Source: a virus
Lineage: Duplodnaviria; Caudoviricetes
Length of the DNA: 35,926 nucleotides
Reading direction: 5' to 3' (one strand)
IMG/VR virus record: IMGVR_UViG_3300025451_000033
Coordinates: 1-35,926 of that record
Both the position numbers and the translations under genes were made by a program. Under the pieces are notes generated by a model. The model was not told where the DNA came from. It did no database searches and saw nothing but the letters and a program-made list of their open reading frames with translations. Below are positions 1 through 35,926 of this stretch, piece after piece. How positions within the stretch are numbered: the first letter of the stretch is position 1; the number at the start of each line of letters is the position of its first letter.

Positions 1-126
1 ACCCGCATAAAACGCTTCTTTTACCCCCTAGAGAAAATAGAATTGTTGGTTAGGAATTAGGGTTAGTAATAGGCTAAAATAGGGTTCATGTTCGTATGCG
101 AATACGTGGATGGTACGAAGGTTCCC
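1..126. repeat. Direct repeat, left flank copy 1 (identical to 35237..35362)
   Basis: acccgcataaaacg...acgaaggttccc matches base for base at 35237..35362; the copies diverge at 127/35363. Confidence 0.95.
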
Positions 127-199
127 ATTCACACCAACCGGACTAATTTACTATCTGATAAAATCAAAGAAATAGATCGCATGGCATATCGACTTATAT

Positions 200-286
200 T
201 GTTAACGAGCGTTAACGAGCGTTAACGAATAATATTAAGCGTTAACGGCTAATAATCACAAAACATTTAACTAGTGCCGTTAACGG
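200..286. promoter_or_regulatory. Array of five GTTAACG/CGTTAACG palindromic boxes, probable operators
   Basis: GTTAACG at 201, 211, 221, 241 and 279, the first three at 10-bp period, directly upstream of the RHH-containing ORF at 297. Confidence 0.6.
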
Positions 287-296
287 AAAGAATATC

Positions 297-1070
297 ATGA
301 AAGAAACAAATACCAATTCAGTAGTAGGATTTAGACCTAACTCAGAAGCTCTTGATAGTTTAAATGCTTGGATTAAAGCTGAGGTAGCAGGCGGAACATT
401 TAAGAATAAATCAGAATCGCTTAACAGTATCATTTCATGCTTTAGTGGAAATCTTTCGACTAAGAGATTCTTTATCTATCAGATAACAAATAATGTAAAT
501 GGAAAGGTTTATTTTGGGCAAACGGTTAATCCAGTAAATAGATTTCATACTCATATGAAACATGGTAACGCTTTACTATCAGCAGACGTTGAGGAGTATG
601 GTAAGAATGCATTTGTATTTGAAATTCTTTCTATTGTTGATACTCAAGCAAAAGCTGATGAGCAAGAAACAGAGTTGATTCAATTCATGTTTAAAACAAA
701 TAAAGAGTATTCGTATAACATTCATCCTGGTAATGGAAGTGCTGATACCATTTGCAAAGAAGAGAGTGAAACTATAAGTAAGGAATATGACCGTCCGGTA
801 TCATTTAGGATAAAAGGTGATCTTGATAAGAAAATAGATGCTATGGTTTTGAATACAAAGAAATCAAGAACAGATGTTTTTAATTATGTGGTAGGGAAGG
901 GGATTGAGTTTTTAGAAAGTAATGATAAGAAAGATGACCTAATCATTAATGAATATCAGCAAAAGCTTCTCTTAGCCTGGTCTCAACTCCCTAAGAACCT
1001 TGGTAAATCCCCTAGTGAGCTTTTAAATTCTATGATTGAACAGTGTTTAAAGAACAAGGTTAGTTTATGA
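297..1070 (+). CDS. RHH / GIY-YIG endonuclease / RHH fusion protein
   Basis: GIY-YIG motif FIYQITNNVNGKVYFGQT..R...H, later E and YN. RHH-like segments VVGFRPNSEALDSL..NKSESLNSII and VSFRIKGDLDKKIDAMVLNTKKSRTDVF. Confidence 0.75.
   Translation: MKETNTNSVVGFRPNSEALDSLNAWIKAEVAGGTFKNKSESLNSIISCFSGNLSTKRFFIYQITNNVNGKVYFGQTVNPVNRFHTHMKHGNALLSADVEEYGKNAFVFEILSIVDTQAKADEQETELIQFMFKTNKEYSYNIHPGNGSADTICKEESETISKEYDRPVSFRIKGDLDKKIDAMVLNTKKSRTDVFNYVVGKGIEFLESNDKKDDLIINEYQQKLLLAWSQLPKNLGKSPSELLNSMIEQCLKNKVSL
778..883. repeat. Direct repeat, right flank copy 1 (identical to 35821..35926)
   Basis: gtaaggaatatgaccg...gatgtttttaa is identical to the last 106 nt of the window. Confidence 0.95.
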
Positions 1071-1387
1071 ACGAATATGATTATGATATCTGTTATCTTG
1101 TTGATACTAACAACGATTCAGATTGGTTGCTATTGAATATTGTTATTTGTTTTGAAAATTATCCTTCTAGTATATTTGAATTTTTTATAAAAGATGAAGT
1201 AGTATTTGTTGAGCCTGATTATACCAATGAGTTAAATCATAAAGCATTTGTCATTGCTCGTAATATCTATAAGCTATCCAATATGTTTAGTTTTAAAGTG
1301 AAAGATAAGGCGTTGAAATCAATCCTATTAATAGAATCAGAAGAAGAGTGTTTAAAGCAATATCAAAACTATCTGATCTTAAAATGA
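1067..1387 (+). CDS. Hypothetical protein, paralogous C-terminus with 1398..1781
   Basis: ATGA overlap with the upstream ORF; ends in ESEEECLKQYQNYLILK. Confidence 0.7.
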   Translation: MNEYDYDICYLVDTNNDSDWLLLNIVICFENYPSSIFEFFIKDEVVFVEPDYTNELNHKAFVIARNIYKLSNMFSFKVKDKALKSILLIESEEECLKQYQNYLILK

Positions 1388-1397
1388 AAGGGTTATC

Positions 1398-1781
1398 ATG
1401 AGTTATAGTATAAGTGTATTCGATATCTCATATCATAAATTATCTATATTAAAAGTTGAAATGTATATCGAATGTAGGTCTTGTGTTAAATATAATCTGA
1501 TAAAGTATTTCTTTTCTGTTAGAGATAACGGTTTTTGTTGTGAGCTTTTTAATTCAAATGACCAGATAAAGAATGATTGGTGTAAGTGTGCTAGAAAAGA
1601 AAGAGTAATGGTAAGAGATAATATGGATAGTCTAGCTTTACAAATAGCTCAAAGGTATGTGTATGTATATTCAATACTAAAGCAAGAGATACCTATTAAC
1701 GAACTAACAATAAAGGCTTTAATGATGGAATCGCAAGAACAGTGTTTAAATGCGATTCAAAACTATTTGTTGTTGCAATAA
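1398..1781 (+). CDS. Hypothetical protein, paralogous C-terminus with 1067..1387
   Basis: RBS-like GAAAGGG upstream; ends in ESQEQCLNAIQNYLLLQ. Confidence 0.7.
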   Translation: MSYSISVFDISYHKLSILKVEMYIECRSCVKYNLIKYFFSVRDNGFCCELFNSNDQIKNDWCKCARKERVMVRDNMDSLALQIAQRYVYVYSILKQEIPINELTIKALMMESQEQCLNAIQNYLLLQ

Positions 1782-1803
1782 GCAAAGCGCAATTGCTTAA
1801 GTT

Positions 1804-1842
1804 AAAATAAAAAGAGGAGCCATTTCTGGCTCCCTTATTTTA
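1804..1842. terminator. Bidirectional intrinsic terminator
   Basis: A-tract, GGAGCCA-tttc-TGGCTCC hairpin, T-rich tail, between convergent units. Confidence 0.75.
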
Positions 1843-1998
1843 TCTTCCTTCTAGACCATCTAGAACTTTCCATGCTTCTTGTAGTTCCTTGTCAATTCTA
1901 TTCTTCTTGTCTTCTGCCTTTATTCATTCGTCTTCAGCCTTGTTAGCTTCTTTGGTCAGTCTCTCAACTTCCAACCTTGCTTGTTCAATCGGCGTCAT
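1840..1998 (-). pseudogene. Small leaderless coiled-coil ORF with one in-frame TGA (not in ORF track)
   Basis: MTPIEQARLEVERLTKEANKAEDE*IKAEDKKNRIDKELQEAWKVLDGLEGR*. The ATG is 6 nt after the -10 box and the TAA abuts the terminator. Confidence 0.6.
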
Positions 1999-2004
1999 TT
2001 ACTA

Positions 2005-2046
2005 ATCTTACCTCGGTTGTTAAGCTAGGTCAAGAACTAATTTAGC
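2005..2046 (-). promoter_or_regulatory. Sigma70-type promoter TTGACC-17-TAAGAT inside 21-bp repeat copy 1
   Basis: -35 at 2033..2028, -10 at 2010..2005; 2026..2046 is identical to 2297..2317. Confidence 0.75.
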
Positions 2047-2052
2047 GATGGC

Positions 2053-2090
2053 AAAAGAAAAAGGGGAGTCACCTTTCGGCGCTCCCCCTC
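2053..2090 (-). terminator. Intrinsic terminator
   Basis: GGGGAG-CGCC-GAAA-GGTG-A-CTCCCC followed by TTTTTCTTTT on the minus strand. Confidence 0.85.
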
Positions 2091-2094
2091 GTTC

Positions 2095-2268
2095 TCACCT
2101 CAACCAAACCCTCGTTCCTTCGACCCTTACCCCGATTCTCTTTCTCATTCCCAGCCTCTCTAGCTCCTGCCTGGCTTCCTTCCATTCTTTCTTGCTCATT
2201 CCTTGCGTCTCTAGGGAGTCGAGTTGCTTGACCACTTTTTGAATCAACCTGCTCAGTTCCGGATTCAT
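2095..2268 (-). CDS. Small basic leaderless protein, 57 aa (not in ORF track)
   Basis: MNPELSRLIQKVVKQLDSLETQGMSKKEWKEARQELERLGMRKRIGVRVEGTRVWLR*, exactly filling the space between promoter and terminator. Confidence 0.7.
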   Translation of the reverse strand: MNPELSRLIQKVVKQLDSLETQGMSKKEWKEARQELERLGMRKRIGVRVEGTRVWLR

Positions 2269-2275
2269 TAAGACT

Positions 2276-2317
2276 ATAATAAGCTAACCAGATCATTAGG
2301 TCAAGAACTAATTTAGC
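2276..2317 (-). promoter_or_regulatory. Sigma70-type promoter TTGACC-17-TATTAT inside 21-bp repeat copy 2
   Basis: -35 at 2304..2299, -10 at 2281..2276, ATG 7 nt downstream. Confidence 0.75.
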
Positions 2318-2951
2318 TAGTCATGACGATTCTTCTAACAACCCCCAAAGAAAGGCTTGTTCCTTCGCTTTGAAGAATATCAACGATTTTTTGAAAGCTT
2401 GCTCCTCTTTTCCTCAAGTCAAGGATTCTATCAACGATTGGTTGTTGTTCGGGGCAGGGGACAAGAAAGCCATTCACAACCTTTTTTCCAAAACCTACGC
2501 GTCCAACGCTTTTTCCTTGCTTAACCATTTCCTTCATTGCTGTTGATGTTCTCAAACCAATTGTTTGTCTTTCCCATTCTGAAATAACAGTCATCAAGTT
2601 AATGTACATTCGACCATTTGGTGTTTTCGTATCTATGTTTTCTCCAATTGACTTAATGCTAAAGTTCGTTTTGGAGAACGTTTCCACCAGCGTTTGCAAA
2701 TCCCTTACGCTTCTGGTCAGTCGGTCAAGAGAAGAAATGACCATCCCTTCAAAGCAAAAGCGATTGTCAATGATAAACTTAAGATACTTTCGATTCAAGT
2801 CTTTGCCCGAACATCCAATATCATAAACAATATCATGTAGCTCCAAATCATGAGCCTTACAATAGTCTTTGATTCTCCTTTCTTGAGCATCTGGTGATAT
2901 CATTTGTTTTTCAAGTTCAAGTGAGCTTCTAACATAGCCTATGTAACTCAT
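2313..2951 (-). CDS. Small serine recombinase (resolvase/invertase family)
   Basis: GYVRSS catalytic motif, DIGCSGKDLNR, SSLDRLTRS, ISEWERQTIGLRT. Confidence 0.92.
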   Translation of the reverse strand: MSYIGYVRSSLELEKQMISPDAQERRIKDYCKAHDLELHDIVYDIGCSGKDLNRKYLKFIIDNRFCFEGMVISSLDRLTRSVRDLQTLVETFSKTNFSIKSIGENIDTKTPNGRMYINLMTVISEWERQTIGLRTSTAMKEMVKQGKSVGRVGFGKKVVNGFLVPCPEQQPIVDRILDLRKRGASFQKIVDILQSEGTSLSLGVVRRIVMTS

Positions 2952-4057
2952 GAGTTAATCTTTTCATAATCAGCTTTCCAATCATTACTTACCTTGGAAG
3001 CATAGTTGAGAACAGTCGCAAAATTCTCATGACCAGCCCAACGCATAACAATGGGAGCGCTTACTCCCTTTTCCAACCATCGTGTGATAGCAGTGTGACG
3101 GCAAGAATAAAAGATAAGATATTTCCTTGAGCTAAACCCTGCTCGTTTCTTTAGTTTAGCCCACATTTTAGTAAAGATGTTATCTCTAGCGGTTCGATGT
3201 CTAGAGTATTTGTTAGGAAAAACAATGTTCTGGTGTCCGTTTTGACGTTTTAGTTTCTCCAAAGCAACAATAACATCATTGCTCATGGGAACTTGACGAT
3301 CTTTTTTATTCTTTGTTGTAAAGTCATTATCGTTTGTAATTCTAATTAGTTTGTTCTCAAAATCAACATCATCCCAGCAAAGTTGTCTTAGCTCAGCTGG
3401 TCTTAGTCCGCAGTAAATGCTAACAACATAAAAGGCTGAAACAACATAAGGCTCAACCTTTGTTGCTTCCAAAAAGTTGTCTATTTCTTCTTGACTCCTA
3501 AACATGTCCCGACGTTCGGGACCTTTTGGCATTTTCACTTTCTTGGTAATAGGAACACTTGTTATCCAGCCGCTTAGACAAGCCTCGTTCAAAAGGCTAA
3601 TCAACAGCGTAACGTGCATATTGATGGAAGTGTTAGAAAGGTTTCCTTTGGGCATTCTGTACCTATTGCCCATGTTAGGTTTCTTTGCCTGGTCACTTAC
3701 AAAATCTTGGATTCTTTCTCGTGTGATTTCTTCAAGCAAACAGTTTTCACCAAAGAAAGGAACAAGATGGTTGTCATATGTTTGTTGGTCTTTGTAAAAA
3801 GCTTTCTTGCTTGCTCTGATTATCTTCCATTTGTCAAAGATTGATTTAAGCGTTTTAGCATCTGGATTATAATCGCTTGATTTCTCTTGTCTAATCTTTT
3901 CTAGTTTTTCATTGCTTATTTTCTCTTCCAATCCTAGCTTAAATTTGTTTGCTTGTAGTTCATCAATAAAGCTTTTAGAAAACCGCTTGCGTCCGCTCCC
4001 CCATTGAACGACCCATGTCGGGATTTCCTTGTCTTTGCGCTTGAAGATCGTTGCCAT
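2948..4057 (-). CDS. int: Tyrosine integrase
   Basis: GLRPAEL (R), TTKNKK (K), FYSCRH, WAGH, NY (Y). Start moved to MATIFKRK at 4057 because of the GAGAGGG RBS. Confidence 0.92.
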   Translation of the reverse strand: MATIFKRKDKEIPTWVVQWGSGRKRFSKSFIDELQANKFKLGLEEKISNEKLEKIRQEKSSDYNPDAKTLKSIFDKWKIIRASKKAFYKDQQTYDNHLVPFFGENCLLEEITRERIQDFVSDQAKKPNMGNRYRMPKGNLSNTSINMHVTLLISLLNEACLSGWITSVPITKKVKMPKGPERRDMFRSQEEIDNFLEATKVEPYVVSAFYVVSIYCGLRPAELRQLCWDDVDFENKLIRITNDNDFTTKNKKDRQVPMSNDVIVALEKLKRQNGHQNIVFPNKYSRHRTARDNIFTKMWAKLKKRAGFSSRKYLIFYSCRHTAITRWLEKGVSAPIVMRWAGHENFATVLNYASKVSNDWKADYEKINS

Positions 4058-4099
4058 GTTGTACCCTCTCAAAATCCCCGTGAAAAACGCCCTTTGGAA

Positions 4100-4365
4100 A
4101 AGTATGCAACTGGTTTGGGATTCCCGGGCGCTCAGTTGCAACCTGTCAAGACTCTTTACTACCTATGTGCAACTGACCGGAATTGTTGTGCTTTGTGGTC
4201 GTTTTGGTGTTCCTAGTTGCACGTGGTTTTGACTCAATGTGCAACTGGCGAGTATGCAACCCTCGAATTTCCCGGGAAAAGCTCATGAAGCCTCAGAACT
4301 ATACATTGCCCGCACCCCGGAAAATAGCCAGATTTTGCATAAAGTTTCTTCGGGTATGCACCCCA
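4100..4365. repeat. Cluster of TGCAAC(T/C) boxes in both orientations, candidate attP arm sites
   Basis: Boxes near 4102, 4133 (inverted), 4165, 4214 (inverted), 4237, 4252 and a variant at 4354, in non-coding DNA next to int. Confidence 0.55.
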
Positions 4366-4645
4366 ACGACCACTGAACAACTACCTGAACGCCCCGTAAA
4401 ACGCCCGTCTCGCCTCAGAAAAAGTTTGACATCAAAAACCTTTCGTGCCGAACGATTGGTCAATCAACCTTAGCAAAAAAATCTTTGCCAAAGGTCGCCA
4501 CCAAAAGCCCTTTGGCTCGCGAGGTTCCCAACGCTACGCCAGAACGCCGCGAAGGCGCGCATTGACCCGTCCAGCCTCAGCGTTGCCATTCTATGAGAGC
4601 GAGAGCGGCTCTACGTGCCAACGAGCCGGCGGTTATATATGTTTC

Positions 4646-5161
4646 ATGAAGCAATTAACTCTCTATATATTGGTAAATAAGATTAGCGGAAGAACGTATA
4701 TTGGACAAACTAGACAAGTGCTAAAAAGAAGAATGAGGGAACATAAGTTCGATGCGACTAGAAGTGACCTTCCGTTATATGCCGATATTAAGAAATTAGG
4801 CTTCTCATCATTTGCTAGCCTGACAGTAGCTGTTTTCTCAACGAGAGAAGAGGCGTGGAAAGCCGAGAAAGAGTTAATATCCTTTTATAAAAAGCTAGGA
4901 TTGCAACTGTATAACATGTCAGAAGGCGGAAGGGGACCAACAGGTGTTAAAAGAAGTGAGATTAGCATAGCAAAAATGAGCGGCGAAAATCATGGTGCTG
5001 TAAAATTAACAGATATTCAAGTGGATGAAATTAGAAAACACGTTGATGATGGAATTCTTAGTTATTTAGAAATTGCGATTAAGTATAAAATATCTAGACA
5101 GTACGTAAGGAAGCTACACTTGAGAACGTCCCGCAAAAATCGCACTTGTGTGATGGGGTAA
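4646..5161 (+). CDS. GIY-YIG homing endonuclease with C-terminal HTH
   Basis: LYILVNKISGRTYIGQT..RMREH, EKELI, YNMSEGG, GENHGAVKLT plus HTH. Likely leaderless start at 4646 (TATATA 6 nt upstream). Confidence 0.88.
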   Translation: MKQLTLYILVNKISGRTYIGQTRQVLKRRMREHKFDATRSDLPLYADIKKLGFSSFASLTVAVFSTREEAWKAEKELISFYKKLGLQLYNMSEGGRGPTGVKRSEISIAKMSGENHGAVKLTDIQVDEIRKHVDDGILSYLEIAIKYKISRQYVRKLHLRTSRKNRTCVMG

Positions 5162-6199
5162 GGTGTGATACGGCGCCAGAGAGCTGGTCTTTGTTGCGTG
5201 GTTCTCCTTACGGATGAGCCCAAAAGAAAACCCCATCAATAAATATTGATGGGGTTCGGGAACACTGACCAGCGGTTTTTCTAATTCCTCGAACTTCATC
5301 TGAAGTTCATCAAGCTCCGCCATACGAAGCTCGATTTCCTTTTTACGAGCTTTGGTAGCGGTCTTTTTCTCTTCCTTCAAGTCTTCTTGTTCGCTCATTA
5401 CATCCTCTAGCGTCATCGCTTCTTCTTCTTGCTCGCCTTCGGAAGAGTCCGGCGCTTGCTCTTCTTCGTCGTCTTGATCGCTGGTTCCTTCTTTCTCCCA
5501 CTTGATCAAGTCTTCGTCATTGAGCTTTTTGTTTCGTGCATCAAGCTCGCGAGTTTTAACCGTCTCTCGCAAGCTCATGGGGCGAAGCGTTCGGATAAAC
5601 TTCTCCTTATCGCTCAAGTCGTTTACGTGACCTTTGCCCCAATCCAACGCCGATTTCATAGCAGCGTTGAAATCGTTCTCTCGGTTCTTGCTCAAATACC
5701 AAACATGAGTGAATTTGATGGAGCGCCAAAACTCCTTAAAGTTATCAGCCGATGCGCCGTAATAGCGAATCATATTGATAACCTCATCTTCGGACTTTTG
5801 ACCATCACCCCTTGCGGCTCGCGTCTTTGCTTCGGGCGCTTCTCCACCAGAAGAATTCAGAACGTAACCTGAAATCTGCGAGTAGTTGTTCAAGCGAGGT
5901 TCTTTATCAGAACCAGAAGCGCGAAGTTGTTGTTTTGCTTCGTAGCGAAGTTCGCTCCAAGCATCGAGAATTGCGTTTTTCTGGTCTTCATTTGCCAGAT
6001 ATTCCGCCGTTCCCTTCTTCGGGTTAAAACCCTCAGCGAGCTTGAAATCGTCATCATTAGGAGTTGTTTTCTTGATGATGTCGAAAAGCTCTTTTGCAAG
6101 GTCGTTGCTCAACCATCGGTGTGACTTGTCGCCGCAACCTTTGATGAGATCCGAAAGAGCACTCTTGATGATGTTTTGCGATGCGATTTTGAGAGCCAT
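5114..6199 (-). CDS. Hypothetical protein with acidic/coiled-coil C-terminus; true end probably near 5280
   Basis: 361-codon ORF with its own promoter and more GC-rich codons; the last ~50 codons run through a terminator. Confidence 0.7.
   Translation of the reverse strand: MALKIASQNIIKSALSDLIKGCGDKSHRWLSNDLAKELFDIIKKTTPNDDDFKLAEGFNPKKGTAEYLANEDQKNAILDAWSELRYEAKQQLRASGSDKEPRLNNYSQISGYVLNSSGGEAPEAKTRAARGDGQKSEDEVINMIRYYGASADNFKEFWRSIKFTHVWYLSKNRENDFNAAMKSALDWGKGHVNDLSDKEKFIRTLRPMSLRETVKTRELDARNKKLNDEDLIKWEKEGTSDQDDEEEQAPDSSEGEQEEEAMTLEDVMSEQEDLKEEKKTATKARKKEIELRMAELDELQMKFEELEKPLVSVPEPHQYLLMGFSFGLIRKENHATKTSSLAPYHTLPHHTSAIFAGRSQV
5222..5256 (-). terminator. Intrinsic terminator inside the 3' end of ORF 5114..6199
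   Basis: AACCCCATCAAT-attt-ATTGATGGGGTT then TTCTTTT on the minus strand. Confidence 0.75.
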
Positions 6200-6300
6200 G
6201 GTTTTTTCTTTTCTCGCCCTTATGAGGCGGTTTGGTTATTCAGTTGTAAAAGAACAATCTTTGCTTCGCGTTGGTCCTTCCTGCCCAACCAACGAAAATC

Positions 6301-6340
6301 ATTCTAAGCCCCTTCCTAAATTAGTTCAAGAACTATTTTC
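6301..6340 (-). promoter_or_regulatory. Promoter TTGAAC-17-TAGAAT with the AAA(T)TAGTTC upstream box shared with the 2.0 and 2.3 kb promoters
   Basis: -35 at 6329..6324, -10 at 6306..6301; the box occurs as an inverted pair overlapping the -35. Confidence 0.65.
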
Positions 6341-6527
6341 GTTCGCTGGTGATTTTGTTCAACCCCCAAAATTCCCGCCTTTAAAGGATCGCGCAACACG
6401 CGTTGCACGTCTTTACAAGCTCATCAAGAACTTTCTTCGTGAAAATCATCAACGCCGAAGACCTACACTATCCTACATTGGTTGCTAACGCATACACCAT
6501 CCCCAACGCATATCAATACATCATCGT

Positions 6528-7097
6528 ATGTCAAGCATAGAAATCGAAGAAGGGCAAGAGTATGTTTATCGAACAGTATCTCAAGCCAAAGCCGAAGACA
6601 AAAAAGCTAGCACAGAAACAATAAGGTCAAAAGTAGAAGCTCTTATGAAAGAAATAATCATAAGAAAGCAGATTGAGAAATACACAAGCATGGAAGTAAT
6701 TAGATGGTTAGAGGAAGAGCACAACATTGTTATTACTTCGCCTCAGTTTTCTAAAATCTACAAAGAATATCCCGAAGCCGATAAGCAAAAGATAATTGCT
6801 GTTGTGCATTTAAAACAATCTTCTCTAACAAATACATTTCTCACAAATGTTTGGAGTAACGTAATGCTAAAGGCACGAGATATCATAGACTCATGCAAAG
6901 GTGTTGATGTCGCTTCTGTTAAAAAACTAAAAGATGCCGTTGAGATTCTTTCAAAAAGCTCAACTGAAATGTTAAAATCAGTAGAGTACGCAAAAATCAA
7001 CGAAGAAAAAATAATAAACTCAGGAGAAGAAGTTGATGACATCAACGATCAAATCGAAGCGCTCAAAAGAGCAAAGCGTAAATCTATGGAACAATGA
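6528..7097 (+). CDS. Probable terminase small subunit
   Basis: Immediately upstream of terL; helical and charged with an HTH-like N-terminal half. Confidence 0.6.
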   Translation: MSSIEIEEGQEYVYRTVSQAKAEDKKASTETIRSKVEALMKEIIIRKQIEKYTSMEVIRWLEEEHNIVITSPQFSKIYKEYPEADKQKIIAVVHLKQSSLTNTFLTNVWSNVMLKARDIIDSCKGVDVASVKKLKDAVEILSKSSTEMLKSVEYAKINEEKIINSGEEVDDINDQIEALKRAKRKSMEQ

Positions 7098-8532
7098 GGA
7101 GCAAAAAGCCTATAGAGAGTTCCTTGATGCCTATCTTTCTCTAAGCCAAAAGCCAGATAAAAAGACTAGTCTAATTCCCCGAGAAGTGTTTATTGATGAG
7201 CTAAAACAAAGTCATCCAAAGCTAGCTTTAAAGATATTAGAAGACCCATGCTCAAATCTTAGAATTGACCAACATATAAATAGTTACAACCATCAAAATA
7301 TACTTTACCAAGCTGGTAGGGGTTATGGTAAAACATATGCTGCTGCTGCTAGGGTCAGAGCTTTGTGCGATCTTGGTTTTACTTCAATGGCTATGATAGG
7401 CGCAACTTATTCAGACTTAGTAACGGTTATGATTCCTTGTCTGATTTCTCTTTTCCCAGAAGAGCACAAGCCCGTATTTAACGCAAAGAATTCAACTGTT
7501 TATCTTCCTAATGGTGGAAAGATTTTAACATTTACAGCTGAGCGAGAAGTTCGCGGTCCTAGCGTTCAAGTTCTTTGGTTAGATGAAGTTGTTAGGTTTT
7601 GTGGTGGAAATCTTCAAACAAAGGTTTATGACTTTTACAAAACTCTTTCTCTAGCCTTCCGAGGAAAGTCTAAAACACAATACGCGAAACAGCAGATAAT
7701 AACATCAACTCCTAAAAACTGGAAAATCTTTAGGGATATGAATAAATGGTGTGACGATCCTAATAATCTTGACTGGTATAAGATCGAAGGTTCTGCTTTA
7801 GACAATCCTGAAATGAGCGAAGACACCGCTAAATGGATTGAGCTTTACAAAGGAACTCCACTAGAGGCTCAAGAGCTTTATGGTAAATTAGTAACAAGCG
7901 ATAGTGATTTGCTTTGGAATGAAGAGCTATTGGAAAAAGCCTTTTGTGATACATTACCTCCTAACCTTACTAACTTTACAATAGCATTAGACCCAAACGT
8001 TTCAGAGTCGGCTAATAGCGATGAGTTTGGAATAAGCGTTGTTGCTGAAGCCGAATTAATGATTGGCGACAAACCTGTTAAAATCTACTATGTTTTGGGA
8101 GACTACTCAGGAAAATACTCTGTTTCAGAATGGACAAACAAAGTTGTTTCACTATCAGAGCAATATTCAACGCGCAGGGTAGTGGCAGAAAAGAATCAAG
8201 GCGGAAATATGATAACAGATTGCCTTCATTCTAGAGATAGAGCTCTTCGAGTAGAGCTAATTCACGCTTCTAAATCTAAATTCGAGCGTGCTCAACCCGT
8301 GTCTTTTCTTTACCATCAAGGAAAAGTTAGACACTATCACGACAAAAATTCACACACAAATCTATCAGCAATGAAAATATTAGAAAATCAATTGGTTAGC
8401 TTTGATGGATCGCCAACAAACAAAGACGATCGTCTAGATGCTATGGTTTGGGCACTTTCTAGCATATCTAATGCAAAGCCTAAAACACGATTGGTGCAAC
8501 CCTATCGAAACTTATCAGCATTTCCAAGGTAA
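7036..8532 (+). CDS. terL: Terminase large subunit
   Basis: Walker A AGRGYGKT, Walker B VLWLDE, TSTP coupling motif, nuclease IALDP and DDRLDAMVWA; AGGAG RBS before the ATG at 7036. Confidence 0.95.
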   Translation: MTSTIKSKRSKEQSVNLWNNEEQKAYREFLDAYLSLSQKPDKKTSLIPREVFIDELKQSHPKLALKILEDPCSNLRIDQHINSYNHQNILYQAGRGYGKTYAAAARVRALCDLGFTSMAMIGATYSDLVTVMIPCLISLFPEEHKPVFNAKNSTVYLPNGGKILTFTAEREVRGPSVQVLWLDEVVRFCGGNLQTKVYDFYKTLSLAFRGKSKTQYAKQQIITSTPKNWKIFRDMNKWCDDPNNLDWYKIEGSALDNPEMSEDTAKWIELYKGTPLEAQELYGKLVTSDSDLLWNEELLEKAFCDTLPPNLTNFTIALDPNVSESANSDEFGISVVAEAELMIGDKPVKIYYVLGDYSGKYSVSEWTNKVVSLSEQYSTRRVVAEKNQGGNMITDCLHSRDRALRVELIHASKSKFERAQPVSFLYHQGKVRHYHDKNSHTNLSAMKILENQLVSFDGSPTNKDDRLDAMVWALSSISNAKPKTRLVQPYRNLSAFPR

Positions 8533-8535
8533 AAT

Positions 8536-10038
8536 ATGAAATACAAATTTCTAAACTCAACTCATGAAAAGTATTGTTACTCAAAGTTGGAAAAGCTCGA
8601 ATGTCTTTATGTTGGCAATGAAGAGATAAAAGAAAACGCTAGTATGTTCATTAAGCAGAACTTAAATGAGTCAAGAGAAAGCTACAAAGATCGTCTTTCT
8701 AATGTCTATTATCGAAACTACTTTGCTCAGATAATCAATTACTATTCTTCTTGCTTGTTCTCAAAAGGGTTTTCTGTTTCCCAAGATTCTAGCGATGAGT
8801 TTTATACTAGCTTTGAAAAGAATTGCGATAGACGAGGGACTTCGTTACAAGATTTCATTCAAAAAGTATTTCTTAATTCTCTTGTTTATGGAAAAAGCTA
8901 TGTAATGTATGACTTTCCTAAGTCGTCCAATCCCCAATCACTACTAGAGCAAGCTGTTTCAGGAGACCTAAACGCTTATCTTTGTCCAGTAAAGAATGAG
9001 TGTTTAATAAATTGGAGCAAAGATTCAATAACAAAAGACTTTAAATTCTGTGTGATTAAGAACGTGTATTGCGAACGAGAGTCAATCGACTCGCCTCTTG
9101 ATACGGAAACACAAGAATTTTCTGTTTGGACAATGGAATCAGGATTTGCAAAACTATCAACCTACAAAATAACATATAAAAAGCACAATCCCCCTAGCGA
9201 CAATACAGAAATCCCTTTGGTTAGCGAAGTAACAACTTCATTTGCAAGAATTCCTATTCTTTGTCTTAGTCTTGGCGGAACAAATTCAATCGGCTCAATG
9301 ATTGCCGGACCTTGCGAAGAACTATTCGCTCGTCACTCAACTCTTATAAACGCGCAGAACCGTTCATTAAATGCTGTTCGTTATTATAAAATGGGTCCTG
9401 TTGTTACTTCTGACGATTCCATTCCTTCCCATAGTGAAGACGAAGAACGCGGAAAGAAAAACTTACAAGAAGTTCAAGATGCTAACGCTGTTGTTATTGG
9501 TACCAACGATGAGCTTGGATATCTTGAACCTAACGGATCTTGTTATTCCATTGTAGATACTCAGCTAAAAGATTTGGTTGATGAGATTTATCGTCTAGCA
9601 AATCTTTCTTCACAAAGCGTAAGTTCATCAAATAAAAGCGTTGGTCGAAGCGGGCTTTCAAAAGTAATGGATGCTAGCACAACGGCTAATGTTCTTAGAA
9701 GCTATGGTCAAAGCGTTCGTCAGTTATTATCAAAGCTATTAGAGCAAATCTCACAAGCCAGAAGCGAGGATGTTAGCTTTGTTGTTTCTGGTCTTGATGA
9801 TTTTGATATGCATAGCCGAGAACTGTTACTAGGATACTCAACTGAAATAAACAACCTTGATATTCCCAGTGCTACATTTAAGTCAATCTATCTTGATAAA
9901 ATGTCTAAGATTGTTCTTGACAAACTAGATCCCGATACTTCTTCAAAGATTAGCGAGGAGATAAAAGCTAGTGTTAGTTTAAATGGTCATGAACCTAGAG
10001 AGTCTTTCGTCATTACAGAATCAAATCAAGGCGAATAA
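8536..10038 (+). CDS. Portal protein
   Basis: 500 aa following terL; ESRESYKDRL..YYRNY, LVYGKSYVMYDFP and SGLSKVMD are typical of SPP1/DUF4055-like portals. Confidence 0.85.
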   Translation: MKYKFLNSTHEKYCYSKLEKLECLYVGNEEIKENASMFIKQNLNESRESYKDRLSNVYYRNYFAQIINYYSSCLFSKGFSVSQDSSDEFYTSFEKNCDRRGTSLQDFIQKVFLNSLVYGKSYVMYDFPKSSNPQSLLEQAVSGDLNAYLCPVKNECLINWSKDSITKDFKFCVIKNVYCERESIDSPLDTETQEFSVWTMESGFAKLSTYKITYKKHNPPSDNTEIPLVSEVTTSFARIPILCLSLGGTNSIGSMIAGPCEELFARHSTLINAQNRSLNAVRYYKMGPVVTSDDSIPSHSEDEERGKKNLQEVQDANAVVIGTNDELGYLEPNGSCYSIVDTQLKDLVDEIYRLANLSSQSVSSSNKSVGRSGLSKVMDASTTANVLRSYGQSVRQLLSKLLEQISQARSEDVSFVVSGLDDFDMHSRELLLGYSTEINNLDIPSATFKSIYLDKMSKIVLDKLDPDTSSKISEEIKASVSLNGHEPRESFVITESNQGE

Positions 10039-10041
10039 TAA

Positions 10042-10554
10042 ATGGACGAAGAAGAGAAGAAAATAACAAGTGAGTTAAAAGCTCAAGAGAAAAAGTCCAA
10101 AAAAGAACTTTTGCTTTTGCTTTTATTCTTGCTTGGTTCCTCAAAGCCTCAAGCGTACAAGCTAGAAAAGCTTAGAACTAAAATAGCCACTCTTCCAAGT
10201 GTTGGTGCAAATGTGTTTGAGCAAGATTCAAAAACGCTAAGCGTGACCAATCTTCCTAAGATAGCCTCAAACCTTTTGGTTCTTGCTCAAGCAAAAGCTC
10301 TAGCAACTACTTCAAAAGTCGATCTTGTAAAGGCAGTAATTCCACGTGTAGAAGTGATAACATCAACGGAAATATTCTCAGGTTATAACAATGCTGTTGT
10401 TTTGAACTTACCAAAAGAATCACTGGTTCGTTACTCAGCAATGCTAGATGCTTGTCCAAGATGTCTTCCATTGAATGGAAATATCTATAAAATAAGCGAA
10501 GCTCCATCCCTGCCTCAGCATCCGCGCTGTAAATGCGTGTATGTCCCTTTATGA
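10042..10554 (+). CDS. Minor head morphogenesis protein (Mu F / SPP1 gp7-like, short)
   Basis: DACPRCLPLNG..PQHPRCKC motif. Confidence 0.8.
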   Translation: MDEEEKKITSELKAQEKKSKKELLLLLLFLLGSSKPQAYKLEKLRTKIATLPSVGANVFEQDSKTLSVTNLPKIASNLLVLAQAKALATTSKVDLVKAVIPRVEVITSTEIFSGYNNAVVLNLPKESLVRYSAMLDACPRCLPLNGNIYKISEAPSLPQHPRCKCVYVPL

Positions 10555-10609
10555 GAACAGCTAATAATTAATCATGATGTTGTTGAATTAACAACAAAGG
10601 AACCTCAAA

Positions 10610-11206
10610 ATGTCTAACGATATTTTATCAAGCGAAGAGACTAGCGCTGTATCTGGTCAAACTATAAGTGAAGCAAACACTGAAAAATCAGCTCCGAAAT
10701 ATGTTACGCTAGAAGAAGTTGAGAAACTAGTAGAAATCAAAGCAAATAAAATTGCATCTATTAGAATCAACGAATTTAAATCTAAAATGACTCCTCAAGA
10801 ACCAATGCTTAGCCCGCAAATAAAAGCAGATTCAGCTAGAATAAAAGATCTAGAAGAAGCTCTTTCTAAAATGCATCAACAAGCTAAGTCATCAAAGCTT
10901 GATTCCATCCTATCCGAGCATCTATCGAGTGTTGGTGTTACCGATGCGCGTGCTCAGACTCTAGCAAAAACATTTCTTAAGTCGCAGAATTTAGTCGATT
11001 ATTCAGAAGAACACGGCGCTTTCTTTAATACTTCAGAAGGACCACTTACCATCGACTCAGGTTTATCTCAGTGGGTCGATCAAAATAAATTCTTACAATC
11101 TCCAAAACCAATAGCAGGCGGCGGTTCTGTTCCTTCTGTTTCTAATCATGGAAACAAGAAACAAGAAAGTCTTTTTGATGCTATTGGAAAACTAGCTTCA
11201 AAATAA
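10610..11206 (+). CDS. Capsid scaffolding protein
   Basis: Coiled-coil with a GGGS tail, directly before the major capsid gene. Confidence 0.7.
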   Translation: MSNDILSSEETSAVSGQTISEANTEKSAPKYVTLEEVEKLVEIKANKIASIRINEFKSKMTPQEPMLSPQIKADSARIKDLEEALSKMHQQAKSSKLDSILSEHLSSVGVTDARAQTLAKTFLKSQNLVDYSEEHGAFFNTSEGPLTIDSGLSQWVDQNKFLQSPKPIAGGGSVPSVSNHGNKKQESLFDAIGKLASK

Positions 11207-11218
11207 GGAAATAAAAAC

Positions 11219-12226
11219 ATGCCTACATATTTAACCTCAGATATCTCTTCACTTCTTCCTGCTAAGTTTGACAAGGGTCTAAGCAAACAGTTTAACGCTG
11301 CTTGTCCTTTACTTAACGCTCTTTCACAACGCGGTCGCGTTCGGTTTGATGTTGGTCAAGGTGTATATTTCTCACTTGAATGTTCAGGTGGAACTATTTC
11401 TAACGTTTCAGAAGGTGCTGATTTTGCCGCTTCTGCTAATGGTGTTTCAAAATCTGCTTTCCTTCCTTGGGGTATTTTCCAGGGAGCTATCGAGATTTCA
11501 GACCTTAGCCGTTCAGCTGCTAGAACTCAGGGTAGCCCGTTCGGCGATCTTCTCGGTGATAAATTAGGTAGTCTTGCTTCTTCAATGGGCAAAAAGATTA
11601 ATGACCAGCTCTTTTCAGGAACAGGTTCAAATCAGATCGTTGGTCTTGATACTGCTCTCGGTGTTGGTACTTATGCTACTGTTCTTCGTGCTTCTGACCC
11701 TGATGGTTATTCTTTCCAAGGTAATCTTGTAGCTAATGGTGGCACTGGTCGCGCTCTTACTCTTGATCTTATGGCAACTGCCGAAAGAACTAACTTCGCT
11801 TCTTCGAACAAATCACCCGATCTTATCGTAATGAGCCCTGTTGATTTTGCTCGTTATGAGAAACTAGTTGTTCAGACCAATGGTTCTTTCCAATTTGGTC
11901 CTACTCCTATTTCAAACGCCGATGGTGGTGCATTAACCCTAAGCTACAAAGGTATCCCTGTTATCCGTGATAACTCTGCTACCACTGGTTCAATATACTT
12001 CCTTCATACCCCATCACTTGAAGTTGTATATACTAACGCTATCGTTGATGATGCTGTTCAGGCTGCTATGTTAATGGGCGATTCTGGCGAATCAACTGGT
12101 ATCGTTGTTGATATCTACCAGTCTGCTCGTGTTGGTACCAAAAAGAAATTAGCCATGAATGCTACTGTTCAGCTAAAAGCTCTTCGCCCCAACGCTTGCA
12201 CCATACTCAAAGACATCAACGCTTAA
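11219..12226 (+). CDS. Major capsid protein
   Basis: 335 aa, synteny, strongly biased codons, DQLFSGTG..IVGL and LSYKGIPVIRD motifs, terminator downstream. Confidence 0.88.
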   Translation: MPTYLTSDISSLLPAKFDKGLSKQFNAACPLLNALSQRGRVRFDVGQGVYFSLECSGGTISNVSEGADFAASANGVSKSAFLPWGIFQGAIEISDLSRSAARTQGSPFGDLLGDKLGSLASSMGKKINDQLFSGTGSNQIVGLDTALGVGTYATVLRASDPDGYSFQGNLVANGGTGRALTLDLMATAERTNFASSNKSPDLIVMSPVDFARYEKLVVQTNGSFQFGPTPISNADGGALTLSYKGIPVIRDNSATTGSIYFLHTPSLEVVYTNAIVDDAVQAAMLMGDSGESTGIVVDIYQSARVGTKKKLAMNATVQLKALRPNACTILKDINA

Positions 12227-12241
12227 TAACAGTAAAACAAT

Positions 12242-12274
12242 ACCCATGGGGTTTGTTATACCCATGGGTTTTAT
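12242..12274 (+). terminator. Terminator after major capsid gene
   Basis: ACCCATGGG-N10-CCCATGGGT followed by TTTAT. Confidence 0.7.
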
Positions 12275-12286
12275 CTTAGGAGAATC

Positions 12287-12649
12287 ATGTTAAGTAAAGC
12301 CGATAAAATAAGAATGTCAATTTATCTTGGCATGAGTCTTGGTGACTATGCTGTTTTTACAGGAACCAAAGAGTTTGAAAATGACGCTGATATCGTTTCT
12401 GCTGTTGTAAAAACACTAGACGACCTTGATTTAATTTCTGATAAGCTCCAAGAAATATCTTTACAAGGAAACGCTTCAAAGGTTGATGAGATTGTTGTTA
12501 AGCAAGCTCATGCAATAGCCTTGCTTTCTATGCAAGGAAGAAAACTAGTAAAGAGATTAACAATGCTAACAAACATAGATAAGTGGAGCGATTGTTTTTC
12601 TTCATCAACGGAGTTTGCTCCTCCTATGTATCGCCGCGGGTTTCAATGA
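12287..12649 (+). CDS. Putative head-tail adaptor
   Basis: Synteny, size, AGGAG RBS. Confidence 0.55.
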   Translation: MLSKADKIRMSIYLGMSLGDYAVFTGTKEFENDADIVSAVVKTLDDLDLISDKLQEISLQGNASKVDEIVVKQAHAIALLSMQGRKLVKRLTMLTNIDKWSDCFSSSTEFAPPMYRRGFQ

Positions 12650-13086
12650 GCTTGGTTGGCTCGCTCCTTCCCATGGTCGATGCTCTTCGGGGTTACGCTT
12701 CAACGTTGGGAGCTCGCCCGTATTCAATGACGGTCGTTCAAAGTGTGGGGGGAGGGGATTACCTTTTCGATCCCGACGCTCCGATAACCTCAACATCAAC
12801 AACAATTTCTTGTAATTCCTTTGCTCCTCATATTGTTAATACTTCTTCTAAGTTTGCAATGAGTGATAAGAACACAAGAGAAATGTATTGGAAGGTAGTC
12901 CTTACTCCTAAGTTCGATGGAGGCGGATTTGAGTTACCAGAAAATACAAATAACTCAAGCTGTCAATACATAATCAAGGGTCCTAATCTTTGCTCAACTG
13001 GTATCGTTTGCTCTCTTGTTTCTTGCGAACAAACAGCCACAAAAGTAACTTTGATTCTGCGATCTTCTGGAAAGCAAGCGCCATGA
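12646..13086 (+). CDS. Putative head closure protein
   Basis: ATGA-coupled start (MSLVGSLL); beta-rich; synteny. Confidence 0.5.
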   Translation: MSLVGSLLPMVDALRGYASTLGARPYSMTVVQSVGGGDYLFDPDAPITSTSTTISCNSFAPHIVNTSSKFAMSDKNTREMYWKVVLTPKFDGGGFELPENTNNSSCQYIIKGPNLCSTGIVCSLVSCEQTATKVTLILRSSGKQAP

Positions 13087-13535
13087 TTGTTAATGTAAAT
13101 ACTGCTAGAGTTAGAGCTAGAATGAGAACATTAACGAACGGCGTTGAGAACGTTGCTTCTGAAATGATTTCAACATTGGCAGAAGTGCAACAAACAAATG
13201 CTAAGTCTTCCAAGCTTTTCAAAACCCATTCGCCTAATGGTGGTTTGCGAGCGAATATTATCATCGAGAAAATGGAGCGATTTACCTCAACGGTAAAAGC
13301 AAATAAGTTTTATGCTGTCTATGTAGAAAAAGGAAATGGCAAGCCTGGTGATTATATTTATCCAGTAAGAGCCAAAGCTTTGAGGTTCGTAATTAATGGA
13401 GAGTTGGTTTTTAGAAAGCGTGTTAAAACTTCTGCTCCTCGTCCATTTATGGGAACAGCATTTGAACTTACAAAACGATTCGCTCCTTCTTATCTAAACT
13501 CTAGACTATCAAGATTCGTAAAGGATGGAACATGA
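13083..13535 (+). CDS. Neck/tail completion protein (HK97 gp10-like)
   Basis: GGLRANI, YAVYVEKG, PRPFMGTAF motifs; ATGA-coupled start. Confidence 0.75.
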   Translation: MIVNVNTARVRARMRTLTNGVENVASEMISTLAEVQQTNAKSSKLFKTHSPNGGLRANIIIEKMERFTSTVKANKFYAVYVEKGNGKPGDYIYPVRAKALRFVINGELVFRKRVKTSAPRPFMGTAFELTKRFAPSYLNSRLSRFVKDGT

Positions 13536-14266
13536 ACGATCTGTTAAATATTGGATTGCTTAGTTATCCATTTGAAAATAAACTTCCTGGTGTTAGCTTT
13601 CTAAAACACAACGATCCTGGCTTATATGGTTTTGTTCGTTTCCTAGAAGCGATAGCAACGTCTCTTGTTCTTCCTAATTACATTGCTAACTTAGATTTGT
13701 TAGAGTCCAAAAGCTTGTTAGGTGATTTAGCATTAGCCGATGGTTATCGTTTCTTTCAAAGTGTTATTCCTTATAGCTTGTCTGATTCGTTTGATGTAAC
13801 CAAGCAAGCCTTTCCGTTCCTTAATATCGAAAAGACAGGCTCAGCAGTTGTTTATAACAGATACGGAAAACAAGTTGTTCGTTCATCGTTGGTAGCAAAC
13901 GCTGTTCTTGCTCCGATGGATGTTAGACAATTCGCTGTTCTTAACCATACTCTAGACCATATCGCAAAGTCGATTAACTCTGTTATTTTAATTGGTGAGT
14001 TTTCAGACTTTGACGGAATAACAAATTCAACAGGAATTGACTTAATTACATTAGGTCGATCTGATTTTGGAAGCTTTAGACTAAGCGATAAAGCAAACGT
14101 GTTTATGCCGTGTTGCTCAATGACCTTTGAAATGGACGAGGTGATATCGTTCTCATCAACAAACACGTCAGAAATTCCTGGTGTGATAAAAACCGCTTAT
14201 CAATTATCTAGTATCTTAGATGACGACTTAAAACTATTCGACCAGCATGTCGATTTAAATGGATAA
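13532..14266 (+). CDS. Putative tail terminator protein
   Basis: Position before the sheath gene; FPFLNIEK segment. Confidence 0.5.
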   Translation: MNDLLNIGLLSYPFENKLPGVSFLKHNDPGLYGFVRFLEAIATSLVLPNYIANLDLLESKSLLGDLALADGYRFFQSVIPYSLSDSFDVTKQAFPFLNIEKTGSAVVYNRYGKQVVRSSLVANAVLAPMDVRQFAVLNHTLDHIAKSINSVILIGEFSDFDGITNSTGIDLITLGRSDFGSFRLSDKANVFMPCCSMTFEMDEVISFSSTNTSEIPGVIKTAYQLSSILDDDLKLFDQHVDLNG

Positions 14267-14504
14267 AATGAACAAAATTACGATACAAGTTGTTACCTCA
14301 GATTCGGCGCATGTTGTTGATTTTGAAGCTATGAATGTTGGCGTTAGACGATTTATAAACAGAACTTATGTTAATGGTGTTTGGGTCAAAGATTCAGAAC
14401 CATCAACTGTTTTTAAAACCCCCGATATTCTAAGAGCTATTGAGTGCAAAGATCTATTAATCTTTGTTGCTCCTAAACAAACAGAGAAAAACATAAAGGA
14501 ATAA
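14259..14504 (+). CDS. Small protein preceding sheath (Mu gp38-like position)
   Basis: Synteny; LRAIECKDL motif. Confidence 0.5.
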   Translation: MDKMNKITIQVVTSDSAHVVDFEAMNVGVRRFINRTYVNGVWVKDSEPSTVFKTPDILRAIECKDLLIFVAPKQTEKNIKE

Positions 14505-14505
14505 A

Positions 14506-15967
14506 ATGGCTATATTAGATCCGTCAAACGCAACTCCGAAACTTGCTATTAATGTAAGTTTCCAAAAAGGTCCGTCTTCAAGTGGTAGCTCTGATTATTC
14601 TATTCTATTAATCGGAAATAAATTAAGCTCAGGAACAGGGACCGATGCAACTCTTTATGGTCCTCAAGATATGAGTTCTGATAGCGATGCGGCTGGTTTA
14701 TTTGGGCGCGGAAGCGAATTAGCTCTTATGGTCAAAGACTGTTTAGCTAAAAACAAAAAATCAACTGTCTATGCAATGAGCGTTGCTGAGGGTGTTTCTT
14801 CTACTGTCGCAACTGGTACAATTACCTTTACTTCTGCTGCTACTTCTAACGCTACTGTTACTGTTTGGGTTGGTTCAAAAACAGTAAGCTTTGGTGTTGT
14901 ATCAGGTGACGCAATTGCTGTTCAAGCCGCTGCTTGTGCTGCTGCTATCACTGCTAATGTTGATTTACCTGTTACAGCTTCAGCTTCTCTAGGTGTTTGC
15001 ACAGTAACATCTAAAAATAAAGGTCTAAGATCAAATCTTATAAAGATTTCAGCCAAAGCTTCTAATAGCTATGGCACCACGATTAGCCCTTTAACAATGA
15101 CCGCGCTAACAGGTGGAACTGTTCAGGATTCACTAGCCGCCGCTTTAGCTGTGATTGTTGGACAGCGTTTTTACTCAATCGTTGTTGCTCAGGATGACGC
15201 TACTAACTTAGGCTTGCTAAAAACTCATATCGCTAGCTTAGAAGATCCAATGATTGGACTTCGCCAGCGTGGTTTTTGTGCTAGCGTTGATACCGCTGGT
15301 AACGCAACTACTGTTGCTATCGGTCTTGATGACGAAAGACTTTGCCTTGTTTGGCAAGGTGGAAGCGATTGCTTACCGCGTGAATTAGCTGTTGATGTTG
15401 CTTCACAGATTTGTCTTGCTGAAATCGGAGATATTCCTGTTTGTAACTTTAATGGTCTTCAGCTAAGTCTTCCTGTTCCGCGTTCAAAAACCAAACCCAC
15501 ACCCGCACAAATCAAAGCTGCTTTAAACAATGGCATTTCCCCTATTGATTGTGATGTTGTTTGGTAAATGTTTTCTAGTAAAGGCAATTACCACTAGATC
15601 GACAAATGGTCTCGGAGCTTCTGATTATCGAGTTCGTGATCTTCACAAAGTATTTATCTGTGATAAACTAGCTGATGATCTTGCTGCTAGATATTATGAT
15701 TTCTTCCAAGGTAAAAACGTAGCGGACGATCCCCTTCCTAATCAGCCCCCCGTTCCTGGTGCCGTTTGCCCGCGAGACGTTAAGGCTATGATTTTCTCTG
15801 TGCTCGATACTTACTCAGCTCGTGGATTAATTGAGCAGGTGCAAGCATCAAAAGACCAGCTAGTTGTTACTCGCCCTTCTGGCAGCAACGCTCTAGAGGT
15901 TACACTTAATGTTGATGTTATCAACGTTCTTGATCAAGTTTCCATTCAACAGAATCAGGTAGGATAA
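14506..15967 (+). CDS. Tail sheath protein (Mu gpL-like), split by a +1 frame break near 15555-15567
   Basis: ILLIGNK, AAGLFGRGSELALM, TVTSKNKG and ALNNGISP lie in 14506..15567; the continuation GKCFLVKAITT..DYR..DVINVLDQ lies in 15530..15967. Confidence 0.85.
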
Positions 15968-15968
15968 T

Positions 15969-16349
15969 ATGGCTAGCGAATTTAAAAAGTATTCTAACGT
16001 AACAGTTGCTATCAATGGAACTTTAAGCGCTCAAGCGACTTCCATTCAATTAACCCTTTCCTCAAATGATCAAATGGTCAAAACGATTCTTCTTGGAATG
16101 GCTGGTTCCACTGAGGGTGCTAAGACTTGTGAATATTCAATCGACTTTGTTATTCCCAGTTCTGGTTTCGAGGTTAATTTCTCAAAGCTATTAGCTGTTT
16201 CTGAGACTGTTAGTCTTGAGTTTAGAGTTGGTGGTAACGTATGTGTTCTTACGGACGCCGTTATCCAAAGCTCACAACTTAGCTATGCTGTTGATGGAAT
16301 AACCAGTCTTTCCATTAGCGGGTTCTCAAGCTTTAGTCAATTCGATTAA
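15969..16349 (+). CDS. Tail tube protein
   Basis: 126 aa, beta-rich, directly after the sheath. Confidence 0.8.
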   Translation: MASEFKKYSNVTVAINGTLSAQATSIQLTLSSNDQMVKTILLGMAGSTEGAKTCEYSIDFVIPSSGFEVNFSKLLAVSETVSLEFRVGGNVCVLTDAVIQSSQLSYAVDGITSLSISGFSSFSQFD

Positions 16350-16384
16350 GTTCATAATCGAATTTAAAGCTTATATTCTTGCAT

Positions 16385-16449
16385 GTTAATGCGAGGCGAA
16401 AAGAGAAAGTCTCCTTCTCTGATTAGCTTCGCATTAACTTTGTGGAGAC
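16385..16449 (+). promoter_or_regulatory. Long RNA hairpin with loop complementary to the downstream RBS
   Basis: 13-bp stem 16385-16397/16426-16438; loop GTCTCC (16409-16414) pairs with GGAGAC (16444-16449). Confidence 0.55.
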
Positions 16450-16452
16450 AAA

Positions 16453-17106
16453 ATGAACCAATCAAACCTAAGCGACGAAGAATTATTTTCACTATACATT
16501 GAAGAGCAGAAGTATTCAGAAGTAGTAGAGCTTCCTAGAAAACCAGGCAAAACTATTATGAAAGCCGAGGTTTTTGAGCTAAAAGAATCTCAAGCAAAAG
16601 AAGCAAAGGTCTCTGCTATGAAACGTGTTGCTAACGATCTCGGAGTTCCTATCACTTCTATTGATGAAAATAACAGCCTTTATGTTTCTGAGCTTTACAA
16701 GGAATGTGTTGTTCGTACATTTTATTATGTGAATTCAAAGCAAAGAATGTTTAGCGACCATGCTAGGCTTAGTGAGTATTTTTCATCTGACGATATTTAC
16801 ATGATGTATTTATCTTATGCAAATGCTCAAGCTAATGCTAGCAAAGTATTTTCTGTTACCTCGACTAGCGACGATGGAGACGGAAGCGTTTTTGAAAAGC
16901 TAAAGAATGGAGCGTTAGAACCTAAGCATTTTTTAGAACAATCTTCGCCGGTGAGTATCTTAACCCTGTTGAATATTTTTCTAGACCATATGAAGAAATT
17001 AGCGAACGACAACTCCTCGCTTACTTATCAGCTATCTGCGCTCACAAACAAAACAACTCAATCGACAAGCTTAGTAACTTTAAATACGAGCGAAAGCTCG
17101 AAGTAA
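16453..17106 (+). CDS. Tail assembly chaperone (G-like)
   Basis: Between tube and tape measure; contains slippery T TTT TTA. Confidence 0.75.
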   Translation: MNQSNLSDEELFSLYIEEQKYSEVVELPRKPGKTIMKAEVFELKESQAKEAKVSAMKRVANDLGVPITSIDENNSLYVSELYKECVVRTFYYVNSKQRMFSDHARLSEYFSSDDIYMMYLSYANAQANASKVFSVTSTSDDGDGSVFEKLKNGALEPKHFLEQSSPVSILTLLNIFLDHMKKLANDNSSLTYQLSALTNKTTQSTSLVTLNTSESSK

Positions 17107-17171
17107 TAAAACCATTGGAAAAGTCAAGCGAAACATTTGCTAAACTTTACGAGCTTTACAACAAAGGTTAA
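16929..17171 (+). CDS. -1 frameshift extension of tail chaperone (GT-like; not in ORF track)
   Basis: Heptamer T-TTT-TTA at 16929..16935; the -1 frame is open for 78 codons (RTIFAGEYLNPVEYFSRPYEEISERQLLAY...) and stops 2 nt before the tape measure ATG. Confidence 0.8.
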   Translation, partial: FFRTIFAGEYLNPVEYFSRPYEEISERQLLAYLSAICAHKQNNSIDKLSNFKYERKLEVIKPLEKSSETFAKLYELYNKG

Positions 17172-17173
17172 AA

Positions 17174-19582
17174 ATGGCTGATGCACAAGAAAATGTAGTT
17201 GTAAGATTCATGGCTGTTGATGTTGATAAAGTAAAAGCTAGCTTTGCTACCGTGGAAGATTTATGCGCAAAGCTAGAGAACAGAGTTGCTAAACTTGTTA
17301 AAACATCATCAACAGCCGCTTCTAGTTCCACTAAGAGCGTTGAAACAAGTTCAAAGGAATTGGAAAAGAGCTTAGATAAAGCCACTAGGGTTGTTGATAA
17401 ATCTGCTAGAGAACAAGTCAAGGCTGTTGAGAAAGCCGAACGAGATAAGCAAAAGGCGTTTGAGAAAACTCAAAAAGTACAAGAGAAAATAAACGCCGCG
17501 ATTGTAAAGAATGCTCAACGAGCAGGCAATGAAGAAGCAAAAGCGATTAAGAAAGTAAATGATGAACGAATAAAAGCAGAACAAAAAGCAGCTGCTAACG
17601 TTTCTAAATCAAGACGTTCGTTAATTGGTGACACTGGTTCTCATGCAATGGGAACGGCTGGTAGGGTTTTAGGAGCAGCTGGTAAAATAATCGGAGCTGG
17701 TTTAGCTGTTGGTGGAGGTTTTTCAGCTGTTGATTCTGTTCGTTCTGGAATGGCTGCTGATTTGTCCGCTCGTCAAATGAGCAACGATTCTACCGATGGA
17801 CAAGGAAAGGGAAGATTATCTGTTACTGATATTAGAGCGCGTTCAGCTTTAGCATCAAAAGCTTCTGGTAGGTCCGAAGAAGATATTATTGCCGGAATGA
17901 GAACAGTACAGGCTAAGAATGGTAATTCGCAAGTAGCTCTTGATTCCATGGGAAGAATGGAAAATGGAAAACTAGTAGGCGGATTAGATGAGTTTGCTAA
18001 CTCTTCTGGTGTCGATATTCAAACAGCAGCGGATTTGTATGGTAACATTAGCGCTTCTCAAAAAGGTTGGGACCATAAGAAGATTATGGGAAGCATGAGA
18101 GCGATTCATGGTGCTTCTAAACAAGGAACAGTTGAGGCGGGTGCAATGGCAACGCAAGGCGCTAAATTATTTGCTTTGAGCGATTCCATGGGAGGATCTG
18201 CTGAAGATAACATGTCTTATCTAGCCGGAATGTTAGAACAAACGGCTGTTTCTACTGGCGGTGACGCGGCTTCAGCTAGTACGGATAGTAAAGATTTCTT
18301 TGAACATATGTTTAAGAACAAGGCAAAAATGGATCCTCGTGTCAAGTTGCGAGATTCAGAAGGAAATAAATTAAGTGCTTCTCAAATAAGAAGAAACTTT
18401 CATGAGGTTTATGCTGGCAGAGAAGATGAAGCAATGAAAGTTGTTGGTGTTCAAGGTGGAGTTGCCTATCAAGCTGCTGAGAATATCAGAAAACAAGGTT
18501 CTAAAGCTTATAGAGAAAGAAAGATAGCTGAACTTGGGGACGTTGCCGGTAAGAAGTTTTTATCTAGTACAGGTGGTAAAAAAGAAGAAGCTGCTGCTGG
18601 CATGAAAGCTTTTGATGATGAGCAGAAAAAATATCAAGATGCAATCGTTAGTGAAGGCGAGCAACGAAAGAACGCGGCGCTAGTTATGGAATCAACAACC
18701 AAGCGATTGGATGTTGCTATGAACAACATTAAACTAATCGTTGGCGAAAAGATGGTTCCGGCATTTGAAAAGATGTTGCCCGAACTAGAAAAGATGATTC
18801 CTACAATTGGAAAACTTGTTTCCAATATCGCTTCCGTAGCAAATTGGATTGCTGAAAATCCCTTTAAAGCTGCTATCGTTGCTTGCGGTGCTCTAATGTT
18901 AAAATCACTAGGCGAGGCTTTTGCTGTCTCTAAGATTAAGTCATTGTTAAGTGGTGGTGCTGGTGGAGGAGTTACGGGAACCCCTGGTGCTGGTGGCGCT
19001 GGTGGTGGTGTTCTTGCTGGTGGATTAGCAATTGTTGCGGGTGCGGCTGTTATAGGAATGGCAGCGGGAGAAGGTATTAATGACGGTACCAAAAAAGTTG
19101 TTGATGCTAATAACACTGCCAGAAATGCCTCGCTAGAAAACTCTTCACTTGAGTCTCGTGTTAAAAACGGGACAGCAACACCAGAAGAAGTCGCTAAGTT
19201 TAAGAAAAATCTACAAGCAATGAAGTCTGAACAAGGAAAAGGTGTAACCGATGACCTTGGTTCTGGTTTTATGTCCGGGGCAACAGCTGGTATTAATAAT
19301 CTAATTGATGGAAAGGTAACGGTTGGAAACGTCGCTTCCGTTCTTCCTCAAGTGGCTTTAATAAGGGGCGTTGTGCAAGGTGTTCAAGAAGCTGTTACTG
19401 GTAGTACGGTTAGAGGAAATTCAAAAGACATTGACGCGTCTATAAAGAGCGGTGAAACAGCATTGTTATCTTCTCAGGATAAAATGGTATCTTCTCTTGA
19501 TAGAGTCGCGCAAATACTAGAAACCTCTATAGGTGCGGGGAAAAATACCGATGGTGTTCCACCAATGTTAGCTAGGGAATAA
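17174..19582 (+). CDS. Tape measure protein
   Basis: 802 aa, Ala/Gly/Lys-rich helical, hydrophobic segments, synteny. Confidence 0.9.
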   Translation: MADAQENVVVRFMAVDVDKVKASFATVEDLCAKLENRVAKLVKTSSTAASSSTKSVETSSKELEKSLDKATRVVDKSAREQVKAVEKAERDKQKAFEKTQKVQEKINAAIVKNAQRAGNEEAKAIKKVNDERIKAEQKAAANVSKSRRSLIGDTGSHAMGTAGRVLGAAGKIIGAGLAVGGGFSAVDSVRSGMAADLSARQMSNDSTDGQGKGRLSVTDIRARSALASKASGRSEEDIIAGMRTVQAKNGNSQVALDSMGRMENGKLVGGLDEFANSSGVDIQTAADLYGNISASQKGWDHKKIMGSMRAIHGASKQGTVEAGAMATQGAKLFALSDSMGGSAEDNMSYLAGMLEQTAVSTGGDAASASTDSKDFFEHMFKNKAKMDPRVKLRDSEGNKLSASQIRRNFHEVYAGREDEAMKVVGVQGGVAYQAAENIRKQGSKAYRERKIAELGDVAGKKFLSSTGGKKEEAAAGMKAFDDEQKKYQDAIVSEGEQRKNAALVMESTTKRLDVAMNNIKLIVGEKMVPAFEKMLPELEKMIPTIGKLVSNIASVANWIAENPFKAAIVACGALMLKSLGEAFAVSKIKSLLSGGAGGGVTGTPGAGGAGGGVLAGGLAIVAGAAVIGMAAGEGINDGTKKVVDANNTARNASLENSSLESRVKNGTATPEEVAKFKKNLQAMKSEQGKGVTDDLGSGFMSGATAGINNLIDGKVTVGNVASVLPQVALIRGVVQGVQEAVTGSTVRGNSKDIDASIKSGETALLSSQDKMVSSLDRVAQILETSIGAGKNTDGVPPMLARE

Positions 19583-19585
19583 AAC

Positions 19586-20506
19586 ATGAGCAAACCAAAT
19601 ACATTTGATTTTTTCCAAGAAGCAAGTTTAGGTGGAGTGGCTTTTCCCATGTCAAGTTGTTCTGTTAATTTTAGTCAAGGAACGGCTGAACATAAAATAT
19701 TAGACAAAGATGGTAGCTTCTTTGAAATGACCGGAAGCGAGCCTGTTAGTTTTTCAATTAGTGTTCCTGCTTTTGATACTATTAGATCGGGACCAAATGA
19801 ATCATGGAAACAAGGAACTGTCTTTTCAATCGTTCTTCCTAAGATAAGAAAACTATACAGAGAGAAAAAAGATATTGTTTTCTCTCACCCTTACCTTGGT
19901 GATTTTAATGTGTTGATAACAGAAATGAGCGAGAGTCTTACCCCTGATATCCGTTCTGGTGTAGAGGTTTCAATCACATTAAAAGAGCAAACACAATTGG
20001 ACAGCGTTGTTAATTCACTTGATAACTTTTCTCTTTCTGGTTTGGAAAGTTATTTCAATGTAATCAACTCTATTATTGCGAACATTCCAGAAGTTGATTA
20101 TCCGCTTCCTAAAAAGTATTGTGCAAGTTTGGGCGATAGCATTCGAGCGGTTCAAGGTGTTGCTGATAAAGCAGAGTTCCTTACTCAAAAAGGCTCTATC
20201 ATGTTGGATAGAATAAAGGAAAACTGTGATAGTCTTCACGACTCTGTTGTTAGAATAAACAACGTGACCTTTGCTCCTGTTCTTACAAAGATAAATCAAT
20301 TACGATTAAGCTCGTCAAAGACAAAGAAAAAGATTGTTACCAAAAGCGATAAGCGAATCAAAACAAAAACAATCCTAGTTCCCTCAACGATGTTGTATCT
20401 TTCAAAAGACTTAAAAACATCTATGAGTGATATGATTCGTTTGAATATTGGATTAGTTGGAAATAAAATAATTCCAGCCAATACTCAGGTAACTTACTAT
20501 GGTTGA
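19586..20506 (+). CDS. Mu gpN-like DNA circulation / tail tube initiator protein
   Basis: EASLGGVAFP N-terminus, FSHPYLGDF, LysM-like C-terminus. Confidence 0.75.
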   Translation: MSKPNTFDFFQEASLGGVAFPMSSCSVNFSQGTAEHKILDKDGSFFEMTGSEPVSFSISVPAFDTIRSGPNESWKQGTVFSIVLPKIRKLYREKKDIVFSHPYLGDFNVLITEMSESLTPDIRSGVEVSITLKEQTQLDSVVNSLDNFSLSGLESYFNVINSIIANIPEVDYPLPKKYCASLGDSIRAVQGVADKAEFLTQKGSIMLDRIKENCDSLHDSVVRINNVTFAPVLTKINQLRLSSSKTKKKIVTKSDKRIKTKTILVPSTMLYLSKDLKTSMSDMIRLNIGLVGNKIIPANTQVTYYG

Positions 20507-21806
20507 TAAGGTAGAGTTAGAAATTAAGATTGGTGACTTTGTGTTGTCAAACATTGATGACTTTTCAATGAGCGATGATTTTGGAGCTGCTGCTGTTAGT
20601 TGTGACTTTTGTGTTGTTACGAATCTAACAGATTATGCAAAGTACATTGACACTAGTAAATTGGTCACTGTCTATTTCGACGGAATCATAAGATTTACAG
20701 GAGCAATTGATAAAACAAGTATCACTTCTTCTGATTCTGGTATGCGTTGGCGTTTTAATTGTAGAGATTTAGTTGCTCAATTGGCGGACCATTACATGGA
20801 TCCCACAACCAAGATGAGTAAAGACGATACGATTATTTCAGCTGTCAAGAAAGCATTAGACTCAGCTGGTTTTAAATTTGATATTGAAGAAGACGATGCT
20901 AATGAGGCTAACATTATTACTGGAAAGAAAATAGGTTATCGTCAAAGAGCAAAGACATTTAGAGGTAAAATAAAAGAAGCGAAAAAGTCAATCGAAAAAG
21001 ATTTAAAAGCACAAGAAGGGGAAGGGTGCTTTAAATATATTGATAGGATTTGTAAGAATGATGGTTTGATTTGTTGGTCAAATGCCGCTGGTAACAAGTT
21101 GTTTATCTCAACTCCTACCTTCGATCAAGAGCCATTATATTTGTTCGTGAGAAAGATGGATGGACAAGGAAATAATTTAAAACAAGTTGATGTTAGTGTT
21201 GATTTTGCTAGCCAACCTGCTTTTATTCTTGGAGAAGCAACCTTTACACCAAGTGCAAAACCTTCAAACGAAGCGGGAACACCAGCGCCAGGATCTCCAC
21301 AAAAGGTTCCTTCTAAAAGTGTTACCAACAAAGTTATTTGCGTAAATGAATTTGCTGGTTACAAACGAGAAAATGGAAAGATAATAGAATATCTTGATAG
21401 CGTTGCAAGGGTTATTGCTAGCAAGAAATCAAACGGCGCAAATGTATTAGAGTCAAACGTTGAGCTTGGTAATAGCGTTAGTGGTGTATTGTTTAGAAAG
21501 AACGCTTGGAATGCACGAGCTGTTTATTACAAAGACAGTTCTTGTCAAACAGAAGATCAATTGATTTACTCAGTTAAAAGAAAAATGGCAGAAGCTCAGA
21601 GCAAATTCTTTTCATATGAATGTTCTGTTGCTGGATTTAAAAACAATGGAGCTTTCTTAGCTAACAACACAGTGGGAACAATTGTTGATGAGCGTTTGGG
21701 TATTCGTGGGGATTATTGGGTAAAGGCTGTTAGGTTTTCTTATTCAAAAAGTTCTGGACAATCAACAACTGTTACGCTAGTTCCCAAATACTGCTACTCA
21801 ATATAA
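20499..21806 (+). CDS. Baseplate hub (Mu gpP-like)
   Basis: RFTGAIDK, CRDLVAQLAD, EGEGCFKYIDRI; synteny. Confidence 0.8.
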   Translation: MVDKVELEIKIGDFVLSNIDDFSMSDDFGAAAVSCDFCVVTNLTDYAKYIDTSKLVTVYFDGIIRFTGAIDKTSITSSDSGMRWRFNCRDLVAQLADHYMDPTTKMSKDDTIISAVKKALDSAGFKFDIEEDDANEANIITGKKIGYRQRAKTFRGKIKEAKKSIEKDLKAQEGEGCFKYIDRICKNDGLICWSNAAGNKLFISTPTFDQEPLYLFVRKMDGQGNNLKQVDVSVDFASQPAFILGEATFTPSAKPSNEAGTPAPGSPQKVPSKSVTNKVICVNEFAGYKRENGKIIEYLDSVARVIASKKSNGANVLESNVELGNSVSGVLFRKNAWNARAVYYKDSSCQTEDQLIYSVKRKMAEAQSKFFSYECSVAGFKNNGAFLANNTVGTIVDERLGIRGDYWVKAVRFSYSKSSGQSTTVTLVPKYCYSI

Positions 21807-21828
21807 GGCATGTTGATAGGAGACAAAT

Positions 21829-22524
21829 ATGATTAGACTTTATGATGTAATATCTTCATTCCGAGATAAGGCTACGAACATGTTAAATGTTAGCGTAGGC
21901 GACTTGCTTGGAAAAGAAGTTTCAATTGATAATGTTATTTCTGGTTTTGGTCCTTTTGGAATAGCTAGCATTCCAGAAGAATCAACGGCTGATTCAGCTT
22001 GTGAGGTTTTGGTTTCAGAGCAAGCAAACGAAAGTTATGCTATAGGCTTCAGAAGCTCAAAACTATTAACTGAAATAGGAAAACTGGTTCCTGGTGAATT
22101 GCTATTGTTCAATGCGTTTGGTTGCAAAATAGCTTTGAAGAAATCAGGAAGCATTACATTAATGACAAAGCTAGACGATGGTTCGATAAACCAATTCACA
22201 ATAGGAAAAGCTGGTTTGCAATGGCTTTGCCCGTGGGGTTCAATAAATTTTGATAAAGATGGTTTTAGAGTTCGCCACGGAAATGCAAGCTTTATTCTTG
22301 GACAAATCGGGGGAATATCTGTTCCCGGTTTTTCTGTTGATAATTACTGTTCTATTTCTTGCGACTCAATAACATTAAATGGAAAATGTAATTTAGGTGA
22401 GAGCGCTTCTGGAATCTATGCGCCTTGTGCTTTCGTTATAACACCAACCGTTGCTGGTGCCCCTGTTGTTCCTCCTATTGGTGGAACGGCAACTTCTTCC
22501 GTTTATGTAGCGACTGGAATATAA
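21829..22524 (+). CDS. Baseplate spike (Mu gp45-like)
   Basis: FGIASIP, LVPGELLLFN, beta-repeat C-terminal half. Confidence 0.7.
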   Translation: MIRLYDVISSFRDKATNMLNVSVGDLLGKEVSIDNVISGFGPFGIASIPEESTADSACEVLVSEQANESYAIGFRSSKLLTEIGKLVPGELLLFNAFGCKIALKKSGSITLMTKLDDGSINQFTIGKAGLQWLCPWGSINFDKDGFRVRHGNASFILGQIGGISVPGFSVDNYCSISCDSITLNGKCNLGESASGIYAPCAFVITPTVAGAPVVPPIGGTATSSVYVATGI

Positions 22525-22525
22525 T

Positions 22526-22786
22526 ATGAGTGATTGTATCGATATCCCCGATTTACCTTTGTTTCCGTTTCCTGATGGTTTAAGCATTCCAACATTACCA
22601 ACGATATCATTTGGAGATATCGAGGCGTGTTGCATTATTCTTGTGCCTAAGATTGAATTAAAGATACCTCTAGCCTTGCCTTCTGCAATACAAATAGGAC
22701 TAGCAGCCTTAGTTGATAAACAAATAAAGCTGCTAGAGGCGTATTACGCTTATCGGGATTTGCTACCAACGTGTCCGATGGAATAA
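22526..22786 (+). CDS. Small Pro/Cys-rich hypothetical baseplate-region protein
   Basis: Tightly coupled to the spike gene. Confidence 0.55.
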   Translation: MSDCIDIPDLPLFPFPDGLSIPTLPTISFGDIEACCIILVPKIELKIPLALPSAIQIGLAALVDKQIKLLEAYYAYRDLLPTCPME

Positions 22787-22788
22787 GA

Positions 22789-23286
22789 TTAACGAGATTT
22801 GAAGTTGATAATTCTTGAAACAGTGGGTTGTGTAATATCAATAAGAGCTGCTATCTCGTACTGAGTAAAGCTTTTGCTTTTGTACATTGCACGGATTAGA
22901 GTTACTTCGTTATCTTTGATTGTGCAATGACCGTTTTTCTCTCCTGAAATCTTGTAACCTATTCCTTTGAGACCTTGCCCGCCATCATTGATGTTTAGTA
23001 CGGTTGATTTGGAGTTTCTAAAAGCGCTGATTAATTTGGTTTCTGCTGATTCGGCTTCTGCTCGTGTAGCAAAACGAGCAACTTCTTCAATGTGCAAATA
23101 AGAATCAGGAGTTGTTGATATTTCCTGGTAAAGAGGATGGCTTGAGGTTTTCTTTGAGTTAGCAGCGCTTTTGTGAGCAGAGAAACGCTGTTGTAAAGTA
23201 AGACCAGTAACACCAACATAGATGGAATTAGTAAAGTTGTTGGTAATTACATAAGTTGAGAAAGTTTTCTTAGTCGATTTGATCAT
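22789..23286 (-). CDS. GIY-YIG homing endonuclease with C-terminal HTH, antisense within the baseplate operon
   Basis: TYVITNNFTNSIYVGVT..QRFSAH, ETKLI, LNINDGG, GEKNGHCTI plus HTH. Confidence 0.88.
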   Translation of the reverse strand: MIKSTKKTFSTYVITNNFTNSIYVGVTGLTLQQRFSAHKSAANSKKTSSHPLYQEISTTPDSYLHIEEVARFATRAEAESAETKLISAFRNSKSTVLNINDGGQGLKGIGYKISGEKNGHCTIKDNEVTLIRAMYKSKSFTQYEIAALIDITQPTVSRIINFKSR

Positions 23287-23401
23287 TTTGTTTTCCAATT
23301 GTTTAAAGTGTTTGGTCTTATTAGCATTAGACCTACATACTTATATGTTGTTATGCATACTTTCATGGAAAATATTTAAACTAATTTCTTGACATGTAGA
23401 A

Positions 23402-23839
23402 ATGAGCACTATTTTTCTTGGAGCGGGACTAAGTTCGGCTGGTTTTTCATCGGCTGGATATGGTCAAGTTGTAACAAGTGATAGTTTTGTTGTGCAAAAA
23501 GTAACAGCTAACACGATCGATCCTGATTCAAAGGATTTTGTGTTAGGAGAAAAAGGTTTTGAGCAAATTGATAGCCTAACAAGTCTTGTCTATCTTAGGT
23601 TAGCAACTGTGATTGGAAGTTCTGGCGATTTTAATCTGGGAAATTCAATCGGCGAAATGAAAACCTTTGGCACGAATTCAAAGTTTGTAGTGGAAAACAA
23701 AATAATTAACTGTCTAAAAGACTTGAGTGATTTGATTGTTGTTGATGATATCAATGTTAGCTTTGTTGGTCAGAGCATGAGCGTTCAGATTGACTTTACG
23801 AACATTGAGAACAACACAAGTGGGAGAATAAATCTATGA
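23402..23839 (+). CDS. Baseplate wedge protein (gp25/Mu gp46-like)
   Basis: Size and position before baseplate J. Confidence 0.6.
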   Translation: MSTIFLGAGLSSAGFSSAGYGQVVTSDSFVVQKVTANTIDPDSKDFVLGEKGFEQIDSLTSLVYLRLATVIGSSGDFNLGNSIGEMKTFGTNSKFVVENKIINCLKDLSDLIVVDDINVSFVGQSMSVQIDFTNIENNTSGRINL

Positions 23840-25272
23840 GCGTTCCTAATCCTGATGAAATTCTATTTAACTTGCTTTCTGATTTGGAAGCAGGGTTTGC
23901 TAAAATAGGAAGCGAGGTTCCTTTAAATCCAGGATCTCAGCTTTATGTTATTGCAAATGCATTTTCTAATTCTCTTGCTTCAGCATTTGCTAATCAGCAA
24001 GTATTGTTTGACAACGCCTTCGTTGAAAGCGCTACGGGAGAAGACCTAGACCGTCACCTCGTTTCATATGGGTTGAGCAGAAGGGGAGCGGTAGCCGCTC
24101 TAGGTAGCTTCGTTCTCACCAGCGCGTTCCCGACCAACGTTGCGAACGGTACGGAGCTCATTGCGTCATCGTCCGGGGAGATTTTTCAGGTGGTCAATCC
24201 CGGGGTGAAAGCAAACGGCGATCGGATTTCGATCGTTGCCAAGAATCCCGGACCGGGGGGCAACCTTAAGGAAGGGACGATCCTCAAGTGGAGCACTGTT
24301 CCCGCTGGTGTTGCTCCTTCTGTAACGCTCGTTACGCCCTGTTCAGGTGGTGCGCCGAGTGAGACCGATGCGCTTTGTAGAGAGCGTTTAAAACAAGTAT
24401 TAGGGAACTCTCCTTCTGGTGAGAATTGGGCAGAGATAGCTAAACAGTCTGAGAGTTTTTCAGATCTTGTTCAAAAGGCTTTTGTCTATCCTTGTTATTC
24501 TGGTCCTTCTACGTGCTTAATATCTCTTATTAGCTCTCCTAATCTTGTTACCAAATCTCGCGTATTAGACTCATCAACTTTAAATTCTTTACAAAATGCA
24601 ATAGCTTCAAGTGTTTTGGTTGGAAATGATGTTGTTGTTAGAAGTGTTGAGGATGTTGGTGTTGATATTGGGTTTATTCTTGATGCTCCTGTTTATCCCT
24701 CAAAGGTTGGGTTTGTTGATATCAATCCATATCCTGTTGTTGCAACTGGTGAGAGCGTTTGTAAAGTAACTTCCGTAATCTCTCCTACTTCAATTGTTGT
24801 TAAGTCAAAGACTGGTTCTAGTCCGGTTAATCTTTTGACTTCGGTTTCTTGGATTGACTCAACCTTTGTTGTTCGAACAGCTGTTGTTGTTTCAAGCTCG
24901 ATTGTTGGCGACCTCCATACTTTGGTTTTAGATAGTCCATTTACAGGAGTCGCAATAAACGATGTTATCTTTCCATCGCTTGTGAATTGCGATAAGTATC
25001 TAGCCTCTGTATTAGATTGGTTCTCAACTGTTGGTCCGGGTGAGGTTACTTCAAGCGTTCTTCGCGCATTAAGAAAACCGTTGCCTAGCAATAGTTTTCC
25101 ATCTTCTATTGATGGTTCTCTATTAAAGAAGCTAGTTGAGAATCATGTTGAGATAAAGCAAGCGGATTATTGCTTTAGAAGCTCAACTACTCCTAGCCTT
25201 CCTTTACTAATAAACAATCCACCTAAAATATTCATCCCTAGAAAACTAAGCTTTTACCCTAAGAAGGATTAA
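23836..25272 (+). CDS. Baseplate J-like protein
   Basis: SATGEDLDRH..YGLSRR, GGAPSETDALCRERL, VQKAFVYP. Confidence 0.9.
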   Translation: MSVPNPDEILFNLLSDLEAGFAKIGSEVPLNPGSQLYVIANAFSNSLASAFANQQVLFDNAFVESATGEDLDRHLVSYGLSRRGAVAALGSFVLTSAFPTNVANGTELIASSSGEIFQVVNPGVKANGDRISIVAKNPGPGGNLKEGTILKWSTVPAGVAPSVTLVTPCSGGAPSETDALCRERLKQVLGNSPSGENWAEIAKQSESFSDLVQKAFVYPCYSGPSTCLISLISSPNLVTKSRVLDSSTLNSLQNAIASSVLVGNDVVVRSVEDVGVDIGFILDAPVYPSKVGFVDINPYPVVATGESVCKVTSVISPTSIVVKSKTGSSPVNLLTSVSWIDSTFVVRTAVVVSSSIVGDLHTLVLDSPFTGVAINDVIFPSLVNCDKYLASVLDWFSTVGPGEVTSSVLRALRKPLPSNSFPSSIDGSLLKKLVENHVEIKQADYCFRSSTTPSLPLLINNPPKIFIPRKLSFYPKKD

Positions 25273-25275
25273 TCT

Positions 25276-25746
25276 ATGCAAATTCCCGACGTAATAACTT
25301 ATGACTTTTTAGGTGGAGACCGTGTTGATAGATATCCTCTTTCAAATCCAACAACTGATTTCTCTTCTGAACAATTAAACACTGCCCTTTGTGGTGTTTC
25401 TATGATGAGCCGAACGGCTGTGAAAGCGCGAGCTGTTGTTAGCATTCAAGCTGTTCCTGTATTGAGTAGCTATGAAAGTGTTTGGAAAGCAAAAACACCT
25501 AGTCTTCCTGTTGTTTCTAGAATAGGAACGGGACAGATTTCTCTAACATTTCCTGTCTCTGTATTGGATGAGAGAAGTGTTAGTCATGATTTGAATTTAA
25601 AGTTTGGCAACGCAAATATCGTTTCAAATGGTGTTGGAATAATAACTGTTAGCGTTTCTGCTAATGTTGTTACTGTTTCTTCTTACTCGCTAGCTGGTTC
25701 TCTTTCTGATTTAAGCAATGTTGTTGTTTGTGTAGAGGTTAGCTAA
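25276..25746 (+). CDS. Hypothetical baseplate/tail protein
   Basis: Coupled within the structural operon; beta-rich. Confidence 0.6.
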   Translation: MQIPDVITYDFLGGDRVDRYPLSNPTTDFSSEQLNTALCGVSMMSRTAVKARAVVSIQAVPVLSSYESVWKAKTPSLPVVSRIGTGQISLTFPVSVLDERSVSHDLNLKFGNANIVSNGVGIITVSVSANVVTVSSYSLAGSLSDLSNVVVCVEVS

Positions 25747-26670
25747 ATGGTTTTTAGAACAGGCGATACTTCTCCTGAATATGCAATAGGCGAATCTATC
25801 CAAAACAATTTAGGCTCAGCTTTTTCTAGTGACCCTGAAACGTATATTGGAGTGATTTGTTGGGCATTCGGCAGGGCAATCAATGAGGTTTTTGAGGGTG
25901 CTGAGCGAATGAATAACCAATCCAGACCCTTAACGATGACATCTAGATTAGACATCATTGAAAAGTTTATTGGATTTACAAATTCAAAGGGAACAACAGA
26001 TCAAGAGCGAAGAGAAAAGCTTGATCGACTATATTCTAGATTCGTCAATCCTCCTAGCGTTGGTAATATCACCGACTATCTAAAGTCTATATTGGACGAT
26101 GTTTTCATAGGGGTTTATAAAATATCTCCTGATACTGAAATCAATGGGGTTGGAAATACTGTTGGGCGAATTCCAGGTGGATTAGTAAATGATGTTGTTG
26201 ATATTCTTGATGGATCTTGGAGTTCTCCCTTGAGCTTTATTCCTGTTAGAGTATGGAATCCTAGAAACCATTACAATCAAGAGTCCTACAGCTTTGTTGA
26301 TTTCTTTAAGAAATGCTTTTCTTGGAAAGAAGAGTTTGATTCTTATCTTCCTGCTGGTGTTGATTTTGACTTTTATTGTCATGTCGAAGATGGTTATGGA
26401 ACTGTTAGCGGCGCACCTGGTTCGATTGAAATAACAGGTGTTGGCACTTACTTTATTACGGATGTAAGTCCAATGCTTCCTGGTGACGAGCTAGAAATTA
26501 TTGCTGATAATGATGTTCGTTTAAATCTTATTGTTGATGAGGCTGTGAGTAACACGTTGCTAAGGGTTGTTGTTCCCCCCGGTTATGTTTTCACAAATGC
26601 AAAGTATATGCGGTGTGGAATATTTCTTGACACCGATGGAATCATAGACCTAGCAGCCTTTAACGAATAA
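25747..26670 (+). CDS. Baseplate wedge protein (gpI / Mu gp48-like)
   Basis: PLTMTSRLDIIEKFIG..TDQERREKL and YLPAGVDF. Confidence 0.65.
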   Translation: MVFRTGDTSPEYAIGESIQNNLGSAFSSDPETYIGVICWAFGRAINEVFEGAERMNNQSRPLTMTSRLDIIEKFIGFTNSKGTTDQERREKLDRLYSRFVNPPSVGNITDYLKSILDDVFIGVYKISPDTEINGVGNTVGRIPGGLVNDVVDILDGSWSSPLSFIPVRVWNPRNHYNQESYSFVDFFKKCFSWKEEFDSYLPAGVDFDFYCHVEDGYGTVSGAPGSIEITGVGTYFITDVSPMLPGDELEIIADNDVRLNLIVDEAVSNTLLRVVVPPGYVFTNAKYMRCGIFLDTDGIIDLAAFNE

Positions 26671-26694
26671 AAACAAATTAATATGGAGATCTAA

Positions 26695-27654
26695 ATGAGT
26701 TTAACGAAAATAAAGCCGGCTGGATTCACAGTAAAAGAGCGGCTCAAAAGTTTGGATTTAAATGCAATTGATGCAAACATTGAGAACGCTGTTGATAAGC
26801 GAGCTGGTCAAAGTGACACTGTTTTAAGTAATTTAGAATTTCAAGGCGACATTTATCTTACTGAAGATTCAAGTTTTACGATACAGCAGGAAGCCGTTGT
26901 TCTTCTTCCAATTGGAAATCCCGCTTCTACATTAAGCGTTAGAGACGGAGGAAACCTAACGATTTCAAGCGATGCAAACGTTATTGTAAATTCGAACGCA
27001 AACATAAATATGAATGGCACTTCCACCATGACGATTTATGAAAATGCAAATCTTACTGTTGCAAATGCTGGTGGTTTGAGTTTGAGTTTCGCAGGGGCAT
27101 TAACTACCTCAACACCCGGGGCAATTAAGTTAGGTGGAGGTTCAACGGATTTTATTGCTTTGAACAACCCTAGAACAAGAGAGCATGTTTTCTTTCCTAC
27201 TGTAGCGGGAGACTTCGATTTATCTGGAGTAACTCCTCGTTGGCGAAACGTAGGAATGCAATATCTTTCAAGCGATGGAATTGGAGCGGCTTTTTATTGT
27301 GAAATTCCTGTTCCTGATTACGCACAGGGCGCAACGATAAGTAATGTTTATGCTCAATATGTTAGTTCTCCTCATTCGCCTGGTGTTCCTGCTAGTTTAT
27401 TCGTAAGAAGAATGCCTTATGGCTCAACTGCTATTGATGAACTAAACGCAAGTCCCGCAGATTTTGCGTATGCTTCTGGCTCTTCTCTCCAAACATTAAA
27501 CTATACAACTTCTCAGTTTAATGTAATTGACACCTCAGCTTATCGATACTTTCTTTATGTTTTAGAAGAGTATGGTGCTAGCTCAAGTTTCGATCTTACT
27601 AAAATATACAACTTCAAAGTTAAATTCTCTAACATAACTAGTTTGAGATTCTAA
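26695..27654 (+). CDS. Tail fibre / baseplate-associated protein
   Basis: GGAG RBS; beta-helix-like repeats; position. Confidence 0.55.
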   Translation: MSLTKIKPAGFTVKERLKSLDLNAIDANIENAVDKRAGQSDTVLSNLEFQGDIYLTEDSSFTIQQEAVVLLPIGNPASTLSVRDGGNLTISSDANVIVNSNANINMNGTSTMTIYENANLTVANAGGLSLSFAGALTTSTPGAIKLGGGSTDFIALNNPRTREHVFFPTVAGDFDLSGVTPRWRNVGMQYLSSDGIGAAFYCEIPVPDYAQGATISNVYAQYVSSPHSPGVPASLFVRRMPYGSTAIDELNASPADFAYASGSSLQTLNYTTSQFNVIDTSAYRYFLYVLEEYGASSSFDLTKIYNFKVKFSNITSLRF

Positions 27655-27661
27655 GGAAAAT

Positions 27662-29344
27662 ATGCCTAATCCAAATGTTTATGTAAATTCAATTGACGCA
27701 ACATCTGGTGTTAATGTTTCTTCCGGCTCAACAGCAAACATCGCTCTCATTGATGGTTCTGGCGTTGGTAGCTGGTCGTTAGAAGTTTGGTCAAGTTCTC
27801 CTGACGTTGATATCTCTGCTGTTCAATCAAGCATTGTTATCAATCAACTTGCGAAAACAGCTGTTGTTACTGTTCCTGCCATTGCTTCTGCTGTTTTAAT
27901 AAAAAGCGTTGTAAATAATGGTGTTGATGTAAATGGAAAAGCTCAAAGCAGTTACACTAAATCCTTTGGTCTTTATGTTTTAGCAGCGAACGGAAATCGT
28001 TTGATTGCTGCAAATGAGTCAAGCGAAAGTTCAGCTACTCATGGTTGGATTAAAACACTTGATATTGCACTTGAAGCAATGGGAGCAGGGGGAGGCGGAA
28101 GTTTTACAGCAGGCGGAGATTTATCCGGAACTTCATCTTCACAAAACGTAATTAAAATTCAGAATGTTGGAATCACCTCAACTACGCCAACGTCAAGTCA
28201 GGCTTTAATATTCAATGGTACCAATTGGGCGCCAACAACCATACCAACACAAAATCCTAGCGTTGGTGGAGATTTGTCAGGAACAGCTTCTTCTGCAACT
28301 GTTGCTAAGATAAATGGCTCAACTGTTCCCGCTGGTGGAGCTTTGGTTACTGGTACTGTTCTTAGGGCAACTGGTGTTTCTGCTTTGGGATACGGCGCTT
28401 TGGATTTAGCTAACACAAATGCTGTAACTGGTGTTCTTCCTTCTGGTAATTTATTCCAGGCAACAACCGGAACATCTGGCGCTGTAAAACTTGCTGGTGA
28501 TTTGGGCGGAACAGCAGCCTTACCAACCGTATTAAAAATAAACTCTGCGACCGTGCCTGTTGCCGGAGCGTTGGTTACGGGAACAATTTTAAGAGCGACT
28601 GGTGTATCCGCATTGGGATATGGAGCTTTGGACTTAGCCAATGCGAATGCCGTCACTGGTGTTCTCCCTTCTGCTAATTTATTCCAAGCGACTACCGGAA
28701 CGAGCGGAGCTGTAAAGCTCGCTAAGAATCTTGGCGGAACTGCTGCGCTTCCTACTGTCGTTGACTTGACGATCACTTCCCAGGCAAATGGAAGCATGAT
28801 TTACTTTAACGGTACAAATTGGGTAAATCTTCCTGCTGGTATAACGAATAAAGTATTAACCGCAAATGGCGCTGGCGCCCCTACATGGAATTCTATTGTT
28901 CAAGGAATGACAAATGTTCGTTCAAATGCCTTTTCAATTGACCAGGTTTCAGCAGGCACAAATGCAAAGTCTGAAATTTACCATGATTATTTTACCACAA
29001 CTTCAAATACACAATACACTGCTAGAACAATAACAATTCCTGCTAGTAAAGCTGCTTTAGTAACTGTGAATTTATGGGGTACTGATGGTTACACAACTTA
29101 TGGTGGAACAAAGCGAACTCTTCATTCTGTGAAGGCTGGTAAATATTATCGCGACTCAACAGGTGGAGTTATTCTTTCTGGTTTCTCAACGGTTCAAGAT
29201 CTAACACCAGCATGGGGAGAGTCTCCCACAATAGATTTAAGTTTGGTTATTTCAACAAACGATATCTTAATAAAAGTAACTGGACAATCAACTTACAACG
29301 CTAAATGGTCAATGGAGACTTGCGTTAGATTCTTGGACGTATAA
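27662..29344 (+). CDS. Tail fibre protein with GGDLSGT motifs and a 76-aa internal duplication
   Basis: Gly/Thr/Ala-rich; repeated GDL(S/G)GT and FNGTNW motifs. Confidence 0.8.
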   Translation: MPNPNVYVNSIDATSGVNVSSGSTANIALIDGSGVGSWSLEVWSSSPDVDISAVQSSIVINQLAKTAVVTVPAIASAVLIKSVVNNGVDVNGKAQSSYTKSFGLYVLAANGNRLIAANESSESSATHGWIKTLDIALEAMGAGGGGSFTAGGDLSGTSSSQNVIKIQNVGITSTTPTSSQALIFNGTNWAPTTIPTQNPSVGGDLSGTASSATVAKINGSTVPAGGALVTGTVLRATGVSALGYGALDLANTNAVTGVLPSGNLFQATTGTSGAVKLAGDLGGTAALPTVLKINSATVPVAGALVTGTILRATGVSALGYGALDLANANAVTGVLPSANLFQATTGTSGAVKLAKNLGGTAALPTVVDLTITSQANGSMIYFNGTNWVNLPAGITNKVLTANGAGAPTWNSIVQGMTNVRSNAFSIDQVSAGTNAKSEIYHDYFTTTSNTQYTARTITIPASKAALVTVNLWGTDGYTTYGGTKRTLHSVKAGKYYRDSTGGVILSGFSTVQDLTPAWGESPTIDLSLVISTNDILIKVTGQSTYNAKWSMETCVRFLDV

Positions 29345-30084
29345 TGTTCTTCTCATCAACTTTCTTAAACTGTCAAAAAAATGTATTCACGGTTGCTTTT
29401 TCTCCGGTGAGTTTGGGAACTTCAAAACTTCGTTTCTGGACTCGCCCTGAATCTCCATCTTGGACAACCTCCGCTCGATCTGTTTTAGAAACAGGAACGG
29501 GAGTTATTGGTTCAAAAGATGATGAATCCGGAAATGCATTCCATCTTATTCAAGCAACTTCTGGAATTCGACCAACGCGTAAAGCGAATGGCGGTTTTCT
29601 CTGCAATGCGACGGCATTATACACCAACGCTGCTATTGGAGCTTGGTCAGGGGATTTTGACGTTTGGGCAGTTGTTAAATACAACACCATGCAAAACGAT
29701 TATCGTGTAATGGAAGTAAATTCAGATACAGGACTTGGTCTTTTGCAGGCAACACCCGATAAGGTAAGGTTTTCTGTAGCAAATAGCACAGCTCCTTATG
29801 GTTTAGCCTCTGCTACTGCTCTCTCTTCCATTCATATTTTGCATGGTTCAAGAGTAGGAACAACGGCAACCATACAAATTGATAGCGCTACGGCGGCAAC
29901 TCAAACGGTTACGGGTTCTGCGATTGCAAATACTCCGCTTTATGTCGGTTTATCTTATTTGAGCGGAGTAGGGGCAAACGTTGATCATCATGAGATTGCG
30001 GTATGTGCGGGTCTTACTTCCGGCGAGCGTTCAAATATGAATACTTATTTCGCTAACAGATTAAGTTCTGGAATATATTATTAA
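29344..30084 (+). CDS. Putative receptor-binding / LamG-like beta-sandwich protein
   Basis: DESGNAFHLIQAT..RPT and LTSGERSNMNTYF motifs, typical of fibre-tip lectin-like domains. Confidence 0.55.
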   Translation: MFFSSTFLNCQKNVFTVAFSPVSLGTSKLRFWTRPESPSWTTSARSVLETGTGVIGSKDDESGNAFHLIQATSGIRPTRKANGGFLCNATALYTNAAIGAWSGDFDVWAVVKYNTMQNDYRVMEVNSDTGLGLLQATPDKVRFSVANSTAPYGLASATALSSIHILHGSRVGTTATIQIDSATAATQTVTGSAIANTPLYVGLSYLSGVGANVDHHEIAVCAGLTSGERSNMNTYFANRLSSGIYY

Positions 30085-30107
30085 GAATAGATAAAAAAAG
30101 AGGAAAA

Positions 30108-30359
30108 ATGGATCCAATGATATTCAAAGTCTTAGCAAGTGTTTTCGGCTTAGCGATTGGTATCATTGGGTACTTTGTTAATAAGATGATAACAGATCAA
30201 AAGAAAGAGACGCAAGATATGAAAGAGTCCATCAAAGATATTGAAAAAGAAGTAAAAGAACTACAGATTCAATTAGCCTCTAACTCTTCTACGACTAGAG
30301 AAAAGTTAGAGTCAATATCCGAGAAACTTTGCGCTTTGGCTGGTATTAAAAAGAAGTAA
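30108..30359 (+). CDS. Single-TM coiled-coil protein (holin/XhlA-like)
   Basis: N-terminal TM VLASVFGLAIGIIGYFV then coiled coil; GAGG RBS. Confidence 0.55.
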   Translation: MDPMIFKVLASVFGLAIGIIGYFVNKMITDQKKETQDMKESIKDIEKEVKELQIQLASNSSTTREKLESISEKLCALAGIKKK

Positions 30360-30365
30360 AGGTTG

Positions 30366-30779
30366 TTAATTTAGCCTTAGAACAATCGCCATTATTTCGG
30401 ATAGCTTAAGACCAAAGTCTTTTGCTAGCTGAGTCGTGGGAACACCAGCTCTGTCAAGTTCTGCGATTTGGATATCTCTAGAGTATTCTGGTGAATTTTT
30501 TCTAGCTTGAAGCTTTAACAGTCGCGTTTTCTCTTGTTCTGTTCTCTCCTGCCTGGTAGATCGAATCATAAATTTATCAATATCGCCAGGAATGCTAGGT
30601 TTTACTCTAAAAAAGACAAGATCTGAAATAGCAGAAACTCCAATATTAAACCTATCGGAGATATTTTGAATCGTAAATTCCATTATGTGATAATGAACGC
30701 GAATCGATATTATCTCTTCTGTTGATAGTAATGCTATTTTGTTATGCTTTCTCTGCGGTTTTCGCTTTTTGGCTTTCAT
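30366..30779 (-). CDS. Double-HTH DNA-binding protein
   Basis: LSTEEIISIR..FTIQNISDRFNIGVSAISDLV and PTTQLAKDFGLKLSEI; likely start MKAKK at 30779. Confidence 0.65.
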   Translation of the reverse strand: MKAKKRKPQRKHNKIALLSTEEIISIRVHYHIMEFTIQNISDRFNIGVSAISDLVFFRVKPSIPGDIDKFMIRSTRQERTEQEKTRLLKLQARKNSPEYSRDIQIAELDRAGVPTTQLAKDFGLKLSEIMAIVLRLN

Positions 30780-30804
30780 GTTTTTCTTTTGTGGGGTCGA
30801 ATAA

Positions 30805-30875
30805 ATTAAAATAGCAATCAAGGTCATTGATTGCTAAGTTAATTCTTTTCAAGGAAGAAGGTCTATGGTCCTTCA
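30805..30875 (-). ncRNA. Putative small RNA or attenuator leader, unit 3
   Basis: TTGAGA-17-CATATT promoter, 5' hairpin GAAGG/CCTTC, 3' hairpin TAGCAATCAA/TTGATTGCTA plus TTTT. Confidence 0.45.
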
Positions 30876-30914
30876 ATTTAATATGTCTTTATTGCTAGAA
30901 AATCTCAAGCCATA

Positions 30915-31027
30915 TAAATAAAAAATCAACCTAATTGGAGTAGGTTGATTTTTCATGCTAATACAATGGACTTAAACAATTTCAAAACATCAAACGAAGA
31001 AAACAAGCGCTATCTAGGTCGCTCGTA
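30915..31027 (-). ncRNA. Putative small RNA, unit 2
   Basis: TTGACT-17-TATATA promoter, 5' hairpin ACGAGCG/CGCTTGT, 13-bp terminator stem 30921-30953. Confidence 0.5.
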
Positions 31028-31121
31028 CTTAATATATAACACAGTGTTTAGCTTTAGTCAATTGTTTATTTAAATCAAATGTGTGAAATTCAATTAAATT
31101 CGCTATTGGGAAGATGTTTTA

Positions 31122-31206
31122 CAAAAAGAAAAGAACCGATAGGGTTATTTATCGGTTCTTTTGGTGTGTTGTCTCAGTATTTAAGGAGGGATAATCAGTC
31201 CCTACC
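31122..31206 (-). ncRNA. Putative small RNA (or 3' UTR), unit 1
   Basis: ATATTAA box, 5' hairpin AGGGA/TCCCT, CCTCCTTA, 13-bp terminator stem 31129-31162 plus T-tract. Confidence 0.4.
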
Positions 31207-31220
31207 TTAATATATCGTTA

Positions 31221-31628
31221 TTATTTTGATTTCTTGGAAAGTCTATAATTGAAAACACCATTTCCAAAATCACTATCTACTCTTACTTGTTTGGTAAATC
31301 CAATTGATTGTCTAACGCTGTCACCTATGTCCATTGCTTCGTCTTTTGTTTTCACACGAGCAAGAACAGTCCAATCACCATCAAAAGGAGGATACATGCA
31401 AGGGTCTTTAGCCCAATTTTGAAGGTTAAAATAACTATCCCATACATGTTTATCTAATGAAACGTTGGAATAGATATGCTCTGAGTTGTCGTTTTTACGA
31501 ATGAATACACGGTTTTTATATTCACCAACGGTTCTTAGGCAAAGATAAATCGTGTATCCTGGATTTTTATCCGAGTCTCCGAAGCATTCCTCTACTTTAG
31601 CGGCGTAAATCATTTGTAAGTAATTCAT
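31221..31628 (-). CDS. Hypothetical protein, possibly degenerate GIY-YIG fold
   Basis: ATGA-coupled to the polymerase-like gene; YTIYLC..KNRVFI and WTVLARVKTKDEAM resemble the three GIY-YIG proteins in this window. Confidence 0.55.
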   Translation of the reverse strand: MNYLQMIYAAKVEECFGDSDKNPGYTIYLCLRTVGEYKNRVFIRKNDNSEHIYSNVSLDKHVWDSYFNLQNWAKDPCMYPPFDGDWTVLARVKTKDEAMDIGDSVRQSIGFTKQVRVDSDFGNGVFNYRLSKKSK

Positions 31629-32965
31629 TCTGATAATTCCTTTTCTGTTATGTTAATGTTATGGATGCCAGAAGATTCTCTAGCAATTTCAATTAGTTTA
31701 GGGTGCAATGGAGAGTTTGTTATAAATCCATCGTGGCAGAGAACGCCAACCCCTACACCATAGCTTGGGGCTGCTGCTACCATTGTCGATATGATTCTAA
31801 CTTCCATCCCCTGCAAGATATGAGCGGCTAACTTTCTTTTCATTTGGTTTTCGCATCCATTAAATTGGGTTAGTTCAAGTTTCTTATCAGCCATATTGGT
31901 AATATATTTACCATAGATTGTTGTTTTTGCTTTGTGATCGCTCAACCATTTCTCGCTGACTATTATTTCTAGCCATTGGTCAAGAGAGGAGCGTAATGGT
32001 TTTATTGATTTACAAAACGCTTGCAAACAAGCGTCAAATTGATCTTCTGTGTGATTGGGATAAATAGATCTTAGTGCCTTACCGGCATCCTTGAATTGCA
32101 TTTGACTCATTTTGGGAAATATTTCACCACCAAAAAGAGTTGAGTAAAAGAGAATTTTGAACATTCCCTTGTCATTGAAGCAATTTTGGATTGTTTTTCT
32201 AAAGCAATCGTCATTGATGTATGTTTCTAGCCATTCGCATTTGATGTTATCAGCGTTAAAACAATGAAGAAGACAAGCTGCTTGAGCAGAAACAAGATCA
32301 TAATTATGATTTGTAAGGTTCTTTCCAGTTAGTATCCTTCCTCTGTACTTCGCTTCTAACTGTTGTGCTCCGCCATTCTCAAAAAGACGACCAGTTCTTG
32401 CTATTTTATAAGAAGAAACATAAGATCCTGTTTGACCCATTGATCTAATGTGAGAAATATTGTGTCTATTGCTTGTCTTTTGGTGTTTTATTTCTTCGTA
32501 GATAGCTAAAACTTCCTCATAATTGACATCTTGAGGGATTAATGATTCTACTGCTGATAGTAATAGTTTAGGTTGAGGGTGTTTGTTCTCATCAATTTTA
32601 GATGTAATTGGTTTGTAAAGTTTCCCAGTGTTAGAATCAACGATTTGCTCGTTTAAGTTATCATCGTAAGATAGAAAAGCGTCTATTATACTAGAATCCG
32701 CTGCAAATTCTCTACATTCATTGTCGAAAAAAGAGTGTTCTTGTATTTTGAACAGTCCAGATTCTTCTATTTCCTTGTATGTTTCGCTTGATTTGCCGTC
32801 AAAATGATCTTGAATAAAAGTAAAAGGAACAGGTGTAAATTCATTTCCAGACCTTAAACTAGAACAAATAACATGACCTAAAAACTTAGTTATTTTCTTG
32901 CTCCCCTGTTGCCTTAAGAAAGAAAAAGCACTTTTTGTGGTTGGTTTATGGGAAATATAAGACAT
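31625..32965 (-). CDS. Minimal family-A-like polymerase (TV-Pol-like), probable replication protein
   Basis: RTGRLF, motif A NYDLVSAQ, motif B-like R..K...YSTLFGG, HILQGME, motif C LCHDG; no exonuclease or helicase domain; GAAAGG RBS. Confidence 0.75.
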   Translation of the reverse strand: MSYISHKPTTKSAFSFLRQQGSKKITKFLGHVICSSLRSGNEFTPVPFTFIQDHFDGKSSETYKEIEESGLFKIQEHSFFDNECREFAADSSIIDAFLSYDDNLNEQIVDSNTGKLYKPITSKIDENKHPQPKLLLSAVESLIPQDVNYEEVLAIYEEIKHQKTSNRHNISHIRSMGQTGSYVSSYKIARTGRLFENGGAQQLEAKYRGRILTGKNLTNHNYDLVSAQAACLLHCFNADNIKCEWLETYINDDCFRKTIQNCFNDKGMFKILFYSTLFGGEIFPKMSQMQFKDAGKALRSIYPNHTEDQFDACLQAFCKSIKPLRSSLDQWLEIIVSEKWLSDHKAKTTIYGKYITNMADKKLELTQFNGCENQMKRKLAAHILQGMEVRIISTMVAAAPSYGVGVGVLCHDGFITNSPLHPKLIEIARESSGIHNINITEKELSE

Positions 32966-33004
32966 ATAGATAATACCTTTCGTGATTGCTTGGTAAGTTG
33001 TAAC

Positions 33005-33033
33005 AAGGACCCCTGCTAAGGGTCCTTTTTTTT
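33005..33033 (+). terminator. Plus-strand terminator antisense to the RHH-polymerase operon
   Basis: AAGGACCC-N7-GGGTCCTT plus T-run; the nearest + strand gene ends 2.6 kb upstream. Confidence 0.8.
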
Positions 33034-33042
33034 ATTCTCTTA

Positions 33043-33213
33043 TTAGTATTTCGGAATATTGTCTTGACTCATCGCAAGCTTGAGAAGGTCAATGGTTACT
33101 TGTGATACTGACATGCTTTGAGAGTCTGATATGTTCTTTATTTTCTGAAAAGTTTCCTCATCTAATCTAAAGATAATCGTTTTCGGTTTTGTTGCTTTTC
33201 TAGTTGAGCTCAT
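33043..33213 (-). CDS. CopG-like ribbon-helix-helix protein, 56 aa (not in ORF track)
   Basis: MSSTRKATKPKTIIFRLDEETFQKIKNISDSQSMSVSQVTIDLLKLAMSQDNIPKY*; AGGA RBS. Confidence 0.8.
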   Translation of the reverse strand: MSSTRKATKPKTIIFRLDEETFQKIKNISDSQSMSVSQVTIDLLKLAMSQDNIPKY

Positions 33214-33249
33214 GTTGTTTTCCTGTTCGTCAAGTGTTGTATTACAACT

Positions 33250-33280
33250 ATATCATAAGATCGTGATATGCATAGGTCGA
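33250..33280 (-). promoter_or_regulatory. Promoter TCGACC-17-TATGAT overlapped by inverted repeat ATATCA-N8-TGATAT
   Basis: -35 at 33280..33275, -10 at 33257..33252, palindrome 33250..33269. Confidence 0.6.
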
Positions 33281-33289
33281 GATCTTTTT

Positions 33290-33725
33290 TTAGCAGGGCA
33301 GGGGAGGCGCCCGGCGCCCAACATGTATGCTCAAGAAGAGTGTATGTCTTTTATAGGTGAGAGTATAGGTAAGAGTATGAGTAAGATATTGTTTATTGTA
33401 GATAGTTACAAAAAAGTCAAAAAAAATACAGAATACAGATATGAGTATGAGTATATAAGATATCTATTAGTATCTACTTCTATTAATCTTCTTAGCTACT
33501 TCTTCTATACTTCTACTCTCTTCTTCTACCTGTCTAAACCTGTCTAGGGGTTAGTATGTCCATTTCCTAAATATTTAGTTTCACCAACCACCTTGTTTTA
33601 CCTTACCAAACTCACTTTTGCTGTCCAAAAAAGATAGGTAGCACCAGACATTAAATCAACCTATAAACATCCTTCGTTCGTCCCTCCAAAATCCCCCGAC
33701 CCGACCCCCAGCCCAACCCCAAACG
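33290..33725. other. Candidate replication origin region
   Basis: GC-rich GGCGCC repeat, purine-rich tract switching to pyrimidine-rich at ~33460, CCTGTCTA x2, five C-runs at 33693..33720. Confidence 0.4.
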
Positions 33726-33759
33726 CACAAATTAAATTATAATATCCAAGCATAACGTT

Positions 33760-34077
33760 ATGCAATCCATCATCCCTAATTTCACAATCCCAACAAAGGA
33801 ACAATTTCCAAAGATGACAAGAAAAAACATTCGTCTTGTTTATCAGTCCCTACAAAATCTAGGAATGGTAACAATCACAAACTCTTTTATGAGCTTAAAG
33901 ACTTATCAAAACTTTCATGATCATCTTGTTAGAATAAAGCAAATTCAACCCAACCAATATTTTCAATGGGGACCTGCTCCTATCTCCATCCAAAATATCA
34001 CAAACAACCATATTATCTTTCAAGGGTATAATTCCAAAGGTCAAACACTCCTCCTTACCCTCACCAATCTTTATTAA
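33760..34077 (+). CDS. Hypothetical protein
   Basis: 105-codon ORF with no recognised motif. Confidence 0.5.
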   Translation: MQSIIPNFTIPTKEQFPKMTRKNIRLVYQSLQNLGMVTITNSFMSLKTYQNFHDHLVRIKQIQPNQYFQWGPAPISIQNITNNHIIFQGYNSKGQTLLLTLTNLY

Positions 34078-34205
34078 CGCCCCTTTAAAGCGATTTTCAT
34101 TCCTACTCCTATAGCTGAATCCACCAAACCCACCAAAGCCCCTTAAAAGCCAACTAAGGCGTTCTAATTAAACTTCACAAACAACGCATATCAACACATA
34201 CTAAT

Positions 34206-34367
34206 ATGAACAGATTATGCGTAACAATAGACGAAACTTCTCTTTCCCAGCTAGAAGAACTTACTAACCAGTCTCAGATCAAAATATCAAAATCAGCAAT
34301 GATTAGATTTGTTATTGAGCAGGCTTATAAACAATATCAAGAGTCTCTCAAAACAAAAGGTAAATAA
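34206..34367 (+). CDS. Ribbon-helix-helix protein, 53 aa (not in ORF track)
   Basis: MNRLCVTIDETSLSQLEELTNQSQIKISKSAMIRFVIEQAYKQYQESLKTKGK*; TAATG-coupled to the next gene. Confidence 0.8.
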   Translation: MNRLCVTIDETSLSQLEELTNQSQIKISKSAMIRFVIEQAYKQYQESLKTKGK

Positions 34368-34807
34368 TGGACTTTATAAATCTTCTATTAAATATCAATG
34401 TTCTTCTTCATTTACTAGGAATAGCTTCAATTACTTATTTAGTTAGGACGATAGTAGAATATTTTATCCCCTCAGTGGTCTCTAAGAACTTTTACAAAAA
34501 TCTCGCACTTCCCATTTTTCCTATAATCGTGTCTATAGCCTTTTTCAATGTACTTCCTATCGCTCTCCCATTCGATATCACTCAAACCCCGGCAAGGGTC
34601 CTTTACAGCCTAACAATAGGTCTTCTTTCTTCTCAGACCTATAGGATGATTCGTGCTCAGATAAAGGCTAAGTTTCCTTCTTCTGATTTGCCTGATATCC
34701 CAGATCTTTCTATTCAGGATCTTGAAAGGTTACATGAGGAAACTAATCCTAGTCCTAAATCAACTAACCCAACCCTACCAGATCCTCCTACTAAGAATCC
34801 TACCTAA
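34367..34807 (+). CDS. Three-TM membrane protein, holin-like
   Basis: Three hydrophobic segments and a charged, Pro-rich tail. Confidence 0.6.
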   Translation: MDFINLLLNINVLLHLLGIASITYLVRTIVEYFIPSVVSKNFYKNLALPIFPIIVSIAFFNVLPIALPFDITQTPARVLYSLTIGLLSSQTYRMIRAQIKAKFPSSDLPDIPDLSIQDLERLHEETNPSPKSTNPTLPDPPTKNPT

Positions 34808-35003
34808 GGGAATAATAGATAAAACAGTGTTAAATATTGATTGGTATTGAGTATTTAAGCGAATATTGCACCTTATAGCTATGCAAATTTTGCGTAGTAA
34901 GATGCGCTTTGTGCTCACAGTCCATAGTTTATCTATTAGAATATACACAATTCTAGTATAATAGCGTGTTTTTGCACTATTTGCCATTATTCTACTCATA
35001 AAT

Positions 35004-35059
35004 AGCGTTGTTATGTTCATGATTTGCCAAAGAATAAGCGTTGTTATGTTCAAGATTTG
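35004..35059. repeat. 23-bp direct repeat x2 (33-bp period)
   Basis: AGCGTTGTTATGTTCA(T/A)GATTTG at 35004 and 35037. Confidence 0.8.
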
Positions 35060-35236
35060 TTCATAATTTAGCGTTTAGCCGTGTTTTCTCTTTCAAAATC
35101 CCTAAAATCATTCATAAAACCATAGCAAAATGCCCCACTCATTACCCCTTAGTAATCAATCATTATTTCATCTATTAGCTATTGACAATCTCAAATCAAC
35201 ATCTAATCAACCATCTTTATTATCGAATTTCAAGAA

Positions 35237-35362
35237 ACCCGCATAAAACGCTTCTTTTACCCCCTAGAGAAAATAGAATTGTTGGTTAGGAATTAGGGTT
35301 AGTAATAGGCTAAAATAGGGTTCATGTTCGTATGCGAATACGTGGATGGTACGAAGGTTCCC
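35237..35362. repeat. Direct repeat, left flank copy 2
   Basis: Identical to 1..126. Confidence 0.95.
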
Positions 35363-35651
35363 TTTGCAACGGTCTGGACTAAATCACTATGTTCAGGTTT
35401 AGCGAAGGTTGTTTTCAAAAGTAGCGTTTGGTCAAGTATGTGTTATGATTGTTGTGTGTGGTTCTTGAAAACAATTCAAGTCGTTGTAATAATAGTAGTT
35501 GATTTTTGTTTTCAAATGATTGTTTTCAAATAAAATAGTCAAGATGATAGGTTTTTGATTGATTTATTTGAATACAAACATTTGTTTTCAATATTTATAT
35601 GGTAATAAGTTTGTATTCAAATAGTACAACAGATCTCAAGAGGAAATAAAT

Positions 35652-35926
35652 ATGAATAGTTTCGATGATGATAATGATAATGATGGTGATATGTTTGGTT
35701 CTGATTTAACAGACTTTAATCCTAATCTTGATAAGGAGGAAATTGAAAACACACTAAAAGAAATACATGATAAAGCTTATACTGGCGAGGATAAGACTTT
35801 AGACAGTAAAGCTAAGGTTCGTAAGGAATATGACCGTCCGGTATCATTTAGGATAAAAGGTGATCTTGATAAGAAAATAGATGCTATGGTTTTGAATACA
35901 AAGAAATCAAGAACAGATGTTTTTAA
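35652..35926 (+). CDS. Alternative allele of ORF 297..1070 (acidic N-terminus plus the same RHH), truncated by window end
   Basis: GAGG RBS; MNSFDDDNDNDGDMFGSDLTD...AKVR joins in frame to KEYDRPVSFRIKGDLDKK. Confidence 0.8.
   Translation, partial: MNSFDDDNDNDGDMFGSDLTDFNPNLDKEEIENTLKEIHDKAYTGEDKTLDSKAKVRKEYDRPVSFRIKGDLDKKIDAMVLNTKKSRTDVF
35821..35926. repeat. Direct repeat, right flank copy 2
   Basis: Identical to 778..883. Confidence 0.95.

Follow-up and report, generated by a model that had tools for sequence, protein, structure and literature searches.

The locus and its genome

The window, i.e. the whole stretch of 35,926 nucleotides that was analysed, has the gene content of a temperate phage with a contractile tail. 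The terminase, portal, capsid, sheath and baseplate genes run along the + strand from ~6.5 to 30.4 kb, and integrase and resolvase genes are found at 2.3-4.1 kb. The early region holds an intact, ATG-started gene for a polymerase-like protein, with no transposase nearby, and the features around it are collected in Table 1. The adjacent 135-aa ORF is likely co-transcribed with this gene. Its sequence resembles a degenerate GIY-YIG fold: judged by eye, it is 19-23% identical to the three GIY-YIG domains that the phage encodes; no convincing family match was obtained from Pfam, PHROGs or NCBIfam, and nothing marks it as a partner of the polymerase.

Table 1. Features at the polymerase-like gene and its flanks (positions in the window)
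Feature	Position	Strand	Evidence
Polymerase-like gene, 446 aa, winged helix and minimal family-A polymerase	31625..32965	-	ORF; AlphaFold2; fold searches
Predicted N-terminal winged-helix DNA-binding domain, residues ~8-110	32636..32944	-	~20 winged-helix chains aligned; conserved residues
Predicted polymerase core, short thumb to motif C	31628..32614	-	Structure match, Pol I motif alignment, invariance in 133 relatives
Shine-Dalgarno-like hexamer GAAAGG, 10 nt ahead of ATG	32976..32981	-	Sequence
GC-rich hairpin and T run in the leader of the polymerase gene; antisense strand terminator-like	33005..33027	+	Pattern scan; predicted
Candidate origin, two converging purine-rich tracts	33339..33545		Skew, tract and family-wide association
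135-aa ORF, 4-nt overlap with the polymerase stop	31221..31628	-	ORF
Hairpin closing the unit of the polymerase gene and the 135-aa ORF, terminator-like on both strands	31129..31162		Pattern scan

The record (IMGVR_UViG_3300025451_000033) is labelled linear and 44% complete, yet its ends overlap: positions 1-154 are similar to 35237-35390, and 778-883 are identical to 35821-35926. In the contig graph of run X1, possibly the source of the record, one contig passes from 29500-35362 into 1-126 while another begins at 778, and alternative segments of 651 and 458 nt bridge the two. The genome is a circle of ~35.0-35.2 kb with a two-allele bubble. Because it closes, the genes missing from it carry meaning.

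No helicase, primase, SSB or Rep was named in this genome by Pfam (32 ORFs), PHROGs (15 + 33 ORFs) or NCBIfam (21 proteins), and a P-loop scan gave two matches, one in the terminase gene and the other in a frame antisense to the baseplate region. A first, sequence-only reading of this DNA had regarded the polymerase-like protein as the only replication protein. This stands in that no other recognisable family was found; it is limited to what is recognisable, and a 361-aa ORF (5114-6199) remains. The latter has three relatives and a model of pLDDT 55, in which residues 1-110 give weak winged-helix-like matches; neither an atlas match nor a Foldseek match under E 0.001 was found for it. Searches of viral contigs with the polymerase, the capsid and the 361-aa protein as queries found no close relatives of the phage, and a metagenome scan yielded, besides the window, a second assembly plus five distant relatives.

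Predicted fold

The motifs TGRL (residues 191-194), YDLVSAQ (222-228), K270..Y274..LFGG (277-280), LQGME (384-388) and CHDG (410-413) are all present in the family-A order that had been read from the sequence, within 446 aa. A pattern for this motif order, composed after the family had been seen, had no match in 200,000 shuffled versions of the protein and occurred in 82 of the 151 sequences of the family. The protein has no Pfam, PHROGs or NCBIfam match, and PDB sequence searches with either the protein or a 133-row profile returned no useful match. In hhalign comparisons with single sequences, Pol I reached a probability of 0.9%, yet every motif was collinear. As sequence-level annotation failed and the hhalign probabilities are low, the claim of a polymerase fold rests on the structural model.

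The AlphaFold2 model, computed with the family alignment, has a pLDDT of 94.7 and a pTM of 0.92. When it was compared with the PDB by Foldseek, the top matches were all family-A DNA polymerases (best E 1.9e-7). In VIA-align, residues 118-446 were matched to the Klenow fragment with Z 17.2 (rmsd 4.1, 285 aligned); pol theta (Z 17.1) and pol nu (Z 16.9) scored similarly, and the RNA polymerases ranked below (mitochondrial RNAP, Z 13.1; T7 RNAP, Z 12.6). In a search of viral models the best matches were proteins without a described function from jumbo phages of Dickeya and Erwinia, and a Zamilon replication protein, the homologue of the Sputnik V13 TV-Pol, was matched at E 1.2e-6. The right-hand polymerase fold expected by the sequence-only reading is thereby borne out by the model and by three fold searches. 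The elements of the core are the Arg hairpin (R193), motif A (D223/Q228), the fingers (K270/Y274/F278), Q385/E388 and motif C (D412).

The N-terminal ~100 residues are predicted to form a winged helix. About 20 winged-helix chains (MarR, ORC, MotA, ArsR and Z-alpha among them) align to residues ~10-108 with Z 5.3-6.4, scores that are middling when taken singly and agree with one another, and the matches fit the helix-helix-helix-hairpin layout of the model. In the family alignment, H31, P45 and C84-R85 of this part are conserved. The N-terminal domain, at first put at ~150 aa, is thus cut back to ~100 residues; residues ~118-176 form a linker and a short thumb, with helices 149-159 and 165-176 preceding the hairpin in the model. 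The model contains no exonuclease domain, as had been stated before, and the ~70 helical residues ahead of the palm would be too few for one.

The family and its neighbourhoods

With an E cut-off of 0.001, a search profile made from the 446-aa protein and its two nearest relatives retrieved at least 679 clusters out of 1.84 billion representatives; lengths in the top 150 are 269-832 aa. The shortest and longest of 151 sequences were removed to give an alignment of 133. Four residues (R193, D223, E388 and D412) are invariant in all 133, and K270 is found in 132. No Pfam domain was detected in 14 family proteins scanned, the longest (up to 938 aa) included. A weak search for exonuclease fusions in longer proteins, spanning just 1407-4015 aa, found none.

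The neighbourhoods were drawn from 29 loci in genomes, 13 distinct loci in viral contigs and 5 distant ones in metagenomes. Many relatives belong to cyanobacterial prophages, others to deltaproteobacterial, myxobacterial, Rhodothermales and further genomes, and the spread is patchy, over unrelated phages, plasmids and islands. Two matches are on plasmids. On a 13.7-kb Calothrix plasmid the family gene spans the start of the record; a Pfam scan of 13 ORFs turned up no further Rep, and two small ORFs are Rep-like by eye. A 33-kb Synechocystis plasmid carries a split copy beside another large ORF, which is likewise Rep-like by eye.

The neighbours amounted to 772 ORFs at 41 loci, all of which were screened for P-loops and ~200 scanned with Pfam. 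Two integrase clusters occur in 8 and 7 of the 41 loci and a serine recombinase cluster in 3. A link to D5 helicases, part of the background to the earlier reading, was not seen: none was found in the window or among the ~200 Pfam-scanned neighbours out of the 772 screened for P-loops.

The family gene has other company in some genomes. In loci L041, L042 and L045, DnaB and PolA follow two or three ORFs downstream of it, all in one same-strand run; L042 also has DnaG further on. Relatives are also present in phages of 140-265 kb (Microcystis, Erwinia, Dickeya, Vibrio). Three of these large phages were examined by their annotation, and since each encodes its own primase or helicase, the family gene can have other replication genes beside it. 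The relative in Ma-LMM01 is gp030 (E 6.6e-39), the sole profile match in that genome; it adjoins an IS605-type transposase. The other IS605-adjacent candidate, gp134, is DnaG. According to the transcription data in PMC5780444, gp030 falls in the middle expression class of 162 genes together with primase and DNA polymerase, and the promoters of middle and late genes are of the host sigma70 type, no motif specific to the phage being found.

Active site and choice of substrate

The E. coli Pol I and T7 sequences served as references, and the anchor numbers were verified on them. The equivalences with Pol I are R193=R668, D223=D705, Q228=E710, K270=K758, Y274=F762, F278=Y766, Q385=Q849, D412=D882 and G413=E883. 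The motifs are spaced 30/47/142, as compared with 37/53/124 in Pol I and 112/94/181 in T7 RNAP. Both the Glu710-Tyr766 pair and the 3'-5' exonuclease of canonical family-A enzymes are absent. The position of Glu710 is occupied by Gln in 122 and His in 11 of 133 family members, and that of Tyr766 by Met in 90, Phe in 28 and Tyr in 5. The features of T7-like RNAPs are equally missing, i.e. the steric-gate Gly, the fingers Tyr639 and the long palm and specificity-loop insertions. Gly542 and Tyr639 of T7 RNAP align with Gln and with Phe/Met.

In family A, Glu710 serves as the steric gate against ribonucleotides and is paired with Tyr766; the two were called universal in the family, and the Klenow E710Q variant is a slow mutator (all from the part of PMC3715850 that deals with these residues). 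The bulky Gln at the steric gate, in place of the Gly of T7 RNAP, would favour dNTPs. Because Gln occupies this position, a primer would more likely be DNA than RNA. The loss of the Glu710-Tyr766 pair suggests low fidelity. Both a preference for dNTPs and low fidelity would be more in keeping with an enzyme that makes primers than with a replicase or transcriptase.

A candidate origin beside the gene

The sharpest G-to-C skew flip of the window is located at ~33470, and 511 nt separate it from the start codon downstream. At the flip site, AGAGTAT-type repeats on the + strand and a purine tract on the - strand (33472-33541) converge, and the purine tracts meet at an AT-rich centre near 33460. 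The sequence-only reading had singled out the region 33290-33725, which contains this flip, a feature linked to the gene throughout the family. Of the purine tracts in the window, the strongest lies at 2083-2152 and the one linked to the gene comes third; at ~35270 there is a C-to-G flip about as large. The textbook polarity of an origin is opposite to a G-to-C flip.

The association was followed through the family. After removal of 11 redundant or short loci, the locus-best flip lay within 800 nt of the family gene in 23 of 39 loci vs 3.8 expected, and the best 70-nt purine tract was within that distance in 21 of the 39. When one locus was kept per 50%-identity cluster, with the window, short loci and one remnant excluded, 27 independent clusters were left: the flip was within 800 nt in 15 and the best purine tract in 12, against 2.5 expected for each. 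Neither feature is seen in 7 of these clusters, and in relatives the site may lie upstream or downstream of the gene. For control long ORFs the flip was counted in 11/164 and the tract in 5/164 cases, compared with 20/33 for each at the family gene. Among gaps of 300 nt or more, the flip occurred in 9 of the 27 that touch the gene vs 2 of 101 others (Fisher 1e-5), and the purine tract in 14/27 vs 5/101 (Fisher 8e-8). As the controls for gaps and kinship hold, the association is not explained by either alone. The scoring of sites was designed after the window and the first loci had been seen; later, independently fetched loci agree, with the best tract accompanying the gene in 5/5 full-length cases and in 0/2 helicase cases.

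A common sequence motif at the origin was considered and rejected, as neither profile HMMs nor a weight matrix, both built from the sites of relatives, singled out 33290-33725. The same holds for a structured RNA or hairpin at the candidate origin (folding z 0.22; no Rfam match at E 1). A 31-nt palindromic box beside cyanobacterial members is clade-specific and recurs elsewhere in those prophages; the window has no copy of it, and beyond the training set it shows no enrichment beside the gene (10/36 vs 8.2 expected). Sigma70-like sites were found at chance level (24 vs 20.7 expected). No repeated phage-specific promoter was present among the repeat families listed for the window; a single late operon would need just one promoter.

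Slot exchange in cyanobacterial prophages

A terminase-adjacent gene unrelated to replication was used to query the slot in which the family gene resides in related prophages. It was found in 10 of 251 genomes, all from one cyanobacterial family; one of the 10 was already known to carry the polymerase and was set aside, which left 9 loci. On the non-structural side of the terminase, the family gene occupies the slot in 6 of the 9 (one cut by the contig end). In 2 of the 9, the same slot holds a PF02399 origin-binding SF2 helicase of 663-667 aa, while the remaining locus, L069, contains neither in 19.5 kb. The family gene was not found in the genomes of L063 and L069. A 3' remnant of it, fused to a sheath fragment, lies beyond the terminase in the genome of L065, and in L022 a 253-aa helicase fragment sits beside the intact family gene. 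L060 has no family gene; it starts at a contig edge and was not counted. That the gene exchanges with a Rep-type protein of another sort is the strongest hint at its function, in a small sample from one host family.

Proposed role

The protein is proposed to be a one-protein replication initiator that acts at an origin ~500 nt upstream and makes a short primer for the host replisome, a reading to which we assign a probability of about 0.6. An origin-linked initiator is favoured because of the linkage to the skew flip, the slot exchange and the absence of a D5 helicase among the scanned neighbours. The sequence-only reading had offered two possibilities, an origin-specific initiator that synthesises primers or a tiny RNA polymerase; site linkage and slot exchange make the former the best reading.

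From the computed fold, conservation, site linkage and slot exchange, a course of binding, opening, priming and hand-over can be put forward. A family-A fold with its catalytic residues, as modelled and conserved, would provide the first element. The winged helix would bind the duplex of the candidate origin, as its fold and the family-wide adjacent site suggest. The AT-rich, strand-asymmetric centre would then open, and the Pol I-type site might start a primer de novo, by analogy with CCPol-MP, in which DNA binding falls to a separate subunit. Finally, the host helicase and Pol III would complete the 35-kb circle, a step proposed because no phage helicase, clamp or proofreading domain could be recognised. 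The position ahead of DnaB and PolA in L041, L042 and L045, the middle-class expression of gp030 and the precedent of CCPol-MP also count in favour of the initiator. Against it count the relatives in large phages with replication genes of their own, the split plasmid copy beside a Rep-like ORF, the absence of the palindromic box, the stronger tract at 2083-2152, the reversed polarity of the flip with a C-to-G flip at ~35270, the 7 clusters that show neither feature, the small slot sample, the need of CCPol for a second subunit and the slow mutator behaviour of Klenow E710Q.

The priming step is where the first alternative departs. In this unlikely case, the protein would be an origin-binding initiator or accessory polymerase without priming activity: the winged helix would bring in helicase and primase of the host, and the core would do no more than extend host primers, nicks and gaps. 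It is in line with this that CCPol alone is primer-dependent and needs its partner MP to prime (PMC7581432), and no conserved small partner gene was found among the neighbours of the family gene (41 loci). Relatives adjoin DnaG, DnaB and PolA of their own in L041/L042 and in the large phages, and the sister family divPolA2 has been proposed to function in repair (per the relevant section of PMC11348598). However, the active site is strictly conserved in small prophages without a recognised primase, the fused DNA-binding domain could stand in for MP, and the gene exchanges with another Rep type.

That the protein is instead a self-priming, strand-displacing replicase, copying the whole genome without host Pol III, appears improbable. 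In its favour, all palm and finger motifs are there at DNA-polymerase-like spacing, the closed circle has no other polymerase gene, and TV-Pols were proposed as primase-polymerases (PMC2579912). For a 35-kb genome, however, a protein with a short thumb and no proofreading domain is a poor fit, all the more with no recognised helicase, clamp or SSB and with the Glu710-Tyr766 fidelity pair replaced by Gln/Phe.

A small single-subunit RNA polymerase, whose winged helix reads phage promoters, is more improbable still. The active-site residues speak against it, with Gln at the position of Gly542 and Phe/Met at that of Tyr639, although the HDG of motif C is nearer to the HDS of RNAPs than to the HDE of Pol I. 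The fold is similar to those of mitochondrial and T7 RNAP, but DNA polymerases outrank these (Z 17.2 vs 12.6), and the motif spacing fits Pol I and not T7 RNAP. The same idea has been raised for divPolA2 (in the part of PMC11348598 devoted to it); for the present family it is further disfavoured by the host-type promoters of Ma-LMM01, a phage with a relative (promoter analysis in PMC5780444), and no promoter family was seen among the repeats listed for the window. Least probable of all is a passenger gene of a mobile element, with replication resting on an unrecognised protein such as the unassigned 361-aa ORF with its weak winged-helix-like matches, or on integration: the patchy spread and the integrase and resolvase of the phage would agree with it, but the gene is intact and accompanied by its flanking site, belongs to the early region with no transposase close by, and keeps a fixed slot in related prophages.

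If the initiator reading is taken further, the family might represent a widespread third kind of primase, a tentative proposition that we hold at somewhat less than even odds. It would be a single-chain, origin-specific primase-initiator on the Pol I fold, in which the winged helix replaces MP or the promoter-binding domain of T7 RNAP, with a replicon of one gene and a purine-tract origin. If so, the enzyme would follow sugar and fidelity rules of its own, set by the natural Gln/Met(Phe) that replaces the near-universal Glu710/Tyr766, and the replicon type would be common to temperate phages, islands and small plasmids and could be exchanged for Reps that are origin-binding helicases. In many temperate phages and islands no replication gene can be recognised, a gap that the family could fill. 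The gene and its 200-nt site also make a testable minimal unit for the prediction of 2008 that TV-Pols prime their own replication. Single-chain priming by an A-family enzyme, if true, would bear on the origin of T7-type RNAPs from Pol I-like ancestors and could serve primer-free amplification.

Comparison with known systems

The canonical relatives share the fold and differ in architecture. E. coli Pol I and T7 DNA polymerase are the best structural matches and have R668/D705/K758/Q849/D882 collinear at similar spacing. In contrast to them, the protein lacks exonuclease domains, has an added winged helix and carries HDG for HDE; Glu710-Tyr766 of Pol I has become Gln-Phe here and Gln-Met in most relatives. 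T7-like RNAPs have the same fold (Z 12.6) and a small residue after the Asp of motif C, but the protein is half their size and does without the RNAP-length insertions, the steric-gate Gly and the fingers Tyr.

The divPolA2 proteins of barbaviruses and Vibrio phages, as described in part of PMC11348598, are alike in size (~430 aa), N-terminal globular domain and absence of an exonuclease, and the stretch from the Arg hairpin to motif A is similar. They act as accessory to a regular polymerase, according to the same part of that source, and have FDE in motif C vs HDG here. The phage genera matched do not overlap, bar different Vibrio phages. That the two are the same family was rejected after hhalign against a single AUR84708-type sequence (probability 0.7%, E 0.08).

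CCPol-MP of SCCmec, the only TV-Pol tested by the time of PMC7581432, primes with dNTPs near its origin, as stated in its relevant sections. It shares the exonuclease-less A-family core. CCPol needs the separate MP subunit, acts with the helicase Cch2 and keeps the equivalents of Glu710 and Phe762 (same sections of PMC7581432), whereas a fused winged helix, no helicase and Gln228/Tyr274/Phe278 are found here. The RepA-like winged helix that replaces a primase in PMC8008677, as far as its pertinent part describes it, is a different case. No description of a winged-helix-fused minimal PolA as phage initiator was found in the open-access literature, and TV-Pol is not mentioned in the available part of PMC4889955.

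The closest likeness is to the TV-Pols, and the TV-Pol-like minimal family-A core that the sequence-only reading had suspected is supported by the model and the conserved motifs. The core consists of a bihelical antiparallel thumb, short in this member, the Arg hairpin (R193, 133/133), an RRM palm with the two Asp (D223 and D412, 133/133) and the fingers Lys, with no nuclease domain. The mobile-element context with integrase or resolvase may be shared as well, in particular with the TV-Pol subset whose N-terminal globular domain, TV-PolN, was linked to integrases or resolvases (PMC2579912), and a family member occurs in Ma-LMM01, a phage listed in the same paper. The differences are clear too. 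The N-terminal domain is an alpha/beta winged helix here but was predicted all-helical in PMC2579912, no D5 helicase link was seen, and the gene occupies tailed-phage initiator slots beside a purine-asymmetric site of which the main text of that paper makes no mention.

Strict TV-Pol membership fails on the RxxxK motif. This is K266xxxK270 in the present protein, and position 266 is Val in 62, Lys in 23, Glu in 13 and Arg in 7 of 133 members; a conserved Lys/Arg at position 256 may substitute for the Arg. As RxxxK is not conserved, the protein is not filed as a strict TV-Pol. It is a TV-Pol-like variant that resembles the subset predicted in 2008. It would work like the TV-Pols with an N-terminal domain, and like CCPol-MP with the DNA-binding part fused. 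Overall, the protein would belong to a known, almost untested kind, of which the variant described here is predicted to join a winged helix to a minimal family-A core.

Surroundings of the polymerase gene

A terminator-like hairpin lies on the antisense strand just ahead of the polymerase gene (Table). One may speculate that it would end an antisense RNA controlling this gene. In cyanobacterial loci carrying polymerase relatives, the gaps adjoining the gene contain a purine tract followed by an imperfect palindrome of ~31 nt (L008, L009, L011, L012, L019, L022, L025, L034 and L038-L040). The palindrome is frequently present in multiple copies across the cyanobacterial prophage.

Table. Features in the window and in the comparison loci
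Feature	Position	Strand	Remark
Early gene, two alleles	127-777; 35363-35820
GTTAACG repeat	201-285		five copies; upstream of one early-gene allele
GIY-YIG genes	297-1070; 4445-5161; 22789-23298
Possible degenerate GIY-YIG gene	31221-31628
21-nt direct repeat	2026-2046; 2297-2317		exact
Pyrimidine tract	2083-2152
Third repeat copy	6322-6342		81%
361-aa ORF	5114-6199	-
Tail sheath	14506-15567; 15530-15967		two overlapping ORFs
Terminator-like hairpin	33005-33027	antisense	40 nt before polymerase start
30-nt inverted repeat	35513-35584		upstream of one early-gene allele
Sheath-polymerase chimera	L034:8954-10390		in-frame
SF2 helicases	L063:11907-13910; L065:10274-12265		stand-alone; origin-binding-protein type

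Other elements of the window

The strongest pyrimidine tract of the genome is bracketed by the exact copies of a 21-nt direct repeat, the second of which overlaps the stop of the resolvase gene, and a third copy lies upstream of the 361-aa ORF. The repeats may serve in recombination, or they may form another origin-like element, a second one in this genome. The 361-aa protein has three relatives, all metagenomic; it possibly begins with a winged helix, and its tail is an acidic coiled coil. A weakly supported joint in sequencing run X2 leaves out positions 4584-5269.

The early gene occurs in two alleles within one population, and their presence accounts for the apparent terminal repeats of the window. 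The alleles differ in the N-terminal part, a GIY-YIG domain versus an acidic N-terminus, while sharing a C-terminus that, by eye, is repressor-like and of the ribbon-helix-helix type. Separate repeats precede each allele. The 35-kb genome holds three GIY-YIG homing endonuclease genes and a possible degenerate fourth. The tail-sheath ORFs match the N- and C-terminal portions, respectively, of a single PHROG, suggesting a frameshift or a split gene.

Chimeric and alternative proteins in related loci

The chimera in L034 joins the N-terminus of the tail sheath to the polymerase's last 120 residues and is likely a junction left by deletion. In the cyanobacterial prophage loci L063 and L065, the stand-alone SF2 helicase is apparently the Rep.

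Follow-up and report, generated by a model that had tools for sequence, protein, structure and literature searches.

The window, as we call the entire 35,926-nt stretch of phage DNA analyzed here, contains a compact cassette of 2.6 kb that comprises an origin-like tract, a promoter, a likely repressor and an enzyme. The enzyme is encoded on the minus strand (31625..32965), and its reading frame and structural model describe a 446-aa, TV-Pol-like protein in which a winged helix (residues ~9-110) precedes a family-A polymerase core (117-446). A Shine-Dalgarno-like AAAGGT (32980-32975, minus strand) lies 9 nt 5' of the ATG, in agreement with the ribosome binding site proposed in the initial annotation, and the stop codon is overlapped by 4 nt by a 135-aa orphan frame (31221..31628, minus strand) that gave no usable match and possibly encodes a partner of the polymerase. 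Across a gap of 77 nt (32966-33042), the 56-aa ribbon-helix-helix (RHH) frame postulated earlier is indeed present on the same strand (33043..33213). Its assignment to the Arc/CopG type is based on weak matches to Arc-like and repressor PHROGs (E 1.4e-4 to 7e-3) and on a predicted homodimer in the antiparallel ribbon register, with an ipSAE of 0.42 against 0.00 for the best control; of 30 solved pairs 21 attain the mark applied, and of 23 single chains 0. At least 85% of the contacts agreed between runs, with pLDDT of at least 69. Note that the dimer may pass through its likeness to solved RHH dimers, and that at E 0.01 no homologue besides the protein itself was retrieved. A promoter scan placed a sigma70-like promoter for the RHH-polymerase operon, TCGACC-17-TATGAT, at 33252..33280 (minus strand), a score equalled or exceeded in 6.75% of 400 random 95-nt windows. 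The palindrome said to overlap this promoter, GTTGTA-N-TACAAC (33236..33248), exists as well, just downstream of the -10 element and over the predicted transcription start, but 6-bp palindromes of this kind occur 22 times in the window. It is a candidate operator for the RHH protein, the likely autorepressor of the polymerase operon.

The fold of the 446-aa protein is evident from its AlphaFold2 model (pLDDT 94.9). Residues 117-446 superpose on Klenow with Z 17.1 and rmsd 4.4 over 289 aligned residues, while residues ~9-108 resemble many winged helices (MarR, MotA, ORC) at Z 5.5-6.4, each alone middling. The model contains no exonuclease region or nuclease domain. Sequence searches of Pfam, PHROG and the PDB with the protein returned no match, and a profile of the 148-row family found no relevant match among PDB chains. 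Across these 148 aligned members R193, D223, E388 and D412 are invariant, D223 and D412 being the catalytic aspartates, and K270 is retained in 147. R193 is part of a TGR motif (148/148) whose flanking strands, E186-188 and E194-196, form a beta-hairpin; helices 133-140, 149-159 and 165-176, which stand before it in the 446-aa model, may correspond to the two-helix coiled-coil thumb of TV-Pol. The canonical family-A signature is lost, and there is no match to Pfam DNA_pol_A: in the motif alignment the steric-gate glutamate of motif A (E710 equivalent) occurs in 0 of 148 sequences (Q in 136, H in 12), the motif B tyrosine (Y766 position) in 6 and the motif C glutamate (E883 equivalent) in none of the 148. 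In Klenow E710 acts as the ribonucleotide gate, and E710Q is described as a slow mutator (PMC3715850). The RxxxK motif of the fingers is absent too, the corresponding segment being K266-x3-K270, with Arg at -4 in 7 of 147 and Arg or Lys in 31 of 147 members. Because gp30 of phage Ma-LMM01 likewise lacks this arginine, RxxxK may not be universal in TV-Pol.

The missing E710, Y766 and E883 equivalents could also point to a minimal single-subunit RNA polymerase whose winged helix reads promoters, serving phage transcription or producing a long R-loop transcript. Such enzymes do align with the model over 375-399 residues (yeast mitochondrial RNAP, Z 12.3, 375 residues; T7 RNAP, Z 12.6; N4 vRNAP, Z 9.1, 399 residues), and a beta-hairpin at 343-370 with a conserved N357 occupies what we take to be the position of the specificity loop of T7-type enzymes. 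Yutin et al. (PMC11348598) suggest an RNA polymerase role for divPolA2. We nevertheless regard an RNA polymerase as improbable: DNA polymerase I chains score higher, at Z 14.8-17.1, DNA polymerases are found throughout among the Foldseek matches listed, and with 446 residues the protein reaches about half the length of T7 RNAP. Moreover, homologous genes precede DnaB and a complete PolA in L012 and clamp-loader genes in L018, and they also occur on elements without virion genes to transcribe (L021-L023).

The protein belongs to a large TV-Pol-like family of 679 clusters at 50% identity, which includes Ma-LMM01 gp30 (family profile E 4e-40), a gene adjoining IS605 transposases. Despite this size the family is invisible to Pfam and NCBIfam, the latter matching 0 of 27 members, and PHROG returned unnamed families only. 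Judged by sequence, it appears to be a branch of an enzyme type already described by computation as TV-Pol in 2008, with divPolA2 following as a sister group in 2024, and the designation as a new system was therefore dropped. Searches of the open-access literature turned up no functional assay for this branch. Homologues also occur in jumbo phages. The loci with DNA context represent sister clades, the window's own clade consisting of P0002, P0004, P0005 and the window in a quick tree with long branches that was used only for these four rows. Duplicate, truncated and contig-end loci (L005, L008, L020, L024, L025, L027, L031, L032, L035, L039, L055) are left out of the counts, and L013 additionally out of the upstream gap and terminator counts and the origin-motif test.

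A tyrosine integrase lies within 4.5-6 kb of the homologue in 10 of the 27 loci scanned; 5 of 13 virus records with a homologue contain an integrase, and among the 8 relatives sized 25-46 kb, 4 are integrase-bearing proviruses. Resolvase, lambda integrase, IS605 or KilA-C neighbours are found in the window (2313-4141), in L021, L022, L042, L011, L026, L028, L033, L036 and L037, and at gp30. In 11 of 45 loci an RHH gene of the same orientation lies no more than 1.3 kb upstream of the homologue, whereas 34 lack one there, and the early-operon order RHH, KilA-C antirepressor, polymerase gene recurs in 6 of the 45. The neighbourhoods are otherwise very variable, and together with the IS605 next to gp30, frameshifted or split copies (L004, L006, L036) and the presence in jumbo phages this would fit an accessory or hitch-hiking cassette, a repair polymerase or the relic of a TV-Pol mobile element, dispensable for phage replication. 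Set against the full conservation of the catalytic residues, the repeated early-operon position and the lack of any other recognizable initiator in the genome, such a cassette seems very unlikely.

Of the 46 ORFs none matched a known plasmid Rep, and none matched a primase, helicase or polymerase in Pfam or PHROG; the 446-aa protein is encoded by the sole recognizable replication gene of the genome. Because of this, the initiator role assigned to a family-A-like polymerase in the initial annotation is plausible, while its fold is confirmed. That the enzyme primes and copies the 35-kb genome by strand displacement, as proposed for TV-Pol prim-pols, would agree with its being the only replication gene here and in G002, a 29 kb circle with no integrase detected in which the RHH gene abuts the polymerase gene (1-nt gap), and with the primase and polymerase activity predicted by Iyer et al. 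(PMC2579912). We give little credence to this replicative role, as no exonuclease, helicase or SSB was recognized, fidelity residues are lost (compare the E710Q slow mutator of Klenow), and L012 and G008 keep a full PolA in addition to the homologue. In L012 the homologue is not the replicase, since the complete PolA and DnaB stand behind it.

The source is a freshwater, integrase-carrying phage of ~35 kb. Its contig is circular, with a closed length of 35.0-35.2 kb, and circular assembly is the normal outcome for pac/cos phages generally. The genome encodes a tyrosine integrase that is intact and has an arm-type N-terminus (2948..4141, minus strand; PF00589, E 8.6e-26), ~5 kb from the 56-aa RHH gene across the circle junction, and in the same operon a small serine resolvase/invertase (2313..2951, minus strand; PF00239, E 6.8e-27). 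A second RHH gene (34206..34367, plus strand) diverges in transcription from the first. Neither ParA, ParB (PF13614 and PF02195 searched for partition genes) nor DnaB was found in the genome, and no tRNA. Since an integrase is present and relatives bear integrases, we infer integration, and the phage is likely an integrating temperate myophage. The status of phage-plasmid previously assigned to it is weak, as the integrase is intact, the partition genes are missing, and relatives with the same order of RHH gene, hairpin and polymerase gene (L015, L030/L005) are integrase-bearing proviruses. Other family members differ in this respect: G013, a 37.5-kb circle with a terminal repeat, carries ParA 427 nt after the polymerase gene, yielded no integrase, Rep or recombinase in a scan of 35 ORFs, and looks like a true phage-plasmid, and an intact homologue is part of a circular Calothrix plasmid record of 13.7 kb where the only other recognized gene is a serine recombinase.

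The gap between the RHH and polymerase genes contains a GC-rich hairpin (33005-33027) with T8 (33026-33033), which on the plus strand resembles an intrinsic terminator (33005..33033) and in a stricter scan is one of three strong plus-strand hairpin-U sites in 35.9 kb. As had been noted before, no plus-strand gene ends there. Read on the minus strand, where it lies 15 nt beyond the RHH stop codon, this stem precedes UUGUUACA and might possibly act as a leaky terminator in that direction. The U-tract is perfect on the plus strand and poor on the minus strand, and for this reason an antisense role is favoured over a sense terminator. A hypothetical RNA of ~53 nt (32981..33033, plus strand), preceded by a -10 GATAAT at 32969-32974 and a poor -35, would start next to the Shine-Dalgarno element, as RNAII of pMV158 does, and to this extent the predicted geometry was borne out. 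The best candidate promoter, TTTATG-18-GATAAT, is however equalled or exceeded in 63% of random windows, and the promoter scan listed none in the gap. A search for RNA runs over 31200-34400 listed none, and two runs marked as possible RNA consist of contigs, probably of DNA, that leave the gap uncovered.

Within 200 nt upstream of the homologues, antisense-type terminators were counted in 6 of 44 loci against 17 of 312 in the background (p 0.05), but sense-type terminators are equally enriched (8/44 against 24/312). L030 has an RHH gene, a hairpin and U5 on the opposite strand; in L015 the U-tract is weak, and the orientation flips between Nostoc/Nodularia prophages that share one gene order. 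The antisense RNA is not supported, its promoter being at chance level and homologue hairpins carrying the U-tract on either strand. The terminator 19-mer had 0 exact matches in viral contigs, and Rfam gave only 4 sub-threshold chance matches over 30-35.9 kb. A leaky or two-way terminator has a little less than an even chance of being the role of the hairpin, the end of an antisense RNA is somewhat less probable, and an insulator against plus-strand read-through is unlikely.

A phage-plasmid that controls its copy number through RHH autorepression and through a counter-transcribed RNA of ~53 nt, which keeps the polymerase-initiator from being translated, would account for the pMV158-like geometry with its 77-nt gap, the orphan plus-strand terminator and the -10 placed for a start beside the Shine-Dalgarno element. 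The antisense-type terminators, the L030 arrangement and the circles G013 and G002, in which no integrase was detected, would fit as well, and dimeric circles could be separated by the serine resolvase. We still judge it improbable, given the intact arm-type integrase, the missing ParA and ParB, the antisense promoter at chance, the equally enriched sense-type terminators, the flips in orientation and the weak L015 U-tract, the integrated state of L015 and L030/L005 and the 1-nt gap of G002.

Upstream of the promoter, the origin-like non-coding region of the initial annotation was recovered at 33333..33525, with degenerate 12-bp direct repeats, inverted copies and a switch from purines to pyrimidines near 33459. 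Non-coding upstream gaps of at least 350 nt are found in 18 of 45 homologue loci and not in 27 (by the ORF rule used here), and 9 of 18 such gaps show strong purine/pyrimidine skew, compared with 15 out of 131 for the remaining gaps (Fisher p 3e-4, the loci being partly dependent). A motif shared by the window, L007 and L009, GTATAGGT, was rejected, since 3 of its 6 upstream matches (~1.7 expected) came from the loci in which it was discovered and it did not rank with the top k-mers; none of the putative common origin motifs withstood testing. No DnaA boxes were found near the cassette. The cumulative GC skew peaks at 33459 and has its trough at 16094, half a circle apart. It was likewise discarded as an origin signal: the peak coincides with divergent transcription, four-fold sites are biased towards C on the coding strand and reveal no switch independent of it, and the extremes scatter across 28 homologue loci.

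Fold, conserved catalytic residues, the lack of an exonuclease and of any other recognizable replication gene, and the integrase are the observed part of the explanation we prefer, to which we assign an even chance: the TV-Pol-type protein is the replication initiator and primer-maker of an integrating temperate myophage, with the RHH protein repressing the operon. The winged helix would bind the repeats at 33333-33525, where the polymerase core would lay down a short RNA or mixed primer, and host replisome proteins would take over after excision or infection. The RHH dimer would bind the palindrome over its own promoter, and, as the weakest step, the hairpin 15 nt past the RHH stop might act as a two-way leaky terminator, allowing much RHH protein and little polymerase. 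In many temperate phages of small size and many integrative elements no replication initiator can be recognized, and the polymerase family fills this slot in several. If the enzyme primes at its own origin, this would be a one-protein system of origin recognition and priming on a scaffold of Pol I and T7 RNA polymerase, a self-priming that was predicted in 2008. It is rather improbable that TV-Pol-type winged-helix polymerases self-prime and run tailed phages as plasmids, with pMV158-type two-tier control here and G013 and the 13.7-kb Calothrix plasmid as further members; if true, this would define a replicon class with neither an HUH, a wHTH-only nor an AEP Rep.

Among known systems, CyRepX1/2 of Synechocystis pSYSX (PMC10899382) are previously unannotated Reps with antisense RNAs over the translation start, the arrangement proposed for the window; they were found by an autonomous-replication screen and are reported to be helicase-like by structure. 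No sign of kinship was seen, and plasmid searches with P0001 and P0023 matched two other records only. The order of promoter-operator, RHH gene, short gap with opposite terminator and replication gene is that of copG/RNAII/repB in pMV158 (PMC4485353), and the RHH gene as first in the operon with a palindrome over the promoter, here a candidate operator, is likewise present in the window. RNAII has 48 nt and starts next to the Shine-Dalgarno element, as would the hypothetical RNA of ~53 nt here. RepB, however, initiates rolling-circle replication as an HUH protein at a nick site, whereas the window gene encodes a polymerase fold, and pMV158 is a plasmid-type replicon rather than a 35-kb integrase-bearing phage.

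CCPol, which together with MP is the one tested enzyme of the TV-Pol group and a primase (bioRxiv 2022.12.02.518924; PMC10201439), was likened to the window polymerase by description and not by sequence. Both are family-A polymerases that lack an exonuclease and reside on mobile elements, SCCmec in the case of CCPol-MP, and CCPol primes de novo. It differs in needing an OB-fold partner and a helicase, neither of which was recognized in the window phage, in keeping part of the exonuclease fold and in having no N-terminal domain. For divPolA2, Yutin et al. 2024 (PMC11348598) describe a protein of ~430 aa with an N-terminal globular domain and a palm but no exonuclease, and the same structural matches (Pol I, mitochondrial RNAP at Z ~12, N4 vRNAP at ~9). 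Yet its reference AUR84708 was not matched by the family profile (hhalign probability 1.6%, E 0.031, 42 columns), keeps RxxxK, the gate Glu and FDE in motif C, and its hosts are described there as phages of 80-140 kb with another polymerase.

The TV-Pol subset with an N-terminal globular domain (Iyer, Abhiman and Aravind 2008, PMC2579912) shares with the window protein a length of 400-600 aa, a minimal family-A core, the Arg hairpin and the two aspartates, and lacks a nuclease domain, fused or linked. The neighbours are shared as well (gamma-delta resolvase, lambda-type integrase, IS605, KilA-C), and the family profile matches gp30 of Ma-LMM01, a phage listed in that paper, gp30 being a candidate for the TV-Pol meant there. 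Differences are found in the fingers, with RxxxK in TV-Pol and KxxxK in the window protein, and in the N-terminal domain, all-helical there and a modeled winged helix here. Unlike TV-Pol, the window gene is not accompanied by a D5 helicase, and it stands behind an RHH gene in a complete tailed-phage genome.

The minus-strand cassette is real, and its enzyme is of a known kind. The ORFs of 446 aa (31625-32965) and 56 aa (33043-33213), the 77-nt gap between them (32966-33042), a plus-strand hairpin with T8 (33005-33033), a minus-strand promoter (33252-33280) and a palindrome (33236-33248) were all found where the initial annotation had placed them. Its description of the hairpin as an orphan terminator also held, as this is one of three strong plus-strand sites in our own genome-wide scan and has no gene to end. 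Scored with sigma-70 consensus weights, the promoter of the 56-aa gene is moderately good, being equalled by 6.75% of 400 random windows, and the proposed antisense promoter lies at chance level, as 63% of random windows do as well. The palindrome is modest, with 22 of this kind in the window. By weak PHROG matches the 56-aa protein is ribbon-helix-helix (RHH)-like, and its predicted dimer forms an antiparallel ribbon with a score of 0.42 (best control 0.00), in a procedure whose mark is reached for 21 of 30 solved pairs but for none of 23 single chains; at least 85% of contacts recur between runs, and pLDDT is at least 69. Possibly, this score reflects likeness to solved RHH dimers. Further RHH-type genes are located at 34206-34367 and at the circle junction, and RHH control is therefore general in this phage rather than specific to replication.

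None of the libraries searched (Pfam, PHROG, PDB sequence, NCBIfam) names the 446-aa protein, and a three-sequence profile of it recovers 679 clusters at 50% identity. In a confident structure model built from 148 sequences (pLDDT 94.9), residues 117-446 best match DNA polymerase I (Klenow, Z 17.1, rmsd 4.4, 289 residues), followed by T7 and mitochondrial RNA polymerases (Z 12.3-12.6). For residues ~9-108 the matches are a series of winged-helix chains, individually middling (Z 5.5-6.4), and the model lacks an exonuclease domain. The 148-member alignment shows no variation at R193, D223, E388 or D412 and very little at K270. In a motif alignment with Klenow numbering, the steric-gate Glu position holds Gln or His in 148/148 sequences, the motif-B Tyr is retained in six and the motif-C Glu in none. 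The positions of E710 and Y766 of Klenow follow parts of PMC3715850. Such a residue pattern would be more in keeping with an enzyme of low fidelity and sugar tolerance, for example a primase, than with a replicase. In the likeliest reading, to which we give even chances, the 446-aa protein serves, under RHH control, as initiator-primase of a temperate phage that integrates.

The initial annotation had instead seen a phage-plasmid with control in the style of copG, antisense RNA and rep and with the polymerase as initiator, a model that we consider improbable for the window phage. The putative antisense RNA would match RNAII of the copG-rnaII-repB plasmid pMV158 well in predicted size and position, as far as RNAII is covered in parts of PMC4485353. 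An RHH gene lies directly upstream of the homologue at 4 of 45 loci (the window, L007, L015, L030), a KilA-C antirepressor gene stands between the two at 6/45, and at one more locus the RHH gene is 0.7 kb upstream; seven of the loci with an upstream RHH gene were profile seeds. An RHH-like ORF upstream in L009 was judged by eye only. The conservation check put forward in the initial annotation, RHH gene plus opposite terminator in homologues, was run on relatives that all lie outside the window clade. The Calothrix proviruses L015 and L030, with the same RHH-gap-gene order, keep a hairpin in the gap; its U-tract is weak in L015, and L030 has a U5 on the opposite strand. The gap of both also holds a conserved TGTGGATAG box (L015:2851-2863), one mismatch away from a DnaA box. 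Between -200 and +20, terminator-like hairpins occur antisense in 6/44 homologues vs 17/312 background genes and sense in 8/44 vs 24/312 (each p ~0.05, related loci being counted separately). The Nostoc/Nodularia prophages that share one gene order split into four with a sense U-tract (L011, L026, L028, L033) and two with an antisense one (L036, L037). Ending or dampening of an upstream transcript would give such a pattern in the relatives; an antisense RNA in the window would still be compatible with it.

Homologues occur in 13 virus records, not counting L008, which duplicates L007; five of these records carry a tyrosine integrase and two ParA above cut-off. The eight records of 25-46 kb comprise four integrase-bearing proviruses, two linear fragments and two circles with terminal repeats (G002, G013), in neither of which an integrase was found. 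RHH gene and homologue abut in G002; this record and G003 have head and portal PHROG families in common with the window. Within the family, the strongest candidate for a phage-plasmid is G013, a 37.5-kb circular tailed phage with ParA 427 nt after the polymerase-family gene (L071:1118-4646; L017) and no Rep or recombinase match among 35 ORFs. In the 27 loci scanned for neighbours, a tyrosine integrase lies within 4.5-6 kb of the homologue in 10 and a partition or Rep family in none; several of these loci belong to islands that encode integrase and resolvase but no virion proteins. One such island (L021:981-2959) carries a SMODS nucleotidyltransferase and an S_4TM effector, a CBASS-like defence cargo. 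The circular 13.7-kb Calothrix plasmid record AP018296.1 encodes a serine recombinase and an intact 558-aa homologue that spans the record start (12503-13693 and 1-486), is missed by the annotation and is likely the Rep of this plasmid; at L012 the homologue precedes DnaB and a full PolA. Members of the family thus work for integrating phages and islands as well as for big phages and probably some episomes. For the window phage, integration appears the likelier state because its tyrosine integrase (2948-4141) is intact and of the arm type; no att junction was seen.

The window is one complete contig of 35,926 bp. In it, domain and PHROG matches identify this integrase, a serine resolvase (2313-2951) and myophage terminase, portal, major head, sheath, tube and baseplate proteins. 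The 46 ORFs scanned gave no match to helicase, primase, polymerase, Rep or partition families, and six-frame searches that detected their positive controls found no ParA, ParB or DnaB. The genome closes as a 35.0-35.2-kb circle with a two-allele bubble, since bases 1-126 repeat 35237-35362, 778-883 repeat 35821-35926, and both paths are present in contigs of run X1; IMG/VR labels the record 'linear' and 44% complete, which we think is an underestimate. Two alleles of one early gene coexist in the population (127-777 vs 35363-35820). In one (297-1070), RHH-like segments flank a GIY-YIG nuclease domain; the other (from 35652, 153 aa across the junction) is without this domain and is preceded by a repeat-rich region of its own. 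GIY-YIG homing-endonuclease-like genes number three here (297-1070, 4445-5161, 22789-23298) and three in G002. The tail sheath (14506-15967) is split into overlapping ORFs of 353 and 145 aa, which match consecutive parts of phrog_165, by a frameshift, a natural split or an assembly error. A holin-like gene lies at 30108-30359; no endolysin was recognised among the ORFs scanned.

The tract 33333-33525 combines degenerate 12-bp repeats, inverted copies and a purine-to-pyrimidine switch, and a related contig has a 12-base deletion within it. Strong purine/pyrimidine skew marks 9/18 gaps upstream of homologues vs 15/131 other gaps. As an origin the tract is a reasonable guess only, because no candidate for a shared motif held up, the GC-skew peak at 33459 is confounded by divergent transcription, and a second repeat-rich non-coding region exists. 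The latter (34808-35651), with 33-nt-spaced repeats (AGCGTTGTTATGTTCA), several TTGTTTTCAAA copies, a perfect 15-bp inverted repeat and local GC skew turning from negative to positive near 35270, is an alternative origin or control region. In the otherwise different phages of L007 and L009 (29 and 94 kb), a conserved ~110-nt non-coding element behind a long polypurine tract precedes the RHH-polymerase pair (L007:9600-9760, L009:7010-7150) and is a good origin candidate for their clade.

Polymerases of this type recur widely, and the activity predicted here bears on a question long open, which the window cassette makes testable; we found no functional test of this branch in the open-access literature. 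CCPol-MP, a primase, is the sole member of the wider group for which we found a test. The layout of divPolA2, as given in parts of PMC11348598, is that of the 446-aa protein, but its reference protein is unmatched by our profile. TV-Pol comprises minimal family-A cores without nuclease, predicted to be primase-polymerases, a subset having an N-terminal domain and linkage to resolvase, lambda integrase, IS605 or KilA-C genes, with one member in phage Ma-LMM01 (Iyer, Abhiman and Aravind, PMC2579912). Our profile matches Ma-LMM01 gp30, which adjoins IS605 transposases, at E 4e-40. The RxxxK motif listed for TV-Pol is not retained (Arg in 7/147), and the 446-aa family thus appears TV-Pol-like rather than a strict member.
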